Assembly (NCBI GenBank): GCA_963718665.1
Contig: OY970359.1
Location: 640,001 to 704,000, forward strand
From: an uncultured Phycisphaerales bacterium
Lineage (GTDB): Bacteria; Planctomycetota; Phycisphaerae; Sedimentisphaerales; Anaerobacaceae
Direction of reading: 5' to 3'
Length of the DNA: 64,000 nt
The position numbers were made by a program, and so were the translations under genes. Positions 1 to 64,000 of the stretch are shown in pieces. A model generated the notes under the pieces. The model made no database searches. It was not told the DNA's origin and saw nothing but the letters and a program-made list of their open reading frames with translations. Position 1 is the first letter of the stretch; every line of letters begins with the position of its first letter.

Positions 1-389
1 ACCGACTGCTTCGCCTGGTCCTCGACCCCGGTTCGATTTCCAATCCAGTGCGCGGATATTTGGCCGGCAGCGTTCAAAACCGTCGGGCTGTTTCTTTGGT
101 TGATTTTGCATTGGTTCCCGATTGCCTTTGGCAATCCGTCTGCCCCGTATAAGCTGAAAGGATGACATTTCGAACAGCTAACTGTCCCGTCCGAGGAAAT
201 ACGGGTCTCGTAAAAAAGGATTTTGCCGAGCTTGACCTTTTCGGGTGTCACCGGATTTTTGTCCGATTCCATCACCTTCGGTAACTGGCCGAATACCTGC
301 TTTGCCCGCGTTGCCAGGTCATCATCTGCGCTCTCGGCCAACGTCACAAAAGCAAAAGACAAAACAAAAGCAATTACAAGCGTCTTCAC
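1..389 (-). CDS. Di-heme cytochrome c peroxidase (CcpA/MauG family), 5' part; runs off the window edge
   Basis: Hand translation from GTG at 389: signal peptide, then NPVTPEKVKLGKILFYETRISSDGTVSCSKCH (CxxCH) ...RNSPTVLNAA...HW; not in the ORF track. Confidence 0.85.
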   Translation of the reverse strand, partial: MKTLVIAFVLSFAFVTLAESADDDLATRAKQVFGQLPKVMESDKNPVTPEKVKLGKILFYETRISSDGTVSCSKCHPFSLYGADGLPKAIGNQCKINQRNSPTVLNAAGQISAHWIGNRTGVEDQAKQS

Positions 390-406
390 GTCTATCCACA
401 CTTTAA

Positions 407-1135
407 TTACGATGACGATTTAACTTTTACCGACGGCGCGGTAAACTTTGCCAAATCGGCCAGACCAAGCTCGGCTTCGATTTCGCTGATTTGCTTCACC
501 GCATTCTCGAATCCATTTTTACCAAGCATCTCCTGCTCGATATCCTCGAATTTGTCGTTCATCTTGTCTAATTGTTTAGCGGTTAGGGTTTGTTTCCACG
601 CGGGGAAAATAACCGTGTCCTCTCTTGCCGCGTGCGGCCGGTACATCCGCACCATCGACTCCATCGCCTTTGCCAACGGCTCTGTGTCACCAGATTCTAT
701 TTTTGCGGCCTTTGTCACGGAAAGAATATACTCGGTTGTCTCACGGCCGCGATTATGCTGTTCGATTAGAATATCCGTGTAGCCCGCCGTATCGCCCCCC
801 GCCTTTTTGACCGCCGGAAAAATAAATGCCTCTTCCAGTTTCTTCTCGTGATAATCCTCGCCAAAAGTGTGAAACAGATTGGCTGTCTTCTGAAGCGCGC
901 CAGGCGAAACCTCCGAAAGATTGCTTCGCAGCCGCATTGCTGCTTCGCTGTAAACAAACAGTGCCCTTCGCAAAATACCGTGCTCCCGCATCAAATCCTC
1001 GGTCGCAGTAACTTCCCCGCCCATTGCCTCTTTGCTCGGCTCCGGCTCAACTACCCCCAGCGCCCTGCCCGCTAAAATCATACCGCTGCTTACGCCGCCG
1101 ATACCGACAAGTAAATCTCTTCTGCTCAAGCCCAT
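407..1135 (-). CDS. Tat-exported hemerythrin/HHE-domain protein
   Basis: SRRDLL twin-arginine motif; His/Glu motifs LMREHG, YHEKKLEE, EQHNRGR, RPHAARED; AAGGAG RBS before ATG 1135. Confidence 0.8.
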   Translation of the reverse strand: MGLSRRDLLVGIGGVSSGMILAGRALGVVEPEPSKEAMGGEVTATEDLMREHGILRRALFVYSEAAMRLRSNLSEVSPGALQKTANLFHTFGEDYHEKKLEEAFIFPAVKKAGGDTAGYTDILIEQHNRGRETTEYILSVTKAAKIESGDTEPLAKAMESMVRMYRPHAAREDTVIFPAWKQTLTAKQLDKMNDKFEDIEQEMLGKNGFENAVKQISEIEAELGLADLAKFTAPSVKVKSSS

Positions 1136-1294
1136 AGTAATCTCCTTAACCACAACTGCATATTAAATCTCTCGGTAAATCGCAGCTATAAGGAAATTGC
1201 TTAGACGTGAATTCATAATTGCTTAATGCCGGCCGGATTCCCGTGATACCTCATCGACCGAAACACGCGATGCAAACTATGCTGCTGTGCAGGA

Positions 1295-1855
1295 TTACTT
1301 GGTTACTCTGCCGAGATATGAACCGTCTTCGGTGTTGATGCGAACCACCTCGCCGACTTCGATAAAAGGCGGCACCCTTATTCTCAGGCCCGTCTCCAAA
1401 TCGGCGTCCTTCATCTGATTGGTAACAGTCGCTCCTTTGGGCTGGGGCGTCGTTTCCGTAACAGTCAATTCAACCGTCTTGGGAATTTCGATACTCACAA
1501 CGTTGCCGTTATTCAGCATTGCCGTCAGCATCGTATTGGGCTTGAAAAACTTTATCAGGTCGCCGATTATTTCGTTAGGGACCGTTATCTGGTCAAACGT
1601 CTTTGTGTCCATCAGGACATGCCCGTGACTGTCCGAGTAAAGGTATTCCATCTCGCGCTTATCAAGATACGCCTGCTCAAGTTCCTCCGTGGCGCGTAAA
1701 CGATTCTCAACAATGGTACCGTCGGAAATCCTCTTGAGTTTGGCCTGAACGAATGCCCGCAGGTTGCCGGGCGTCACGTGAGCAAACTTGGTGCAGATAT
1801 ACAACTGGCCTTGCACCTTAATGGCCATTCCGGGTCGCATTTCACTTGCCTTCAC
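1295..1855 (-). CDS. efp: Elongation factor P
   Basis: 186 aa; HVTPGNLRAFVQ loop, LETGLRIRVPPFIEVGE...INTEDGSYLGR C-terminus. Confidence 0.95.
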   Translation of the reverse strand: MKASEMRPGMAIKVQGQLYICTKFAHVTPGNLRAFVQAKLKRISDGTIVENRLRATEELEQAYLDKREMEYLYSDSHGHVLMDTKTFDQITVPNEIIGDLIKFFKPNTMLTAMLNNGNVVSIEIPKTVELTVTETTPQPKGATVTNQMKDADLETGLRIRVPPFIEVGEVVRINTEDGSYLGRVTK

Positions 1856-1973
1856 AACATTCTCCTATACAAGCTATTTTCTTCAATAATCAATAAAGGG
1901 CTTATTTTAGCGTAAAGACCGCTTCCCGGTCAAGTGCAATCACCGCAAATCATCGATAATCAATTACCGATTA

Positions 1974-3833
1974 TCAGTTCTTGCCTTGGGGATTAAGGTA
2001 TTTGAACTCGAAGAAAAACCCGTCGGGCCTGCTGATTCCGTAGCCCGCCGACAGGCCAAAATACTTTTTCACCGCGCCAAACTCAGGCAGCAAACTAAAG
2101 TCCGCGAAATCCCACGCGTCAGGTCCCGCAAGGACAGCCGCCGCAGGCCCCATTCCCATGGAAGCCCGCCGTGATTTGGCGCTGTCCTTCAGCATCCACC
2201 ACAACAATTCCCCCGACGCCACGTTATCCTCAAATCCAGCCGACCCCACAACCGAAGGAATAGCCGCTTTTGCTGTGTTAAACCACTTTGCCGTACTCAC
2301 CGGCTCGTTTTCCGCCCCGCCCAAAGTCCGTATCGCTCGCTCAACCGCTGGCTCCGGCCCAAAAATCAAATGCGTATCAGTAATCATAAAAGCCAACCGC
2401 TCCCCCTTCGGTGTCGCACGCTGCGGCCCCGCCTCCACCATCGGCACAGACCCGCCCAAAACAGGCACTCCCGCCGGCCCAATAAGATAAAGCGTGTATC
2501 CAAGTAATTCACGCGTCGGCTCAGGATTGTTCGGCGCAATCAGCCGTTTGTGAATAAGCGACAGTGACTTCTCCAGCGCCGCCCGATTGTTCACACTCAC
2601 GGCTATATAAATATCCGTCGGCTCTTTATCCTTCGAAAACGGCTTGTTTACGCTCTGAGCAATCACAATCTCCGTGCCAAGATATTCTATTATGTCGGGC
2701 CTGATGGATATCCCCGGCTCACTGTCCGACCCCGTCCCCGGAATCGGCTGCTGAAGCAGCAGCGCCGTCGTCGGGTCAAATCCGTAAATTATGCTGCAAA
2801 GCTCGTCATACGCACGCTTGATATCCAGGTTCAAAAAACTCACCGAGCACGCCGACGCCGGCACAAATCGCGGAGCACGCACTGGGTCGGAACGCATCTC
2901 CAACATTTTCAAAATGCCCTTCCTCATCCCGGTCGTCCTCAAAAAAATCTTCCCACGAACCGTACTCTCCGCGTCAGGCACAATACCGGCAGAAAAACCA
3001 AGCCCCCCCGCTCCGTCAAGACCAAGATTAGCAATCTCCTTCTGTGATTCGCCCGTCGCGTCCCCATCGGCCAGTTGTTTTATCATCCGTTTTAAATTCA
3101 CATATACATCGACGTCATGATATGGCCCGACCGCTCCCATCGTCGCTGTGTAATCCGTATCGCCCGCCAGCGATGAAGCCCCCGCGCCCTTAATCTGCGA
3201 AACAACGAACTTTACCGCCTCCGCGTCGTTTGCCATTATCAGGCAATCACCGACAAAACAATAAACGTCTTTTTCCGACGTCGGCCCTGTTTTTTCCGCC
3301 ATATTATCATCGCTGTCTTTAACCGCCGGTTTTTCCGCCGCCGCCGTCGTCAGCGTTATGATATTTACGTCACGATAGCTCTCAATCCCCCTGTGCGCGC
3401 CTTTTTCAACGGACCTGGCCGTTATCTTCTCGATAACATCTCTCACCCTGCCGATATTGCGACCCCACTGACTTATCAGCATCATCGACATTTCCTGCTG
3501 CCCCACCGTCATCACAAACGTCAGTCGGCCTTCGGGCATAAGATTCGCGTCGAGTATGCCTTTTACAAATGAGTCCTTGTCGCCCTCTATCTTTTCACGA
3601 ACCTTGCCGGTGAAGTTTTTCACAAACGCAGACATCGACGGGTCATTATATAACTTATAAATACTGGTTTTTTCGAGTTTGGTCCTGAACTGATTGAAGT
3701 CGCCTATATCCACAAGCAGCACTGTATCCGCCCCGACAAGCTCCGCCGTCTTCGGCAGTCCTGCCCCCTTCGCGTTGTCAACCATCACTGCTGCACAAAT
3801 AACACAAATCGAAAATGCTGCTCTAATTTTCAT
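1974..3833 (-). CDS. Secreted hypothetical protein (DUF3352-like)
   Basis: 619 aa, N-terminal signal peptide, repeated alpha/beta units; overlaps the RBS region of the upstream protease operon. Confidence 0.6.
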   Translation of the reverse strand: MKIRAAFSICVICAAVMVDNAKGAGLPKTAELVGADTVLLVDIGDFNQFRTKLEKTSIYKLYNDPSMSAFVKNFTGKVREKIEGDKDSFVKGILDANLMPEGRLTFVMTVGQQEMSMMLISQWGRNIGRVRDVIEKITARSVEKGAHRGIESYRDVNIITLTTAAAEKPAVKDSDDNMAEKTGPTSEKDVYCFVGDCLIMANDAEAVKFVVSQIKGAGASSLAGDTDYTATMGAVGPYHDVDVYVNLKRMIKQLADGDATGESQKEIANLGLDGAGGLGFSAGIVPDAESTVRGKIFLRTTGMRKGILKMLEMRSDPVRAPRFVPASACSVSFLNLDIKRAYDELCSIIYGFDPTTALLLQQPIPGTGSDSEPGISIRPDIIEYLGTEIVIAQSVNKPFSKDKEPTDIYIAVSVNNRAALEKSLSLIHKRLIAPNNPEPTRELLGYTLYLIGPAGVPVLGGSVPMVEAGPQRATPKGERLAFMITDTHLIFGPEPAVERAIRTLGGAENEPVSTAKWFNTAKAAIPSVVGSAGFEDNVASGELLWWMLKDSAKSRRASMGMGPAAAVLAGPDAWDFADFSLLPEFGAVKKYFGLSAGYGISRPDGFFFEFKYLNPQGKN

Positions 3834-3845
3834 CTGCGCCTTTCA

Positions 3846-4829
3846 TCAATCAATCTTCGGCTTGCCTTTATTGCGTCTGCCGTCCGGCTGAATATACCTG
3901 TACCCCGTATTCGGATTGTTCTTGTCATACGCGAACGCGTCGCGGTTATCTATAAAATGCTTCACGTAATCCACAGGTATCGCAAACCCCAGCCCCCCGA
4001 GGAATACGTAACCCATATTCGTAACCCCGATAACCTCGCCCGACAGGTTAAACAAAGGCCCGCCTGAATTGCCCGGGTTAATCGCCGCGTCGGTCTGCAA
4101 ATAAATCAGCCCCTCAAACGCCCTGTTCGTCGTACTGATAACCCCGTTGGTCACAGTCCGCTCAAGACCCAGCGGATTACCAATCGCGAACACCTGCTCG
4201 CCCGCCCGTATCTCGCCGATATCGCCGAGATAAACAAACTTCACCTGCATATCGCCCAAATCCTCAACCTTCAAAAGTGCGAGGTCAACGAAAGGATTTA
4301 TCGCCTCAATCCGCACGCCCTTGAAAACCTTCTTATCGAAGCCGTCTTTTGCCTTCTTAAATACCGTTACCTCAATCTTTGTTTCCTTCTCGACGACGTG
4401 ATAATTCGTTATAAGATACCCCTGTTCATTTATAAAAAATCCCGACCCCATCCCCGCCGGGCTGCTAACCTTGACCACCGCCTCCCCAACTTCCGCCACA
4501 CACTGCTCAATTGTTCTCTTCTGGAATTTACCCGTGTAATACAGCCGACCTGTCGCTGGCTCCGCTTTTATCTCATTCGCTTCTGTCGCCGGCTGCATTG
4601 ACACCGCATTCGCATCTCCCGTTTTGTCATAGTGATATTCGAGAACATCCTCTCTGGGAACAGCTATCACCGTAACACCGACGTCCACGTAAATCTGCTC
4701 GTGCCTCTCCGCTACAATATCACCCACGAGCTTTTGCCCTCCCTTTAGCACAACGACGTCCGCCTGCACAAATCCCGCAAATAAACCGGCCAACACAACA
4801 CCCAACACGATTGTCCCGTAATATCTCAT
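3846..4829 (-). CDS. Trypsin-like (S1C/HtrA-type) serine protease without PDZ domain
   Basis: GSGFFI, ITNYHV, DLALLK, QTDAAINPGNSGGPL. Confidence 0.9.
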   Translation of the reverse strand: MRYYGTIVLGVVLAGLFAGFVQADVVVLKGGQKLVGDIVAERHEQIYVDVGVTVIAVPREDVLEYHYDKTGDANAVSMQPATEANEIKAEPATGRLYYTGKFQKRTIEQCVAEVGEAVVKVSSPAGMGSGFFINEQGYLITNYHVVEKETKIEVTVFKKAKDGFDKKVFKGVRIEAINPFVDLALLKVEDLGDMQVKFVYLGDIGEIRAGEQVFAIGNPLGLERTVTNGVISTTNRAFEGLIYLQTDAAINPGNSGGPLFNLSGEVIGVTNMGYVFLGGLGFAIPVDYVKHFIDNRDAFAYDKNNPNTGYRYIQPDGRRNKGKPKID

Positions 4830-5014
4830 AAATTACCCGCCAATCAACGATAAATCCTTTCCCTGTTTTACGCCATAAACCCCGCCTTTTCAAGTACAAA
4901 CCGCCCTTATTATGATTTCTGTTGCAAATCATCGCTCTTTGTTGACAATGTTAAATCATAAATCAAAATTTATCCGCCAGTCAGTTTGGCGGAATCATAA
5001 ATCAAAAATTGAAA

Positions 5015-6637
5015 ATGGTTTTCACGCTTCACAGATATATTTTTCGCGAGGTCATCAGGGTTTTTATCCTCGCAACCGTGGCTCTGACGTTGATGATGAG
5101 CTTGGGCAGCATTCTGCGCCCGGTCCAGGAATTCGGCGTCGGCCCAGGGCAGGTCGTCCGCCTTATGATTTATTTCCTCCCTGTTACCCTCACCTTTGTT
5201 CTGCCTATGGCCGCGCTTTTCGCCACCACCCTCGTTTACGGCCGGCTCGCCAACGACAACGAGCTTGACGCCTGCAAGGCAAGCGGCATTTCCGTCCTCA
5301 CACTGGTTTACCCCGGCTTTATTCTCGCCGTCATTGTCGCCACCGCAAACCTGCTCCTCAGCTTTTATGTTATGCCTGCCTTTATACACCAGGCGGAAAA
5401 CTCCCTCAAAAACGACGCCAGGCAAATCCTTTTCAGAAATATCCAGCGAAAGGGTTACTATTCCCTGCCCCCCGACGGCCGCTGCAGGATTTACGCCGAC
5501 AACGCCGACATACAAAATAATGTGCTCTCAGGAGTTGTCGCCGTCGATATGGCCGCCAACGGCTCAATCAAAAGAATCGTTACCGCGGAAACTGCGAAAG
5601 TTGTCTTCGACCCTCATCAAAATATTAACGAGGTACGCATTAACGCCCACAACACCTACCAGATAGCCCCCGGTGAAGACGCCGCCTTCTTCGCTGAACA
5701 ACTCTCCCTGACCGCTGAATTCGGCGCACTGCTCGGCGACAATATCCAGTTCAAAAAAATCGGCGAAATGAAACAAATTCGCCGAAACCCCATGCTCTTC
5801 GAACCCGTCGATCGACTTGCCCGCCACCTCTATGCCATGTTCACCGCCGAGCTCCTCGCCCAGCAGATTAACGACGCCTTCTCCTCCCCCGCAAAAACAC
5901 CCTTCAAGCTCTTCAATGACCGTCAGGTTGTCGAATTTTCCGCAAAATCCTGTTCACTCAAGGATGAAGAATGCCTCATTCTCACTGATGACATTACTAT
6001 TACCGAACGGCCGGTCAGCAGCAACACATCGCCCCGAACACTGCGGTGCCAAAAGGCCTTTATCAATATCGAAGGCGATGAAATGGCCCCCACGCTTACT
6101 CTCGATATTCAAAACGCCAAATGGACATCCACCGACCCGCAAAACCCGCAGACACAGGAAAATATCCTCGCAAGACAAATCATCAGGGGGCTTGTTATGC
6201 CCGCTGCCGTTACCGACAATTTCAAAACCGACGATATCCTTAGCGAAATAAGCCCAAAAGCAATATCTGCCGCCCTCCACGACGGCCCCGACAAACAGTT
6301 GCTCGCCCTGCAGGACCAGCTTCGAAAAAGAATCGCCAGAACACTTACCTCTATAAGTGCCGAAATGAACTCACGCCTCGTCTTCGGCGTCGGATGCGTA
6401 ACACTTATTATGATTGGTATCGGCCTCGGAATCGTCCTCAAAGGCGGCCATCTCCTTACCGCCTTTGCGGCAAGCGCAGCACCGGCTCTCGTCTTCATCT
6501 CCTGTATTATTATGGGCAAAAACATCGCCGAAAACCCGTCTTCCAGAATCATATTCGGCGTCCCAATGATGTGGACAGGACTGATTATTCTCTCACTGCT
6601 TGGACTTGAATTATATCGGCGATTGCTTCGCCATTAA
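5015..6637 (+). CDS. lptF: LptF/LptG family LPS export permease
   Basis: 3+3 TM layout, YGRLANDNELDACKASGIS motif; paired with the next gene. Confidence 0.8.
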   Translation: MVFTLHRYIFREVIRVFILATVALTLMMSLGSILRPVQEFGVGPGQVVRLMIYFLPVTLTFVLPMAALFATTLVYGRLANDNELDACKASGISVLTLVYPGFILAVIVATANLLLSFYVMPAFIHQAENSLKNDARQILFRNIQRKGYYSLPPDGRCRIYADNADIQNNVLSGVVAVDMAANGSIKRIVTAETAKVVFDPHQNINEVRINAHNTYQIAPGEDAAFFAEQLSLTAEFGALLGDNIQFKKIGEMKQIRRNPMLFEPVDRLARHLYAMFTAELLAQQINDAFSSPAKTPFKLFNDRQVVEFSAKSCSLKDEECLILTDDITITERPVSSNTSPRTLRCQKAFINIEGDEMAPTLTLDIQNAKWTSTDPQNPQTQENILARQIIRGLVMPAAVTDNFKTDDILSEISPKAISAALHDGPDKQLLALQDQLRKRIARTLTSISAEMNSRLVFGVGCVTLIMIGIGLGIVLKGGHLLTAFAASAAPALVFISCIIMGKNIAENPSSRIIFGVPMMWTGLIILSLLGLELYRRLLRH

Positions 6638-6664
6638 GCGTTTAATAAACCAGCGAAAAATAAA

Positions 6665-7795
6665 ATGAAAATATTAGACAAATACGTTGCGAAAAACTTC
6701 CTCATCGGCTACGCCATTGCCTTTTGCGTCCTCATCGGCATGCGCATAACCATTGACCTCTTCGCAAATCTCGACGAATTCGTCGAGCATGCCGACCTCG
6801 ATACCATGGCTGTAATCGCCAACATCATCACTTATTACTCGCTCCAGAGCACTTTGTATTTCCGCGACTTCGCAGGTATGATTACCGTCGTCGCCGCCGC
6901 ATTCTCCCTCGGCAAAATGGTGCGATACAACGAGCTGATAGCCATGATGGCTTCGGGCGTCAGTTTAAAAAGAGTCATCACCCCCATCGTCATCCTCGCC
7001 GTCGTGTTCTCCGGCTTTCTCATAATCGACCAGGAATTGATTATCCCCGCTCTCGGCCCCAAACTCGTCCGGAGCTCAGATGCCATACCCGGCAAAGAAT
7101 CTTACAAAGTATGGTTCATAACCGACGCCAGCGGCTCACTTGTATCGGCCAAAAAATTTGACGTGGCTTCCTCGACTTTTGATGACCTCATCGTCGTAAC
7201 TCGATCCAAAAAACCCGATGCCCTCCTTTGGGAACCAACAGGTATTATCGAAGCCAGCAAGGCAACTTACGATTCCAAAAGCCAGACATGGCTCCTCACC
7301 GACGGCTTTTTCACCCCCATCCCGAAACTCGGCTTGCACCAGCCCGGCAGACAAAATGCCGCCGCCTCACGAACCCCTCTTTCCGCCTACCGCACCGACT
7401 TAACGCCAAACGACATCCCCATCAGGCGAAAAGCCGAGCACAAATCTCTCCTCAGCTCTCTGCAATTATCTCAACTGGCCTCGCAGGGAACGCAACTCAA
7501 AGACATCGCGAACCTCTACAGCCAGAAACATTTCAGAATTACCGACCCCATTATGAATCTCGTTATGCTTCTCGTCTGCCTGCCCGTCCTCGTTTGCCGC
7601 GACCCCAAATCAATGAAATCCGCCATCGCCATCAGCTTCGCCATCACCGCTGCCTCGCTCGTCATTAGTTTTGTCTGCAGAATACTCGCCACCGAAGACG
7701 TCTTCGGCAGAATCGTCCCCGAACTCTGGGCGTGGCTCCCTGTCTTTATCTTCGCTCCAATCGCCTTTCTTGAAATCGACTCAATGAAAACCTGA
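6665..7795 (+). CDS. lptG: LptF/LptG family LPS export permease
   Basis: MKILDKYV start, NELIAMMASGVSLKRV motif, AWLP near C-terminus. Confidence 0.8.
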   Translation: MKILDKYVAKNFLIGYAIAFCVLIGMRITIDLFANLDEFVEHADLDTMAVIANIITYYSLQSTLYFRDFAGMITVVAAAFSLGKMVRYNELIAMMASGVSLKRVITPIVILAVVFSGFLIIDQELIIPALGPKLVRSSDAIPGKESYKVWFITDASGSLVSAKKFDVASSTFDDLIVVTRSKKPDALLWEPTGIIEASKATYDSKSQTWLLTDGFFTPIPKLGLHQPGRQNAAASRTPLSAYRTDLTPNDIPIRRKAEHKSLLSSLQLSQLASQGTQLKDIANLYSQKHFRITDPIMNLVMLLVCLPVLVCRDPKSMKSAIAISFAITAASLVISFVCRILATEDVFGRIVPELWAWLPVFIFAPIAFLEIDSMKT

Positions 7796-8040
7796 AAACA
7801 ACATCAAGCATCCAGGCAAAGATCAACGGCTTTTTCTGCCCCCTCTTTACAAGGTTCAACTCTGTTTCCTGTTAGGCAGTTGCGAAGCATAAATTAAGCA
7901 TTTTCCTTATTTCGCTTTACCGGCTTCGCCGCTATTTTACAAACACAATATAGCAGGTTTTAATGTGTCCAATTACGTGCGTAGTAAAGTGCCAATTTGG
8001 GGCAATACCTAAATCGAACTCATTATGAAGGGACAAATTT

Positions 8041-9222
8041 ATGTGCTCTCAGCTAAATAGACGCGATTTTCTTAAAGTTGTCGGAGTCACTGGAATCAGC
8101 GCAACACTGTTTAGTATCGACTCATTGGCAACGGATTTGCCGATGCAAAACTTTTTCTTCGCCCAGTTGTCCGACACGCACTGGGGTTTCGATAACCCGG
8201 CCATAAACCCTGATTTTGCCGGAACATTGAAAAAAACCATTGCGGGTGTAAACGCACTCGAACAACAGCCCGATTTCATTGTCTTTACAGGCGACCTGAC
8301 TCATACCACCGACGACGGTAATGTTCGGAGAAAGCGAATGAAGGAGTTTCGCGAAATTATTAAGGAGCTGAAGGTTCGGAACATCAGGTTTTTACCGGGC
8401 GAGCACGATGCCTCCCTCGACAATGGCAATGCCTTCAAGGAATTTTTCGGAGATACCCACTATACTTTCGACCACAAGGGCGTTCATTTTATCGCCCTTG
8501 ATAACGTCTCCGACCCGCATGCGACCCTCGGCGAGGAACAGCTCGGCTGGCTCAAGGCCGACCTCGAAAAACTCGACAAAAACGCCAGAATTGTAGTTCT
8601 CACTCACCGCCCGCTCTTCGACCTTGCTGCCGACTGGGATTGGACCACAGCCGACGGAGCCAAAGCGATAGAGCTTCTGACTCCTTTCAGCAGCGTCATC
8701 GTTCTCTATGGCCACATCCACCAGGTTAATAACCACATGACAGGTCAAATCGCGCACCATTCCGCGATGGGCCTTATGTATCCGCTGCCCGCGCCGCACT
8801 CTGTCCCCAAAAAAATTCAGATACCCTGGGATGCCGCTCACCCATACAAAGGACTGGGTTATCGGCAGGTCCAGCCCAAAGTCAGCCCGGTTGATTTTGC
8901 GATAACCGACCTGCCGGTGGTCTCAGCCGGTGCAGACCAGCCGACAGAGCAGGTGATTAAAATTACCGCCAAAAAATTTGAGTACTCACCAAACAATATT
9001 ACTCTGAAAAAAGGTGTCCCCGTAACGCTTTCGCTGACATCCCTCGACCAATTACACGGATTTAACTGCCCCAGCCTTAACATCCGCTCTGACATCGCCC
9101 CTGGAAAGGTCAACACAATCCGTTTCACGCCGGAAAAAATCGGCACTTTCGATTTTCATTGCGACGTTTTCTGCGGAAGCGGCCACGAACAGATGACAGG
9201 AACAATCACTGTTACAGAATAG
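8041..9222 (+). CDS. Tat-exported calcineurin-like metallophosphoesterase fused to a C-terminal CuA-type cupredoxin domain
   Basis: NRRDFLK; SDTH, TGDL, GEHD, GHIH motifs; C-terminal H...CDVFCGSGHEQM. Confidence 0.85.
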   Translation: MCSQLNRRDFLKVVGVTGISATLFSIDSLATDLPMQNFFFAQLSDTHWGFDNPAINPDFAGTLKKTIAGVNALEQQPDFIVFTGDLTHTTDDGNVRRKRMKEFREIIKELKVRNIRFLPGEHDASLDNGNAFKEFFGDTHYTFDHKGVHFIALDNVSDPHATLGEEQLGWLKADLEKLDKNARIVVLTHRPLFDLAADWDWTTADGAKAIELLTPFSSVIVLYGHIHQVNNHMTGQIAHHSAMGLMYPLPAPHSVPKKIQIPWDAAHPYKGLGYRQVQPKVSPVDFAITDLPVVSAGADQPTEQVIKITAKKFEYSPNNITLKKGVPVTLSLTSLDQLHGFNCPSLNIRSDIAPGKVNTIRFTPEKIGTFDFHCDVFCGSGHEQMTGTITVTE

Positions 9223-9296
9223 TTTCGATTAGCTGATTTGTTTAACAGAACCTGTTATCTGGTGCGGGTAAATAGGAACGTTACTCTTCTTAATCA

Positions 9297-10619
9297 TTAA
9301 TAACTCCGCTCCCTATGTGTCCTTAATTTTTCACGGATTTCCTTGTTTATCCTCGCGCTGCACCATTGCTTGCCGCACATTGAGCAGTAATCCGCGATAC
9401 TCTTGCCGTTTTCCTCTATTCCCCTGCACGCCTCCTCGTGCATTCTCACTGCCGTCTCCGGGTCCAGCGACTGCGCAAGATGCCTGTCCCAGTCAAGGTT
9501 CGCTCTGGCAATACTCAATCCCCTGTCCCTGTCCGCCGCGCCTGCAAGTCCCCTCGCCACGTCGCCCGCGTGCGCCGCAATCCGCGCAGCAATCACGCCC
9601 GTCCGCACGTCCTCGGCATTCGGCAAACCCAAATGTTCCCTCGGCGTAACATAACACAAAAACGACGCCCCGTAATACGCCGCCGCTGTCCCCCCTATCG
9701 CCGACGTTATATGGTCATACCCCGGCGCAATATCCGTAACCACAGGCCCAAGAACATAAAACGGCGCGTTATGGCAAATCTCCTGCTGAATCTTCATATT
9801 GTGCTCTATCTGGTTAAACGGCACGTGCCCAGGCCCCTCGACCATAACCTGGCATCCCGCCTCAATCGCACGCTGAGTCAATTCACCAAGAGTCCGCAGC
9901 TCCGAAATTTGCGCCTCATCCGTCGCGTCCGCCAAACTCCCGGGCCGCAACCCGTCCCCCAAAGAAAAACAAACGTCATATTCACGCATCAACGCGCACA
10001 ATTCATCGAACATCTCATACAGCAGATTTTGCCTCCCGTGATAAAGCATCCATTCCGCCAATAACGCCCCGCCCCTGCTCACTATCCCCATTACACGCTT
10101 GCCCGTCAAAGGCAGATACTCCCTCAGTACCCCAGCGTGAATCGTAAAAAAATCAACCCCCTGCTTTGCCTGCCTCTCAATCACATCAAGAATTATCTTT
10201 TCATCAACCTCCTCCACCGTCCTGTCCGAAACCATCTGGTAAATCGGCACCGTCCCAAACGGAACAGAGCACTGGGCCAGCAATTCTTCCCTTATCGCGT
10301 CCAAATCCCCCCCGGTGCTCAAATCCATTATCGCGTCCGCCCCCATTTCTATCGCAACTCGCATCTTCTCAATTTCTTCCCCGACAGTGCTCCGAACGCT
10401 GCTCACCCCGATATTGGCGTTGACTTTCGTCGTCAGCACACGACCTATCCCACGGGGTTTCAAATTCCGCTTCAAATGAATCACATTGGCGGGTATCACC
10501 AACCGACCCGCCGCTATTTCATCACGCACTAAGCCCGCCTCAACACCTTCGGTCTTCGCCACGTATTCAACCTCCGAACTTATCCGACCGGCCTTCGCTG
10601 TCTCTAATTGTGTCGCCAT
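9297..10619 (-). CDS. thiC: Phosphomethylpyrimidine synthase
   Basis: TKVNANIG, SLGDGLRPG, EGPGHVP, PGYDHITSAIG, CSMCG. Confidence 0.97.
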   Translation of the reverse strand: MATQLETAKAGRISSEVEYVAKTEGVEAGLVRDEIAAGRLVIPANVIHLKRNLKPRGIGRVLTTKVNANIGVSSVRSTVGEEIEKMRVAIEMGADAIMDLSTGGDLDAIREELLAQCSVPFGTVPIYQMVSDRTVEEVDEKIILDVIERQAKQGVDFFTIHAGVLREYLPLTGKRVMGIVSRGGALLAEWMLYHGRQNLLYEMFDELCALMREYDVCFSLGDGLRPGSLADATDEAQISELRTLGELTQRAIEAGCQVMVEGPGHVPFNQIEHNMKIQQEICHNAPFYVLGPVVTDIAPGYDHITSAIGGTAAAYYGASFLCYVTPREHLGLPNAEDVRTGVIAARIAAHAGDVARGLAGAADRDRGLSIARANLDWDRHLAQSLDPETAVRMHEEACRGIEENGKSIADYCSMCGKQWCSARINKEIREKLRTHRERSY

Positions 10620-10634
10620 TTCTTTTACCGCCTT

Positions 10635-10670
10635 AAAATAAAAAAATCGCTTTCATAAGGAAGCGATTTC
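10635..10670 (-). terminator. Intrinsic terminator (riboswitch attenuator) upstream of thiC
   Basis: Minus strand AAATCGCTTCC-TTAT-GAAAGCGATTT followed by TTTTATTTT, between the aptamer and the start codon. Confidence 0.8.
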
Positions 10671-10703
10671 AATCTCATATCAACATCTTCGACTGTCTTC
10701 TAT

Positions 10704-10798
10704 CACTTCCCTACGCAGGCCTCGCCTCTTTCGGCTGTCCTGTTCAGGTTCAAAGGGTTTACTCTCAGGTTCGCGTCTCACGCAAACCACCCCTAGTG
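10704..10798 (-). promoter_or_regulatory. TPP riboswitch (variant with extended P5/L5)
   Basis: Minus strand CACTAGGGGTG...CTGAGA...ACCCTTTGAACCTGAACAGG...CCTGCGTAGGGAAGTG upstream of thiC. Confidence 0.92.
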
Positions 10799-10828
10799 AA
10801 CAACTGCTTTATATCTCAACGTTCTCGG

Positions 10829-11206
10829 CTAATACCAAATCGTAATGATAATATTCGGCTCCGTCTTCTTGCCGACAATATCGCCCGTAACCGTATTCGT
10901 CCGCTTTATGGTAACGCCCGGGTTATCCATCAGCCATTTGCATATCTGCTCATCCAGAAAATCAATCGCCCCCGAATGCAGCTTCGTGTAGAAATTCTTG
11001 ACGCCCGTAATCCGGTCGGGCCAGCTCACCTTCTTGCCTGTGTCCTTTATAACAGGCATAGGCATATCTTCCGATGCTTCGCTTGCGCTGCTCGATGTGC
11101 CCCCTCCGAGGTCCAATGGCGAATGTGACACCGACAACCCGTCATCAAACGGTATCGGCTTATCTGCGTTCTGTCCGCCCGGCTTGCCTGCTTGAAACTC
11201 ATCCAT
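10829..11206 (-). CDS. Hypothetical protein
   Basis: 125 aa ORF with GGAGG RBS; disordered N-terminus, compact C-terminal domain. Confidence 0.7.
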   Translation of the reverse strand: MDEFQAGKPGGQNADKPIPFDDGLSVSHSPLDLGGGTSSSASEASEDMPMPVIKDTGKKVSWPDRITGVKNFYTKLHSGAIDFLDEQICKWLMDNPGVTIKRTNTVTGDIVGKKTEPNIIITIWY

Positions 11207-11316
11207 TATACTGCCCTCCAGAAAATTATAGATTCCTCATATTTCAAAAACATTTTAAGCTATTATTTAGTATAACAACCTTGTGATACCCGTCAAACAC
11301 TTTATTATATCAGCAA

Positions 11317-12651
11317 ATGAATACTAAAAAAATTACCGTTGGCTTTATATCCCTCGGCTGTCCCAAAAATATGGTCGATAGCGAACGTATGCTCGCACAA
11401 ATCGCCCAGACCGGCTTCTGCATAACACAGGACCCCGACAACGCCGCCGTCGTCGTCATCAATACCTGCGGCTTCATCGAACCCGCCAAAGCAGAAGCCC
11501 TCGACGCCATCAATCACGCCCTCAAACGAAAACAAAAAGGCCATATCCAGAAAATCATCGTCGCCGGCTGCCTCGCCCAGCGAATGGGCAAAAACCTCCT
11601 CAATGAAACCGTAGGAATCGACGCCATCCTTGGCCTTGAATCACGCGACAACATCGTCGATATAATTAAATCGACCTTCACATCCGACAAACCCGTTTCC
11701 GCCGTAACCGCCCCCCTCAAAATCCCATACGACGACCGAATCCGACTCCGCATCACCCCCCCACACTGGGCATACCTGAGAATCAGCGAGGGCTGCAACA
11801 AAAAATGCTCCTTCTGCACCATCCCCGCTATCAGGGGCAAAGCACGCAGCAAACCCAGACAACTCATCCTCACAGAAGCTAAAGAGCTCGTCGCCTCAGG
11901 CGCAGTCGAACTCAATATCATCGCTCAGGACATCACCGCCTATGGCCACGACCTCAATATCCAAAACGCCCTGCCAAAACTGCTTACCGACCTCGCCAAA
12001 ATCCCGCGACTCCGCTGGATTCGACTTCTTTATCTCTACCCCACCGGAATTACCGAACACCTCATCGAAACTGTCGGCACCTGCGATAAAATCCTCCCGT
12101 ATTTCGACGTCCCCCTCCAGCACATCAACCCCCAAATCCTCAAAGCAATGCGCCGCCCTCATTCCAAAGACAAAATTCGCCGGTTAATCGAAACCCTCCG
12201 AATCAAAATCCCCGGCTGCGTCCTCCGCACCACCTTCATCGTCGGCTTCCCCGGCGAAACCAACGCTCGCTTCAACGAACTTCTCGCTTTTCTCAAATGG
12301 GCACGATTCGACAACCTCGGCTGCTTCCCCTTCTACCCGGAACAGGGAACCCCCGCCGCCGACCTCCCTCACCAGATTCCTGATAACGTCAAAAAACTTC
12401 GTATCGAAAAACTTATGCTCACCCAGCAAAAAATTGCCTTTGATAAAAATAAATCCCGAATAGGCACCACACTGACCTGCCTCGTTGATAGCATCGACAA
12501 AAATCACACCGCCAAAGCCCGCTTCTTCGGCCAGGCACCCGATATCGACCCCATCTGCATAATCCGCAATTGCCATACCTCCCCCGGCTCCCTCATTAAC
12601 GCCAAAGTAACCTCCTTCAAAAACTACGACCTCCTCTGTAAAAAAATTTAA
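11317..12651 (+). CDS. rimO: Ribosomal protein S12 methylthiotransferase
   Basis: SLGCPKN, NTCGFI, AYLRISEGCNKKCSFC, RTTFIVGFPGET. Confidence 0.95.
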   Translation: MNTKKITVGFISLGCPKNMVDSERMLAQIAQTGFCITQDPDNAAVVVINTCGFIEPAKAEALDAINHALKRKQKGHIQKIIVAGCLAQRMGKNLLNETVGIDAILGLESRDNIVDIIKSTFTSDKPVSAVTAPLKIPYDDRIRLRITPPHWAYLRISEGCNKKCSFCTIPAIRGKARSKPRQLILTEAKELVASGAVELNIIAQDITAYGHDLNIQNALPKLLTDLAKIPRLRWIRLLYLYPTGITEHLIETVGTCDKILPYFDVPLQHINPQILKAMRRPHSKDKIRRLIETLRIKIPGCVLRTTFIVGFPGETNARFNELLAFLKWARFDNLGCFPFYPEQGTPAADLPHQIPDNVKKLRIEKLMLTQQKIAFDKNKSRIGTTLTCLVDSIDKNHTAKARFFGQAPDIDPICIIRNCHTSPGSLINAKVTSFKNYDLLCKKI

Positions 12652-12687
12652 TCTTGAATTACCCAAATCAATATGTAAACTCTGCCT

Positions 12688-13287
12688 ATGCTAAAACTGG
12701 TTCCTAACATATTGACCTTTGGCCGGCTCGTCCTGACCATACTCTTTCTTGGTATGCTTCTCTATATACCCCAGGCCAAAGACAAAACCTTCGTTTTCGA
12801 CAACGCCCTCACAGTCTTCATTATCGCCGCCCTCACCGACATCATCGACGGCCCCATCGCCCGAAAACTCAATGTCGCCAGCAAATTAGGCCGTATGCTT
12901 GACCCGCTCGCCGACAAAATCCTCGTCTGCGGTGCATTCATCTGCTTCGCCGTCATCCGCGAACCCTCCCTCTTCGCCATTCCCGAAACTTATATGAACG
13001 TTATCCGCTGGGGCATTGCCGCAATCCTGATTGGCAGAGAGGGCTATGTAACCATTCTTCGCCACGCCGCCGAGGCCAAAGGTATCGACTTCCGCGCCGT
13101 CGCCTCAGGCAAAATAAAAATGTTCCTCCAGTCCCTGGCCGTTGGAATCGTCCTTATCAAATCCGCCCACGCCCCAGCCGCGGCCTGGGCTAACTGGTTT
13201 GTCGCCATTACATTCCTGGCTATGCTCACGGCCACAATCATCTCCGGCTTTTCCGCCACCCGCCGAACCGCCCCAAAAAACGCCTGA
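12688..13287 (+). CDS. pgsA: CDP-alcohol phosphatidyltransferase (PgsA-like)
   Basis: PNILT, TDIIDGPIAR...GRMLDPLADK motif; follows rimO. Confidence 0.88.
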   Translation: MLKLVPNILTFGRLVLTILFLGMLLYIPQAKDKTFVFDNALTVFIIAALTDIIDGPIARKLNVASKLGRMLDPLADKILVCGAFICFAVIREPSLFAIPETYMNVIRWGIAAILIGREGYVTILRHAAEAKGIDFRAVASGKIKMFLQSLAVGIVLIKSAHAPAAAWANWFVAITFLAMLTATIISGFSATRRTAPKNA

Positions 13288-13447
13288 AGCAATCTTAAAC
13301 TGTTAACTTTAACATTCTATATTGAAAATTGAATATTGGATATTTCTTCGCCTTCTGCCTTCTAACTTCTCCCTTCTGCCTCCCCCAAATATCCTTTTGA
13401 TGAATCAGGGTGGCCAACAAAAATATTTTATTTTTTCAATATTTTAC

Positions 13448-13476
13448 TTGACATCGCATAGTATGCAATACATAAT
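13448..13476 (+). promoter_or_regulatory. Sigma70-type promoter of the padR operon with a palindrome in the spacer (candidate PadR operator)
   Basis: TTGACA-N17-CATAAT; spacer contains GCATA-G-TATGC. Confidence 0.65.
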
Positions 13477-13530
13477 AAGTATAACAATACATTACTACGA
13501 TATACGATATTTTATGAAAAGGAGATTGGT

Positions 13531-13872
13531 ATGAAATTTGAAAGTCAGTTACTCAAAGGTATCGCCCCCGTAGTTGTGCTTCAGATTCTCTCGCGAGGTG
13601 AAATGTATGGCTACGAATTGACACGGACAATCGAAAACCGCAGCGACGAAATCCTCACGCTGGGCAAAGGCACCCTCTACCCCCTGCTTTACAACCTCGA
13701 AGCTAAACGCCTCGTCAAAGCCCGTGTTGAAACCGCTAAATCAGGCCGCAAAAGACGCTACTACTCAATCACCGGCAAAGGCAAAGAATATCTCTCAAGC
13801 CAGACCGAGCAGTTGCGAAAGCTGCGTTCAGGCCTTGATTTCGTCTTCGGCGGCGCGATTAAAACTGCATAA
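13531..13872 (+). CDS. PadR family transcriptional regulator
   Basis: LLKG, EMYGYEL, GTLYPLLYNLE, RKRRYYSIT. Confidence 0.92.
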   Translation: MKFESQLLKGIAPVVVLQILSRGEMYGYELTRTIENRSDEILTLGKGTLYPLLYNLEAKRLVKARVETAKSGRKRRYYSITGKGKEYLSSQTEQLRKLRSGLDFVFGGAIKTA

Positions 13873-13917
13873 ACGAATAAGCCGTTAACCGAGCATCGAT
13901 AAATTAGGAGCAACGTT

Positions 13918-15555
13918 ATGGCTGAAAATGATAAAACATCCGAAAACCTCCCCAATAGCGCCGTCGAATACATCAACCTCGTCATCAAAAAAATGCGATA
14001 TCGCCGAAAGGCACGCGATGAAGTCCGCGAAGATCTGCTCGACCATTTCGAAGTTTACCTGAAAGATTGCGCCACTAACGAGGAAAAAGAGCAAAAAGCA
14101 CAACAATTAATATCAGGATTCGGCGACCCGAAAATCCTCGCCGTCCTTATGCGCCGCGCAAAAAAACGCTGCCGGCCACTCTGGCAGAAAATTCTCGTAA
14201 GAAGTTTTGCCTCCGCGCTGCTCATCTTCGCGTATCTGCTAATCTGTGCCTCTTGGCTTCGCATGGGCACCCCCACTATCAGGATTAACTACGCCCAATT
14301 GATGACCGACCAGCAAAAACAGGGCAGAGACGAATCCCTCAACGCCAAGATAGAAATGGACAAGGCAGCCCTGCTTTTGAGCAAATCCGATGATTCGCTG
14401 GCAGTATACAATATGCCTCATCTGTGGCCCGGCGATATGAATGACGCCCAAAAACAGCTAATATCCAAAACCCTGCAGGCCAACGCGGAAACCCTGAATA
14501 CGCTTAATAAATCACTGGAGAAACCGTATTACTGGGAAGATTACAATAGGTTCGGTTCGATTGCAATTGAAGCAAACTCAATCATTTATCTCAATCCTGA
14601 CCTTATACAAAGCGATATAAAACTCCTCGCACAATATAGACAAGTTGCCAGGCTTATGGCAACTCGAATCGAATTTGGTGCATACTCCGGCGATATCGAT
14701 GGGGCTGTCAACGATATAATATCGCTTCACAGATTCGCATCCCATCTGGAAGGGCAGGGATTGCTTATCGAACAGTTGGTGGCCATGGCAATAGAAGGCC
14801 TCGCCCACTCCAGAACAACTAATATCCTGGCGCGTGTTGACATCCCGGCCGCACAATTAAAACACCTGCAGGATGAATTAACAGTTACTTTTGCAAAACG
14901 CGAATTTCCCATTGATATCAACGATGAGAAAGCGTTCTGGTATGCGCTTATCCAGCAGTGTTTTACCGATGACGGAAGAGGCAACGGAAAAATGTTGAAA
15001 GCCGGCATGCACCGTTTCGTCCGCGACTGGAAAAATGCCGTCTGGTCTTTTCTTACTTTCAGCTACCCCGACAGGCGGCAAGCCCTTGCACAGGTCGAAA
15101 AAATATTCGCCGAAGGTCAACAAAATTACCAGACTACCCCTTGGCAAAAAAAAGGTAAAACATTTACAAAGCCAACTGATTCAGCATATGGGTTGTCTAT
15201 ATTCAGCTTGCTTACCCTGGCTAATGACAGGACTTCTGCCGTCGTCTGGCGTGCCAAAACACAACGAGAAGCCACTTTAACAATCCTCGCCGCCCTGCGT
15301 TTTCAAAAAGAGAAAGGTAAATTCCCCGATAATCTCGATGAGCTTGTTAAGGCCGGCTATCTGACAAAATTGCCTGTTGACCCCTTCAGCCCCGGCTCGC
15401 TAACCTACAAAAAAACCGCGGATGGTTTCCTCCTTTACAGTTGGGGTGAAAATCTCAAAGATGATGACGGACAGATTGCCCGTGATGAAAAAGGAAAACT
15501 TAAAATGTTCGCCGATACTGGCGACTGGGTATTCTGGCCTGTCGTAAAGAATTGA
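13918..15555 (+). CDS. PadR-associated single-pass membrane protein
   Basis: N-terminal helical domain ending in FGDP, one TM segment, large helical extracytoplasmic domain ending LPVDPFS...FLLYSWGEN..DD. Confidence 0.7.
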   Translation: MAENDKTSENLPNSAVEYINLVIKKMRYRRKARDEVREDLLDHFEVYLKDCATNEEKEQKAQQLISGFGDPKILAVLMRRAKKRCRPLWQKILVRSFASALLIFAYLLICASWLRMGTPTIRINYAQLMTDQQKQGRDESLNAKIEMDKAALLLSKSDDSLAVYNMPHLWPGDMNDAQKQLISKTLQANAETLNTLNKSLEKPYYWEDYNRFGSIAIEANSIIYLNPDLIQSDIKLLAQYRQVARLMATRIEFGAYSGDIDGAVNDIISLHRFASHLEGQGLLIEQLVAMAIEGLAHSRTTNILARVDIPAAQLKHLQDELTVTFAKREFPIDINDEKAFWYALIQQCFTDDGRGNGKMLKAGMHRFVRDWKNAVWSFLTFSYPDRRQALAQVEKIFAEGQQNYQTTPWQKKGKTFTKPTDSAYGLSIFSLLTLANDRTSAVVWRAKTQREATLTILAALRFQKEKGKFPDNLDELVKAGYLTKLPVDPFSPGSLTYKKTADGFLLYSWGENLKDDDGQIARDEKGKLKMFADTGDWVFWPVVKN

Positions 15556-15561
15556 TTCCGA

Positions 15562-15765
15562 CTAAGTGGTTGGTCTGGGGCGGGGCGTAAAGGGCAGCAG
15601 TATCCGCTGTGCCTTGCGAATCCGTCGGCGGTTACGCTCAGAGGGCTTCTCATAATACGCGTTGCGCTTCATATCCCGTATCAACCCCTCTTTTTCGCAC
15701 AACTTCTTGAATCGCCTCATCATTTGCTGGACCGATTCGCCTGTTCTTGATTTAACTTTCAGCAT
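15562..15765 (-). CDS. rpsU: 30S ribosomal protein S21
   Basis: ESVQQMMRRFKK...YYEKPSERNRRR; start at ATG 15765. Confidence 0.92.
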   Translation of the reverse strand: MLKVKSRTGESVQQMMRRFKKLCEKEGLIRDMKRNAYYEKPSERNRRRIRKAQRILLPFTPRPRPTT

Positions 15766-15975
15766 AATACAAAAACACCCCTTACACAAACCTGACTTGA
15801 AAGGTTTAATAAACTCAATTTTAACCAAATTATTCCTCTGATAATATATCCCCCCTGCCCGCCCTTTGCAAGCCAAAAATACCGAAAAAATCACATTCCC
15901 GCCTACCCCTTCTTTTATTGAAGAAACGAAGCAGATATGGTAACTTGGGCAGGTTATTTTGGAGATAACCGGTAA

Positions 15976-17313
15976 ATGGACAAAATGCGTGAGACCATCG
16001 GGGTTCGCAAAGAGCGGGCCATATTAGTCGCAGCCATTCTGCAACACCAGAAAGACAACGACGACCTCAAAGAGCTAACCGCGCTCGCCGAAAGTGCGGG
16101 TGCTATCGTCGTTGACCGCTTTCAGCAGAAAATCCATAAAATTAATCCCCCCCTGTACATCGGCAAAGGCAAGGTCGAACAGCTCGCCCAGCGCGTCAAG
16201 CGATTCGACGCCGACCTCATCATATTCGATAACGACCTCCTCCCGCGCCAAATCAGGGAGCTTGAAGCGATTGTCCCCGCCAAAGTCATCGACCGCAGCG
16301 AATTGATTCTCGACATCTTCGCCACCGGCGCAAAAACCACCCAGGCCAAACTCCAGGTCGAGCTTGCCCAGCTCGAATACACCTACCCGCGTCTCGCCCG
16401 TATGTGGTCGCACTTAGACAGCGTCGCCGGCGCAGGCGGAGCTACCACCGCAGGAGCCGTAGGCGGTATCGGCACTCGCGGCCCCGGCGAACAACAGCTC
16501 GAAACCGACAGGCGACTCGTAAACAAGCGCATAACCGACCTCGAACGCGAACTCGAAGGTATTGACAAACGCCGCGTCCGCGAAATCGACAGCAGAAAAG
16601 GTGCATTCCAGATTTGCCTCGTGGGTTACACGAACGTCGGCAAAAGCACGCTCCTCAATGCCCTCACCGACGCCGACGCCTATGTCGAAGACCGCCTCTT
16701 CGCGACCCTCGACACACGCACAAGAAAATGGCAGCTCGAAGGCGGTTGCGAAGTCCTCCTCAGCGATACCGTTGGCTTCATTCGCAACCTCCCGCATCAG
16801 CTCGTCGAGGCCTTTAAAGCAACCCTCGAAGAAGCAATCACCGCAGACCTTCTCCTGCACGTCGTCGATGTCTCAAACCCCGACGCCGGAAAACAAATAG
16901 AATCAGTGAACAAAGTCCTCGCCGACATCGGCTGCGGCGAAAAACAAATCCTCCTCGTCCTCAACAAAATCGACGTCCTCAGCGGCGTCAATACAATGGA
17001 AACGCTCCAAACCCTTTACCCCGACGCCATCGCCGTCTCCGCAAAAACCGGCTATGGCCTCAAACGCCTCCTTGAAGCAGTCATCGATAAATTCCACGGC
17101 GGCGTCATCACCGTCAAAGTTACCACAAGCCAGGCAAACGGCAAAATCCAGAGCTTCATGCACGCTTACACGACCATCCTCGATGAAAAATACACCGCTA
17201 ACAACGTCATCATCAAAGCCCAGTTAGGCCAAAACCAGCTTGTTAATCTCAAACGCCTCAAACCCGAAAAACTCGAAATCCTCACTGGCGGAAAATTATC
17301 GTCATGCGACTGA
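15976..17313 (+). CDS. hflX: GTPase HflX
   Basis: RGPGEQQLETDRR, GYTNVGKST, LFATLD, DTVGF, NKID. Confidence 0.96.
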   Translation: MDKMRETIGVRKERAILVAAILQHQKDNDDLKELTALAESAGAIVVDRFQQKIHKINPPLYIGKGKVEQLAQRVKRFDADLIIFDNDLLPRQIRELEAIVPAKVIDRSELILDIFATGAKTTQAKLQVELAQLEYTYPRLARMWSHLDSVAGAGGATTAGAVGGIGTRGPGEQQLETDRRLVNKRITDLERELEGIDKRRVREIDSRKGAFQICLVGYTNVGKSTLLNALTDADAYVEDRLFATLDTRTRKWQLEGGCEVLLSDTVGFIRNLPHQLVEAFKATLEEAITADLLLHVVDVSNPDAGKQIESVNKVLADIGCGEKQILLVLNKIDVLSGVNTMETLQTLYPDAIAVSAKTGYGLKRLLEAVIDKFHGGVITVKVTTSQANGKIQSFMHAYTTILDEKYTANNVIIKAQLGQNQLVNLKRLKPEKLEILTGGKLSSCD

Positions 17314-17499
17314 TGACTATCGACTACACGTAGCGGAGCGCAGAGCCCGCTTCGGCAATCATAAATTGCAAATTGATTAATCCGCAATCTACCTTTCCCC
17401 TTCTAACTTCTAAATTTTTGCCATTTACTTTTTGCTTTTTGATTTGAGGTTGAACTGTCCGCTGAACGCTGTACGCTGTCCGCTGTCTTTGGTCTGCGG

Positions 17500-18684
17500 T
17501 TATTTCTCCGGTATTTTCAGTCGAGCATTGCATTGCGGGCATTTACCCGTCTTGCCTGCGTATTTTGCCGGCATCTTGACCCGCTTGCCGCACGCACAGG
17601 CGAACCGTATAAATTCGTCCTGGGGCTTTTGCGGCTCCAACGGTATCGTTTGCGGCTGCTCAGCAGGGTCGATTGATATGGTCTTTGGCTCAAATGGAAC
17701 AGGCGGTATGGGAGCCAGAGGCAGCTCCTCTTGCAGGTTTGCCGTCGCGTTTAGATAATTAGAATATCCCGCTGAGGGCTCCTCAATTGGCGACGGATGC
17801 CTGTATTCCTCAATTACCTGAAAAAGCGATTTTTCATATCGTTCCATTGTCACCATCTTGAATTTCAGCATCAAAACCGCCAGAACAACGCCTCCCGCGA
17901 AACCTCCGAGGTGCGCAAAATACGCCACCCCTCCCCCGCCCCACATCGCTCCCCAGATATCGAACGCCAGCCAGAATAATATCATCCAAGCGCTGCTTAC
18001 GTTGAATTCTCTGGGTTTTACAAAAATGATTAAATAACAGGTTATTTCATTTTGAGGAAAGAGCACCAGAAACATCCCTACGATGCCGTTTATAGCACCG
18101 CTGGCCCCAAGCGAGCTGCCGCCCGTAAATACGAGGTGAGAAATTCCCGCAACAAGGCCAAGGCCTATGTAAGCCAGTGCATAACGAATATTGCCTATTT
18201 TGGCGCAGATGGCATTACCGAATATCCACAAAAAAAGCATGTTGCCCAGAAGGTGAAAAATGCCCCCGTGCAGCCACATGTACCCGAACAATCCTTTTAA
18301 GTCAAATCCGTTCAAAATATACGGCCTTATCTCCCCCCACACATAATACCGCTCTAATATTACCCGCTTAACGAGTATCTCCTTTAATTGCTCCGGCTTA
18401 TACTTCACAAGGCCGGTTATATCTTCAATGTCAACGACATCGAGGGGGGCTTTTTCTACTGTTTTTTCAATATCGTTAAGATCCTTCTCCTTCACTCCGA
18501 ATTCTTTTGCCATCTCCTCGACCGGCACGTTCTCGTACTTTTTCATCATGCCGGGCATTTGTTCCCTGCGTTCATGGATACTTAACGTCTGAAGGACAAA
18601 TACCGCGATTGCGCCTGCGATTATCAGCCAGTTCACTACCGGATACCGGTCCTGCGGAACATCAACTCGTACTGGTATTATCAA
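17500..18684 (-). CDS. Rhomboid intramembrane serine protease with C-terminal zinc ribbon
   Basis: HLLGNM, GASGA, AHLGG; C-terminal CACG...CPQC; TTG start after GGAGG. Confidence 0.88.
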   Translation of the reverse strand: MIIPVRVDVPQDRYPVVNWLIIAGAIAVFVLQTLSIHERREQMPGMMKKYENVPVEEMAKEFGVKEKDLNDIEKTVEKAPLDVVDIEDITGLVKYKPEQLKEILVKRVILERYYVWGEIRPYILNGFDLKGLFGYMWLHGGIFHLLGNMLFLWIFGNAICAKIGNIRYALAYIGLGLVAGISHLVFTGGSSLGASGAINGIVGMFLVLFPQNEITCYLIIFVKPREFNVSSAWMILFWLAFDIWGAMWGGGGVAYFAHLGGFAGGVVLAVLMLKFKMVTMERYEKSLFQVIEEYRHPSPIEEPSAGYSNYLNATANLQEELPLAPIPPVPFEPKTISIDPAEQPQTIPLEPQKPQDEFIRFACACGKRVKMPAKYAGKTGKCPQCNARLKIPEK

Positions 18685-19058
18685 TCCGTCGCCTCCCGAC
18701 AACCGCCTGTCTGAATATGGCTCATTATGTTCTCCTCTGTTGCCTTGTCCCCTCCCCGCCAAAGCTCCCCTCATTATACCCTTTTAAATCCCCTTTTCAA
18801 GCGGTTCCCGCCTGTGGCAGGCTTTACTTTGATATTGGGCATTGGATATTCGATATTGGACATTCAATTCAGTCCTCCATCCACCTTAACTCAAAACTAA
18901 ACACTAAAAACCCCTTCTCCCTTCTAACTTCTGCCTTCCCCTTTCTCGATGGCTGAAAAATACTTGCCTTGCCCTGCCGGCAGGGATTATACTTCCCCAA
19001 AGAAAGCGGCTCAAAATAGCGAGATTGAAATAATGTCTGTTTTTGGAGGTCTATCAAA

Positions 19059-19841
19059 ATGAAAGCATTACCTTACATCCTGTTAATGTTGCTGGCGGTG
19101 GTATGGCCAAATAATGCCCGTGCCGCCGTCAAAACCCAAACCGTCGAATACAAAGACGGCAATACCGTCCTCGAAGGTTACCTTGCCTACGATGACGCCC
19201 TCAAAGGAAAACTGCCCGCCGTTTTAGTCGTGCACGAATGGACAGGTGTCGGTCCCTATGTTAAAAACAGGGCCGAGCAGTTGGCCGCCCTCGGCTATGT
19301 CGCCTTCGCCATCGATATTTACGGCAAAGGCGTCCGCCCCGCCAACACAACCGAAGCCGCAAAACAGGCGGCCATTTACCGCGCCGACAGACAACTTATG
19401 CGCCGGCGCGCCCTCGCAGGCCTTGAGCAGGTCAAAAAATACCCTTTTGTTGACCCCGACAAAATAGCCGCTATCGGTTATTGTTTCGGCGGAGGCGTTG
19501 TGCTTGAAATGGCTCGCAGCGGAGCCGACCTCAAAGGCGTCGTCAGTTTTCACGGCAATCTCGATACGCCGAACCCCGCCGACGCGAACAATATCAAGGC
19601 CAAAGTGCTCGTTTGCCACGGCGCTGACGACCCTTATGTCCAGCAGGAACAGGTTACCGCCTTCTGGAGCCAGATGCGTAATACGAAAGTTGACTGGCAA
19701 TTGATTATCTTCGCCAACGCCGTCCACGGCTTTACAAACCCCGATAATGGCAGCGACCCCTCCAAAGGCGCCGCCTATAACAAAAAAGCCGATATGCGCT
19801 CCTGGCTGGCTATGAAAGATTTCTTCAAAGAAATATTCTGA
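19059..19841 (+). CDS. Dienelactone hydrolase family protein
   Basis: Signal peptide, HEW, GYCFGG nucleophile motif, DP, HGF. Confidence 0.92.
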   Translation: MKALPYILLMLLAVVWPNNARAAVKTQTVEYKDGNTVLEGYLAYDDALKGKLPAVLVVHEWTGVGPYVKNRAEQLAALGYVAFAIDIYGKGVRPANTTEAAKQAAIYRADRQLMRRRALAGLEQVKKYPFVDPDKIAAIGYCFGGGVVLEMARSGADLKGVVSFHGNLDTPNPADANNIKAKVLVCHGADDPYVQQEQVTAFWSQMRNTKVDWQLIIFANAVHGFTNPDNGSDPSKGAAYNKKADMRSWLAMKDFFKEIF

Positions 19842-20024
19842 ACCTGACTAAAATTCGCATTTTCGCTATCGGCTCGTTTAGCCCTCAGGTTTACCCGCCG
19901 TTTGTGTGGCGGGCCTGCCTGGGGGTTTACCCTCTGTAGTTCGCAGAACGAAGGAGGGTCATAAAAATCCGCGTCTTATTAATTTCTTTCGGCCAATTTC
20001 GGCAAAATTGCCCATTTTCCGCCC

Positions 20025-20053
20025 TTGACGCCAAAGGCCGAAAAAGGTATCAT
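20025..20053 (+). promoter_or_regulatory. Sigma70-type promoter of ppdK
   Basis: TTGACG-N17-TATCAT. Confidence 0.6.
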
Positions 20054-20150
20054 TTCAAACTTTGTTTTGAATCGTAAACTTCCCTGTAAAAGGGCATAAT
20101 TCCGCTTATATGCGGGTATGCGGTGAATTTATTAAAAGGAGAAAATGATA

Positions 20151-22865
20151 ATGGCGAACAAAATGGTGTATTTCTTCGGCGGGGGCTCGGGCGAAGGAAA
20201 TGCGAAAATGAAGAACCTCCTCGGCGGCAAAGGAGCTAATCTTGCCGAAATGGCCAACCTCGGCGTGCCCGTCCCGCCGGGCTTCACAATCACTACAGAG
20301 GTCTGCACTCATTACTATCAGAACAAAAAATCCTATCCCAAGGGCCTCAAGGAAAAGGTCGATGAGGCGATGCGCAGAATCGAAAAAATTATGGGCAAAA
20401 AATTCGGCGACCCCGCCGACCCTCTTCTGATGTCCGTCCGTTCCGGCGCCCGCAAATCCATGCCGGGAATGATGGAAACTGTTTTGAACGTCGGACTAAC
20501 TACACAGACAATACCAGGATTGATTGCCAAGAGCGGCAATGAGCGGTTTGTGTATGACGCGTATCGGCGGCTGATAATGATGTACTCGGACGTCGTGATG
20601 GAAAAGGCGGCGGGCATTGAGCCAAAGGATGACGAGGGGATTCGCAAACAGCTCGAAAAGATAATGGACCACCTCAAAGAACAAAAGGGCTACAAGACCG
20701 ATACGGATATGGACGCCATAGACCTCAAGAACCTCTGCGAACTGTTCAAGAGCAGGGTCAGAGAAGTATTGGGCAAGGATTTCCCTGATGACCCCAACGC
20801 TCAGCTCTGGGGCGGCATCACAGCGGTGTTCGCTTCGTGGAACGGCAGACGGGCCATCAGCTATCGCAAAATCGAAGGCATCCCCGATGAATGGGGCACA
20901 GCAGTAAACGTGCAAACAATGGTGTTTGGCAATATGGGCGAGAAATCAGCCACCGGCGTCGCGTTCACACGCAACCCCGGCAACGGCGAAAACTATTTCT
21001 ACGGCGAATACTTAGTCAATGCCCAGGGCGAAGACGTCGTCGCGGGCACCAGAACGCCGGCCCCGGTCAATGAGGATTCAAAGAGCGACCACAACAAGGA
21101 GCTGGTATCGCTCGAAAAGGGAATGCCAAAGATTTACAAGGAACTATACGCCACTCAGAAGAAACTCGAAAAGCATTACCGCGATATGCTGGATATCGAA
21201 TTCACAATCGAAAGCGAGCGGTTCTGGATGCTTCAGTGCCGAGTGGGCAAACGCAATGGCCCGGCGGCGGTGCGTATGGCTGTCGATATGGTAAAAGAAA
21301 AGCTCATCAAGAAGGAAGAGGCGGTAACTCGCGTTACGCCGGACCAGTTGGATGAGCTTCTGCACCCGATTATTGACCCCAAGGCGGAAAAGGCAAGCAA
21401 GATAATAGGAAAAGGATTGCCGGCGGGGCCGGGCGGCGCAGTCGGACAGATTGTGTTCTCCGCTCAAACAGCCGTTGACTGGAAAAAGTCGGGCAAGGAC
21501 GTCCTTTTAGTCCGTGAAGAAACAAACCCCGAAGACGTCGAAGGTATGAGAGCCGCACAGGGCATCCTGACTGCACGCGGCGGTATGACCTCACACGCGG
21601 CGCTGGTCGCTCGCGGCTGGGGCAAATGCTGCGTCGTCGGATGCAGCGCAATCGAAGTCGATTACGGCAAAAAAGAATTGCACATCGCAGGCAAAATCCT
21701 TAAGGAAGGCGACTGGCTCACGCTCAACGGCACAAAGGGCGCGGTTTACGAAGGCAAACTGCCGATGCTCGACGACACCGCGGAAAACGTCCTGCTCAAC
21801 AGCTTCCTCAAGATTTGCGACAGTATCAGGAAACTCGGCGTGCGCACCAACGCGGATACGCCCGAAGATGCTCAGAAGGCAAAACAGCTCGGCGCAGAAG
21901 GTATCGGCCTATTCAGGACCGAGCATATGTTCTACGGCAAAGGTTCCGATGAGCCGTTGTTTATCCTGCGTAAGATGATTGTCTCGAAGAACAAAGCGGA
22001 AAGACAAAAGGCGCTGGATGAGCTGTTCCCGTATGTTAAGAAAGCGATTAAGGGGACACTCGCGGCGATGGATAATCTGCCCGTTGTGATTCGTCTGCTC
22101 GACCCGCCTCTTCACGAGTTTGTGCCTGAGGACCAGGAAAAGCGAGAGCAATTGGCTAAAGAGCTGAATATATCGCTTGAGGACCTCGCAAAGAGAGCCG
22201 AGGCGATTCACGAAACCAACCCGATGATGGGACATCGCGGCGTGCGATTAGGCATCACGTATCCGGAAGTCAGCGAAATGCAGATTCGGGCGATTTTCGA
22301 GTCGGCAGCGGAACTGATTAAGGAAGGCAAAAAGCCCTATCCGGAGATTATGATTCCCGTTGTCTGCGACGTGAAGGAATTGAAGAACCAGCTCGATATG
22401 GCAAGAGCAATTTACAAACAGGTCGTCGCCAGGATGGGCGTAAAGAAGATTCGCCACAAATTAGGCACGATGATTGAAATACCGAGAGCGGCCTTAGTCG
22501 CCAACCAAATCGCCACAGAAGCGGAATTCTTCTCATTCGGCACCAACGACCTTACGCAGATGACGTTTGGTTTCTCACGCGACGACATCGGCGGATTCGT
22601 GCCTGATTATCTCAAGCAGGGAATACTGCCGGGAGACCCCTTCCAGAGTATCGACCAAATCGGCGTCGGCGAACTGATTAAGATTGCTATCGAGCGAGGC
22701 AGAAAGACACGCAAAGACCTCGAAATCGGCATCTGCGGCGAACACGGCGGAGACCCCGCAAGCGTCGAGTTCTGCCACAAGGTCAAGATGAATTACGTGT
22801 CCTGCTCGCCGTTCAGGGTACCAATCGCAAGATTGGCGGCGGCACAGGCGGTGGTAAACGAGTAA
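20151..22865 (+). CDS. ppdK: Pyruvate phosphate dikinase
   Basis: LLGGKGANLAEM, SVRSG, GGMTSHAA, FSFGTNDLTQ, GICGEHGG. Confidence 0.98.
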   Translation: MANKMVYFFGGGSGEGNAKMKNLLGGKGANLAEMANLGVPVPPGFTITTEVCTHYYQNKKSYPKGLKEKVDEAMRRIEKIMGKKFGDPADPLLMSVRSGARKSMPGMMETVLNVGLTTQTIPGLIAKSGNERFVYDAYRRLIMMYSDVVMEKAAGIEPKDDEGIRKQLEKIMDHLKEQKGYKTDTDMDAIDLKNLCELFKSRVREVLGKDFPDDPNAQLWGGITAVFASWNGRRAISYRKIEGIPDEWGTAVNVQTMVFGNMGEKSATGVAFTRNPGNGENYFYGEYLVNAQGEDVVAGTRTPAPVNEDSKSDHNKELVSLEKGMPKIYKELYATQKKLEKHYRDMLDIEFTIESERFWMLQCRVGKRNGPAAVRMAVDMVKEKLIKKEEAVTRVTPDQLDELLHPIIDPKAEKASKIIGKGLPAGPGGAVGQIVFSAQTAVDWKKSGKDVLLVREETNPEDVEGMRAAQGILTARGGMTSHAALVARGWGKCCVVGCSAIEVDYGKKELHIAGKILKEGDWLTLNGTKGAVYEGKLPMLDDTAENVLLNSFLKICDSIRKLGVRTNADTPEDAQKAKQLGAEGIGLFRTEHMFYGKGSDEPLFILRKMIVSKNKAERQKALDELFPYVKKAIKGTLAAMDNLPVVIRLLDPPLHEFVPEDQEKREQLAKELNISLEDLAKRAEAIHETNPMMGHRGVRLGITYPEVSEMQIRAIFESAAELIKEGKKPYPEIMIPVVCDVKELKNQLDMARAIYKQVVARMGVKKIRHKLGTMIEIPRAALVANQIATEAEFFSFGTNDLTQMTFGFSRDDIGGFVPDYLKQGILPGDPFQSIDQIGVGELIKIAIERGRKTRKDLEIGICGEHGGDPASVEFCHKVKMNYVSCSPFRVPIARLAAAQAVVNE

Positions 22866-22904
22866 GTCGTTAGTAGATAGTCGATAGTTGTTAGTCGTTA
22901 ATAT

Positions 22905-22938
22905 AAAAGCCCCGTCGAAAGATGGGGCTTTTTCTTTT
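22905..22938 (+). terminator. Intrinsic terminator after ppdK
   Basis: AAAAGCCCCGTC-GAAA-GATGGGGCTTTT plus T-run. Confidence 0.9.
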
Positions 22939-23156
22939 CCGCCTATTATTTATTACAAAAACCAAAGTTGTCCTTGAAACGATTGGCAGGAAGCGTAAAA
23001 TTGGTTAGTACGCTTATAATGTCAGTATGGCATCTTAACGCGAGATTTTCGGGCCTGTTTATCAAAATCGGTCAGGCAATCAAAGAATTGCTGAAACACA
23101 ATAATCATAGAGGATGAAAAAAAGTTACAGGGTTATATATTTTTAAGGAGATGATT

Positions 23157-23423
23157 ATGAAACTCAATGTGAAGGCATTTGCGCTTGTCTGCGGGCTGAT
23201 GTGGGGATTCGGGGTATTTTGCCTCGCGTGGTGGGTAATGCTGTTCGAGGGCGCAACGAAAGAAGTAACCTTGCTCGGCCATCTGTATCGCGGGTTTAAC
23301 ATCAGTCCTTTAGGCAGCGTAATAGGGCTTGTCTGGGCGTTTTTTGACGGGCTTATCGGCGGAGCAATCTTCGCCTGGCTCTATAATAAACTGGCAACCG
23401 CCTGTCCCGGCAAGCAAACGTAA
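23157..23423 (+). CDS. Small 2-TM membrane protein (holin-like family)
   Basis: MKLNVKAFAL...GSVIGLVWAFFDG...FAWLYN; AAGGAG RBS. Confidence 0.7.
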   Translation: MKLNVKAFALVCGLMWGFGVFCLAWWVMLFEGATKEVTLLGHLYRGFNISPLGSVIGLVWAFFDGLIGGAIFAWLYNKLATACPGKQT

Positions 23424-23546
23424 GGGATTCTTGATTTGAGATTTCGGATTGCGGATTGCGCCTTCGCCGGAAAAACTTTTACATTGGGCGTTGTATATTC
23501 AATATTGGACATTGTTCCGTCCTCTGTCTTCCGTCATCTGTCTTCT

Positions 23547-23570
23547 GCCTGCCCTGAGCTTGTCGAAGGG
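23547..23570 (-). repeat. 24-bp REP-like palindromic element CCCTTCGACAAGCTCAGGGCAGGC
   Basis: Near-identical copy at 26036-26059 (+); variant at 40671-40694. Confidence 0.8.
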
Positions 23571-23754
23571 CTGCCCGCTGTACGCTGTACGCTACACGCT
23601 GAACGCTGCTTCGCTCTTGACTCTTCGTAGCGCAGCGGAGATTCCCGAGTGCTGCTACCTGGCCATAGAACAGGGAATCCAAGTTGACAATATCCGGCCA
23701 ACATACTAAATTGATGACAAATAATGGTGGGTATTATTGTGATAGGTAGACGAT

Positions 23755-24624
23755 ATGAAGAAAAAACTGATTGACTACTCTCAATATATAGTGAGACATG
23801 CAGCGCCTTTAGTAGAAGAAATGAATGGTCGAGGGGGGAGGTATGCCGATTGTGTCGAAGATAATAGAAAGGCCGAGGAATACAATAAAAAACATTATTA
23901 TGGGAAACGAGGCTTCTGTCCATTTTGCAGACATAATATACCAAAAATTAATGACGGATTACATAAAGGAATAAGCTATTATGATGTCTGGTCATGTCCA
24001 ATTTGTGGCTGGTGGGAAATTGAAAAACAAGAGTTTGGGATTCCAGCTGCAGGCCATCCAACCACGCAAGAATATAATTTTCAAGCAATAGTCAGAGCTT
24101 TTGATGTATCCGATAGGGAGCTACCCGAAGATATTCTTTTAACACATTTAAGAAAAGAGGCATCCATATTATATGACATACACCCTCGTAAGATGGAGGA
24201 AATAGTAAAATATGTATTTAGCAGTTATTATTCATGTGATGTAATACACTGTGGTAAATCACATGATGGTGGAGTTGACCTTATTATGATTGATTCTGAC
24301 GAGCCAACATTGATTCAGGTAAAGCGAAGACAAAATCCGGATTACATTGAATCAGTTTCTGCGATACGCGAATTCTTAGGTGCATTATTAATAAACAGAT
24401 CAAGGAAAGGTATTTTTGTTTCAACAACCGACCATTACTCCAAAGAGACTATTAAAACCATAAATATGATCCTAAAGGAAGATGTTGTCACGAGATTTGA
24501 GTTGATAGATTTCAAGAAATTTACGGCAATATTGAACATTATAAGAACTGAAAAAGATGAACCTATGGGTAAAACTAATAGAGTAGCTCTGCCTAACAAC
24601 CGGTTCAAGAAGGAATGGCATTAA
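23755..24624 (+). CDS. Mrr-family (type IV-like) restriction endonuclease with N-terminal Zn finger
   Basis: CPFC...CPICGW; DGGVDL...IQVKR Mrr catalytic pattern; visibly AT-rich. Confidence 0.8.
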   Translation: MKKKLIDYSQYIVRHAAPLVEEMNGRGGRYADCVEDNRKAEEYNKKHYYGKRGFCPFCRHNIPKINDGLHKGISYYDVWSCPICGWWEIEKQEFGIPAAGHPTTQEYNFQAIVRAFDVSDRELPEDILLTHLRKEASILYDIHPRKMEEIVKYVFSSYYSCDVIHCGKSHDGGVDLIMIDSDEPTLIQVKRRQNPDYIESVSAIREFLGALLINRSRKGIFVSTTDHYSKETIKTINMILKEDVVTRFELIDFKKFTAILNIIRTEKDEPMGKTNRVALPNNRFKKEWH

Positions 24625-24741
24625 GCTGCCGCTCCATTCCAGGACATCAGCCAACCCATTATCATCCGTTGTTTGTCCGCCTAAGGCGGATAAATTTTTA
24701 ATCAGTTCGGTGGTACAGAACGTAATTTGCAAGGAGCATTG

Positions 24742-25698
24742 ATGAAAAAAAGTGGATGGCGTGCCGTCCCTACCCACGAAAAGACATTCACTGGGCTCCT
24801 GAATGATGAGTTTCTCTGCCTCGACGCGAATTACCCCAGGTGCTTACCTGATTTTGAGGACGCCAGAACGCTTCTGCTCGGTTCTGATTACAGCGGAGAA
24901 CATTCGGAAGCTCCATACACGGTGTACTCCTTTCTAATGACGTCTTTGGAGTCTTGGGCGGATTGGGAGCCGGTTCGACTCCGCGTGAGACAAACATATC
25001 TACGTGACTCACGGCGAATGTCGTACAAGCGTCTGAGTGATGGGCAGAGAAGACAAGCCCTGATTCCATTACTGGAGTCTGCAAATACCCTAAGGGGCTT
25101 GTCGTTTTCTGTCGCAATGAACAAGCAATGTGCCTCTATTTTTGCCGCCAACTCACCCCTAGACCTGAATAATCCTCAGTTTGCCGCTTATCAGAAATGG
25201 AAACCAGCAGTTCTCAACAAAGCGTTTTTTGTGTTGCACGTTTTTGGTGTTTTGCTGGCCGGTCTTGCTTCGACTGGGCAAAACGTGATGTGGTTCACTG
25301 ATGAGGACAGCATAGCCGCCAATGATGATCGAGTACGTGAACTGACGCAACTGTTTGCGTGGATAAGCAGCCAATATCTTACATTATCGCTCGGGCACTG
25401 CCGATGCGGCACAAGCAGGTGCGATGATGGTTCTGGTCAGGTCGAGGACTTCCTTGCCATCCCAGACTTAATCGCGGGAGCGATATCAGAGCAACTCTGT
25501 CTCAAGAGTATGGATCCGGCTGAGTTATCGAATGTTTTCTGGATGTCTCGAGGTGATTTCTCGGACAAGACACGGAAGATAACTTGGTGGTTCGCCGATT
25601 CAAAACAACCGCTTAAACGATTTGTGTGCATCGTTGACCCAACTGCTGATGGAAACGGCCATAAACTCAGTTGGTTCCACTTTCACGACCAAAAATGA
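24742..25698 (+). CDS. Hypothetical protein, DUF3800/RNase H-like acidic motifs
   Basis: LLLGSDYSG, WFTDED, DFLAIPDLIAG; AAGGAG RBS before ATG 24742. Confidence 0.6.
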   Translation: MKKSGWRAVPTHEKTFTGLLNDEFLCLDANYPRCLPDFEDARTLLLGSDYSGEHSEAPYTVYSFLMTSLESWADWEPVRLRVRQTYLRDSRRMSYKRLSDGQRRQALIPLLESANTLRGLSFSVAMNKQCASIFAANSPLDLNNPQFAAYQKWKPAVLNKAFFVLHVFGVLLAGLASTGQNVMWFTDEDSIAANDDRVRELTQLFAWISSQYLTLSLGHCRCGTSRCDDGSGQVEDFLAIPDLIAGAISEQLCLKSMDPAELSNVFWMSRGDFSDKTRKITWWFADSKQPLKRFVCIVDPTADGNGHKLSWFHFHDQK

Positions 25699-26035
25699 CA
25701 GCGGGGGAATAAACAGGGACATTCTGTTTTTGGGGAAAACCCCGCCGAGCGAGAAATAAAACACTAAAAGCACCCCCAGGTAGGCCTGGGGGCTAACCTT
25801 TATCTTTCGGAATATAATCTTCCCTGACGGGCGAAAAAATCTCGGTTGCGGTGCTAATTATTTAAGGAAATAGTGTTAGTTAGCGTAAAACAACTTCGTG
25901 CCCCTTCTTTTTCTTCGTGGTAACGCATTTAAAAACAAGGACTTACGGCAAAAGTCAAATATTTTCCCAAAAATGTTAGATTTTTATTGAATATCATCCG
26001 ATTGTTTAGTAGGATGTGGATTCATCGGCAGATGC

Positions 26036-26059
26036 CCATTCGACAAGCTCAGGGCAGGC
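26036..26059 (+). repeat. 24-bp REP-like element (copy 2)
   Basis: CCATTCGACAAGCTCAGGGCAGGC, one mismatch to the 23547 copy. Confidence 0.8.
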
Positions 26060-26248
26060 CGGTAGTAGTAGCGCAGAAGCGCACGCATTTCGGGGCAGCA
26101 GTTCCAAGCGGGCAAAAGGACGACAGAATTGAACGTCCAACGCCCAACATCGAACAACGAACATTGAACAATTAAAAACTGGGTCCCCTGCCGCGGAACC
26201 AATGGGGCGGGTTCTCGGGGATCTGCGCTTCGCTCCGAGGAGAGAGGT

Positions 26249-26896
26249 ATGAAGATTCAATTTGCGATTAATGTGCCGAGGCGGTTAGAGGTTGCGCTTG
26301 TATGGGTGGTTTTGAACTATCGCCGATTGCGCTACGGCGAGGCGTTCAGAATCATACCGCTTACAAAAGGATTGCGAGCAATCGTATCGCCTGAAGATTA
26401 CGACCGGCTTGCCGCGTGCAACTGGTGCGCGTCCAAATGCCGACATACAATTTATGCCCAGCGAACAGCCAGAACAACATCTGGCCCAAAAAGGCAGCAT
26501 AACGTGCGAATGCATCGCGAAGTGTTAGGCATCACCGATGACAGGTTCGTTGACCATCAGAATCACAACGGCCTCGACAACCGCCGCTCAAACCTGCGAA
26601 TTACCACACCCGCCCAGAATGGCTGGAATAGAAATAAAACCGCCTCCTCGTGTTCCTCTCGTTTCAAAGGTGTGTGTTGGTCAAGAAAGATGGTCAAATG
26701 GCATGCCCAAATCAAAGAAAACGGCAGACAGACAACTATCGGCTATTTTGACGATGAGGAATCGGCTGCGAGGGCCTATGACGCCAAGGCAAAGGAGCTT
26801 TATGGCCAATATGCTGCGTTGAATTTTCCGGGGCCGGAAAAAGACCCATTGGCCAAATGGAGCAATGCGATTTGCTACGGGAAATTCACAGGATAG
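26249..26896 (+). CDS. HNH endonuclease with C-terminal AP2 domain
   Basis: MHREV...VDHQNHNGLDNRRSNLR (HNH_3); SRFKGV...W.AQI...IGYF...AARAYD...LNF (AP2). Confidence 0.9.
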   Translation: MKIQFAINVPRRLEVALVWVVLNYRRLRYGEAFRIIPLTKGLRAIVSPEDYDRLAACNWCASKCRHTIYAQRTARTTSGPKRQHNVRMHREVLGITDDRFVDHQNHNGLDNRRSNLRITTPAQNGWNRNKTASSCSSRFKGVCWSRKMVKWHAQIKENGRQTTIGYFDDEESAARAYDAKAKELYGQYAALNFPGPEKDPLAKWSNAICYGKFTG

Positions 26897-27003
26897 GCAC
26901 AGGCAGTTTTGAGTTCTTAGTGTTTAGTTTTGAGTTAAGAAAAACGGGCCGGGATTGACAATTGCAAATAATCGGTTATGAGTGTAAAATAGTCAATCGT
27001 AGC

Positions 27004-27078
27004 GGTGAGAGTAGCTCAGTTGGATAGAGCATCGGATTGTGGTTCCGAGGGTCGCGGGTTCGAATCCCGTCTTTCACC
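27004..27078 (+). tRNA. tRNA-His (GTG)
   Basis: Cloverleaf: G-1, acceptor GTGAGAG/CTTTCAC, anticodon arm TCGGA-TTGTGGT-TCCGA, T-arm GGTTCGAATCC, discriminator C; CCA not encoded. Confidence 0.97.
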
Positions 27079-27188
27079 CTTTCCCGGTTATCAACAAGGG
27101 ATGAGAACACGCCTGACGCGAAGCGGCAGAGCAGGGTTCGACACGCCGAAGGCGGGCCTCGTTTCGAGAATCCCGTCTTTCACCCTTT
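27062..27188 (+). repeat. 21-bp direct repeat of the tRNA-His 3' end flanking an 85-bp structured insert
   Basis: GAATCCCGTCTTTCACCCTTT at 27062-27082 and 27168-27188. Confidence 0.9.
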
Positions 27189-27243
27189 TTTTGGGGTTAG
27201 ATATTGAACGCAGGATATGGCGGATTAACACCAATGACGAATG

Positions 27244-27372
27244 TTAAACGCCTTCCATCCACAATGCCCGAATCAGCGGTGAATTCATTAATATGACGGC
27301 TGCCAAAAAACCAATAGACAGCAACAGGGGGAACAGTAACACATCTTTGAATACTACATAAATCTTTGACAT
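27244..27372 (-). CDS. 42-aa single-TM microprotein
   Basis: AAGGAG RBS, then MSKIYVVFKDVLLFPLLLSIGFLAAVILMNSPLIRALWMEGV*; below the ORF-track cutoff. Confidence 0.65.
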   Translation of the reverse strand: MSKIYVVFKDVLLFPLLLSIGFLAAVILMNSPLIRALWMEGV

Positions 27373-27588
27373 GGCAAACACTCCTTTTTGTTACAATTGC
27401 CGAACTTATCCCTTATCTGCGTCTTTCCTGACACAGGTATTACTTGCGCGAGCCGGTTGGATTCCAGGCCCGATATTTCCGCGACCAAATAATACTGGGC
27501 CGAACAGGTTTGTTAACCTGACCGGCCCGGCGACTTTCACACTGTTATCTTAAAGCACAATCGCACAAACGATTATGCGAACAGCCAT

Positions 27589-28012
27589 GCTGGGTTCGCC
27601 TGTTTTTGCAAACAAGACCTAACCCAGCGAAGAAAAGGGAGAGAAACTAATTTACCCGCCTCCACTACTACTTTACCCGCCTCCACTACCGTATTACTAT
27701 CGCAAACCTGAGGTCTGCGTTTTTGGACTGCTGGATTTGTGTAGAGAGTCCAAATCCAGCGAAGAAGGGGAGAGAGAATGAGTTTATTACCTTGTCGCGG
27801 CCGATTGACCGCGTATGGTTACGAGCTGGATTTGAGAAGAGAGAGAGTATCAAATCCAGCGAAGAAGGGAGAGAGAATATGTGTAGAATTTGTTATCTTA
27901 ATCACCCCGCTCTAAACAGAGCAGGATGTCGATATTCGTGCCGGGTTCGTTTACCTCGCTTTAGATTATATAATCTGTCTGGGGTAACAAACCCAGCTTG
28001 GGGGGAGAAAAC
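27589..28012 (-). ncRNA. Candidate array of four sibling sRNA units (CU-rich tract + GCTGG...CCAGC hairpin)
   Basis: Units at 27589-27646, 27730-27779, 27825-27878 and 27979-28012; CAAATCCAGCGAAGAAGGG is identical at 27751 and 27851. Confidence 0.55.
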
Positions 28013-28133
28013 TCCTCGTGAGCTATCTAATCACGGCGAGGGCCGTGCGTGCTCTCAGAAAGATGATGGCTTTTCAAAACCCCGACAGGTCTCGGCGAAA
28101 TCGCCAAGCCGCAGCCGGATAAGCCATCGTAAA

Positions 28134-28562
28134 TCAGCCTTCTCTCATTAGCTCCTCAACATTACCAGCAGAAAATAATATTGCCTTGATAGCAACGCCA
28201 TCCTGGATACCGAGCAGATTGGCAACCGTGTCTCTTAAGACATTGTCGGTTGCGTCCTCAGCAAGGACCGCAGAGACGCCCAAAGACCTGGCAGCGATTT
28301 CCTGAGCTTTGCTGCCTGGCTTTACGATGGCAATCGTAGGGATATAGGGTTTAGCCGCTTTGAAAGATTTGAGAAATCTTCCATCGGGCATATCATCCAA
28401 ATCCCATCTGCTGATTACGCTGTTCACCTTTTCATTTTTCAAAGAACGAGCAGCCTCACGACCTGACTGCATTTTTATCAACCTTATCGGCAGTTCCCTT
28501 AACACTTCACTTCTGCCGCCTAAGCCCACTGTTAAAACTGTCGCCTGAACAAGAACTACCAT
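28134..28562 (-). CDS. Atypical stand-alone receiver (CheY-like) protein
   Basis: Receiver pattern (SGREA, VISRWDLDDMPDG, PTIAIV, ARSLGV) with acidic pocket, phospho-Asp and Lys replaced. Confidence 0.7.
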   Translation of the reverse strand: MVVLVQATVLTVGLGGRSEVLRELPIRLIKMQSGREAARSLKNEKVNSVISRWDLDDMPDGRFLKSFKAAKPYIPTIAIVKPGSKAQEIAARSLGVSAVLAEDATDNVLRDTVANLLGIQDGVAIKAILFSAGNVEELMREG

Positions 28563-28633
28563 CTACGTTCCTAAGTACTCTGCGGCTTATTCGCCTACGG
28601 GTGTTTTTATTTTTTTTCTTCGCTAATATATAA

Positions 28634-28650
28634 AGCGAATGGCGTGCCAG
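28634..28650 (-). promoter_or_regulatory. Sigma54 (-24/-12) promoter
   Basis: Minus strand CTGGCACGCCATTCGCT: TGGCACG and GG-N10-GC, about 70 nt upstream of the receiver-gene ATG. Confidence 0.8.
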
Positions 28651-28748
28651 ACCGTGCCGCGAAAAAAAGTATTTTTTAAGTCGTTTACAGCAAAGGAGTT
28701 ACATTGGTCGATTTTTACAGAGGCCTTGATAAGGCATAAAACAATTGC

Positions 28749-28853
28749 CGACCATATTGGTCATAGATAGGCGACAATTATTGTCGTAAGTCATTGCGTT
28801 AGAATGGGACTTCGATGATATGACCACTTTGGCCGGGGGCGACCGAAATGGAA
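28749..28853. promoter_or_regulatory. Four GAC-N7-GTC-type palindromes, candidate upstream activator sequences
   Basis: GACCATATTGGTC (28750), CGACAATTATTGTCG (28772), GACCACTTTGGCC (28822), GACCGAAATGGAA (28841); 100-200 bp upstream of the sigma54 promoter. Confidence 0.6.
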
Positions 28854-29221
28854 CATCTTCCTCACCCCCCTGCTTGCCACGGTGTAGCCATAGGCGAAGC
28901 CGAATCCGCTATATTCTATACGCTGCTTGCCACGGCGAAGTTGAATAACGAAGCCGGGTATGCTGCCTGCTATGCAGGATATTATTGACGAAAGACAAAA
29001 ACTGGGGGATTGGGGGAATCTATTTCCGATTGCAGATTGTAGATTTGAAAATGGGTCCCCTGTTCTTGGCCAAGTAAGCAGCACTCGGGGATGACGCTTC
29101 GCGCCAATTGCGGATTTGGGATGAGGAGGATGCGGTTTTTAGATGTTGAAAAATGATACCGCTTGCGGTATTGTGGGGGCGGGAAGTTGGGGAGAATTGA
29201 AGTCGATGGAGTTATGTAAGG

Positions 29222-32200
29222 ATGGCGAAAACAAAAGCAAATGAGCGGGAATTTGCGGGGCAGGTAATCTCGTGGATAAAAGAGCAGTTGAAAGAAGGCG
29301 GATTGCCTTTTGAGAATGCCACGAATGACTCAAGTTTATATGGATTGCCACGAGTAAAATTCCCTGATGTTTTACTGACACAGGATTTTGAAGGTTTGCG
29401 GCCATTTTGCGGATGGGAATTGAAGACACCGAAAACGGATGCACGTGACAAAATACTTTTGAAGGACGCCGTCAAGAAGGCACAGACGATTGAGGCAAAG
29501 AACTTTGTTACGTGGAATATGCAAACGGCAATAATCTGGAAAACACCCGAGAAAATAAGGGCGACTGTCAACGAGGACGACAAGATTCGAGAATACGATA
29601 CTGATACCCAGATTACGAAAGTCGAAGATATCAGGGACAGACAGAAGGCGGATTGTCTCAGAGAGAGGTGTCGGGAAATAGTATCTGACCTTGGGCGACT
29701 TTACGAGGAAGAGAAGATAAATATACCAGTAGCAGACGCAACGGTTTTCGTTGGAATGGTTGGAGCTGCTTCTGAGAAAATGGCAAGTTCGCTTTTAGCG
29801 GATATAAACAGGGCAAGAGCGAACAGGGAATTTGCCAAGAGATTAAATGCCTGGGCGGCCAAGCAGGGAGTTTCTAAATACGACCAGGATTACTGGCAGA
29901 CACTTTCACAACAGATATCATACAAGATAATAGGCAAAATTCTGTTTTACCTAACCCTTCGACGACAAAACCAAAATCTTCAGAAAATGGCCCTGAATGG
30001 CGACAACTACAAGGCCGCAATGAAACGTATGCGTGCAATGTTTCAGTCGGCATTAGAAGTTGATTATCAGGCAATATTTGAGTCGGACATTACGGACGAA
30101 ATAGAGCTTTCAAGAGATACGGCAGAGGTGGTAATTGACCTTACGGACAAACTAACCCACTGGAGTTTCGAGCAAGTGCCGTTAGACGTGGTGGGAAACG
30201 TTTTGGAAAAGTTAGTGCCGGAGGATGCACGACACAGTTTAGGTCAATATTTTACACCTGACCGGTTATCAGATTTGGTAATTGCGTTTTGCGTAAACAA
30301 TGGCGATGCGAATGTGATGGACCCGACATGCGGAACTGGGACATTTTTAATTCGCAGTTATAATCGGTTGCGGCATTTGGGACTAAAAAGGCAGGCACAT
30401 CACGAATTGCTCAATCAAATTTGGGGGTTTGACATAGCGGGATTTCCGGCGGAATTAGCAACTATAAACCTTTGCAGACAGGATTTGGGCGATTATCTGA
30501 ATTTTCCACGAGTTTTATCAAAGGACTTTTTTGATGTGTCGCCGGGTGAGGAATTTGAATTTCCACCTGCAAAGAAAACGATAAAAGCCGGGGAACGAAT
30601 ACGCGTCAAAATTCCGAAATTTGATGCGTTGGTGGGAAATTTCCCGTTTATCAGGCAGGAACTTATTGAAAAGGTTGAACCGGGATATAAAGACCATCTT
30701 GCAAGAGTGTTGTATAAGAATTGGGGATTGGAATATCTAGATTTATTTCCTAACGTGAAGCAAGAGGGGCAAGGGGAACAGGAGGTAGAACTTGCCCTAT
30801 CGGGACAGGCGGATATTTACGCGTATATGTTTTACCACGCGGCGGCGCACCTTAAATTGGGCGGACGGATGGGGTTTATCACGAGCAATTCCTGGTTAGA
30901 TGTTGCATACGGGTATGAATTGCAGAAGTTTTTCCTTTCGAAGTTTAAATTAGTGGGGGTTTTTGAAAGCAGGTGCGAGCCGTGGTTTGAACAGTCGGCA
31001 GTAAATACTGTTTTCACGATTCTGGAAAGATGCAACGATAAAGAGGAGATAGAAAAGAATCCGGTTTACTTCGTTAAAATGAAAAAACCTTTGTCGCAAC
31101 TTTTCCCGCAGGACGCCTTGACTGATACACAGGCAAGATGGGACGCGATAACAAGGTTTGCGGAAAAGATAGAAGAACTGGGTATTAGAGCAGAGAACAT
31201 TGGAAAGACCGGGTTTGGCAAGAGTAAAGGGTTTAAAAGGTTTGAAAAGATAAACGCCGAATACGTAAAACAGCCGGAGATTGTGTCATACGAAGATGAT
31301 GAAGTTAGGGTGAGGATAATCAAGCAAAAGGGTTTAAAGGAAGAAGTTGAGGCGACAGAGCAGACAGTAAAGTGGGGACAATATCTGCGCGGGCCGGATA
31401 TTTACTTTGAAGTATTGGAGAAGTGCGCAGACAAACTTATACCACTCGACCAAATTGCAGATATTCGTTTTGGGATCAAGACAGGTATAAACGAATTTTT
31501 CTATTTAGATGAAGACCAGGTTAAGCATTGGGGTATTGAAAAGAAATTTTTGCAACCTGTTATGAAATCGCCGAAAGAATGTGATGGAATTTTACTAAAG
31601 CGGACGGATTTGAAACTCTTTGCGTTTGTATGCAATGAAGATAAATCAGAGTTAAAGGGAACGGGTGCGCTGAAATATATCAAATGGGGTGAGCAACAAA
31701 AAACGGAGGAAGGAAGGCCGTGGCCGGATGTGGAAAGCGTAAAGGGAAGGGGAAATTGGTATGAGTTACTGAAAAGAGAGCCGGGGAAATTGTTGCTTCC
31801 AATGATTACAGGGGACAGTTTGCGATGTATCGTAAATGAATGCAATGCTTATGTGGACCACAATCTATTTGAGGTTATTTCGGAAGACAAGGATATTCTC
31901 GCGGCGCTGGGATTATACTTAAATAGCACGGCAGCGTTTCTTAGCAGAGAGTTGACGGGACGGGCTAATCTGGGGGATGGCGCCTTGAAGGTTGAGGGTA
32001 CAGATTGGGAAAGGATGCTTGTCCCGAAAAAAGATGTATTATTAGAATTGGCCAAAGAGGCAAAAGAACAATTTGGAGTACTTTGCAGACGCAGTATCAA
32101 AGATATTGAAACAGAAGCCAAACGACAAGACCGCGTAGAATTTGAGGCGAAAGTTTTGGAAGGGTTAGGACTATCAGGAAAATTTTCAAGTGATATTTTG

Positions 32201-32719
32201 GCAGCGGTAGTCGATCTTGTCGAGGAGCGACATTTACTGCCGAAGATGCGGACAGTGAAGAAAAAGAAACGAATCGAGCATGATTTGGAGAAGTTGAAGG
32301 AGGAGGTTACGGAGGAAATATTGCCGAGCGGAGTGAAGAGATTTCCCAATGCATTTGTTAAAGCAGGCTCAAAGACGGAATGGGAAGAGATAGGGATAGG
32401 GGCAGAGAGGATAAAATTAGGTGAGAGGGGAATAGGGGTGCAGGAGATATGCGACGCAGAGGAGAATCATTTGATGGAGGTGCGGTCGATTGAGAAGGCC
32501 AAGTATATAGTGTATGGGAAGCAAAAAGATGAACAGATAGTAAAGGTGCCGGATAGCGCAATAGTAATAAAGAAGGCGGTAAAAGATTATGAGATTTACG
32601 CACGCCAGATAAAAGAGGAATTATACAGGGCGTTTATGGAGAAGTGCGGCGACCATCCGCTTTCAGAAAATCTAACGATGCAGGTTCTTGAGGAATATGG
32701 TTTACCGGATGCGAGGTGA
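29222..32719 (+). CDS. Type IIG-like fused restriction endonuclease/N6-adenine methyltransferase
   Basis: N-terminal FPDVLL...WELK (PD-(D/E)xK); LGQYFTP, MDPTCGTGTF, GNFPFIRQE, GFITSNSWL; TRD-like C-terminal half. Confidence 0.88.
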   Translation: MAKTKANEREFAGQVISWIKEQLKEGGLPFENATNDSSLYGLPRVKFPDVLLTQDFEGLRPFCGWELKTPKTDARDKILLKDAVKKAQTIEAKNFVTWNMQTAIIWKTPEKIRATVNEDDKIREYDTDTQITKVEDIRDRQKADCLRERCREIVSDLGRLYEEEKINIPVADATVFVGMVGAASEKMASSLLADINRARANREFAKRLNAWAAKQGVSKYDQDYWQTLSQQISYKIIGKILFYLTLRRQNQNLQKMALNGDNYKAAMKRMRAMFQSALEVDYQAIFESDITDEIELSRDTAEVVIDLTDKLTHWSFEQVPLDVVGNVLEKLVPEDARHSLGQYFTPDRLSDLVIAFCVNNGDANVMDPTCGTGTFLIRSYNRLRHLGLKRQAHHELLNQIWGFDIAGFPAELATINLCRQDLGDYLNFPRVLSKDFFDVSPGEEFEFPPAKKTIKAGERIRVKIPKFDALVGNFPFIRQELIEKVEPGYKDHLARVLYKNWGLEYLDLFPNVKQEGQGEQEVELALSGQADIYAYMFYHAAAHLKLGGRMGFITSNSWLDVAYGYELQKFFLSKFKLVGVFESRCEPWFEQSAVNTVFTILERCNDKEEIEKNPVYFVKMKKPLSQLFPQDALTDTQARWDAITRFAEKIEELGIRAENIGKTGFGKSKGFKRFEKINAEYVKQPEIVSYEDDEVRVRIIKQKGLKEEVEATEQTVKWGQYLRGPDIYFEVLEKCADKLIPLDQIADIRFGIKTGINEFFYLDEDQVKHWGIEKKFLQPVMKSPKECDGILLKRTDLKLFAFVCNEDKSELKGTGALKYIKWGEQQKTEEGRPWPDVESVKGRGNWYELLKREPGKLLLPMITGDSLRCIVNECNAYVDHNLFEVISEDKDILAALGLYLNSTAAFLSRELTGRANLGDGALKVEGTDWERMLVPKKDVLLELAKEAKEQFGVLCRRSIKDIETEAKRQDRVEFEAKVLEGLGLSGKFSSDILAAVVDLVEERHLLPKMRTVKKKKRIEHDLEKLKEEVTEEILPSGVKRFPNAFVKAGSKTEWEEIGIGAERIKLGERGIGVQEICDAEENHLMEVRSIEKAKYIVYGKQKDEQIVKVPDSAIVIKKAVKDYEIYARQIKEELYRAFMEKCGDHPLSENLTMQVLEEYGLPDAR

Positions 32720-32977
32720 GAGGTTTCTCAAGTATGTTTTTCGTAGTCGATAAGGGGCGATAGTAGAAGGCAAGAAATAGCGTACAGCGTACAGCGGACA
32801 GCGTGTAGTTGAAGATGGAACTTGAGGTGTCCGAAAAAATCGGACAACTGAAATCGCGATAGTAGAAGGCAGTGATAAGACAGAGGACGGAGGGCAGAGG
32901 GCGAAAGAAGGAATCGTCCGGCGTTAAGTTGTCCATACTTTGTGTACAACTGAAAATAAAGGTGGTAGTTAAGAGGG

Positions 32978-33826
32978 ATGAACCGTATGGAAACGACAAA
33001 AATAGCCATTTTCAGAGGCAAACAGATAAGAAAAACCATTCATAAGGACGAATGGTGGTTCTCGGTTGTTGATGTGTGTGAGGCATTGACTGAAAGCCCT
33101 GATGCCGGAGCGTATTGGAGAAAGTTAAAACAAAGACTAAAAGAAGAAGGAAGTGAAGTCGTGACATTTTGTCACGGGTTGAAATTGGAAGCGCCGGACG
33201 GTAAAATGCGTGATACTGATTGCGCTGACACGGAAGGCGTATTCCGCATTATCCAGTCAATTCCCAGCCCCAAAGCGGAACCCTTCAAACGCTGGCTGGC
33301 AAAAGTCGGCTATGAACGCATCCAGGAAATTGAAGACCCTGAACTTGGAACAAAGAGAACTCGCGCACTATACAAGGCCAAGGGGTATCCCGACGGCTGG
33401 ATAGAGAAGCGTATGCGAGGCATTGCCATCCGCGAGGAATTGACGGAGGAATGGAAAGAACGGGGCGTAAAAGAGGAACCGGAATACGCCATCCTCACCG
33501 CGGAAATCTCGAAGGCAACGTTCGGACTGACGCCTTCACAATATAAACGGCTTAAAGGATTGAAACGCGAAAATCTGCGCGACCATTTCAACGACCTTGA
33601 GCTGATATTCAATATGTTAGGTGAGGCAGCAACAACGGAAATAACGAGGAATAAAGACGCGCAGGGATTTTTGGAGAACAAGGAGACAGCCCGCGAAGGA
33701 GGCGAGGTGGCGGGCAAAGCCAGAAAGGACCTGGAGTCGCGGACAGGCAGGAGAGTAGTATCCCGTAAGAATTATCTGGAGGGACCTCCGGACAGAAAGG
33801 CATTGCCGGAGAAGAACAACCGATGA
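32978..33826 (+). CDS. BRO-N domain / phage antirepressor-like DNA-binding protein
   Basis: IRK..WWFSVVDV, YWRKLKQRL, SIPSPKAEPFKRWLA, ENLRDH. Confidence 0.88.
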   Translation: MNRMETTKIAIFRGKQIRKTIHKDEWWFSVVDVCEALTESPDAGAYWRKLKQRLKEEGSEVVTFCHGLKLEAPDGKMRDTDCADTEGVFRIIQSIPSPKAEPFKRWLAKVGYERIQEIEDPELGTKRTRALYKAKGYPDGWIEKRMRGIAIREELTEEWKERGVKEEPEYAILTAEISKATFGLTPSQYKRLKGLKRENLRDHFNDLELIFNMLGEAATTEITRNKDAQGFLENKETAREGGEVAGKARKDLESRTGRRVVSRKNYLEGPPDRKALPEKNNR

Positions 33827-33939
33827 GCGAGGTTGTTTCGGTCATTTCTGGTATGACCCTGATGTTTGGCGACAAGAGTTAAATCCGTCTGTTTATTTCG
33901 TGGTTGAGATTCTAAAAAAGAGCCGGTATCCTGTCAGCA

Positions 33940-34640
33940 ATGAATAACGATGTCGCATTAGGCCTTGCGTGGTACGTGGTATTCGTCCTGTCGCTGAGCT
34001 TTCACGAGGCGGCGCATGCGTTTGCGGCGATGAAACTCGGCGACAAGACCGCGTATTACGGCGGACAGGTCAGCTTGCATCCGTTTGCACACATGAGGAG
34101 AGAACCCATCGGGATGATTGTGCTGCCGATTATATCGTATATTTTAAACGGCTGGATGATTGGATGGGCGAGCGCGCCTTATGACACCGCCTGGCGCAGC
34201 GCCATCCGAAACGCGAGATAATGATGGCGATGGCGGGACCTGCGGCAAATCTTATTCTTGCTATCGCCGGCGTGGTGATAATCCGAGTGGGATACGCGAT
34301 GGGTTATTTTTCTCCGCCGGCAAGCATCACGTTTTCGCATATAGCTGACGTGGAGAGTGCGGGCTGGGCGAACAGCATAGCGGTAATGACGAGCATACTT
34401 TTTACGCTCAACTTAGTGTTGTTTATTTTTAACCTGTTACCTATACCGCCATTGGACGGAAGCTGCCTTGTGCCTCTGGTTTTGGACAGTGAAAACGCTT
34501 ATAAATACAAAGCCCTTATCAGTCAGCCATCCGTCGCGATTATCGGATTGGTAATCGCGTGGCAGGTTTTCGGTTATATATTTGCCCCGATTCACCTCTT
34601 CGCGATTAATCTTCTCTACGCCGGCCATCACTACGGTTAG
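33940..34640 (+). pseudogene. Site-2 protease (M50), apparent 1-nt frameshift near 34193 (possibly a sequencing error)
   Basis: HEAAH in the first frame; AGPAANL and FNLLPIPPLDG in the next frame. Confidence 0.8.
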
Positions 34641-34715
34641 GCACAAAAGACATTTCTGATTTATGATTTTCGATTGATGATTTTGGGATGCGGATTTCGG
34701 AAGAACAGGACAGGG

Positions 34716-35789
34716 TTACTGTTTTGCGTTTTCGTCGGCTTCGGCGGCGGGGATGCCGAATTTTCCCATAAGGCGATTGAGCTGGCGGCGATCGATGCCG
34801 AGAATTCTTGCGGCGGCGATTTTTCGGCCTTTGGTGTATTCGATGGTCTGGGTAATGACCCTGCGTTTTACTTCATCGAGGGTCGGCAACTGGTCTTTTG
34901 GATAAGAAGGCGAATCAGCTATTATGATTTCGAAAGGCATTACGGCGGGCTGAATTTCGGGGCCCTCAGTGAGGACGTAAGCACGCTCGATGGCGTTGGC
35001 GAGTTCGCGGACATTGCCGGGCCAGGCGTAGCTAATCAGGAGGCGTCTGACGGATTCACTGAATGTCTTGGGCGGCTCGTTGTAGAAGGCCGACTGGTTT
35101 TTGAGGAAGTATTCGGCCAAATCGAGGATGTCTTCTTTGCGATGACGAAGTGGAGGCACCTCAAGCTGAACAACATTGAGGCGGTAATAGAGGTCTGAAC
35201 GGAACGTGCCCTTTTTGACCATATCCTGCAGGTCCTTGCAGGTCGCGCACAGGACGCGGGCATCGACGGGATACGACATAGCGGAGCCGAGGGGCGTTAC
35301 ACGTCGTTCCTGGAGGACGCGGAGGAGCTTTGCCTGAAGCTCGAGGGGAATTTCGCTTATTTCGTCGAGGAAAATCGTGCCGCCATCTGCCGCCCTGAAG
35401 AAACCGAGCGTGCTGTCAACGGCGCTTGTGAATGCGCCTTTGACGTGGCCGAATAACTGGCTTTCGAATAACTGGCCTGTAAGGGTGGTGCAATCGACGG
35501 GAACAAAAACGCGGTGGGCGCGACTGCCTGAGACGTGAATTTGGCAGGCGACCATTTCCTTGCCGACGCCTGTTTCGCCGGTAATAATAACCGGACATTC
35601 GCGGGTGGCAATAGCCCTGATAACTTCCATTACGGAGTTGAACGCGGCGGAACTGCCGAGAAAATGATTATGCGTGCGAGTATAAAATGACTGCGCAGAC
35701 GCAGAATCCTGCTGTCCGTGCTTGCCGCTTCCATTCTGAAAGCTCAGCTCTTTTGCGCCAGGAGGCACCTTGCGCGAACTATCACCCAT
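34716..35789 (-). CDS. Sigma54-dependent enhancer-binding protein (AAA+ plus Fis HTH) without a regulatory domain
   Basis: GETGVGKE, ESQLFGHVKGAFTSA, FLDEI, WPGNVREL, AARILGIDR; only about 40 residues precede the AAA+ domain. Confidence 0.93.
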   Translation of the reverse strand: MGDSSRKVPPGAKELSFQNGSGKHGQQDSASAQSFYTRTHNHFLGSSAAFNSVMEVIRAIATRECPVIITGETGVGKEMVACQIHVSGSRAHRVFVPVDCTTLTGQLFESQLFGHVKGAFTSAVDSTLGFFRAADGGTIFLDEISEIPLELQAKLLRVLQERRVTPLGSAMSYPVDARVLCATCKDLQDMVKKGTFRSDLYYRLNVVQLEVPPLRHRKEDILDLAEYFLKNQSAFYNEPPKTFSESVRRLLISYAWPGNVRELANAIERAYVLTEGPEIQPAVMPFEIIIADSPSYPKDQLPTLDEVKRRVITQTIEYTKGRKIAAARILGIDRRQLNRLMGKFGIPAAEADENAKQ

Positions 35790-36194
35790 TACTTATCGCC
35801 CCATCTCCAGTGCAGACACATTCTCCCCTGCACCGCTGCAAAAACACAATTTTGGCGAGAATACCCTGCGTGAAGGTGAGGGCACTCTCTCCCATTTCTT
35901 CTTCATATCTTATTCTACGTTACTTAAGGAACAAAGTCAAATGAATTATAGGACTTTTTGTTTTTTGTTGCAGAACAAGCAAAATTGGCATGATAGATAA
36001 AATTGGCTTGAGGTCTAAAAGCAGCCCCAAAAACAGCTAACTTGTTTTGCTGCAAGAGGTTACGACTAAAGGTACGGCGATTATTCAAGTGGATGGCAAA
36101 ATAGAGGACAAGCAATGCTATTTTCTAAGCCAAATTCAATATACTACAAAGCCCGTATGAAAACAGTTATTAGGCGACAAAAACCCTCAGCCCC

Positions 36195-38078
36195 CTACTT
36201 GCCAAGCAGCTCAAAGGGGGAAATATAATCCCCGTGCTGCTGGGCGGCGGATTTGAAGCGTTTTCTGGCTTCAGCGAAGGTATCGAACAGGATTTTGGGA
36301 GTATCGGGAACTTTTCCCCGATAAATCTTCTCGACACGGTCGAGTTTGGCGAGATTTTCGGGGACACGAATTGTGAACTGTTTTTCGTAATCGTCTTTCG
36401 TGAACTGGGTTTTGAGATGTTCTTTGAACAGTCGGGCGAGGTCATCATACATAGGTATGAAGCCGGTCGGCGTTTTGATTGCATCGACATCGCCATTGAC
36501 GCGAAGCTCCGCCCAGAGAATCCAGACGAGCTTGTCAGCCATTGTATTCAGATATTTCCCGTCTTTGCCTCTGAGGAAATAATTGACGGAGAAGATGAGG
36601 GGCGGTTTCTTGACGCCTTTGGCAAAGTCGAGATTGATTTGGACATATTTGCCGAGCGGTATCGAAACGAAGTCGAGATTCGACATAAGGTTGAATGTTC
36701 TGACACCCTGCTTGCCGATAGTAGCCGCGGTGGTTTCCGATTCGAGGGCAGCACCTTTCAGGATAATACCCTCGTTCCAGTCAAAGGCCTGTTCAACCGG
36801 ATTCCAGGTGTCACTGTCGCGGCCTCCGTAAACCATACCGCCAACGGAGACGCCATTTGGGTCGTTGAGCGCGGGGTCGCAATTGTCGAGGTCAGGGATG
36901 CTGAGGGTATAACGGGCGTTTTTGTGAGCGGGCGGAATGGGATTGCCCTGGTCATCGGATTTACCGTTGAACCATTCGCCGGAGAAATTGGTGCCTTCGG
37001 GCGGTATTTCACAACCCATACCGAGCCAGTAGGGTTTTTTATGAGCATCAAGGAGGACATTGGAGAAGATGACCTCCATTGGGTTTGTGAGGACCTTGTA
37101 AATGACGGGGTCGTCTTTTGCGCTGACGTCCTGGATGATGCCGAAGATGCCCTTTTCAACGTTGACAGCACGGATTTGGCCGCCTTTTTTGCGGAAATAG
37201 GCGATATCATCTCCGACGATTGTTTGGCCCGGCAACATCGAGGTTGAGGTCTTGCCGCAGGCGGAGGGGAAGGCGCCGGTGAAATAAGTAACGCGCCCTT
37301 TTGGTCCGTGTGCGCCCATAACGAACATGTGTTCCGCGAGCCAGCCCTCTCGTGAGGCCTTCTGGATAGCGAGTCGCAGGGCGAGTTTTTTGAGGCCCAT
37401 AGTGTTGCCGCCGTACTGGGTGTTTACGGAGTAAACCAATTCGTCTTCGAGGTCGATATAAACGCGGCGGAGTTTGTCGTTTTTGCTGATGCCGTTTTCA
37501 AGCTCGCCCTCGGAGTGGAGAAATCTGAAGAAGCCGTGGTTTTCGCCGAGTTTTTTGAACTGCTCGTAGCCGGGGCGATAGAGAAGCGATTCGCTGTGAA
37601 CGACATAGGGCGAATCGGTAATCTGAAGACAGGGGATGGTGAACTCGGAGCCGACGGGACCGAGCGTCCAGAAGCAAATAATCATTTCCCTGCCTGCCAT
37701 CGAGTTTTTGAGGAGGTCGCGGATTTCTTTGGTTCCTGCCTGTTTTTCGACGGATTTGAGTGATTCGCCAAGCGATGAGCCGGCGGGCAGGAGGTATCTT
37801 GTGCTGAAGGTATCGCGTCCCTGGTCGTTAATGCCGTCGAAATGACAGGTGTGGCCCTTAATGTCGAGTGGCATTTCCTCGCCGTTTTTGATGGCAAGGG
37901 CGCGGATATGCGCTACGTCCTCCGGCGAGTCGATGCAGACATAGACGGAAGCCGGATTTGTCAGCTCGATAGCGTCCGCGATAAAATGATGCATCTTAGG
38001 GTGGTCAACCGCAATTAATCGGTCATAGTGTTTTCCTTTAACCCTGTTTTTCAAAATATCTTTTACTTCACCAGCCAT
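36195..38078 (-). CDS. pckG: GTP-dependent phosphoenolpyruvate carboxykinase
   Basis: YGGN, GWLAEHM, AFPSACGKTS, VGDDIA, NARYT. Confidence 0.95.
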   Translation of the reverse strand: MAGEVKDILKNRVKGKHYDRLIAVDHPKMHHFIADAIELTNPASVYVCIDSPEDVAHIRALAIKNGEEMPLDIKGHTCHFDGINDQGRDTFSTRYLLPAGSSLGESLKSVEKQAGTKEIRDLLKNSMAGREMIICFWTLGPVGSEFTIPCLQITDSPYVVHSESLLYRPGYEQFKKLGENHGFFRFLHSEGELENGISKNDKLRRVYIDLEDELVYSVNTQYGGNTMGLKKLALRLAIQKASREGWLAEHMFVMGAHGPKGRVTYFTGAFPSACGKTSTSMLPGQTIVGDDIAYFRKKGGQIRAVNVEKGIFGIIQDVSAKDDPVIYKVLTNPMEVIFSNVLLDAHKKPYWLGMGCEIPPEGTNFSGEWFNGKSDDQGNPIPPAHKNARYTLSIPDLDNCDPALNDPNGVSVGGMVYGGRDSDTWNPVEQAFDWNEGIILKGAALESETTAATIGKQGVRTFNLMSNLDFVSIPLGKYVQINLDFAKGVKKPPLIFSVNYFLRGKDGKYLNTMADKLVWILWAELRVNGDVDAIKTPTGFIPMYDDLARLFKEHLKTQFTKDDYEKQFTIRVPENLAKLDRVEKIYRGKVPDTPKILFDTFAEARKRFKSAAQQHGDYISPFELLGK

Positions 38079-38265
38079 AGTGCCTCCATAGCGTTTTTTA
38101 GTTCAAAAAATCGCAAGAGTATAAACCGCGTTCTTGCAGGCCGTCAACTTAATTTTTTAACAAAATTTCGTTTTTTTAGCCCGTTGTATTTGCCTCGTCC
38201 GCGCGGTAGTATCGTGAAAATAATGGAAAATGGAAACGTTAATGATACGGCCGGAGAATTAAGCG

Positions 38266-39849
38266 ATGAGAAAATGCCTAATCCACAACAACAGATTTAT
38301 CGCAGAGACCACAAAGGCCGCGGAGATTATTTTTTGTTTTATTCTCTGTGGTATCGGCGCACTCGGCGGTGAAAGCAAAGCGGCCCCCGACAGCGGCATT
38401 CGAGGGCAGGTGGGCCTTGGGGGGATGGATAAATCGGTAGTAATGATACGCAGCGCGGGGCAGGAATTCGATTATATAACACCGTGGAAGCCGAAGGCGA
38501 TGAGTCAGGGGGTCGGGTCAGGGTTTATCATCGAGGGCAACAGAATTCTCACTAACGCGCACAACGTGAGCAACAACAAATACATTGAGATTCAAAAAGA
38601 GGACGTGGCGAAACGGTATCCCGCAAAGGTGGCATTCATCGGGCATGACTGTGACTTGGCGTTACTGACAGTTGAAGACAAGAGCTTTTTCGATGACACA
38701 AAAGCGCTTGAGCTGGCGGAACTGCCGGGCGTAAACACGGCGGTCGAGACATTCGGATTTCCAATGGGAGGCAGGCGCATATCGGTGACAAAGGGCATCG
38801 TATCACGGATACAGGTGGACACATATTCGCACACGGGGGCGGATTCACACCTTGTGATTCAGACAGACGCGGCGATAAACCCGGGCAATTCGGGCGGGCC
38901 GGTGATGCAGGACGGCAAGGTCGTGGGCGTGGCATTCCAGGGGCTGAGGCAGGCGGAGAACATCGGGTATATGATTCCGACGACGGTGATAAGACATTTT
39001 CTGGCGGACATCAACGACGGCAAATACGACGGGTTCGGGACATTAGGCGTGATGCTGTACCCGGGGCTGCATAACCCGGCATATAAGGATTATCTTAAAG
39101 TGCCGGCGGACCAGCAGGGAATTGTCGTGATTGATACGATAATGCACAGCTCAGTCGAATCGATTTTGAAATCGGGCGACGTGCTGACGCAGATTGATCA
39201 GTACGCAATCGACAATGACGGGAGAGTGGAAATATACGGGTTGAAGCTCGATATGTCGGAGGTGGTGGAGACAAAACAAATAGGGCAAACAGTAGAGCTT
39301 GCATTTTACCGCGACGGGAAACTTACAAAGGCGACGGCGACGGTTGCACTGAACAGGACTGTTTTTGAATTTGCGAGGCAATACGATATCGAGCCGGAAT
39401 ACGTTTGTTTCGGGGGGCTTGTATTTGTGCCGGCGACACGCAATTATCTCGAAACCTGGGGAGCCGAATGGATTATAGATGCGCCGTTTGAGCTGCGGTA
39501 CCTGTTCCACAATTCGATGCAGCTAAACAAGGACAGGGCAAGGAAGGAATACGTGGTGCTTTCGGAGATAATGCCGGATGAGATAAACGCGTACGCGGGC
39601 GGATTCAAAAGCCAGGTGGTCGAAAGCATAAACGGGACGACAATTGAAGGGCTTGCGGACGTGTGGAAGGCGTTCGATAAGCCGCCTGAGGGTTATTACA
39701 CGATTGCGTTTATGGGTATGGACCGGCCATTGATACTGGACGCGAAAGAGGCGCACACACAACAGGCGAAGATACTCACAAAATATGATATACCGCAGCA
39801 GATGCGATTGCCTTCGACCGGTTCCAACAAGAGGGAGGTACAACAATGA
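38266..39849 (+). CDS. Deg/HtrA-type serine protease with PDZ domains (Deg2/9-like)
   Basis: ILTNAH, DCDLA, AAINPGNSGGP; PEYVCFGGLVF second PDZ; start uncertain. Confidence 0.9.
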   Translation: MRKCLIHNNRFIAETTKAAEIIFCFILCGIGALGGESKAAPDSGIRGQVGLGGMDKSVVMIRSAGQEFDYITPWKPKAMSQGVGSGFIIEGNRILTNAHNVSNNKYIEIQKEDVAKRYPAKVAFIGHDCDLALLTVEDKSFFDDTKALELAELPGVNTAVETFGFPMGGRRISVTKGIVSRIQVDTYSHTGADSHLVIQTDAAINPGNSGGPVMQDGKVVGVAFQGLRQAENIGYMIPTTVIRHFLADINDGKYDGFGTLGVMLYPGLHNPAYKDYLKVPADQQGIVVIDTIMHSSVESILKSGDVLTQIDQYAIDNDGRVEIYGLKLDMSEVVETKQIGQTVELAFYRDGKLTKATATVALNRTVFEFARQYDIEPEYVCFGGLVFVPATRNYLETWGAEWIIDAPFELRYLFHNSMQLNKDRARKEYVVLSEIMPDEINAYAGGFKSQVVESINGTTIEGLADVWKAFDKPPEGYYTIAFMGMDRPLILDAKEAHTQQAKILTKYDIPQQMRLPSTGSNKREVQQ

Positions 39850-41363
39850 GAATCCTATCAATAAATCGTTTTGCTCTAATATTTCTGGTTGTGCTAAGCA
39901 TAACCGGCGTTTCAGCCAGGGCGGGAGAGGACCAGACACGCGAGGCGATGAAGGGGTCGATTGTATATCTGGAGATTTCATCATACGGTTACGACCAGAT
40001 ACGGCCGTGGAAAAATACCGATGTCCAGCAGAAAAGCGGAGTGGGCTGCGCGACGGGGGCATACCAGGTAATAACGCCGGCGTGGAACCTGACGGACGCG
40101 AAACTAATCAAGGCGAAGGTGTCGGGACAAAACGAATACATACCGGCGACGATAAAGACAATAGATTACGAGGTTGACCTTGCGCTGCTGGAGCTTGAGC
40201 CGAACGCAATGAAAAAGCCGTTGAAGCCGATAAGGTTCGAAGACAAGTTTCAGCGGGGAGCGAAGCTGAATTATTACTGGCTCAACACCAACGGGGAGAT
40301 GACCACGGGGCAGGGATATATGGACCGTGCGGAGGTGCTGCGCTCGACGGTTTCATACGCATATTTTTTGAATCTGATAGTTACGAATACATCGCAGGAA
40401 ACAGGAACAGGACAGGTTTTTTGTGACGGAGCAAATCCCATAGGGATTTCCTGCTGGAGCAAAAATACCACCGAGACGGGACTTATACCCGCAGTGATAA
40501 TCAACAACTTCCTTGCCAGAGCGAAAGACGGCAACTATCCCGGAGTGCCGGCGGTCGGGTTCACAACCGAGGCATTGCTCGACCCGACGACACGAGCATA
40601 TCTCAAGATACCCTCGACGATGAAAAACGGCGTGCAGGTTGCGAGCGTGTATAATATCGGGACGGGCAGCCCCTCGACTTCGCTCGGGACAGGCGATTCG
40701 CTGAAGGCGGGCGACGTGATTCTCACAATCGACGGCAAAGAGATTGACGCATACGGCAAATTCCAGTACCCGGCATACGACCGCATAATGTTCCATCATT
40801 TAATCACAAGTCACAAAGTCGGCGATGATATTGTTTTTGATATATGGCGAGACGGGGCTAAACAGCAGTTGCACGTGCAGGCGAAAAATTTCAACGTGGG
40901 CGAGATGCTTGCCCCCTACTACGAATACGGAGAGCAGCCGGAGTACGTGGTTACGGGCGGATTTGTGTTTCAGAAGCTGACGAGGCCATACCTGGCCAAC
41001 TGGGGCAAGGACTGGGAAGGTAAGGTTACGCCTCATTTGCTGCATTACTTCAGGGATATGGCGTTTAAGCCGACGGCCCAGCGCAGAGAGATTGTGATAC
41101 TGAGCTATGTTTTGCCCGCGCAGATAAACCTCGGCTATACCGACCTGTCCCAGATTGTCGTCAGCAAATTTAATGGTATGCCCATCAGCCGATTAAGCGA
41201 CATCGTCAAGGCGCAGAAGCTGAACCCAAGCGACAAATACGACGTCGTGGAATTCGAGCTGGATGAGCCGACGGTGGTCATACCGCGTCAGCAACTGCCA
41301 CAGGCGGACGCGATGATTGCGACGAACTACGGGATTCGCAAGGCGGTGAACGTTAAACAATAA
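39846..41363 (+). CDS. Deg-like paralog with degenerate catalytic triad
   Basis: Same architecture as the previous gene, but VITPAWN replaces LTNAHN and TSQETGTGQV replaces INPGNSGGP; abuts/overlaps the previous stop codon. Confidence 0.85.
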   Translation: MRILSINRFALIFLVVLSITGVSARAGEDQTREAMKGSIVYLEISSYGYDQIRPWKNTDVQQKSGVGCATGAYQVITPAWNLTDAKLIKAKVSGQNEYIPATIKTIDYEVDLALLELEPNAMKKPLKPIRFEDKFQRGAKLNYYWLNTNGEMTTGQGYMDRAEVLRSTVSYAYFLNLIVTNTSQETGTGQVFCDGANPIGISCWSKNTTETGLIPAVIINNFLARAKDGNYPGVPAVGFTTEALLDPTTRAYLKIPSTMKNGVQVASVYNIGTGSPSTSLGTGDSLKAGDVILTIDGKEIDAYGKFQYPAYDRIMFHHLITSHKVGDDIVFDIWRDGAKQQLHVQAKNFNVGEMLAPYYEYGEQPEYVVTGGFVFQKLTRPYLANWGKDWEGKVTPHLLHYFRDMAFKPTAQRREIVILSYVLPAQINLGYTDLSQIVVSKFNGMPISRLSDIVKAQKLNPSDKYDVVEFELDEPTVVIPRQQLPQADAMIATNYGIRKAVNVKQ

Positions 41364-41383
41364 AAATAATAAGGACGTGCAAT

Positions 41384-41503
41384 ATGTGTCAGACCTGCGG
41401 ATGTTCGCCCTGCGAGCTATGCGGGGCGCCGATAGAGGACGGGGTTTGCAGCGGTTGCGGCGAGCCGGCGGAAGAATGTGTCTGCATACCAAAGAAAGAA
41501 TAA
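41384..41503 (+). CDS. 39-aa Cys-rich metal-binding microprotein (metallothionein/Zn-finger-like)
   Basis: AAGGA RBS; MCQTCGCSPCELCGAPIEDGVCSGCGEPAEECVCIPKKE*, 9 Cys. Confidence 0.8.
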   Translation: MCQTCGCSPCELCGAPIEDGVCSGCGEPAEECVCIPKKE

Positions 41504-41643
41504 GCTTATTGATTATTGATGAGTGATTATTGATACTGCAAACACTCAACAGATGGAATATACGTTTTCAAATTATCAATAATCAATAACCAATTATCAA
41601 TTTCATTGACAGTAGTCCCGCTAAAAGTTACCTTATTTGACTT

Positions 41644-43656
41644 ATGAAAGTTCTATTAAGCTGGCTTAAGGATTATGTTGATATCGAGCTGTCGGCGCAG
41701 GAGGTCGCGGAGATTCTAAGCAATCGCGGATTCCCATACGAGGGTATCGAGCAACTCGATAATGACACGGTAATCGACGTTGAGGTAACGAGCAACCGGG
41801 GCGATTGCCTTGGGTATATCGGCATCGCGCGTGAGCTTGCCGCAGCGACGGGCAAAGAATTGAAACTGCCGAAGGTTGAACTTGCGGAATCATCGAAGCC
41901 GGCGTCGGAATTCGCGAGCGTTGAGATTCGCGAGCCGGGATTGTGCCAGCGTTATACGGCGAGAATTATCGAGGGGGTTAAGGTTGGGCCGACGCCTGAC
42001 TGGATGCGCAAACGGCTTGAGGCGATTGGGATGCGGAGCGTTAATAACGTTGTTGACGCGACGAACTACGCGATGATGGAGACGGGACAGCCGCCGCACG
42101 CGTTTGATTACAAGAAATTATTCGGCGGCAAAATTATCGTTCGCAAAGCACAAGCAGGCGAGCAAATCATCAGTATCGACGGCTCGAAATGCGAATTGAC
42201 TTCCGATATGCTCGTAATCGCCGACTCGAAATATCCGGTCGCGGTGGCGGGTGTTATGGGAGGACTTGATACGGAAGTAAGCGACGCGACAACAACGATA
42301 CTGCTTGAGGACGCATTTTTCTCGCCGTTGAGCGTACGGACGACATCTCGCAATTTGTCGCTGCCATCGGAGGCGGCGTTTCGGTTTTGCAGAATCGTAG
42401 ATATCGAGAATATCGACTGGGCATCGAAGCGAACCGCTCAACTGATGATTCAGGTATCGAGCGGCAAAGCAGCGAAAGGCGTTATCGACGCGTACCCGGG
42501 AAAGCCAAAACCAAAACAGGCGATGCTGCGTTTGGCGCGATTGAAAAAGCTGCTTGGTATCGATGTGCCGAATAACACGGTAATCCAGATTCTGACAAGA
42601 TTAGGTTTCCAGCCAAAGCAAAACGGCGAGCAGATAACCTGCTCGGTGCCGACGTGGCGAAACGATGTTTACCGCGAGGCGGATTTGATTGAGGAGGTCG
42701 CCCGCGTATATGGTTACGACAAAATACCGACGGAAAACGCGATAACGATTGAGGTTTCGCCGACCGATACCCGCAAGAAAACAATCGACGCGATAGGGAC
42801 ATACCTTACGGGATGCGGATTTTACGAGACGGTAACAATCAGCTTTATCGACAGCAGGGACGCGGAGCTGTTCGCTCAAAACGAAGATAAACGGCATTTA
42901 TCAGTCAAGGACGTTACGAGAACCGGGACGAATCTTCTCAGGCAAAGTGTTTTGCCTTCGCTGTTCGGCGTAATCAAAACCAATCACAACGTAGGCAACA
43001 CCCCCTGCCGGCTCTTTGAGATAGCAGACACCTATACACCAGCACAAGCAGGAAAGTTACCCGTTGAAAAGACACGTCTGACGATTACCTGCGACAGCGA
43101 TTTCAGGGACATCAAGGGCGTTGTCGATGGCTTGCTGAAAACAATAGCGGCAGATGCAGTTGTCAAATTTGAGCCAACGGAAATCAACTGGGCACAGGCG
43201 GGCGTAAAAGTCCTCGCCAATAACAAGCAGGTCGGCTTAGTCGGAATGGCATCGCAGCAAGTCCTTGACAGATTCGACTTCAAAAACACAACAATCTGCG
43301 GAGCGGAATTGGACCTCGAAGGATTACTTTCACTTCGGGCCGGCGTAGTAAAGGTTAAGCCATTATCCAAATTCCCCGCGATAAAACGAGACCTTTCGCT
43401 ATTGGTAAACGAGGACGTTGTCTGGGCGGATATCGAAGCCGGCGTAAACAAGAAGGCCCCTGCTGAATTAGAGGAATTGCAGTTTGTGGATATATTCCGC
43501 GGCAAAAGCATACCCGAAGGCAAAAAGAGCGTAACGCTTTCGTTATGGTTCCGCGACGCCGATGGCACACTGACCCACGAAGCCGTCGATGGCTTCCAGA
43601 CCAACATTCTGAAATCGCTGACCGAATCCATTGGCGCAGAATTAAGAACCGCGTAA
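41644..43656 (+). CDS. pheT: Phenylalanine--tRNA ligase beta subunit (short form lacking the B2 OB domain)
   Basis: TSNRGDCL, NNVVDATNY, DLIEEVARVYGY, FPAIKRDLS FDX-ACB domain; 670 aa. Confidence 0.96.
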   Translation: MKVLLSWLKDYVDIELSAQEVAEILSNRGFPYEGIEQLDNDTVIDVEVTSNRGDCLGYIGIARELAAATGKELKLPKVELAESSKPASEFASVEIREPGLCQRYTARIIEGVKVGPTPDWMRKRLEAIGMRSVNNVVDATNYAMMETGQPPHAFDYKKLFGGKIIVRKAQAGEQIISIDGSKCELTSDMLVIADSKYPVAVAGVMGGLDTEVSDATTTILLEDAFFSPLSVRTTSRNLSLPSEAAFRFCRIVDIENIDWASKRTAQLMIQVSSGKAAKGVIDAYPGKPKPKQAMLRLARLKKLLGIDVPNNTVIQILTRLGFQPKQNGEQITCSVPTWRNDVYREADLIEEVARVYGYDKIPTENAITIEVSPTDTRKKTIDAIGTYLTGCGFYETVTISFIDSRDAELFAQNEDKRHLSVKDVTRTGTNLLRQSVLPSLFGVIKTNHNVGNTPCRLFEIADTYTPAQAGKLPVEKTRLTITCDSDFRDIKGVVDGLLKTIAADAVVKFEPTEINWAQAGVKVLANNKQVGLVGMASQQVLDRFDFKNTTICGAELDLEGLLSLRAGVVKVKPLSKFPAIKRDLSLLVNEDVVWADIEAGVNKKAPAELEELQFVDIFRGKSIPEGKKSVTLSLWFRDADGTLTHEAVDGFQTNILKSLTESIGAELRTA

Positions 43657-43985
43657 CTTCCAAAATCACCACAAAAAGATTTTACTGCAGAGACCGCAGT
43701 TGTTCATTGTTGTTCTTAGTTGTTCCTTGTTGTTGCACACTGTTGACGTGAGCATCTTCAGGCGTCTTTTCTAAACTCATCTGAAATCACAGCAACTCAA
43801 CACCAGCATTTCAAAGGGTTTAACGTCAGGTAAAAATTCCTTTGGAGAAATTATCAAGTGAAAGCCGATTCATTCTGCGCAGACCCGATAGAATCGGGCC
43901 TGCTACGAAGAATGAAATAGGCGAAGAAGGTAGTTACAAGGTCCGAAAAAAGCAGACGCGACAAGTTAATAAGGGGCGATTTTGC

Positions 43986-44014
43986 TTGCCTTTTTCTTTG
44001 AAAAAACGTATAAG
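43986..44014 (+). promoter_or_regulatory. Sigma70-type promoter of 6S RNA
   Basis: TTGCCT-N17-TATAAG. Confidence 0.6.
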
Positions 44015-44027
44015 TAAATATAGCAGG

Positions 44028-44209
44028 CACCCCTGCGGTGTTTGGTATAGAAAGCCATATTTGAAAAAACCGATACCCTTAACCCTGGGAAATCAGGCCT
44101 TGAGGCCCGAAAACGCCTATTGAACTTGGACTTTCGGACACAAGCAACGATTGCCCACCTGAAATTAATGGGTCTTTCCAATTCGCTTTCTTACGGCATC
44201 TGCGGAGGT
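44028..44209 (+). ncRNA. ssrS: 6S RNA
   Basis: About 180-nt rod: 5' CCCCTGCGGTGTT...AGAAAGC pairs with 3' GCTTTCT...CGGCATCTGCGG; central bubble with CCTGGGA and CCCACCT; downstream of pheT; own promoter and terminator. Confidence 0.78.
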
Positions 44210-44225
44210 AAAACCTCCTAGAGAG

Positions 44226-44256
44226 AAGGGCCTGTTTACAACAGGCCCTTTTTTTG
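44226..44256 (+). terminator. Intrinsic terminator after 6S RNA
   Basis: AAGGGCCTGT-TTACA-ACAGGCCCTT plus T-run. Confidence 0.9.
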
Positions 44257-44371
44257 TCCCCTACAAGGCATCGGAGGGTGTATTTCAGGGTTTTTAGCGT
44301 TAAGCGGGGGTGTATTTTGGCCGATTATATGGGGGGTGTAAGTGTTTACGCTAATTAGCTTTATGGGACGG

Positions 44372-44395
44372 TCGGCGGGGTAAACCCCGCCCTAC
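44372..44395 (-). repeat. GTAG-type REP palindrome
   Basis: Minus strand GTAGGGCGGGGTTTACCCCGCC. Confidence 0.6.
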
Positions 44396-44437
44396 AACTG
44401 AAATGAAAAAGAGTTGCAACGCTGAGAAGAGGTGAAA

Positions 44438-47056
44438 ATGCTTAAGATTCGTAACTACACGGTCCTGCCGGCGCTGCCTGAGGCTTTGACTGACCTTCAG
44501 GCAATCGCGGTAAACCTGTTCTGGTCATGGAACCCTGAATCTATTGATTTATTTTCGCGGATTGACCCGGCACTGTGGCAGAGCTGCGGGCATAATCCGG
44601 TCAAGCTGTTAGGCAGCGTTCCACAGGAACGGCTCAACGCGCTGGCGGAAAACCAAGGATTTATCGCTGAATTGAAAAAGGCGTCGGAGAAACTTCAATC
44701 ATATCTCGAAGGGCCGACGTGGTTTGATTCGGTATGTCCCGAATCGACGAAAATGACGCTGGCGTATTTCAGTGCGGAGTTCGGGATTCACGAATGTCTG
44801 CCGATTTACGCGGGCGGCCTGGGGATACTCGCGGGCGACCATATCAAAAGCGCATCGGACCTCGGTATCCCGTTAGTCGGCGTGGGGCTGATGTATCAAA
44901 AGGGTTATTTCCGTCAGTATCTCAACGTTGACGGCTGGCAGCAGGAGGCATACGTTGAGAACGACCTTTATAATATGCCGCTTGAACTGGTGCGCGGCAA
45001 AGACGGGCAGCCGTTGACAATCAGCGTGGAGTACCCGGGCAGAGCGGTATTCGCCCAGATATGGCTCTGCTCGGTGGGACGCACCAAGTTATATATGTTA
45101 GACACAAACCTGCCGAATAATTCCGCGACCGATCGGATGATTACGACGACGGTTTACGGCGGCGATACGGAGATGAGAATTCGCCAGGAACTTATGATGG
45201 GCATCGGCGGTATGCGTGCGCTTTACGCGATGGGCATCAAGCCGACGGTATGCCATCTTAACGAAGGACACACCGCATTTTCAGCTCTCGAACGAATGCG
45301 ATACATAATGAACGAGACAAAAGTATCCTTTGACGAGGCGTTCGAGGCAGTAAAGGCAGGGACAATTTTCACGGTGCATACGCCGGTCAGGGCCGGTGTT
45401 GACGAATTCAGCACGGAGCTGATGCACAAATACTTCGACAGTTATGCGCCATCGCTTGGAATAGACGCGAGACGGCTGATTTCCTTAGGCAGGATACTGC
45501 CGGATGACGAGGGCGAACCGTTCAAGATGCCTGTGCTGGCGATACGGGCCAGCAGTTACGCAAACGGCGTCAGCGAGCTGCACGGGCAGGTATCGCGCGA
45601 GATATGGTCGTGCCTGTGGAGAAGGGTTCCGACAAACGAGATTCCCATATCGTCAATCACCAACGGCGTGCACACAAGAAGCTGGCTTTCGGAGGAAATA
45701 GGCCGGCTGTATGAAAGATACATGGGACCAAACTGGGCGGATGAAAAAGTCGATTCGCCGGTATGGAACAATGTTGAGCAGATATCCGACGAGGAGTTCT
45801 GGAGATGTCATCAGCGATGCAAGGAACGGCTGATAGCGTTTGCCCGCAGGCGTCTGAAGGCGCAGATGGAAAGAAGAGGGACGTATCACAGCGAGCTAAA
45901 CCAGGCGGAAGAAATGCTCGACCCGGAGACATTGACAATCGGTTTCGCGAGACGTTTCGCGACGTATAAGAGGGCAACTTTGCTGTTCAGAGACCCCGAC
46001 CGACTGGCGAAAATGCTGACCGACACCAAAAGGCCGGTGCAGTTCATATTCGCGGGCAAGGCGCATCCGCGGGACAGCGAGGGCAAAGACCTTATCCGTG
46101 AAATCATGCATTTTGCGGAGAAGTTCGACGTAAGACGCCGGATAGTATTCCTCGAAGATTACGACATCAACGTCGCCAAGATGTTAGTGCAGGGCGTTGA
46201 CGTATGGCTGAATAACCCGAGAAGGCCGCTGGAAGCGAGCGGGACAAGCGGAATGAAGGCGGCGATAAACGGCGTGCTGAATATGAGCACGCTTGACGGG
46301 TGGTGGTGCGAGGGCTACAAACCCGATAACGGCTGGGCAATCGGCTCAGGCGAGGTATATGACGACGCCAACTACCAGGATACGATCGAGGCACAGGCGA
46401 TTTATAATATGTTCGAAAATGAAGTTGTGCCTCTGTACTATACCCGCTCGGCAGACAATCTGCCGCGGGCGTGGATATACCGTGCGAGAAAATCGATGAG
46501 ACGACTGACGCCCCAGTTCTGCACATCAAGAATGGTAAGCGAATATACGCAGCGATGCTATCTGCCCGCGCAGGCAAGATGGGACTATATGGTCAGTGAC
46601 AATATGAGCAGGGCAAAAACCCTTGCCTCGTGGAAGGCAAATACGCAGAGGGCGTGGTCGGAGCTGTTTATTAAAGACGTGAACGTGGAGATGGGCAACG
46701 GCGAAGGCGGAAATGCACTGGACGCCCAAAATCCGCAGCTAAAAGTCGGCTCAAAGCTTAAGGTTAACGCCGTCGTCAAGCTCGGCAGATTAAAACCGGA
46801 TGACATTTCGGTAGAACTATATCACGGCCCGCTGGACTCCCGCGGCAATATCATCGATGGGGAAGTAATCCAGATGGATTACAAAAAATCCACAGGCGTT
46901 GACAACGAGCATTTGTTCTGCGGGCTGACGCCCTGCTGTGCTTCAGGACGCAGAGGCATAGCGGTGCGAGTTGTTCCGAAAAACAAGGATTTGGCAACGG
47001 CTCACGAGCTTGGGCTGGTTCTGTGGGAATCACATACCGAACAGGGTAACGAGTAG
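44438..47056 (+). CDS. glgP: Alpha-glucan (glycogen) phosphorylase
   Basis: AYFSAEFG, GGLGILAGD, HLNEGH, GFARRFATYKRA, EASGTSGMKA. Confidence 0.96.
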   Translation: MLKIRNYTVLPALPEALTDLQAIAVNLFWSWNPESIDLFSRIDPALWQSCGHNPVKLLGSVPQERLNALAENQGFIAELKKASEKLQSYLEGPTWFDSVCPESTKMTLAYFSAEFGIHECLPIYAGGLGILAGDHIKSASDLGIPLVGVGLMYQKGYFRQYLNVDGWQQEAYVENDLYNMPLELVRGKDGQPLTISVEYPGRAVFAQIWLCSVGRTKLYMLDTNLPNNSATDRMITTTVYGGDTEMRIRQELMMGIGGMRALYAMGIKPTVCHLNEGHTAFSALERMRYIMNETKVSFDEAFEAVKAGTIFTVHTPVRAGVDEFSTELMHKYFDSYAPSLGIDARRLISLGRILPDDEGEPFKMPVLAIRASSYANGVSELHGQVSREIWSCLWRRVPTNEIPISSITNGVHTRSWLSEEIGRLYERYMGPNWADEKVDSPVWNNVEQISDEEFWRCHQRCKERLIAFARRRLKAQMERRGTYHSELNQAEEMLDPETLTIGFARRFATYKRATLLFRDPDRLAKMLTDTKRPVQFIFAGKAHPRDSEGKDLIREIMHFAEKFDVRRRIVFLEDYDINVAKMLVQGVDVWLNNPRRPLEASGTSGMKAAINGVLNMSTLDGWWCEGYKPDNGWAIGSGEVYDDANYQDTIEAQAIYNMFENEVVPLYYTRSADNLPRAWIYRARKSMRRLTPQFCTSRMVSEYTQRCYLPAQARWDYMVSDNMSRAKTLASWKANTQRAWSELFIKDVNVEMGNGEGGNALDAQNPQLKVGSKLKVNAVVKLGRLKPDDISVELYHGPLDSRGNIIDGEVIQMDYKKSTGVDNEHLFCGLTPCCASGRRGIAVRVVPKNKDLATAHELGLVLWESHTEQGNE

Positions 47057-47070
47057 CCGACGAAACTAAT

Positions 47071-47529
47071 TTACTCGTTTTCCTTGTTGGCGAAAAGCTC
47101 GCAAACCTCATTGGCGGAAGAGGCCTTCTGGAGCTTGTTCCTGAACGCCTCATCGAGCATCAATCGGCTTATACGGGCAAGCGCCTGAATATGCGGGCCT
47201 GTCTGGTCAAGTGGCGATAACAGCAGGATGACGATACTCACGGGCTTGTTGTCAACACTGTCAAAATCGATGGGCTGCGCGGCAATTCCCAGAGCAATCA
47301 CCAGCTCCTTTACAGCGTTGCATTTGCCGTGGGGAATCGCTATGCCGGAACCGATGCCTGTGCTTCTGACCTGCTCACGATTGAGAACGGCCTGGAGAGC
47401 AACATCTCTATTCAGCAGCAATTTGCCGGTGTCAAGGAGATTGACAAGCTCCGTTATGACCGACTGCTTATCCTTGCCCACGAGGGGCACCTTTACTAAA
47501 CTCGGCTGTAAAATCTGTGAAAGAATCAT
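47071..47529 (-). CDS. PTS EIIA (fructose/nitrogen-regulatory type) protein
   Basis: REQVRSTGIGSGIAIPH, DFDSVD, HIQALARISR. Confidence 0.92.
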   Translation of the reverse strand: MILSQILQPSLVKVPLVGKDKQSVITELVNLLDTGKLLLNRDVALQAVLNREQVRSTGIGSGIAIPHGKCNAVKELVIALGIAAQPIDFDSVDNKPVSIVILLLSPLDQTGPHIQALARISRLMLDEAFRNKLQKASSANEVCELFANKENE

Positions 47530-47724
47530 TTTTACCGCCCATAAACAGATTATATTACCCAAACGTCCCGAAGGGGGGAATAATACCAACTCAAAAGCCA
47601 TAATGCAACAAGCAACCTGTTATTTTGAGCAACCTTATGCAAATTTTTACAGGGCATTCGCGTCGCAAATCACCCGCTTATCGCCCTTTACATATCGACG
47701 AGGGGGGGCTAAAATAAAGCCGCT

Positions 47725-49287
47725 ATGGAAAAAATAAAAATATACGATACGACACTGCGAGACGGGATGCAGACCGAGGGAATCAGTTTTTCTCTTGAAG
47801 ACAAGTTGGCCATCGCCGGATGTCTTGACGAACTCGGCGTGGACTACATCGAGGGCGGTTATCCAGCATCGGGTCCAAAAGACACGCAGTTTTTCGCGGA
47901 GGTTGCGAAACTGGGTCTGCGGAACAGCAAAATAGCCGCATTCGGCAGTACACGCAGAATCGACAACAAGGCGGAAGACGATACCTCTCTTAACGCGATT
48001 GTTTCCTGCAAGGCCCCCGCCGCAACCATCGTGGGAAAGACCTGGGATTTGCACGTTACAAAAGTTCTCAACTGTTCGCTTGAGGACAATATCACGGTAT
48101 GCGCCGACTCGGTGAAATACCTTAAAAAGCACGGTCTTGAGACGATTTTCGACGCCGAGCATTTTTACGACGGCTACAAGGAAAATCCTGAGTACGCCCT
48201 GAAGGTGCTGCGGGCAGTGGCTGAGGCGGGAATCGACGCGATTGCGCTTTGCGACACCAACGGCGGCACACTGCCGAACGAGATTTATGAAATCACCAAA
48301 ACCATTTACGGACAGTTAAAGCCCCTGACTATCGGCATCCACACTCATAATGACAATGACTGCGCAATCGCCGGCTCGCTGGCGGCAGTCCACGCGGGCG
48401 CAAGGCAGGTCCAGGGGACAATCAACGGGCTTGGCGAACGCTGCGGCAACGCAAATTTGTGCACGGTTATCCCAAACCTGGCGTTTAAGATGGGCTTTGA
48501 CGTGCTGACGCCGGAAAAAATCAAGTCAATAACCGAAGTGTCGCGTTTTGTCTTCGAGATTTGCAACCTGACGCCGGTAACGAATATGCCATACGTGGGC
48601 GAAAGCGCATTCGCCCACAAGGCGGGGCTGCACGTTGACGCCCTGCGAAAAAACAAACGAACATACGAACACGTTGACCCGGCACTGGTCGGCAACGAGA
48701 GACGATTCCTTATCAGTGAGCTTAGCGGCAAATCAAATATCCTCGCGGAGCTGGAAAAAGCGAAAATAACCGAAGACAAAAAGCTGGCGAAAAAAATTCT
48801 CGAACGCGTGCAGAACCTCGAAAACGAGGGTTATCAATTTGAGGCGGCCAACGCGAGTTTCGAGCTGCTCGTGCAGAAGATTATGGGGACATATAAGCCG
48901 GCTTTCGAGCTTATCAGGTACGCCACGAAAGTCGAGAAACGCAATACCGGCGAGCTTATCACCGAAGCTACGGTCAAGCTGAAAATCGGCGAACAGGTTG
49001 AGCACGTGGTCGGCGAAGGCGACGGCCCGGTTGACGCACTCGACGCGGCGCTGCGAAAATCGCTTGAGAACTTCTACCCCGCAATAAAGGATATGCACCT
49101 TGTTGATTACAAGGTCCGCGTTGTCAACGGCCGTGAAGGAACTGCCGCCCGCGTCCGCGTAATTATCGAATCGCGAGACAAGAAAGATATCTGGGGGACC
49201 GTCGGTGTATCGGAGAACATCATCGAGGCGTCATGGCAGGCGCTCGTTGACTCGGTCGAATACAAGCTCCAGAAGGACCTTCGATAG
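47725..49287 (+). CDS. cimA: Citramalate synthase
   Basis: YDTTLRDGMQTEG, FDAEHFYDG, HTHND, AFAHKAGLH, WGTVGVSENIIEAS. Confidence 0.93.
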   Translation: MEKIKIYDTTLRDGMQTEGISFSLEDKLAIAGCLDELGVDYIEGGYPASGPKDTQFFAEVAKLGLRNSKIAAFGSTRRIDNKAEDDTSLNAIVSCKAPAATIVGKTWDLHVTKVLNCSLEDNITVCADSVKYLKKHGLETIFDAEHFYDGYKENPEYALKVLRAVAEAGIDAIALCDTNGGTLPNEIYEITKTIYGQLKPLTIGIHTHNDNDCAIAGSLAAVHAGARQVQGTINGLGERCGNANLCTVIPNLAFKMGFDVLTPEKIKSITEVSRFVFEICNLTPVTNMPYVGESAFAHKAGLHVDALRKNKRTYEHVDPALVGNERRFLISELSGKSNILAELEKAKITEDKKLAKKILERVQNLENEGYQFEAANASFELLVQKIMGTYKPAFELIRYATKVEKRNTGELITEATVKLKIGEQVEHVVGEGDGPVDALDAALRKSLENFYPAIKDMHLVDYKVRVVNGREGTAARVRVIIESRDKKDIWGTVGVSENIIEASWQALVDSVEYKLQKDLR

Positions 49288-49316
49288 TATTATATCGACC
49301 CGCTTTGGCTAATTCA

Positions 49317-50052
49317 TCAGGCAACGATTTTTGCATCGGCCTGTTGCGTCTCGGCAGGCGTATCCATTCTTTTTCTTTTCCTGCGGTTTATGGTTCGCGA
49401 TATCTGCTCGACGGGTATTGAGCCGGTGGCCATTTCCAGCGCTTGTTCGGCTGTCGCGGCGAAGGCATCCGCGCCGATTTCCTGCCACAACCCTTCCGCA
49501 CGGTTGAACAATCCGCCTGAGACCATAATTTGCATATTCGGATTTGCGCTAACGTCTTTTATGCGGTCGATAAGCTGACGAATGGAAGGCGCCTGCCTGG
49601 GGCTTGTGCCGTAAACCAGTAATACATCGGGAGAGTATTCGTGGATGTAGGTAAGGATATCGTCATTGGTAAGTCCGCCGCCGAGGAAGCGCACGTCCCA
49701 GCCGTCGCTTTCGAAGAGGTCAGCGATAATCTGGCCGCCAAGCTCCTGCAACTCATCCGGCGCAGCATACCGCGATTTTTTTGTTTCGGGCCTGCCTTCG
49801 CGGCAGCTTGTTCTGCAACTGGTCAACTATTGTGCGACTGATTCTTGTGGCTAAGTGTTCCTGTGCGAGGGTTATCCGCTCGGCCCTTAACAGCCGTTCA
49901 ATCTCGACCATTGTGGGCCAGACAACCTCCATATAGACAAGATTAGTGGGCGTTCCGCTCTGCAGCGTCTCTTCGATGACTAACCGGGAATTTCTTCTAT
50001 CCCCTCTTAAAAGGGAATCCAGATACCTCTCGACGATTTCCTCTCTAATCAT
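49317..50052 (-). pseudogene. Cobalamin-binding-domain protein (helical cap + Rossmann), apparent frameshift near 49760
   Basis: AQEHLAT cap in one frame; DELQELGG...DGWDVRFLG...IMVSGG...IGADAFA in the other. Confidence 0.75.
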
Positions 50053-50337
50053 AATCTTTCTCCAAATATTTTGTCTGCCACAATCTTTGCCCATTTCAAC
50101 ATCAGCGGGACTCCAAAATCCCAAAATGTTAATATGGGTAATATATGAATCGGAAATGGCACTTAAAATTCTTTAGTTAAAATGGGTAATCTACGTAATT
50201 AAGGAAATATATAAAGGCGAGTTTTAACAGGCGTGAACCATTTTAGACCAATCATTGTGCAATCAAGCCGATATTATAGGGCTTTCTCGGCAAAACAATA
50301 GTAGCCGGATTTTTTTGCTTTGGTGTGAAAATTTAAT

Positions 50338-50796
50338 CTAACTATTTTCGACGTCAGGCCCCTGCCCCGTATCCGGAGGCGTGTGCGGCGGCGGATGGGG
50401 CATATTAACCTGTCTGCAAACGACCGACCGTTCGCCAAGCATAGTGTCGTTGGCAAACAACTGGAAACGATATTCGCCTGTGTGCTGAAAAACCACACCC
50501 ATCAGGTTAATCGCAACGGTTACGATTTGCCTGACATCCTTGAAATCCACGGGCTGGCCCTGCTCGAAGATGACCTTGTCCTGGTTATCTATATCGACGA
50601 GGCGAATCTTAAGGCGGGTAACGCCGTGGCCGTTGGTCATCTCGCAGAAAAATATGAGCTGGTCGTGGCGCACGGGGTACCTGGGGGCGTTGATGGTTTG
50701 AATAATGTTTATGATGCTGGGCATTCCCGATATGCGGTCGAAAATCACCCTGTCGCAGACAATAACGGAAAGCAGAATCGGAGCAACCTCATCCAT
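50338..50796 (-). CDS. Hypothetical beta-rich protein (DUF6941-like)
   Basis: 152 aa; IVCDRVI.D..SG..SII, F..TGEY.FQL pattern. Confidence 0.65.
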   Translation of the reverse strand: MDEVAPILLSVIVCDRVIFDRISGMPSIINIIQTINAPRYPVRHDQLIFFCEMTNGHGVTRLKIRLVDIDNQDKVIFEQGQPVDFKDVRQIVTVAINLMGVVFQHTGEYRFQLFANDTMLGERSVVCRQVNMPHPPPHTPPDTGQGPDVENS

Positions 50797-50848
50797 TTTG
50801 AATCAATCCCTTCGTGCAAAGACGATATTAAAAAAATTATCCTGGTTT

Positions 50849-51703
50849 TCAGGCGTTGCTTTCAAGCATTCCGCGGAGTCGTTCCATTTCGCCGTCTTTC
50901 ATACGATAACAGTGTTCGGTATCGGGGTATTTGCCCGCCCTGACCTGGTTTGCGTATTCGGCGAAGGCGGCGATTGTGGCGTCGCCGAGGTTGGCGAAGC
51001 TTTTGGCGAACTTCGGCTGATGTCCCTGTGACAAGCCGAGAATATCAGGAGCGATGAGAACCTGTCCGTCGCAGTGCGGACCTGAGCCGCAACTAATAAC
51101 GGGGACATCGCTTTGCTCGGTGATTATTTTGGCGACTTCGGCGCAAACGCCTTCGAGGAGCAGCGAGATTGAGCCGGCGTTTACCATTTGCTTTGCAAGG
51201 GCGATAAGCTCGGCGGCCATTTCGGCGGTAGAGGCCTCGGCCTTGAACCTGCCAATCCTTGATATGCTCTGGGGCCTGATGCCGATATGCGCCATAACAG
51301 CCATACCGGCGTCGTTGACTGCTCTGATGACATCGAGGTATGCACTTGATGCCTCGATTTTTATCATTTGAGCGCCACATTCAGAGGCGAATCTTCCGGC
51401 GTTTTTGACCGCCTCGGCTATGCCTACCTGGTAGGACAGGAAAGGCATATCCGCAATGAGGCATACATCGGGGGCGGCTTTCCTGACGGCGGCGGTTATA
51501 GCGACCATAAAATCCATAGTCGCGGGGAGGGTGGAATCGTGCCCAAGGATAACCTGGGCGGCTGAATCGCCTACAAGTATAATCTCGACGTCGGTCTGGG
51601 CGACGAGCTTGGCCGTGGTATAGTCATAACAACTAACTGCCACAACCTTACGACCATGTTGTTTGGCGTCAATTAAATTGGCTACCGTGATTTTGCCTGC
51701 CAT
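50849..51703 (-). CDS. panB: 3-methyl-2-oxobutanoate hydroxymethyltransferase
   Basis: CYDY, ILVGDS, IADMPFLSY, MAHIG..PQ, GSGPHCDGQVL. Confidence 0.95.
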   Translation of the reverse strand: MAGKITVANLIDAKQHGRKVVAVSCYDYTTAKLVAQTDVEIILVGDSAAQVILGHDSTLPATMDFMVAITAAVRKAAPDVCLIADMPFLSYQVGIAEAVKNAGRFASECGAQMIKIEASSAYLDVIRAVNDAGMAVMAHIGIRPQSISRIGRFKAEASTAEMAAELIALAKQMVNAGSISLLLEGVCAEVAKIITEQSDVPVISCGSGPHCDGQVLIAPDILGLSQGHQPKFAKSFANLGDATIAAFAEYANQVRAGKYPDTEHCYRMKDGEMERLRGMLESNA

Positions 51704-51994
51704 TTGAATACCCCATAAAATAACAACCAACCTGTTAGAATATAGTGAACAAACAGGAGTAATCAAGCGTAAAATTGCAACGTTTTTATGATGATTTTCG
51801 GGTTTTGAGAAAATTTTACGGTTTTTTTAATAAGAGGACTTGAACTGAGACGTCTCTAAATGTGTAGTAATATAGGAAATTACCTTAAAGAATTTCGGGG
51901 TATTAAGGCGATTATTATAGAAAGGCAATAATGGAGCCACAGAGGACATTGACATAAGCAATCATTTTATTGGGCTTTTCATCACCCTCCTCCG

Positions 51995-52030
51995 AAGCCA
52001 GGTTCTTAAACAGGAATCTGGCTTTTTTAT
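51995..52030 (+). terminator. Orphan plus-strand intrinsic terminator
   Basis: AAGCCAGGTTC-loop-GAATCTGGCTT plus T-run; no plus-strand gene upstream. Confidence 0.75.
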
Positions 52031-52133
52031 TTCAATATTTAGAATATAGTCAATAATCACCTTATCGCTGCTGTTAATTTAGGCAAAATGGGGTTTTGGG
52101 GACATTTTAAACCCTTCGATTCAACATCACCTA

Positions 52134-52892
52134 TCAGGCATTGAGGATATACTTTGCCATTCTTGGTGGCCGACCAAGCATATCGGTAATATAGTGAATC
52201 AAGATGTCCTCTACATTTTTCAGGGTGGTTTGGGAGGCAGAGGCAAGCAATTTCGAGTCGGCCAGACATTTCGCCGCTTCAGCAGTCAGTCGTATTTTGT
52301 CGGGGAAAGGCCCCTGGCAATCCCTGCAAATCAGGCCCCTGGCGTTATTACTGAAATACGTTTCCGACCAGCGAGAATCGAAACGATTTCTGCAATTTAC
52401 GCAATAATCGAGAACGGGGCATAAGCCGATTTCCGTCAGCAGAACAAGTTGAAACACTATCAGGTTCGCCAGGATTTTGCGGTGCTCATCATTTGAGCTT
52501 CTTTCCTGGCTGCTATCATGAATGAACTGAAGCAAACTGTCAAACAGGCCCGGGTGGGGGTCATAATCATTGACCAGGGCATTCACAAGCTCGGCGGCAA
52601 GCAGGCAGGCGTTCAGCGCAAAGATATCCGCCGACAGCACCGGGTAATTCACCATGCCCGCAAGCGGCTCAAATTCAGCAAGGGTCGCCAGCTTGTCCCT
52701 GCCTGAATCCGAGAAGACAATATCGCCATAAGAAAATATTTCGATGGGGCCTCCGAAAGATGATTTCTGTCTTTTCGCGCCTTTGGCTATTACAGGAACT
52801 TTTCCCGTTTGCCTGGCAAAAAAAGTTACCACCTGCGATGTTTCGGAGTAGTCAACTGCCCGGATGCAGATGCCATGGTCATTGGTCAGCAT
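52134..52892 (-). CDS. recO: DNA repair protein RecO
   Basis: DYSETSQVV, GK..VIAKGAKR, CVNC...CRDC zinc finger. Confidence 0.93.
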   Translation of the reverse strand: MLTNDHGICIRAVDYSETSQVVTFFARQTGKVPVIAKGAKRQKSSFGGPIEIFSYGDIVFSDSGRDKLATLAEFEPLAGMVNYPVLSADIFALNACLLAAELVNALVNDYDPHPGLFDSLLQFIHDSSQERSSNDEHRKILANLIVFQLVLLTEIGLCPVLDYCVNCRNRFDSRWSETYFSNNARGLICRDCQGPFPDKIRLTAEAAKCLADSKLLASASQTTLKNVEDILIHYITDMLGRPPRMAKYILNA

Positions 52893-53374
52893 TTTGGACG
52901 CCGTTTATTCGAGATAATTTTTCGTTTTTTATCATATACCAGCCCGAATCCCTGCTGCTGCAGAATTTCATCTTCGAGCTGATGCATTATTTTTGCTTTT
53001 TTCGGCTGTAAGTCATCAAAGCCGAGATTATGCAGCAGACCATGGGTGATATAAAGGGCAAGCTCCGCCTGAGGGGAATGGCCCCGTTTAACGGCCTGCA
53101 TTTTCGCCCTTTCGCCGTTTACGACAAGCTCAAACAATCTTGGGCCGTTCTTACTTTCCGACAAATTGAACGCCAGGCAATCGGTAAAATTTTTATGGTT
53201 AAGGAATTCGATATTAAGCTTTCGCATACGGCAATTGTCGACTATAGCAATACTGACGGTTGCCTTTGTCAGGCGGAATCGCTTGCAGATTACGCGCACA
53301 AGTTTTATGAGCTTGCGACGCGGACAAGGGATATTTTTGAAATCGCGAATGATATGAACAGTTACGCCTTGCAT
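52886..53374 (-). CDS. ybeY: Endoribonuclease YbeY
   Basis: LN..F...TDCLAF, HGLLHNLGFDD. Confidence 0.88.
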   Translation of the reverse strand: MQGVTVHIIRDFKNIPCPRRKLIKLVRVICKRFRLTKATVSIAIVDNCRMRKLNIEFLNHKNFTDCLAFNLSESKNGPRLFELVVNGERAKMQAVKRGHSPQAELALYITHGLLHNLGFDDLQPKKAKIMHQLEDEILQQQGFGLVYDKKRKIISNKRRPKC

Positions 53375-53389
53375 AGTTGGTATATCGCT

Positions 53390-54892
53390 TTACTGGTCCT
53401 GTTCGGACGGCATATCGGGCGGCTTGGGATAGGCGATTCGCCCGTGGTAGTGGGCCGCGAGGGTTTTTGACACGCTCGCCTCAATCAGGCTAAGCTCTCG
53501 CAAAGACAAGTCGCACTCGTCAAATTGGCCGTCCTGCAGACGCTTCATCGCCATATTATGCACAACGGCTTCAATCTTTAATGGTGTCGCTTCCGGCAAA
53601 GTCCGTGTTGCACCTTCGACGGCGTCGGCGAGCATAACGATTGCGGCCTCTTTTGTCCGCGGCTTTGGGCCGGGATATCGAAACTCGCCTTCGGAAGGAG
53701 CCAGCAAATCAGAAGAATCACCTTGCTCGTGCTGTTTCATCGCTTCATTGTAAAAATACTCAACAAGCGTTGTGCCGTGATGTGTTTCGATGAATTGTCT
53801 CAGGACGGCAGGCAAACCGTACTCTTTTGCCAGTTCCATACCGTCTTTAATATGTCCGGCTATAATCAACTGGCTCATCGCGGGCGAAAGCTCCTTGTGC
53901 CAGCTTATTGAGCCGAGCTGGTTTTCGACAAAGTAGCCCGGCTTATTTATTTTGCCTATATCGTGATAGTATGACCCGACTCTGCACAAAAGGCCGTTGC
54001 GTCCGATTGCTTCCGCGGCGGCCTCGGCAATGATGCCAATGAGCAAACTGTGACTATAGGTTCCCGGTGCTTCCATAGCGAGCCGTCTCAGCAGGGGCTG
54101 GTTTGCGTCGCTGTAATCCAGAAGGGTCATACTTGTCGCGATTCGGAAAACCTTTTCGAGGACGGGCAGGAGGCCCTGTATCATCACGCCGACAAGAAGA
54201 GTAACCGCGGCGTTTGGGCCTGCGGCGGCGAATAAATTCCCCGGCAATTCGGGGGCAGAAAGATACCTCATAGCGGTTGACATTATAAAAACAGTTACAG
54301 CCGCCACCAAACTTACCTCCAGGAGCCGCATCCTGGTGCGGATTTCCTTGAGTAAGAAGCAATATGGCAGCGCACCGGCGAGCATAGTAAGCAAAACGCT
54401 TAAGTCCGTTACCTGCCCTGTCGCTAAAGAAGCAAGGACGCAGTAAACAAAGCTCATCGCCATAGCGAACCGCTGATTATACGCGATAGTTATGATAAGG
54501 GCCGTAGCGACGGCGGTGCCAGTGACCCAGAATACCTGGCCGGCCAGCAACACCGCTAATTTCGCACAAATCAACATTGAAATAATCAGAACGACCAGTC
54601 CTATCGTCCTGACGCGGTTTTTAATAAGTCGTTTTTGATATTGAGAGATATGGAATGCGGCGGCCAGTCCAACCAGGACAACCACTGTAACAATCGCGGC
54701 AAACCGGCCATAGGTCATCTGGCCTGTCGGGTCATATCCGAGCACCGCCACGGACAACAACACAAAGAGCAGCCAGACAGCCGACGAGTAAATGACGTCG
54801 GGGTCCGCCAGCCGGCTCAGGTCGGCAAACTGCTTTGCCACTTCCTTTCGCACCCGACTTCGCCGCTGATTTGTCCTGTTAAAAAATCCCAC
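53390..54892 (-). CDS. 7TM-HD family phosphohydrolase (PgpH-like)
   Basis: Multiple TM segments; EAPGTYSHS, YHDIGK, HHGT, MLADAVE. Confidence 0.9.
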   Translation of the reverse strand: MGFFNRTNQRRSRVRKEVAKQFADLSRLADPDVIYSSAVWLLFVLLSVAVLGYDPTGQMTYGRFAAIVTVVVLVGLAAAFHISQYQKRLIKNRVRTIGLVVLIISMLICAKLAVLLAGQVFWVTGTAVATALIITIAYNQRFAMAMSFVYCVLASLATGQVTDLSVLLTMLAGALPYCFLLKEIRTRMRLLEVSLVAAVTVFIMSTAMRYLSAPELPGNLFAAAGPNAAVTLLVGVMIQGLLPVLEKVFRIATSMTLLDYSDANQPLLRRLAMEAPGTYSHSLLIGIIAEAAAEAIGRNGLLCRVGSYYHDIGKINKPGYFVENQLGSISWHKELSPAMSQLIIAGHIKDGMELAKEYGLPAVLRQFIETHHGTTLVEYFYNEAMKQHEQGDSSDLLAPSEGEFRYPGPKPRTKEAAIVMLADAVEGATRTLPEATPLKIEAVVHNMAMKRLQDGQFDECDLSLRELSLIEASVSKTLAAHYHGRIAYPKPPDMPSEQDQ

Positions 54893-54923
54893 CTGTGCTC
54901 CCTTTGTTTATTTCACAAAGACA

Positions 54924-55895
54924 TCAAGGCGTTACGTTTTCCGTTCTTGGTTTCGGTTTCGTGGAACGGCCGTTCTGATAGGCGCGCACGATGCTCTGAA
55001 CGAGCCGATGCCGGACGATATCGACTTGCGTAAGCTCGACGACGCCGATACCCTTTATGCGGCGCAGGCGTTCGATTGCCTCGACTAAGCCGCTTTTTTG
55101 CCCGTGGGGCAGGTCTATCTGTGTTATGTCACCTGTGATTATCATCTTGGAGCCGCGTCCCAGCCGGGTAAGGACCATCAGCATCTGCAACGCCGATGTA
55201 TTCTGCGCCTCATCGCAGATTACGACCGACTCATTGAGAGTCCTGCCCCGCATAAAAGCAAGCGGTATAATCTCGATGATGTCCATATCCATAAATTCTC
55301 GCATCTGGCCGAAGTCCATCATATCTTCGAGAGCGTCGAACAGCGGGCGAAGATAGGGATTTACTTTTGCCTGAATGTCGCCGGGGAGAAAGCCGAGTTT
55401 TTCGCCTGCCTCGACCGCGGGCCGGGCGAGGATTATACGTCTTATCTGTTTTCTTTTGAGCATCGATACGGCGACGGCAACCGCGAGATACGTCTTGCCT
55501 GTCCCCGCGGGGCCTATGCAAAACGTAAGGTCATTGTTGAGCATCGCCTGGATATATTTGAGCTGTCTTTTGCTGGACGGCTCGATTACCTTTTTGTGCG
55601 AGTAAACGGCAATCGCCTCCGGTGACTGCGGCTCAGCGGAAACGTCAATATCCGAAAGTATGCTGCCGACGTCATCAGCGGTGAGCGAGGCACGTTTGAG
55701 CAGGTGCTTTTGCATTTTGTCGATAACTTCCACCGCCCTGTTGACGTTCTCTGCTTTGCCTGCAATGAGGAGATTGTCCTGCCGGGCGGTTATCCTGACA
55801 TCGAGGGCGTCGCGCACCATTCGAAGATTAGTATCAGCAGGCCCGAACAATTCGAGCTGTTTGCCGATCGAATCGAGTTGTATTGTTATCTCCAA
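54924..55895 (-). CDS. phoH: PhoH-family ATPase
   Basis: GPAGTGKT, RPAVEAGEKLGFLPG, AFMRGRT, DEAQN. Confidence 0.93.
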   Translation of the reverse strand: MEITIQLDSIGKQLELFGPADTNLRMVRDALDVRITARQDNLLIAGKAENVNRAVEVIDKMQKHLLKRASLTADDVGSILSDIDVSAEPQSPEAIAVYSHKKVIEPSSKRQLKYIQAMLNNDLTFCIGPAGTGKTYLAVAVAVSMLKRKQIRRIILARPAVEAGEKLGFLPGDIQAKVNPYLRPLFDALEDMMDFGQMREFMDMDIIEIIPLAFMRGRTLNESVVICDEAQNTSALQMLMVLTRLGRGSKMIITGDITQIDLPHGQKSGLVEAIERLRRIKGIGVVELTQVDIVRHRLVQSIVRAYQNGRSTKPKPRTENVTP

Positions 55896-55904
55896 GAGTT
55901 TCCT

Positions 55905-56762
55905 TTAGTGTCTCAAAAAAGAAAAAAACAAATAGCCGAACGGCGCCGTGATTAAAATCGAATCAACGACATCCAAAATACCACCGAAGCCCGGGACGCT
56001 GTTTGATGAGTCCTTGGTTTCGGCATCACGTTTGAGCATCGATTCGGCCAAATCGCCAAGCTGACTTAAAAAGGCGAAAATAACACCGAAAACAATAGCC
56101 AGCCGCCAGGACATTATATCACAAAATACAGCAAAGGCCACTGCTACCACGGCCGCCAAAACCACCCCGCCCGCCATACCTTCCCAGGTTTTTTTGGGGC
56201 TGATTACTGGGGAAAACTTGTGTTTGCCGAAGAGCCGACCGGCGGTGTAAGCCCCTATATCAGAACACTTTACGACAAAAATCAGCATCAATAAATGCCA
56301 GGGGCCAAAGTCAATATATGTCGCTGGCGCAAACGCACCCAACAATCCAAGATATAATATCGAAAAGCAGGCGGCTCCGCAGTTGGCGAGAACTCCCGAC
56401 AAGCCATACCGAATTCTTTGATACAGGAAACACGCCATAAGGGCAAAACTCAGTAAAAAAAAGATGAACCCGCCCGTCAACGTCAAACGCGGAAGCCAAT
56501 AGCTGCTGGTCGCCAGCAATACCGAGACGGGAATCGAAACCGGCAGAAGGATTTTGGTTCCTTTCACGGCGGCAAGTTTTGATATCTCAAATAATCCTGG
56601 AATTATCAATAAAGCAACAAGAACAGCCACTGCCACGCCGCGAAACGGTTTGTCGTCAATAGTTGGGGCCGCCATAGAGCCATCGAACCGGCCACTTAGC
56701 AGGACGATGCCGATGAACGCGATGGTCATCAGTGTTCCGAAGATAAGCCGATATTTGAGCAT
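55905..56762 (-). CDS. cdsA: Phosphatidate cytidylyltransferase
   Basis: SDIGAY, ISPKKTWEG, GDLAES..KR...KDS...PG.GG..D..DS. Confidence 0.93.
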   Translation of the reverse strand: MLKYRLIFGTLMTIAFIGIVLLSGRFDGSMAAPTIDDKPFRGVAVAVLVALLIIPGLFEISKLAAVKGTKILLPVSIPVSVLLATSSYWLPRLTLTGGFIFFLLSFALMACFLYQRIRYGLSGVLANCGAACFSILYLGLLGAFAPATYIDFGPWHLLMLIFVVKCSDIGAYTAGRLFGKHKFSPVISPKKTWEGMAGGVVLAAVVAVAFAVFCDIMSWRLAIVFGVIFAFLSQLGDLAESMLKRDAETKDSSNSVPGFGGILDVVDSILITAPFGYLFFSFLRH

Positions 56763-57527
56763 TTAGGCGTCCTTCGAATCAACAACGGAGCCGAAACGCC
56801 TTGTGCGTTTGGCGTATGCCAGTATCGCTTTTTCGAGGTCGGGCTGTTCTAAATCGGGCCAAAGCGTTTCGGTAACATAAAATTCGCTGTAAGAAATCTG
56901 CCAGAGCAGGAAATTGCTGACCCTGAGTTCATTTGCGGTTCGTATGAGCAGGTCGGGGTCGGGTATGCCCGCGGTGTAAAGATGGCTGCTGATGCAATTC
57001 TCATCGATATCATCCAGTTGAATCTTGCCCGCCTTGTGCCTGCGGGCGATTTCTTTTGCGGCGTCGATAATTTCCGCCCTGCCTCCGTAGTTGAGGGCAA
57101 GGGCAAAAATCATTCCTGTATTTTTAGAGGTTATCTCGATGGTTTTAAGAAGCTCGGTCTTGACTTCCTTCGGCAAAGGACCTATCCGGCCTAAGTGAAC
57201 CAGCTTGGCGTTATCCTCCATAAGCTTGGGACGCATCTTGACAAGATATTCGGCGTAGAGGTTCATCAGGGCGTTGACCTCTTCCATAGGCCTTTTCCAG
57301 TTTTCTATACTGAAGGAATAAAGGGTCAGTGCCTCGATTCCGAACTCGACGCAGAGGTGGGAAATTTTTTCGGCGGTTACTGCGCCCTGGCGGTGGCCTT
57401 CGGGGCGGGACAGGCCTCGTTTCTTCGCCCATCGTCCGTTGCCGTCCATTATTATCGCGATATGGCGCGGCATTTCTTCGGGTCTTATACCCAGCCGAGA
57501 GGCGGTTTGTGCAAGTTTGTTTTTCAT
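56763..57527 (-). CDS. uppS: Isoprenyl transferase (undecaprenyl diphosphate synthase)
   Basis: HIAIIMDGNGRWA, FSIENWKRP, NYGGR, RVSNFLLWQ. Confidence 0.95.
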   Translation of the reverse strand: MKNKLAQTASRLGIRPEEMPRHIAIIMDGNGRWAKKRGLSRPEGHRQGAVTAEKISHLCVEFGIEALTLYSFSIENWKRPMEEVNALMNLYAEYLVKMRPKLMEDNAKLVHLGRIGPLPKEVKTELLKTIEITSKNTGMIFALALNYGGRAEIIDAAKEIARRHKAGKIQLDDIDENCISSHLYTAGIPDPDLLIRTANELRVSNFLLWQISYSEFYVTETLWPDLEQPDLEKAILAYAKRTRRFGSVVDSKDA

Positions 57528-57550
57528 CGATTTGATAATCGACAGCAACC

Positions 57551-58832
57551 CTATCGTCTAAAAATCGTCTGCTTTCGATTAGGCCCCACGCCTATCATCG
57601 TAACAGGTCTTTTTACGCTCTTTTCTATGAAACTCACGTAATTTTGAGCATTCAACGGCAACTGGCCAAAATCTGTTACCTGTGTGATGTCTTCTTTCCA
57701 GCCGGGCAGGGTCTGATAGATACATTTGGCTTTTTCAAGTTTATCGATATTGGCAGGGAAAAACGAGGTCTGCTTGCCGTCGATTTCATAGGCGACGCAG
57801 ACCTTAAGCTCATCGAGGCCGGTAAGGGTATCGAGGTGCATCATCGCGACCGAGTCGATTCCTCCTATTGTTGCCGAATATGAAACAACAACCGCGTCAA
57901 ACCAGCCGCATCTCCTGGGCCTGCCGGTTGTTGTGCCGTATTCATGCCCTTTGTCGCGAATGTACCGGCCTATTTCGTTATCCAGCTCCGACGGGAACGG
58001 GCCTGCGCCGACTCTCGTCGTGTATGCCTTGGAGATGCCTACGAACTCATCGACCATTTTCGCGGGCACGCCGGAACCGGAGGGCATACCCAGGCCGCTG
58101 ACATTTGCGCTGGTAACGAAAGGAAATGTGCCGTGGTCGATATCGAGCATACTACCCTGCGCCTTCGAAAAGAATCGACTTGCCTTCGGCAATAGCGTTG
58201 TGTATGTATTCCGTCGTATCGATGGTAAAGGGCAGGAGCTTCTGGGCGTAGGATTTGCATTTTTCGATTATTGGTTTGGCGTCAATCGGCTCTGCTTTAT
58301 ACAGGGCCGAGAACAATTTGTTTTTGTAATCCACAATCGTGCGCAGTTTTATCTCAAGTGAGGCGATGTCGCGCAGGTCGCCCATTCTAACGGCGTAACT
58401 TCTGCCCATCTTGTCGGCGTTGCAGGGGCCGATGCCGCGAATGGTCGTGCCTATTTTCTTTTTGCCGAGCGACTCCTCGCGCAACTGGTCTTCTTTCTTG
58501 TGATAATCCAGCACCAGATGGGCGTTTTCACTGATAAAGAGACGCTTGTCTAACTTGATGCCTTTTTGGGTAAGGGAATCAATTTCGCCGAGGAGCGTTT
58601 CGGGGTCAACAACGACCGCGTTTGTGATTACGCAAATCGCTTTGGGCCTGACAGCGCCGCTGGGCAGCAGGTGCAGCGCGAATTTATCGTTTCCCACCAC
58701 AACGGTATGGCCCGCGTTTGCGCCGCCGTTATAACGAACGACAACGTCGCTGTCTTCGGCGAGGATATCAACGACCTTACCCTTGCCTTCATCGCCCCAC
58801 TGCAATCCTATAACACAACGATTCACGCTCAA
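57551..58832 (-). pseudogene. purA: Adenylosuccinate synthetase with an apparent 2-nt frameshift near 58160 (probably a sequencing error)
   Basis: QWGDEGKGK...LFEGA in one frame, QGSMLDIDHGT...TTGRPRRCGWFD in the other; otherwise intact. Confidence 0.9.
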
Positions 58833-58925
58833 CCTCTTAAATTTATGTTTAATATAACCGGCAAGCCCCCAGGTTTATCCCGGGGGTTTATGAAAAGAGA
58901 AGTTTAATCGCCAATGGGAAGGATT

Positions 58926-59384
58926 TCAACTGATTTTCGCCACGAGATGGTCCAGTACGGCTTTCAGGTTGTCGTAATTCCTGTCGCTGATTTTACGGTC
59001 GATTTCTGTGCCGTCAGGAGTTTTGTAAGTAAAGGTGAAATGACCCTTTTTGTCGAAATCGGTCTTGTCGATTTTCTGGACTGAATCGTAAGGAATGCTT
59101 GTTTTGCCGTCGATTACAAGGGCGTTGTCATCGGCAACGACTTTTTTATTGCGGATAACCAGCAAATACACACCTAACAATGCCGCCGCGCCAACAAGAT
59201 ACGCCGGAGCTTTCTGGTTGAATACCATTGTGCCGTCGGGTTTGCCGTCAGGGGAATGTTTTTCCCTGAACGACTCATTGAAGTGACCGTCGTAAACGCA
59301 ATAAGCGGCGAAACCAACCAGGACAGCCATATAAATCAGGTATGTCTTTACCTTGTATTTGCTTACGGGAGCCACAATCGCCAT
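58926..59384 (-). CDS. Hypothetical 2-TM membrane protein with PH-like C-terminal domain
   Basis: MAIVAPVSKYK start; two hydrophobic segments. Confidence 0.65.
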   Translation of the reverse strand: MAIVAPVSKYKVKTYLIYMAVLVGFAAYCVYDGHFNESFREKHSPDGKPDGTMVFNQKAPAYLVGAAALLGVYLLVIRNKKVVADDNALVIDGKTSIPYDSVQKIDKTDFDKKGHFTFTYKTPDGTEIDRKISDRNYDNLKAVLDHLVAKIS

Positions 59385-59404
59385 AGTCAATCTCTTCCTG
59401 TGTT

Positions 59405-60160
59405 TTAGGTCAGTCGTTTTTGCGCAATAACATTGATAAGCGGGTGAACAAGATTTGGGACGATTTTGTCCGCCATCAGCTCGTCGGCGAGCATACACTG
59501 CCGGTCAAACGATTCCAGCGTGTCGAATTTGCCGGAGGCCGCGCGATACTGGCGAACTGTGAACGACAAGCTTATCGCATCTTCGAGCGTCTGCGGGGGT
59601 TTGTCGGGGTCGAAAATACTGGTTCGTGATTCGACGCTGATTCTGGCCTGGGTGCGGCAATCCTCGGAGAGCGCCACCACTATTTCGGGCGAATGGTCGA
59701 TTGCCTTTGCCAGCGGTATATCCAGCAGGCAGTTGAAAGCCGAGGAGCCAAGGGCTTCGGCTATAATCTGGTCGTGATTGCCTGCACAGAAAAAGTCCAT
59801 CGCATAGGTAACGTCGAGAGAATCCACGTCGAGATGACTTATGCCCAGCATATACGGAATCAGGCCCAGAACGAATTTGTCCTGGCTGTAAACTTCCGCG
59901 AACTCCACGGGGTTTACGATACCTGAGCTGACACGGTCCGCCTCCAGAGCCACCCAGCGGTATTGGCCGCTGCTGTGCTCCTCTTCGAGACAGTATTCGG
60001 TGTTTTCCCGGCGGGTAAAGCAGCCCATCGTGGGATACTGCTTTTGAAGCCGCTCAAAAAACGCCAGAACGGTGTCACTCTGGAGAGATAAATCAAGCTC
60101 GGTGTTGACGAACATATCCAGGTAAAAATCATCACACAGGGAACTATAGCCGTTGGCCAT
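59405..60160 (-). CDS. Conserved hypothetical protein
   Basis: 251-aa clean ORF starting MANGYSSLCDDFY with GAGG RBS. Confidence 0.7.
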   Translation of the reverse strand: MANGYSSLCDDFYLDMFVNTELDLSLQSDTVLAFFERLQKQYPTMGCFTRRENTEYCLEEEHSSGQYRWVALEADRVSSGIVNPVEFAEVYSQDKFVLGLIPYMLGISHLDVDSLDVTYAMDFFCAGNHDQIIAEALGSSAFNCLLDIPLAKAIDHSPEIVVALSEDCRTQARISVESRTSIFDPDKPPQTLEDAISLSFTVRQYRAASGKFDTLESFDRQCMLADELMADKIVPNLVHPLINVIAQKRLT

Positions 60161-60248
60161 AACTGAAGCCACCCTCAAAATATAAGCATTACTGTCCGTT
60201 CATATCCAAGTTTTATACCGGCATATTAAAGACCGGGTTCGCCCGCCA

Positions 60249-61673
60249 TTATACATTTAGATATTCGTTTTGCCAGATTTTTTCGGTTAGCTCCTCCAGT
60301 TGTTTGTCGTATGTGCTCAATATCCGCGTATATTCGGGCGATTCGAGGGCTTCTCTGGCTTTCCGGTCCGCAGGAAGGGCCTTTGCGGGCAGAACGGAAT
60401 TCCTGAATACCTCATAATGGTCTCTTATAGAGCATGGCATAAGCCAGTTTTTAGGGCACTTGCGGTTATCCAAACCGTATTCTCTCTGCCATTTTCTGCC
60501 ATTTTTCATAAAGTCGGAAAACAGGGCGTCAACCAGGTTTTTACCGTTTCGGTAAAGCTCGTATATATTATCAACATAATAGGGGATAAAGGTGCAGGGG
60601 GTAACGTTGCCGTTCCAGTCGACGTAGAAGTAGCCGCCGCCTCTGCCGTAGGCGATACAGCCACGGGATATTGTGCCGCTGTTCCAGAAATCTGCTATGC
60701 AGTATTTCTTTTCACTGAGAAGTTTTTCCCATTTTCTGTATAGCTCAAGGCGTTTGGATGGCGCAACCATCAGGTCAAGCTCGTCCTTGCCCCTGCCGAT
60801 TGGCATAAGCTGAAACTGCCACATATAAGAGGCGCCCTGCCGGTCAAAGTAAAGCTCATAAAATTTGTCATCGAGCAGAACGTCGGCGTTTTTGCTTGTC
60901 GCGGTAACGGAGATGCCGAAGGGAACTCCTGCTTTTCTGAGCCGTTCAAAAGCATCGATAACTTTGCGGTGGGTGCCGGCGCCGCGCCTGTGGTCGGTAT
61001 GCTCCTCAAAACCCTCCACTGATACTGCCGGCGTGACGTTGGCGCAATCCGCAAAACGCCGGGCGACGCCGTCGTTTATCAGCGTGCCGTTGGTGTACAT
61101 AAGAAAGAACATATCCCCGTATTTTTCAAATATATCGAAAAGCGTTTTTCCGTCGCTGTGATAGGTGAGCGGTTCGCCGCCGCTGATTGTTACGAACCTG
61201 CTGCCGCAGGTATCGTGCATTTCTCTCACAATCCTGTCAACGTATTGAAAAGGTATCGTGGCGGAAGCGTCGGCACCGGAAGAGGCATAGCAGCCGGTGC
61301 ATTTGAGATTGCATTTCTGGGTCGGCGACAGGACTATAAAAGTAGGAGGGTCTTCGCCGTATTTTTCTTTATATTTTTTGGCGGTTTCATAGTAGCTCCG
61401 GTCCTCGCCGGTAAAATTATTGCGAACGAGCACGTCTATAATCTTTTTGACGATTTTGTCCGAGACGTAACCTTTCTCGATGTTCATGACCATACAGCGC
61501 AGCATGGCCGAGAGAAACTGGTAGCGTTTCTCCTGGACCGGTTTTATGTCGTCAGATGAGTCGTTGACCACCTCCCTGTAGATATACCCGTCGATTTTTT
61601 TTACAAGGAATTTGCGGAGGTGTTTCTGGCTCACCATTTTAATCAGCACTGCGGATACGGATTCTGGTTTCAT
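60249..61673 (-). CDS. Radical SAM protein with SPASM/twitch domain
   Basis: CNLKCTGC, SGGEP, YTNG, GC...YFYVDWNGNVTPC; GGGGAG RBS. Confidence 0.92.
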   Translation of the reverse strand: MKPESVSAVLIKMVSQKHLRKFLVKKIDGYIYREVVNDSSDDIKPVQEKRYQFLSAMLRCMVMNIEKGYVSDKIVKKIIDVLVRNNFTGEDRSYYETAKKYKEKYGEDPPTFIVLSPTQKCNLKCTGCYASSGADASATIPFQYVDRIVREMHDTCGSRFVTISGGEPLTYHSDGKTLFDIFEKYGDMFFLMYTNGTLINDGVARRFADCANVTPAVSVEGFEEHTDHRRGAGTHRKVIDAFERLRKAGVPFGISVTATSKNADVLLDDKFYELYFDRQGASYMWQFQLMPIGRGKDELDLMVAPSKRLELYRKWEKLLSEKKYCIADFWNSGTISRGCIAYGRGGGYFYVDWNGNVTPCTFIPYYVDNIYELYRNGKNLVDALFSDFMKNGRKWQREYGLDNRKCPKNWLMPCSIRDHYEVFRNSVLPAKALPADRKAREALESPEYTRILSTYDKQLEELTEKIWQNEYLNV

Positions 61674-61849
61674 TTTCTTCTCCCCTAAAACAAATAAAAC
61701 CGTCAATTCCAGGCCTGCATGATGCCGCCTTCCAACCGGCCATGGGTTCGATTATTGCACCAATCTTGCCATCCTACAAGCATAAATACGGCATATTGCG
61801 AATTTACGCTTTCTCGGCAGGTAAGTGCAATGAATACGCAGGGACACCC

Positions 61850-64000
61850 TCACTTGTTCAGGTCGGGGTCGGGCAGCATCATTTCGGCAACAATGGCCGC
61901 GATTGTGGCAAGAAGCGCGGAAGCAAAGGTGTGCATTGCGCACAACGTTATCAGTTTCGATGCCGTCGAACTATGGTCAAGCGCCGCCGCGGCAACAGTG
62001 GCGAATACCCCTATAGCCGCACCAGAGACAGTCGCGGCAATAATTCGTCTCCACAATGCCGCCCCGCCGGCGCCGAGGGTTACGGCAGCCCCGCAAAGTA
62101 CCGGCGCCAAAATAACAAGCCACCTGATATCTCTTAGCCGGGGCAGCGTCAGACATATGTTCAGATAGCTGTTATATACAAAGGCAAATACCGCAACCGC
62201 AGCGATAACATAGCCGACCGCGTGCCAATAGCGGGCAGGATACGCCGAGCGGATTTCGGCGCGGCGGGCCATACGCCGGCGAATCGTCAAAGGCCAGTTA
62301 TAGAACAGGCAGAACACCCAATGCTCCAATAACGCACCCCTCTCTCCAAATACCGGCACCACGTGGACAATCTCGGTTGCCCAGTGCCCCGCCATAAACC
62401 TCGCAAGGGCCGGGTAGCGATAGGTCATTTGAATCGGAAAAGCCAGGTACCCTATATACTTGAAAAAACTAAGAAACAGCGCAATGTTGTAATCTTTGAA
62501 ATTACGGTCATGAATCGCCAAGCTGACAGTATAACACCCTCTCGCAATTGAACCGGGAGAAATAGGTATAACCTGAAACAGGACAAGAATACCCAACCCT
62601 ACCGTCCAATCCTCGGCCCAGGTTAATTCAGGATGTTTAAGCACATAAACAACAGCGCAAATAGCCGCCACAATGTGCGTCGTAGGCATCAGCAACAGAT
62701 GGACGACCAAACTAACAAGATATTTCTGAATATACGGCTCATTTATCTGAGAAAGAATCGTCTCCGCGTCGTCGTCCGTCAGGATATGTTTTTTTTGACC
62801 ATCGGCGACCATATCTCGAAGCCACTGCTCACGCAATGAGGCGTGAAAATACAGTTTAAAAGGCCTGATGAATATGGCGGAAAGTTTTTCATTTCTGAAA
62901 GCCGAATCAGTCAGGAACCGATGCAGCCCCGCGGAGATAAGGAGCAAAAACGGCAAATGCAGGAAAAATCGCCACGGCTGGTCATAGATTCTTGACGCCT
63001 GGCTGATGCTTATGCGCCCGCACCGATACCAGCCGATGGTTTTTTCGAGAATTTTCCCGTTGACCGCCCTGCAAAAATAATCCCAGCGGGTAAACATCTC
63101 CGTGTAGTGGCGTCGCCAGTCGGCCCTTGCCCGGAACCGGCGGAAAATATCGCCCAAGAAAGGTATCAGGCCAAAAAGCAAAAATAAAACCATCCGCGAT
63201 TTTTTGCCGCGGAGTTTTGCCTCGCCTTCGTCGTCGATGATATTGCGAACCTTCCAGCCAGTAATTGAGCCGGCGAGAATCTGCGACCATAATTTACCGT
63301 CGTAAAGCAACCGGACACCGTTTCTGGTAATATCAGGAATGCTACTGCGGTAAATCTGTTCGTCGGCTTTAAGCTCGTCGAGCATTCCCCGCATATTCGC
63401 GAAATGTTGCGGGTTTGCCAGCACAAATGATTCAAGCTTCGATATGTCCCCGCGGTCAAACTGCACGATTGAGCCGCGCATAATGCCTTTAGCTATCAGC
63501 GAAAAATCACCGGGACTCATCGGCAAAAACGGCAGCAGCACAAGCCCGGGCCTGAAATCGACAGCCGTCAGTCCTTTCGCGGGCTGGTCTTCAGCACCTT
63601 TGCGTTTGAGGCAGTTGGGCTGGCTTTTGCAGGTTGACCATTCGTATTGCCTGGCGAATTCGTATGCGCCGATACCGTGAAGCATATTTACGAAATCAGC
63701 CATAAATTGCTTTTTTGCGCGGTATTCGGGCGAACCGAGGTAACGAGTATCAGTGATTTTACCTCGTCGCCAGAATTTAAGCAGGTCCATCCTGTCATCG
63801 GCTTCCAGCCGCCAGGTGCGTCCCTCAACCCATTCACTCAGCTCGCCGCAACTGCCGATTTTTTCATCGACAAAGGTGGCGTGAATATTAACGACGGCCA
63901 TCTCGTCACCGAAGCGGATTTTGGCCGCCTGCCTGATGAATTTTTGCCAAAGCGCGCCTGCTCTTGCCGCCGCAGGATTGACCTGAAGCTGGAAAGGCCC
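61850..64000 (-). CDS. Large hypothetical membrane protein, 5'-truncated by the window edge
   Basis: Frame stays open from 64000; soluble N-terminal region plus many C-terminal TM segments. Confidence 0.75.
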   Translation of the reverse strand, partial: GPFQLQVNPAAARAGALWQKFIRQAAKIRFGDEMAVVNIHATFVDEKIGSCGELSEWVEGRTWRLEADDRMDLLKFWRRGKITDTRYLGSPEYRAKKQFMADFVNMLHGIGAYEFARQYEWSTCKSQPNCLKRKGAEDQPAKGLTAVDFRPGLVLLPFLPMSPGDFSLIAKGIMRGSIVQFDRGDISKLESFVLANPQHFANMRGMLDELKADEQIYRSSIPDITRNGVRLLYDGKLWSQILAGSITGWKVRNIIDDEGEAKLRGKKSRMVLFLLFGLIPFLGDIFRRFRARADWRRHYTEMFTRWDYFCRAVNGKILEKTIGWYRCGRISISQASRIYDQPWRFFLHLPFLLLISAGLHRFLTDSAFRNEKLSAIFIRPFKLYFHASLREQWLRDMVADGQKKHILTDDDAETILSQINEPYIQKYLVSLVVHLLLMPTTHIVAAICAVVYVLKHPELTWAEDWTVGLGILVLFQVIPISPGSIARGCYTVSLAIHDRNFKDYNIALFLSFFKYIGYLAFPIQMTYRYPALARFMAGHWATEIVHVVPVFGERGALLEHWVFCLFYNWPLTIRRRMARRAEIRSAYPARYWHAVGYVIAAVAVFAFVYNSYLNICLTLPRLRDIRWLVILAPVLCGAAVTLGAGGAALWRRIIAATVSGAAIGVFATVAAAALDHSSTASKLITLCAMHTFASALLATIAAIVAEMMLPDPDLNK

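Follow-up and report, generated by a model that had tools for sequence, protein, structure and literature searches.

We find that a conserved σ54-type promoter, a stand-alone pseudo-receiver gene and an array of structured RNA units travel together in the order Sedimentisphaerales, and that the seeds of these units are predicted to pair with two mRNA leaders, one belonging to the probable activator of the promoter and the other to a PEP-CTERM cluster. The most likely outcome is that the array damps its own activator, a reading to which we assign a probability of roughly 0.55. The window, by which we mean the whole 64-kb stretch of DNA analyzed (G000:C1:640001–704000), comes from a 2.6-Mb genome that is 94.6% complete. 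Re-reading the sequence confirmed the presence and position of every element that the original prediction had placed in 27244–28853, and synteny across Sedimentisphaerales shows joint conservation of the promoter, its enhancers, the pseudo-receiver and the structured RNA array.

A single-protein scan recovered relatives of the 142-aa pseudo-receiver ORF in 33 of 41 genomes of the order; in a phylum-wide draw they occurred in 4 of 300 genomes, three of these four lying within the order. The receiver gene and a close ortholog of the σ54 enhancer-binding protein (bEBP) described below are both absent from five genomes of the order, and in three genomes (G010, G027 and G040) the bEBP is present without the receiver gene. 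The genome under study contains rpoN, RNase E/G, two CsrA genes and four full σ54-activator domains, that is, three bEBPs besides the headless one considered here. Profile searches of this 94.6% complete genome gave no match for Hfq (PF17209, 0 matches) or for RNase J.

The control region ahead of the receiver gene comprises the following elements:

28841–28853, no strand assigned: enhancer site 1, at about −203, imperfect (weight matrix and conservation)
28822–28834, no strand assigned: enhancer site 2, at about −184 (weight matrix and conservation)
28773–28785, no strand assigned: GAC-N7-GTC match, poorly conserved
28750–28762, no strand assigned: enhancer site 3, at about −113, perfect palindrome (weight matrix and conservation)
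28677–28701, no strand assigned: conserved inverted pair between the enhancers and the promoter (alignment of loci)
28635–28649, minus strand: σ54 −24/−12 promoter, GG-N10-GC, predicted start near 28623

The −24/−12 promoter, already part of the original prediction, is kept as TGGCAC-N7-G[CT] in all 29 loci that have upstream DNA. Four GAC-N7-GTC enhancer sites had been proposed, and three of them stand: the palindromes at about −203, −184 and −113 are kept in 27, 28 and 26 of the 29 loci, respectively, with a conserved consensus of GACCA-N3-TGGTC and a fixed spacing. The fourth, at 28773–28785, scores in 8 of 29 loci and, judging from this conservation, is probably dispensable. A weight matrix trained on seven distant-family loci only returns exactly these sites as its best cluster in the 2.6-Mb genome, at 57.3 bits against 25.6 bits for the next independent cluster. 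Since a matrix derived from distant loci picks the same cluster, the arrangement is more than chance. The same genome scan found no second strong cluster of the kind that a wider enhancer regulon would show. The inverted pair at 28677–28701 may be an IHF-site-like element.

The gene behind this promoter encodes a small protein of receiver fold:

28134–28562, minus strand: stand-alone pseudo-receiver, 142 aa, without acceptor Asp, acidic pair or Lys

Its Pfam receiver match lies below the cut-off (E = 0.0014). The AF2 model (pLDDT 80) contains five strands and five helices in a (β/α)5 receiver fold, and Foldseek returned receiver domains, among them Spo0F with an E value of 4.7e-7 and an rmsd of 1.6. 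In canonical receivers, the acceptor aspartate ends β3, an acidic pair follows β1 and a lysine follows β5. Here, R52 occupies the acceptor position, G13–L14 that of the acidic pair and A101–E102 that of the lysine, and an aspartate at the end of β3 is found in 0 of 22 aligned rows. Both the fold (AF2, Foldseek) and the missing residues (22-row alignment) agree with the earlier description of a receiver-fold gene lacking the phosphorylation residues. The best NCBIfam matches are the receiver parts of the σ54 regulators GlrR and LuxO, which would be compatible with a split regulator, short of proof.

The probable activator is encoded within the same window:

34716–35789, minus strand: headless σ54 enhancer-binding protein, probable activator, AAA+ and Fis-type HTH

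Apart from a variable N-terminal tail of about 40 aa, its domains are the AAA+ and HTH only. The σ54-contact loop, previously read as GAFTGA, is GAFTSA, with the F and T intact; the genus has GAFTSA or GAFTTA, and GAFTGA or GSFTGA occurs elsewhere. The F and T of the GAFTGA loop are the residues named as essential in the cited section of PMC3105312. The bEBP gene is found upstream, on the same strand and within 10 kb, for 24 of the 37 receiver places, which belong to 22 of 33 genomes, and for 14 of the 37 it is no more than 600 nt from the receiver gene; for the remaining 13, it belongs to a different contig, lies 107 kb away or was not found. This tight linkage bears out the proposed association of the headless bEBP with the system and, together with co-conservation, suggests that the protein probably drives the σ54 promoter. 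Its score against TIGR02915 (PrsR) is 280.9 bits, below the cut-off of 502.6 bits, and no kinase gene was seen beside it within the 64-kb window.

Between the receiver gene and the end of the locus lies a non-coding stretch of 761 nt (27373–28133) that holds four RNA units:

28030–28056, minus strand: half unit (linker and second hairpin) before unit 1
27903–28017, minus strand: RNA unit 1, with seed 27994–28014 and hairpins 27940–27997 and 27903–27928
27796–27877, minus strand: RNA unit 2, with tract 27861–27877 and hairpins 27825–27860 and 27796–27813
27701–27778, minus strand: RNA unit 3, with tract 27761–27778 and hairpins 27730–27760 and 27701–27719
27651–27690, minus strand: tandem 21-nt purine-rich duplicate between units 3 and 4
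27561–27646, minus strand: RNA unit 4, with tract 27629–27646 and hairpins 27589–27628 and 27561–27580

A unit opens with a pyrimidine tract that leads into helix 1; an A-rich linker connects this helix to helix 2, and an A-rich spacer closes the unit. Earlier, the pyrimidine tracts had been placed in hairpin loops; they are instead single-stranded, 5′ of the first stem (helix 1). The purine-rich duplicate at 27651–27690 is complementary in cis to the unit-3 tract, and the tract-plus-stem pattern of unit 3 was found nowhere else in the genome by pattern search and BLAST. Automated extraction gave 2–7 units at each of 34 loci, a set that includes one false unit in L024 and one locus cut by a contig end. 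In 35 non-redundant, sequence-aligned units, helix 1 is 95.4% paired and shows double changes in 8 of 10 pairs; slid controls reach 26–49%, and 0 of 500 shuffles attain the observed pairing, a test that kinship among the units inflates. For helix 2, which was anchored on motifs and not on complementarity (70 units without anchors were skipped), 153 of 183 inner pairs are formed in 61 distinct arm pairs, versus 96 ± 6 when shuffled. One of the alignments (A3) leaves out one locus that runs off its contig. Compensatory changes in helix 1 and excess pairing in helix 2 thus support the repeated hairpin units first seen by eye in this one sequence. A covariance model of the unit matches 25 of 61 genomes of the order.

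Rfam searches returned, for the region, tRNA-His and one chance match (Ms_IGR-2, E = 1) and nothing else, and for six related loci a tRNA only; the units have no Rfam family. The tRNA-His and a 21-nt copy of its 3′ end are located just downstream of the array. We also considered, and rejected, the idea that the units generally pair with the 5′ end of their own array: such pairing (at ≤3/100) is found in only 9 of 33 loci, seven from close relatives and two of f6.

RNA contigs from four peat metatranscriptomes, the best holders among 14, derive from relatives 80–99% alike and cover most of 27203–28603, that is, the receiver gene and the array; they carry neither strand nor level, and DNA carry-over is possible. 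One contig of 570 nt spans from the 142-aa ORF into unit 2. Contigs end at 28603 and 28588, and none lies over 28663–28986, though the DNA is conserved up to about 28860. Gaps in the cover, such as 27610–27690 in three runs, count as no evidence. The array is apparently transcribed together with the receiver gene.

The downstream end of the array is marked by two further features:

27497–27528, minus strand: end hairpin, with a weak U-tail here; in distant families a T-run usually follows
27244–27386, minus strand: ribosome-binding site (RBS) and 42-aa hydrophobic microprotein (ORF 27244–27372, AAGGAG 27381–27386)

At eight distant loci, the loop of the end hairpin could base-pair with the helix-1 loops, and this complementarity comes in three sequence versions. 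Over 25 units (one skipped), we counted 258 Watson–Crick pairs, 34 G–U pairs and 8 mismatches, where about 12 wobbles would be expected at random; because the departures are mostly G–U, this complementarity points to RNA–RNA pairing. The pairing is lost in the window's genus, and its loss, together with the weak U-tail, fits read-through into variable downstream genes, either the 42-aa ORF or secreted proteins. At L020, the downstream protein has a PEP motif. The 42-aa membrane ORF had been taken for a core part of the system; with matches in 13 of 30 loci (L001–L030), all in one genus, it is accessory.

The predicted targets, which the original prediction missed, are sites at the 5′ termini of leaders rather than ribosome-binding sites. 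For units 2–4, the site lies in the leader of the bEBP gene:

35912–35940, minus strand: σ70-type promoter of the bEBP gene, TTGACT-17-TAGAAT; same arrangement in other bEBP loci
35885–35904, minus strand: predicted target of units 2–4, a purine tract right at the 5′ terminus of the bEBP leader
35798–35808, minus strand: G-rich segment ahead of the bEBP start, a predicted alternative pairing partner for the strand adjoining the target

The tract at 35885–35904, found by searching for the complement of the unit tract, lies about 100 nt before the bEBP start codon, directly after the TTGACT-17-TAGAAT promoter. A cis hairpin, closed by 35857–35867, takes in the 3′ half of this tract as its 5′ strand, and in the 19 non-genus leaders that we folded, as in the genus consensus, the site is in the 5′ strand of the 5′-proximal hairpin. 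The purine site is kept in all 20 bEBP loci fetched, and the reading frame around it varies. A uORF in the bEBP leader was rejected as a candidate feature, because its frame and stops vary from genome to genome.

Among 912 promoter-like 5′ ends, a filter picked after both targets were known, the bEBP leader ranks first for unit 4 and second for units 2 and 3; ranked by raw duplex energy across 41,658 purine-rich windows, it misses the top 18 for units 2–4. Other high-ranking 5′ ends are those of a rhomboid gene (window position 18772) and of G000:C1 9790, 121705 and 155640. Cognate pairing beats shuffled leaders at ≤3/100 in 28 of 29 genomes, G039 being weak at 19/100, with tracts of low complexity and mononucleotide shuffles. 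With seven lineages, permuting seeds and leaders gave 7 and 11 of 5040, and with eight it gave 8/40320 and 7/40320; on raw scores, the cognate leader comes out as the best partner in only 3 of 7 columns. Of the pairs from G335 and from genomes newly found with the covariance model, with G354, G362 and G364 left out, 10 of 14 testable ones reach ≤8/200, and the four that fail include two with poor promoter calls and one with a single unit found. In f3 and f6, a unit-1-type seed matches the bEBP leader instead of the PEP-CTERM leader, and in f5 one 12-nt loop is common to the units and the bEBP leader.

Unit 1 carries its own seed, distinct from those of units 2–4, and its predicted target is located outside the window:

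G000:C1 about 734265–734293, minus strand: predicted unit-1 target in the leader of the PEP-CTERM cluster

This match is the best of the 41,658 windows genome-wide (−31.9 kcal/mol), and among the 912 promoter-like 5′ ends it reaches −36 versus −28 kcal/mol for the next. The bipartite target (11 bp + 10 bp) immediately follows a TTGACT-17-TTTAAT promoter. A gene cluster lies 370 nt downstream of the site; of three proteins tested there, two pass the PEP-CTERM cut-off. The site recurs as a locus of its own in 20 of the 23 other genomes of the genus, and the pattern in reverse was seen in 0 of 41. Across 18 aligned leaders, two of them cut by contig ends, the promoter and site are nearly invariant and the next ORF has a PEP motif in 13; the cognate pairs reach −34 to −38 kcal/mol in 17 of 17. 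As both partners are almost invariant, this pairing rests on co-conservation, not covariation. In five genomes outside the genus, no exact complement of unit 1 turned up beyond the array, and the PEP-CTERM target is therefore demonstrated for the genus only. When the site is occupied in silico, the consensus leader fold switches from S1:S2 to S2:S3, and accessibility of the Shine–Dalgarno (SD) sequence rises slightly, from 0.47 to 0.52. No terminator was called in this leader, and a σ54 motif upstream of the PEP-CTERM genes was found in 0 of 18. RNA contigs cover the leader in three of four runs, one of them ending at the predicted start. From these sequence comparisons, we consider it very probable that the pairing of the units to the leaders is real.

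Taken as a circuit, these parts would work as follows. The receiver-less bEBP, expressed from its σ70 promoter, would bind the three palindromes and fire the σ54 promoter, and one transcript would carry both gene and array, as suggested by the RNA contigs of relatives that bridge them; this transcript may be cut into units at the A-rich linkers. Units 2–4 would first bind the purine toehold exposed where the bEBP mRNA begins and then invade the 5′ hairpin; the freed leader strand would shift to the region of ribosome binding, and less activator would be made. In the 370-nt PEP-CTERM leader, unit 1 would open the 5′ hairpins and flip S1:S2 to S2:S3, and we lean towards activation of the PEP-CTERM cluster by this unit. 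The pseudo-receiver may act in trans as the activator's missing regulatory domain. As no Hfq was found, the bipartite duplexes of 17–21 bp would form unaided.

The sign of the feedback was modeled by blocking the site in silico. In 9 of the 21 genus leaders, blocking brings the next strand to the RBS region, and in 0 it draws the strand away; SD accessibility falls in 12 and rises in 2, with a small mean change (0.44 to 0.39). Outside the genus, accessibility goes down in 7 and up in 5 of 19 leaders, showing no trend, with start codons that are uncertain. The folds thus weakly suggest negative feedback on the activator, and we lean slightly to that sign; in the cited part of PMC3262071, the Qrr RNAs likewise repress luxO. 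A possible but doubtful alternative keeps the same pairing and reverses its sign, so that the units would stabilize or anti-terminate both leaders, giving positive feedback and a bistable surface-protein switch, with the pseudo-receiver acting as a brake on the bEBP as PspA does on PspF. The shared design of the two targets, a toehold and a 5′ hairpin far from the RBS, suggests a single sign, and the slight opening of the bound PEP-CTERM leader points the same way, as do the stabilization of ska mRNA by FasX binding at its 5′ UTR (in the cited part of PMC11005410) and the activation of aphA by Qrr from a site about 130 nt upstream (as given in the same portion of PMC3262071). Most f7 leaders also have a U-run after the hairpin. 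Directly after the hairpin, however, such a run is absent in most lineages, the PEP-CTERM leader has no called terminator, and in the genus the bound fold moves towards RBS occlusion, all of which count against the positive sign.

The array might instead be a general anti-SD sRNA cluster of the cuckoo/CcsR kind, acting on many RBSs, with the two leader matches incidental or minor. Its tracts look like the 3′ end of 16S rRNA, the genome is enriched in AAGGAG-type SDs and several PEP-CTERM RBS regions pair at −21 to −25 kcal/mol, but both best targets are 100–370 nt from start codons, the motif is outside the loops, and the seeds change by lineage in step with the bEBP leader, which is unexpected for a universal SD target; we judge this unlikely. 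The roles could also be reversed or protein-based, with the leaders serving as decoys that titrate the array or the array as a sponge for an RNA-binding protein with sites in loops and linkers. Copy number varies (2–7), as in sponges, f5 shares its 12-nt loop between units and bEBP leader, and CsrA is encoded twice; against this unlikely reading, the units are poor in GGA loops, the loop/end-hairpin departures are mostly G–U (34 wobbles and 8 mismatches, with 11.7 wobbles expected) and the leaders precede real genes. Least credible of all are DNA-level repeats without an RNA role, duplicated beside a tRNA integration hotspot: near-identical duplicated units and the downstream tRNA-His with its 21-nt copy would suit them, whereas the compensatory and G–U changes, the RNA contig cover, the order-wide linkage to the promoter and the complementary targets elsewhere would not. 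The reading in which the array pairs with both leaders and damps its activator is the one that we carry forward.

Compared with known systems, the array resembles the Vibrio Qrr/LuxO circuit in having RNA behind a σ54 promoter with a linked bEBP, a likeness drawn at the level of sequence. According to the cited portion of PMC3262071, a σ54 bEBP drives the paralogous sRNAs Qrr1–5, which act back on the mRNA of their activator, pair with different targets through different regions and depend on Hfq. Unlike Qrr, the units follow a single promoter and a single gene as a tandem array, the probable activator lacks a receiver and the predicted targets are at the very 5′ ends of transcripts; no Hfq was found, and there is no Rfam match to the Qrr family. 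The original analogy to LuxO/Qrr holds at the level of the circuit, which works like LuxO/Qrr yet is not a member. The Alphaproteobacterial CcsR/cuckoo RNAs (RSs0680, NfeR1/ar14) share clustered modular hairpins and anti-SD-like pyrimidine motifs, and NfeR1 feeds back on ntrBC independently of Hfq (sections cited from PMC4615179 and PMC10746234). The likeness suggested earlier is nevertheless superficial, because the motif here is outside the loops and the cluster has no DUF1127 gene. In those sections (PMC4615179, PMC10746234), the hairpin loops of cuckoo RNAs bear CCUCCUCCC, and NfeR1 binds its target at the translation-initiation region, whereas our tracts are single-stranded 5′ of helix 1 and are predicted to pair at leader 5′ ends. 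The tract also varies by lineage while the stems are conserved, the linked gene encodes a pseudo-receiver, and Rfam gave no match to cuckoo/CcsR.

In myxobacteria, the Pxr sRNA is found downstream of the σ54 activator gene nla19, and Cystobacter has tandem paralogs of it; a separate σ54 promoter serves each pxr paralog, and the cited passages describe no pseudo-receiver (PMC5568312). Inspection by eye found no GG-N10-GC promoter inside 27373–28133, and Pxr has no sequence or Rfam match to the array. Similar to the headless bEBP, PspF and HrpRS consist of AAA+ and HTH only and are controlled in trans by a separate protein, PspA or HrpV (PMC3105312, in the part cited); the candidate trans partner here differs in having a receiver fold, and its binding is putative. 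PrsK/PrsR of Proteobacteria ties a σ54 activator to PEP-CTERM surface proteins (cited part of PMC1569441), but the present bEBP falls below the PrsR cut-off and has no receiver, and its PEP-CTERM link would run through RNA. A literature search that reached few subscription journals did not find the system described, nor any paper combining 'Sedimentisphaerales' and 'small RNA'.

A wider interpretation, which we offer tentatively and think possible rather than probable, is a chaperone-free, multiplexed toehold-switch system. Interchangeable RNA modules on one σ54 transcript would each trigger a different leader (the activator, the PEP-CTERM cluster and perhaps more), loop-to-end-hairpin pairing would gate the array, and a split NtrC-type regulator made of a headless ATPase and a trans pseudo-receiver would set surface-protein output in Sedimentisphaerales. 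The units constitute an RNA family with two specific, conserved and mutation-testable predicted targets, one of which co-evolves with its seed. They also provide a first candidate for regulation of PEP-CTERM surface proteins where promoters of the Proteobacterial PrsR type were not found. Tandem modules that work without Hfq and act on the very 5′ ends of leaders built of a toehold and a hairpin would depart from the usual sRNA that blocks a ribosome-binding site.

Eight loci in relatives of the source organism (L024, L025, L026, L028, L029 and L067 to L069) show complementarity between the loops of the tandem two-hairpin RNA units and the loop of the hairpin that ends each array, in three co-varying sequence versions. 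In the genomes of f5, a family outside the window's genus, the same 12-mer is also present in a hairpin loop of the leader of the headless sigma54 enhancer-binding protein (bEBP) gene, and at L067 to L069 motifs similar to the loop motifs are repeated 3' of the end hairpin. The complementarity is lost in the window's own units. A long array in G031 (L136) is built of near-exactly duplicated units with tracts of UUC repeats; the bEBP gene of this genome lies 107 kb away, and its leader contains a GAA-repeat tract that matches them.

The three loci L067 (G035), L068 (G034) and L069 (G015) represent the whole system in a second, paralogous copy, with a PEP-CTERM gene immediately 5' of the bEBP gene, a secreted-protein gene following the array, and a different sequence upstream of the promoter. 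The sole homolog of the receiver outside the order, from a draw of 300 genomes across the phylum, is L137 (G140), where neither a sigma54 motif nor an array was seen on inspection by eye. Both G027 and G040 (84% and 96% complete) encode a bEBP ortholog with a purine-tract leader, and the receiver and units were not found in them with the queries used.

In the window, the bEBP gene is separated from the enhancers by intervening genes:

Window 29222-34640: genes separating the bEBP gene from the enhancers

These encode a large restriction protein that contains a methyltransferase, a BRO-N protein and, in two frames, an M50 peptidase. In relatives the gap can be as short as 0.3 kb or as long as 8 kb, which suggests an insertion hotspot. 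Two features lie beyond the other end of the array:

Window 26249-26896: HNH/AP2 gene, upstream of tRNA-His
Window 27005-27188, plus strand: tRNA-His and 21-nt repeat

The repeat, which overlaps the tRNA-His 3' end, recurs as an exact copy 106 nt past the tRNA and resembles an att-site remnant. The adjacent 42-aa microprotein (27244-27372) belongs to a family (L009, L090) of 45-95% identity with a C-terminal W-x-E/D-G. G012 and G013 carry two copies of it, and no Pfam or NCBIfam family corresponds to it.

Elsewhere in the source genome (94.6% complete), RNase J has no match, and the matches to the RNase E/G gene (G000:C1 1467992-1468800) fall in two frames, possibly through a frameshift or an assembly error. 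Three 5' regions may bear on the pyrimidine seeds of the units:

Window 18740-18800, minus strand: sigma70-like 5' end, G-rich start
G000:C1 9790, minus strand: sigma70-like 5' end, G-rich start
G000:C1 733921-734330, minus strand: leader of a PEP-CTERM-containing gene cluster (L127)

The first two have similar G-rich starts and rank high for the seeds, and a rhomboid-like protease gene lies downstream of one of them. The third is a conserved leader of 370 nt, 5' of a cluster with PEP-CTERM genes, in which the promoter and 5' hairpin are invariant. About 110 nt from its start lies another unit-1-like site, and it also carries an inverted TAAGT/ACTTA pair and additional tracts of purines; this leader may be a regulatory RNA by itself.

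Follow-up and report, generated by a model that had tools for sequence, protein, structure and literature searches.

What is the function of a row of CU-rich tracts, each followed by a GCTGG..CCAGC hairpin, on the minus strand of a planctomycete genome? The row occupies 27589-28012 of the 64,000 nucleotides analysed here, called the window, from an uncultured Phycisphaerales bacterium. In an earlier note, based on the letters alone, base-pairing sibling small RNAs or a sponge for an RNA-binding protein had been proposed. The sequence, its conservation, covarying stems, a promoter motif, the co-occurrence with an activator gene, complementarity and a preference for one class of genes identify the array as a genuine RNA family, not listed before, and as a regulatory module. 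The same evidence makes it fairly probable that the units are sibling base-pairing RNAs with divided labour, which repress the translation of PEP-CTERM mRNAs and feed back on their own activator. The features are collected in Table 1.

Table 1. Features of the array locus and of the activator gene, in window coordinates
Feature	Position	Strand	Basis and remarks
Purine-rich activator mRNA 5' end, predicted target of unit 4	35885..35904	-	Complementarity to unit 4
Sigma-70-type promoter of the activator gene	35912..35940	-	TTGACT-17-TAGAAT; consensus match only
Sigma-54 enhancer-binding protein, likely array activator	34716..35789	-	Pfam Sigma54_activat (AAA+), HTH_8 (Fis HTH)
Two palindromic candidate activator sites (28823-28833, 28751-28762)	28751..28833	-	Pattern
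IHF-like site between activator sites and promoter	28677..28686	-	Conserved by eye; loose pattern
Sigma-54-type -24/-12 promoter, TGGCACGCCATTCGC	28635..28649	-	Motif conserved among loci
Pseudo-receiver, 142 aa	28134..28562	-	CheY-like fold; no phospho-acceptor Asp, no conserved Lys
Leading hairpin B0, 5' of unit 1	28020..28056	-	Predicted fold; GAGAGC..CACGG..CCGTG..GCTCA recurs in relatives
Unit 1	27903..28014	-	Tract 28014-28000; branched hairpin A 27997-27940; hairpin B 27928-27903
Unit 2	27796..27886	-	Tract 27886-27861; hairpin A 27860-27825, CU loop; hairpin B 27813-27796
Unit 3	27701..27786	-	Tract 27786-27761, including CAU (anti-AUG); hairpin A 27760-27730; hairpin B 27719-27701
Duplicated GTGGAGG motif	27646..27687	-	Repeat and fold; predicted partner of the unit 4 tract, which it would partly mask
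Unit 4	27589..27646	-	Tract 27646-27629; hairpin A 27628-27589; predicted pairing with activator mRNA 5' end
3' domain and GC-rich end hairpin	27497..27586	-	Nested stems 27586-27541; hairpin 27528-27497; weak U tail here
Hydrophobic ORF, 42 aa, 3' of the array	27244..27372	-	Conserved in genus; system membership uncertain

All four units were recovered on the minus strand where the earlier note had placed them. In the 2.61-Mb genome the tract and stem patterns occur solely at window 27589-28011, and a dispersed repeat was thus rejected for this genome. A unit begins with a single-stranded CU tract; hairpins A and B come next, each followed by an A-rich linker, the one after hairpin A being short. 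The covarying second hairpin, present in every unit, had been missed in the first description, as had the upstream hairpin (28056-28020), the 3' domain with the end hairpin (27586-27497), the receiver gene and the sigma-54-type promoter. The stem of unit 1 had been thought to close at a near CCCAG, a sequence that relatives lack; the conserved 3' arm is instead AACCCGGC at 27947-27940. The distance of exactly 100 bp between the two middle units was confirmed, as stem A starts at 27860 in unit 2 and at 27760 in unit 3, but it is not special because spacing in the genus runs mostly from 86 to 119 nt. A fixed 100-bp period, not conserved across the genus, was rejected. A GGAG-type motif at the position of the duplicated GTGGAGG recurs in most genus members, and the array region folds with z = -5.85 relative to 20 shuffles.

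In agreement with the prediction for a novel RNA, the Rfam models yielded no gathering-score match for the array in the window. At E<=10 over 27150-28750 only one chance match was obtained, and at E<=1 a search of 12 related loci returned one tRNA and nothing else. A likeness of the GTGAAAGTC stretch to hammerhead or RNase P RNA, being without Rfam support, was rejected. Elsewhere in the window, at 10691-10804 on the minus strand, Rfam recognizes a TPP riboswitch.

The stems had been noted to covary, which was borne out by a genus alignment of 43 units: changes on both sides were found in 10 of 15 pairs, a number reached in none of 500 shuffles and inflated by the relatedness of the units. In the 3' domain, 7 of 45 pairs changed on both sides. 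The G-U wobbles in both alignments are consistent with the CU strand and, together with the promoter motif, favour transcription of the minus strand rather than of the plus strand only. A plus-strand CsrB-type RNA was rejected on the basis of the promoter, the wobbles and the lack of a fully unpaired GGA: the CU strand has 6 GGA in 564 nt and the other strand 8, none of them fully unpaired.

The array is conserved across seven family codes of the order, and the relatives that carry it are Sedimentisphaerales. A covariance model derived from the genus units matched 35 of 61 genomes, all of them bearing the receiver gene, and none of 20 receiver-less genomes; the matches within the genus are there by construction. 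When receiver matches were searched with a purpose-made unit pattern, all 44 with downstream DNA were followed by 1-9 units, and among the matches listed of 15 further receiver matches, one (L388) had no unit. Unit copy number varies rapidly through tandem duplication, and in some loci units sit between the promoter and the receiver gene. Several variant loci were also seen. L039 and L040 share a related, structured-looking insert of about 350 nt between units, which has no Rfam match. In L371 (G026:C22:28916-29279) a second sigma-54 array occurs without a receiver gene and near a more distant activator gene. L037, L041, L043, L374, L382, L383 and L385 represent a second activator-receiver-array system, which has diverged; there the loop motif is found again 3' of the end hairpin, within the leader of the gene that follows. 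Genomes G052, G039 and G010 contain the activator, with no receiver or array found, and the activator of G052 has the leader loop.

Canonical receivers carry a phospho-acceptor Asp after beta3, an acidic pair after beta1 and a Lys after beta5. In the protein encoded directly 5' of the units, alignment and a structure model show that beta3 ends in a variable residue other than Asp and reveal no such Lys, which characterizes it as a pseudo-receiver. Of 61 relatives, 41 have its gene, and a sample of 251 genomes from across the class yielded it in 20, of which 19 belong to its own order; named homologues come from Sedimentisphaerales. The -24/-12 motif lies 5' of all 43 loci with upstream DNA, in 40 of them no more than 200 nt from the start, compared with a background of 0.25% per 200 nt. 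The palindromic pattern, derived from the same loci in which it was counted, is present in 32 of the 43 upstream regions (background 2%), mostly near -113, -184 or -203. Between these sites and the promoter lies a sequence that resembles the IHF consensus. At the other end of the locus, the 42-aa ORF is intact in 10 of 12 loci, duplicated in L009 and contained within RNA contigs; it had no NCBIfam match. Further downstream, a 21-nt direct repeat (27062-27082 and 27168-27188) overlaps the 3' end of tRNA-His (27005-27079) and resembles an integration scar, with restriction and methyltransferase genes flanking the locus.

The likely activator of the array has no receiver domain. Activator and receiver gene are both present in 40 of the 61 genomes, both missing from 17 and found singly in 4. 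In many relatives the activator gene lies directly upstream of the receiver locus; in the window the activator and receiver genes are separated by a set of genes that includes one for restriction-modification. A plus-strand gene at 33940-34640, by eye resembling a membrane peptidase, consists of consecutive ORFs of 93 and 139 aa and is possibly split.

The array stretch was detected, at a small share, in 23 of 24 listed RNA runs. Contigs from 4 of the runs (3 studies, 80% likeness, related strains) cover receiver and array, and one of them bridges the two (27851-28410); the uncovered stretches 28640-28990 and 26417-26884 were not counted as evidence. These contigs argue weakly for expression of receiver and array because they carry no strand, ends or level and may stem from DNA carry-over. 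The Hfq model PF17209 matched none of the 61 genomes, compared with 5 of 14 controls.

The tracts read like complete translation starts in reverse complement, and in several of them the anti-AUG triplet is included. The tracts were ranked against 2120 genes from a purpose-made caller that uses Shine-Dalgarno (SD) strength, so that some starts are wrong; 22 of the genes are labelled PEP-CTERM, in part by means of a pattern. The 50 best starts included 9 of the 22 for unit 2 (ranks 1, 3, 4, 7, 9, 11, 13, 16 and 32) and 8 for unit 3, relative to 4 for the 16S tail as control, with no such enrichment for units 1 and 4 (2 each). The unit 3 median for PEP-CTERM starts, -17.2, lay beyond all 30 shuffles. 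Out of 11,459 sites that passed a pre-filter, both strands of its own genome included, the best non-array one for unit 2 is the SD and AUG of a PEP-CTERM gene (-32.8 kcal/mol). The search for a target of unit 1 gave a PEP-CTERM AUC of 0.54 and no clear best site genome-wide. The AUC for the whole class speaks against a special preference: the tracts reached 0.82-0.85, shuffles up to 0.83-0.86 and the 16S tail alone 0.84, the latter because PEP-CTERM starts are purine-rich with strong SDs.

The preference was followed into other genomes. In four gene sets, enriched in PEP-CTERM genes because 30 such loci were added to about 400 kb each, PEP-CTERM starts made up 16 of the 18 places in the top 5% of the best own tract in G060 (best shuffle 8), 11 of 18 in G046 (7), 12 of 15 in G048 (9) and 6 of 14 in G043 (up to 10). 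The first tract of G060 scored 16 and the 16S tail 5, and the second array of G046 was no better than shuffles for PEP-CTERM starts. With controls matched 1:1 for SD strength, own tracts favoured PEP-CTERM starts in five of five array-bearing genomes, by -2.2 to -5.0 kcal/mol (p 0.028 to <0.001), and the tract set of the genome itself was the strongest in only two of the five. In two array-less genomes, with control sets of only 44 and 43 other genes, none of 10 comparisons gave p<0.05. Tracts preferred the PEP-CTERM starts of their own genome (p=0.0018 for 7 genomes, p=0.033 for 5, related pairs included). As the genomes are related, all these p values overstate the effect. The own-genome preference was absent for random genes (p=0.52) and for other genes with strong SDs (p=0.31), and G043 failed the test. 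Pairing with the start codon did not separate PEP-CTERM starts (14/22, 23/30) from other top sites (43/60).

A family of 18 HNH/AP2 genes with strong purine-rich starts, of which one lies at 26249-26896 on the plus strand of the window, ranked high for units 2 and 4, and likewise for the 16S tail. These paralogues were rejected as targets since 6 of the 18 starts in the top 50 of unit 2, against 4 for the 16S tail, do not set them apart from strong SDs in general. The window genes whose GGAGA-type ribosome-binding sites the earlier note had taken for the complement of the tracts are not the predicted targets: none of them occurs among the 40 best starts listed for unit 3. Its proposal of base-pairing siblings is supported, with the amendment that PEP-CTERM starts and the activator leader are preferred rather than GGAGA-type sites at large. 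The CU tracts are not a generic anti-SD, and they extend beyond the SD complement across the start codon.

The second predicted target is the mRNA of the activator, in which a purine tract lies about 100 nt upstream of the start codon; a sigma-70-type match similar to that in Table 1 directly precedes the target site in 21 of 21 modelled leaders. Unit 4 pairs with this leader at -23.7 kcal/mol, with one U-U mismatch, which makes it the fifth best non-array site genome-wide. The last tract perfectly complements the activator leader over 14-16 nt in L008, L010, L012, L014 and L015. Across 18 lineage representatives, arrays preferred their own leader to foreign leaders, and none of 10,000 permutations was as good; between L024/L328 and L025/L326 array and leader show a matched change. 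No covariation of the pairing was found within the genus (p=0.57), and for L027, L032, L041, L042 and L043 the own leader ranked only 30th to 40th of 42. When 21 of 24 leaders were folded (L010, L025 and L026 were dropped), the effect on the ribosome-binding site was lower in 8 and higher in 6, and no consistent switch of this site was found.

Based on these observations, the following sequence of events is proposed. The receiver-less activator would initiate transcription at the -24/-12 promoter of a predicted sigma-54 operon that comprises the pseudo-receiver gene and the four two-hairpin units. By analogy with the CcsR RNAs, cleavage in the A-rich linkers may then release single units, whose single-stranded CU tracts would pair with mRNA in a cell that lacks Hfq. 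Units 2 and 3 would cover SD and start codon of many PEP-CTERM mRNAs and block their translation, a repressive effect suggested by where the duplex would lie. For unit 4 the predicted partner is the activator mRNA at its 5' end, and this pairing would close a feedback loop, for which a negative sign, as in Qrr-LuxO, is the most likely guess.

An alternative model is that the array controls the activator mRNA only and that the match to PEP-CTERM starts is a by-product of their purine-rich, strong nature. Long perfect matches do exist solely with the activator leader, and the 16S tail also ranks PEP-CTERM starts high. Arguing against this model is our finding that the tract retained by the middle units is another one, ending in anti-AUG, and that in most genus members their pairing with the leader is weaker than that of the last unit; moreover, the PEP-CTERM preference survives SD matching and was not seen in the two array-less genomes. 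Feedback alone is unlikely. A cis role on the transcript that contains them is another option: the units might be processing or stabilizing signals, SD-independent translation elements or antiterminators that pair with the end hairpin and permit read-through into downstream PEP-CTERM genes. In favour of such a role, each of three tandem PEP-CTERM genes in L369 (G024:C8:24381-26094) has one unit immediately 5' of its AUG, and their SD energies (-1.3, -2.6 and -4.3) are three of the four weakest among 20 called starts. In 11 of 45 loci, the first long downstream ORF is a complete PEP-CTERM gene, and in 15 of 60 arrays the 7-nt loop of the end hairpin is complementary to the unit loops, in five sequence classes. 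Full loop/anti-loop pairing was found in 47 of 55 own combinations and 64 of 524 foreign ones, counted with a pattern that was derived from these same loci and caught some non-loop sites. However, the array type of the window lacks a loop/anti-loop pair, and downstream of the window's array come a short ORF and a tRNA; the trio represents one tandem cluster, the genus-tuned model detected no unit at 100 PEP-CTERM loci from six further genomes, and the matches to distant mRNAs would be left unexplained. A function purely in cis is decidedly unlikely. The trio and the poor pairing of the units with the receiver's own start (ranks 1135-1742 of 2120) fit either self-avoidance or a cis role. All five f5-family genomes have the loop of their arrays in the activator leader, too. 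A genome-wide tag role of the loop motif was rejected, as its four extra sites lay in coding or unrelated DNA and looked like chance.

A CsrB-like sponge, titrating a protein that binds CU or hairpins, would account for tandem units in variable number and for CU in loops as well as in tracts, and the genome encodes two CsrA homologues. The same genome that has the trio contains two units right upstream of an ORF that by eye is csrA-like (L370, G024:C33:14477-14761), where no sigma-54 motif was found. The sponge named in the earlier note gains no positive support, however: the CU strand offers no fully unpaired GGA, and the tracts vary by lineage and array position in step with the predicted RNA targets, which renders a sponge very unlikely. 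That the row is a neutral or DNA-level repeat devoid of RNA function is scarcely credible; the fast change in copy number by tandem duplication would be expected of such a repeat, but compensatory changes and wobbles, the strict linkage to promoter and activator, and conservation across seven family codes would not. Sibling base-pairing RNAs directed at PEP-CTERM starts and at the activator mRNA are the preferred reading.

Among known systems, the array resembles the CcsR cluster in its layout and Qrr-LuxO in its logic without being a member of either; the Rfam models of both failed to match it. According to two reports (PMC4615179, PMC8034643), the CcsR1-4 or cuckoo RNAs of Rhodobacter are likewise tandem two-hairpin siblings in the 3' UTR of a small-protein gene, with one alternative-sigma promoter, an end terminator, variable copy number and an anti-SD pairing sequence. 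There the seed CCUCCUCCC is located in each loop of 2-4 adjacent hairpins, whereas the seed of the array is single-stranded and 5' of the hairpins. CCUCCUCCC is absent from the window and occurs in 4 of 44 arrays, 5' of the stem rather than in a loop. The CcsR cluster follows a DUF1127 gene and an RpoH promoter; the array differs in its pseudo-receiver leader gene, its sigma-54-type promoter, its Planctomycetota host without Hfq and in units that differ in predicted target. CsrB and RsmZ are distinguished by many GGA in single-stranded loops, a feature that the array lacks.

The Qrr genes of Vibrio are sigma-54-dependent. In Qrr1-5 with LuxO (PMC3262071, PMC4211561), sibling sRNAs pair with the mRNA of their activator, as is predicted for the array; the Qrr genes are dispersed and Hfq-dependent, in contrast to a single tandem row in genomes in which Hfq was not found (0/61). 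LuxO has a receiver of its own, whereas the array's activator has none and a separate pseudo-receiver is encoded in the operon; the predicted site also differs in being at the 5' end of a long activator leader. The array locus does have a sigma-54-type motif and complementarity to the activator mRNA, which may or may not function as their Qrr counterparts do. NfeR1 of Sinorhizobium (PMC10746234) pairs with an mRNA of its enhancer-binding-protein system, NtrBC, as unit 4 is predicted to do with the activator mRNA, and is a single NtrC-repressed sRNA that acts at the ntrB start, with neither an array nor a paralogous target family. PrsK/PrsR of Proteobacteria similarly ties sigma-54 and an enhancer-binding protein to the PEP-CTERM family; there every PEP-CTERM gene has its own sigma-54 promoter (PMC1569441), unlike the post-transcriptional link predicted here. 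In this genome a sigma-54 motif was found within 300 nt of none of 20 pattern-called PEP-like ORFs, about half of which are false calls. The activator scored 280.9 bits against the PrsR model TIGR02915 (cut-off 502.6), in a match that begins at model position 137 and includes no N-terminal receiver.

The PEP-CTERM report stated in 2006 that further PEP-CTERM regulators outside Proteobacteria remain to be found (PMC1569441). For planctomycetes of this order, no regulatory RNA, and no description of the array RNA, was encountered in a literature survey of mainly open-access main texts; screens of structured RNAs could list it in their supplements. A wider model, doubtful though possible, is that of a retargetable guide array, in which units are duplicated and their seeds re-tuned, such that one sigma-54 signal would silence most of a surface-protein family of 20-75 members. 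PEP-CTERM genes that bear units and lack an SD would escape, resulting in a switch of the surface coat. In many lineages the terminal anti-loop hairpin would dock on every unit, and in one family also on the activator leader, and so time processing or termination like an anti-repeat, without Hfq. If the preferred reading is correct, the array would be an RNA regulator of a whole paralogous surface-protein family, with units specialized by target, and would include feedback on its activator and a covarying loop/anti-loop device.
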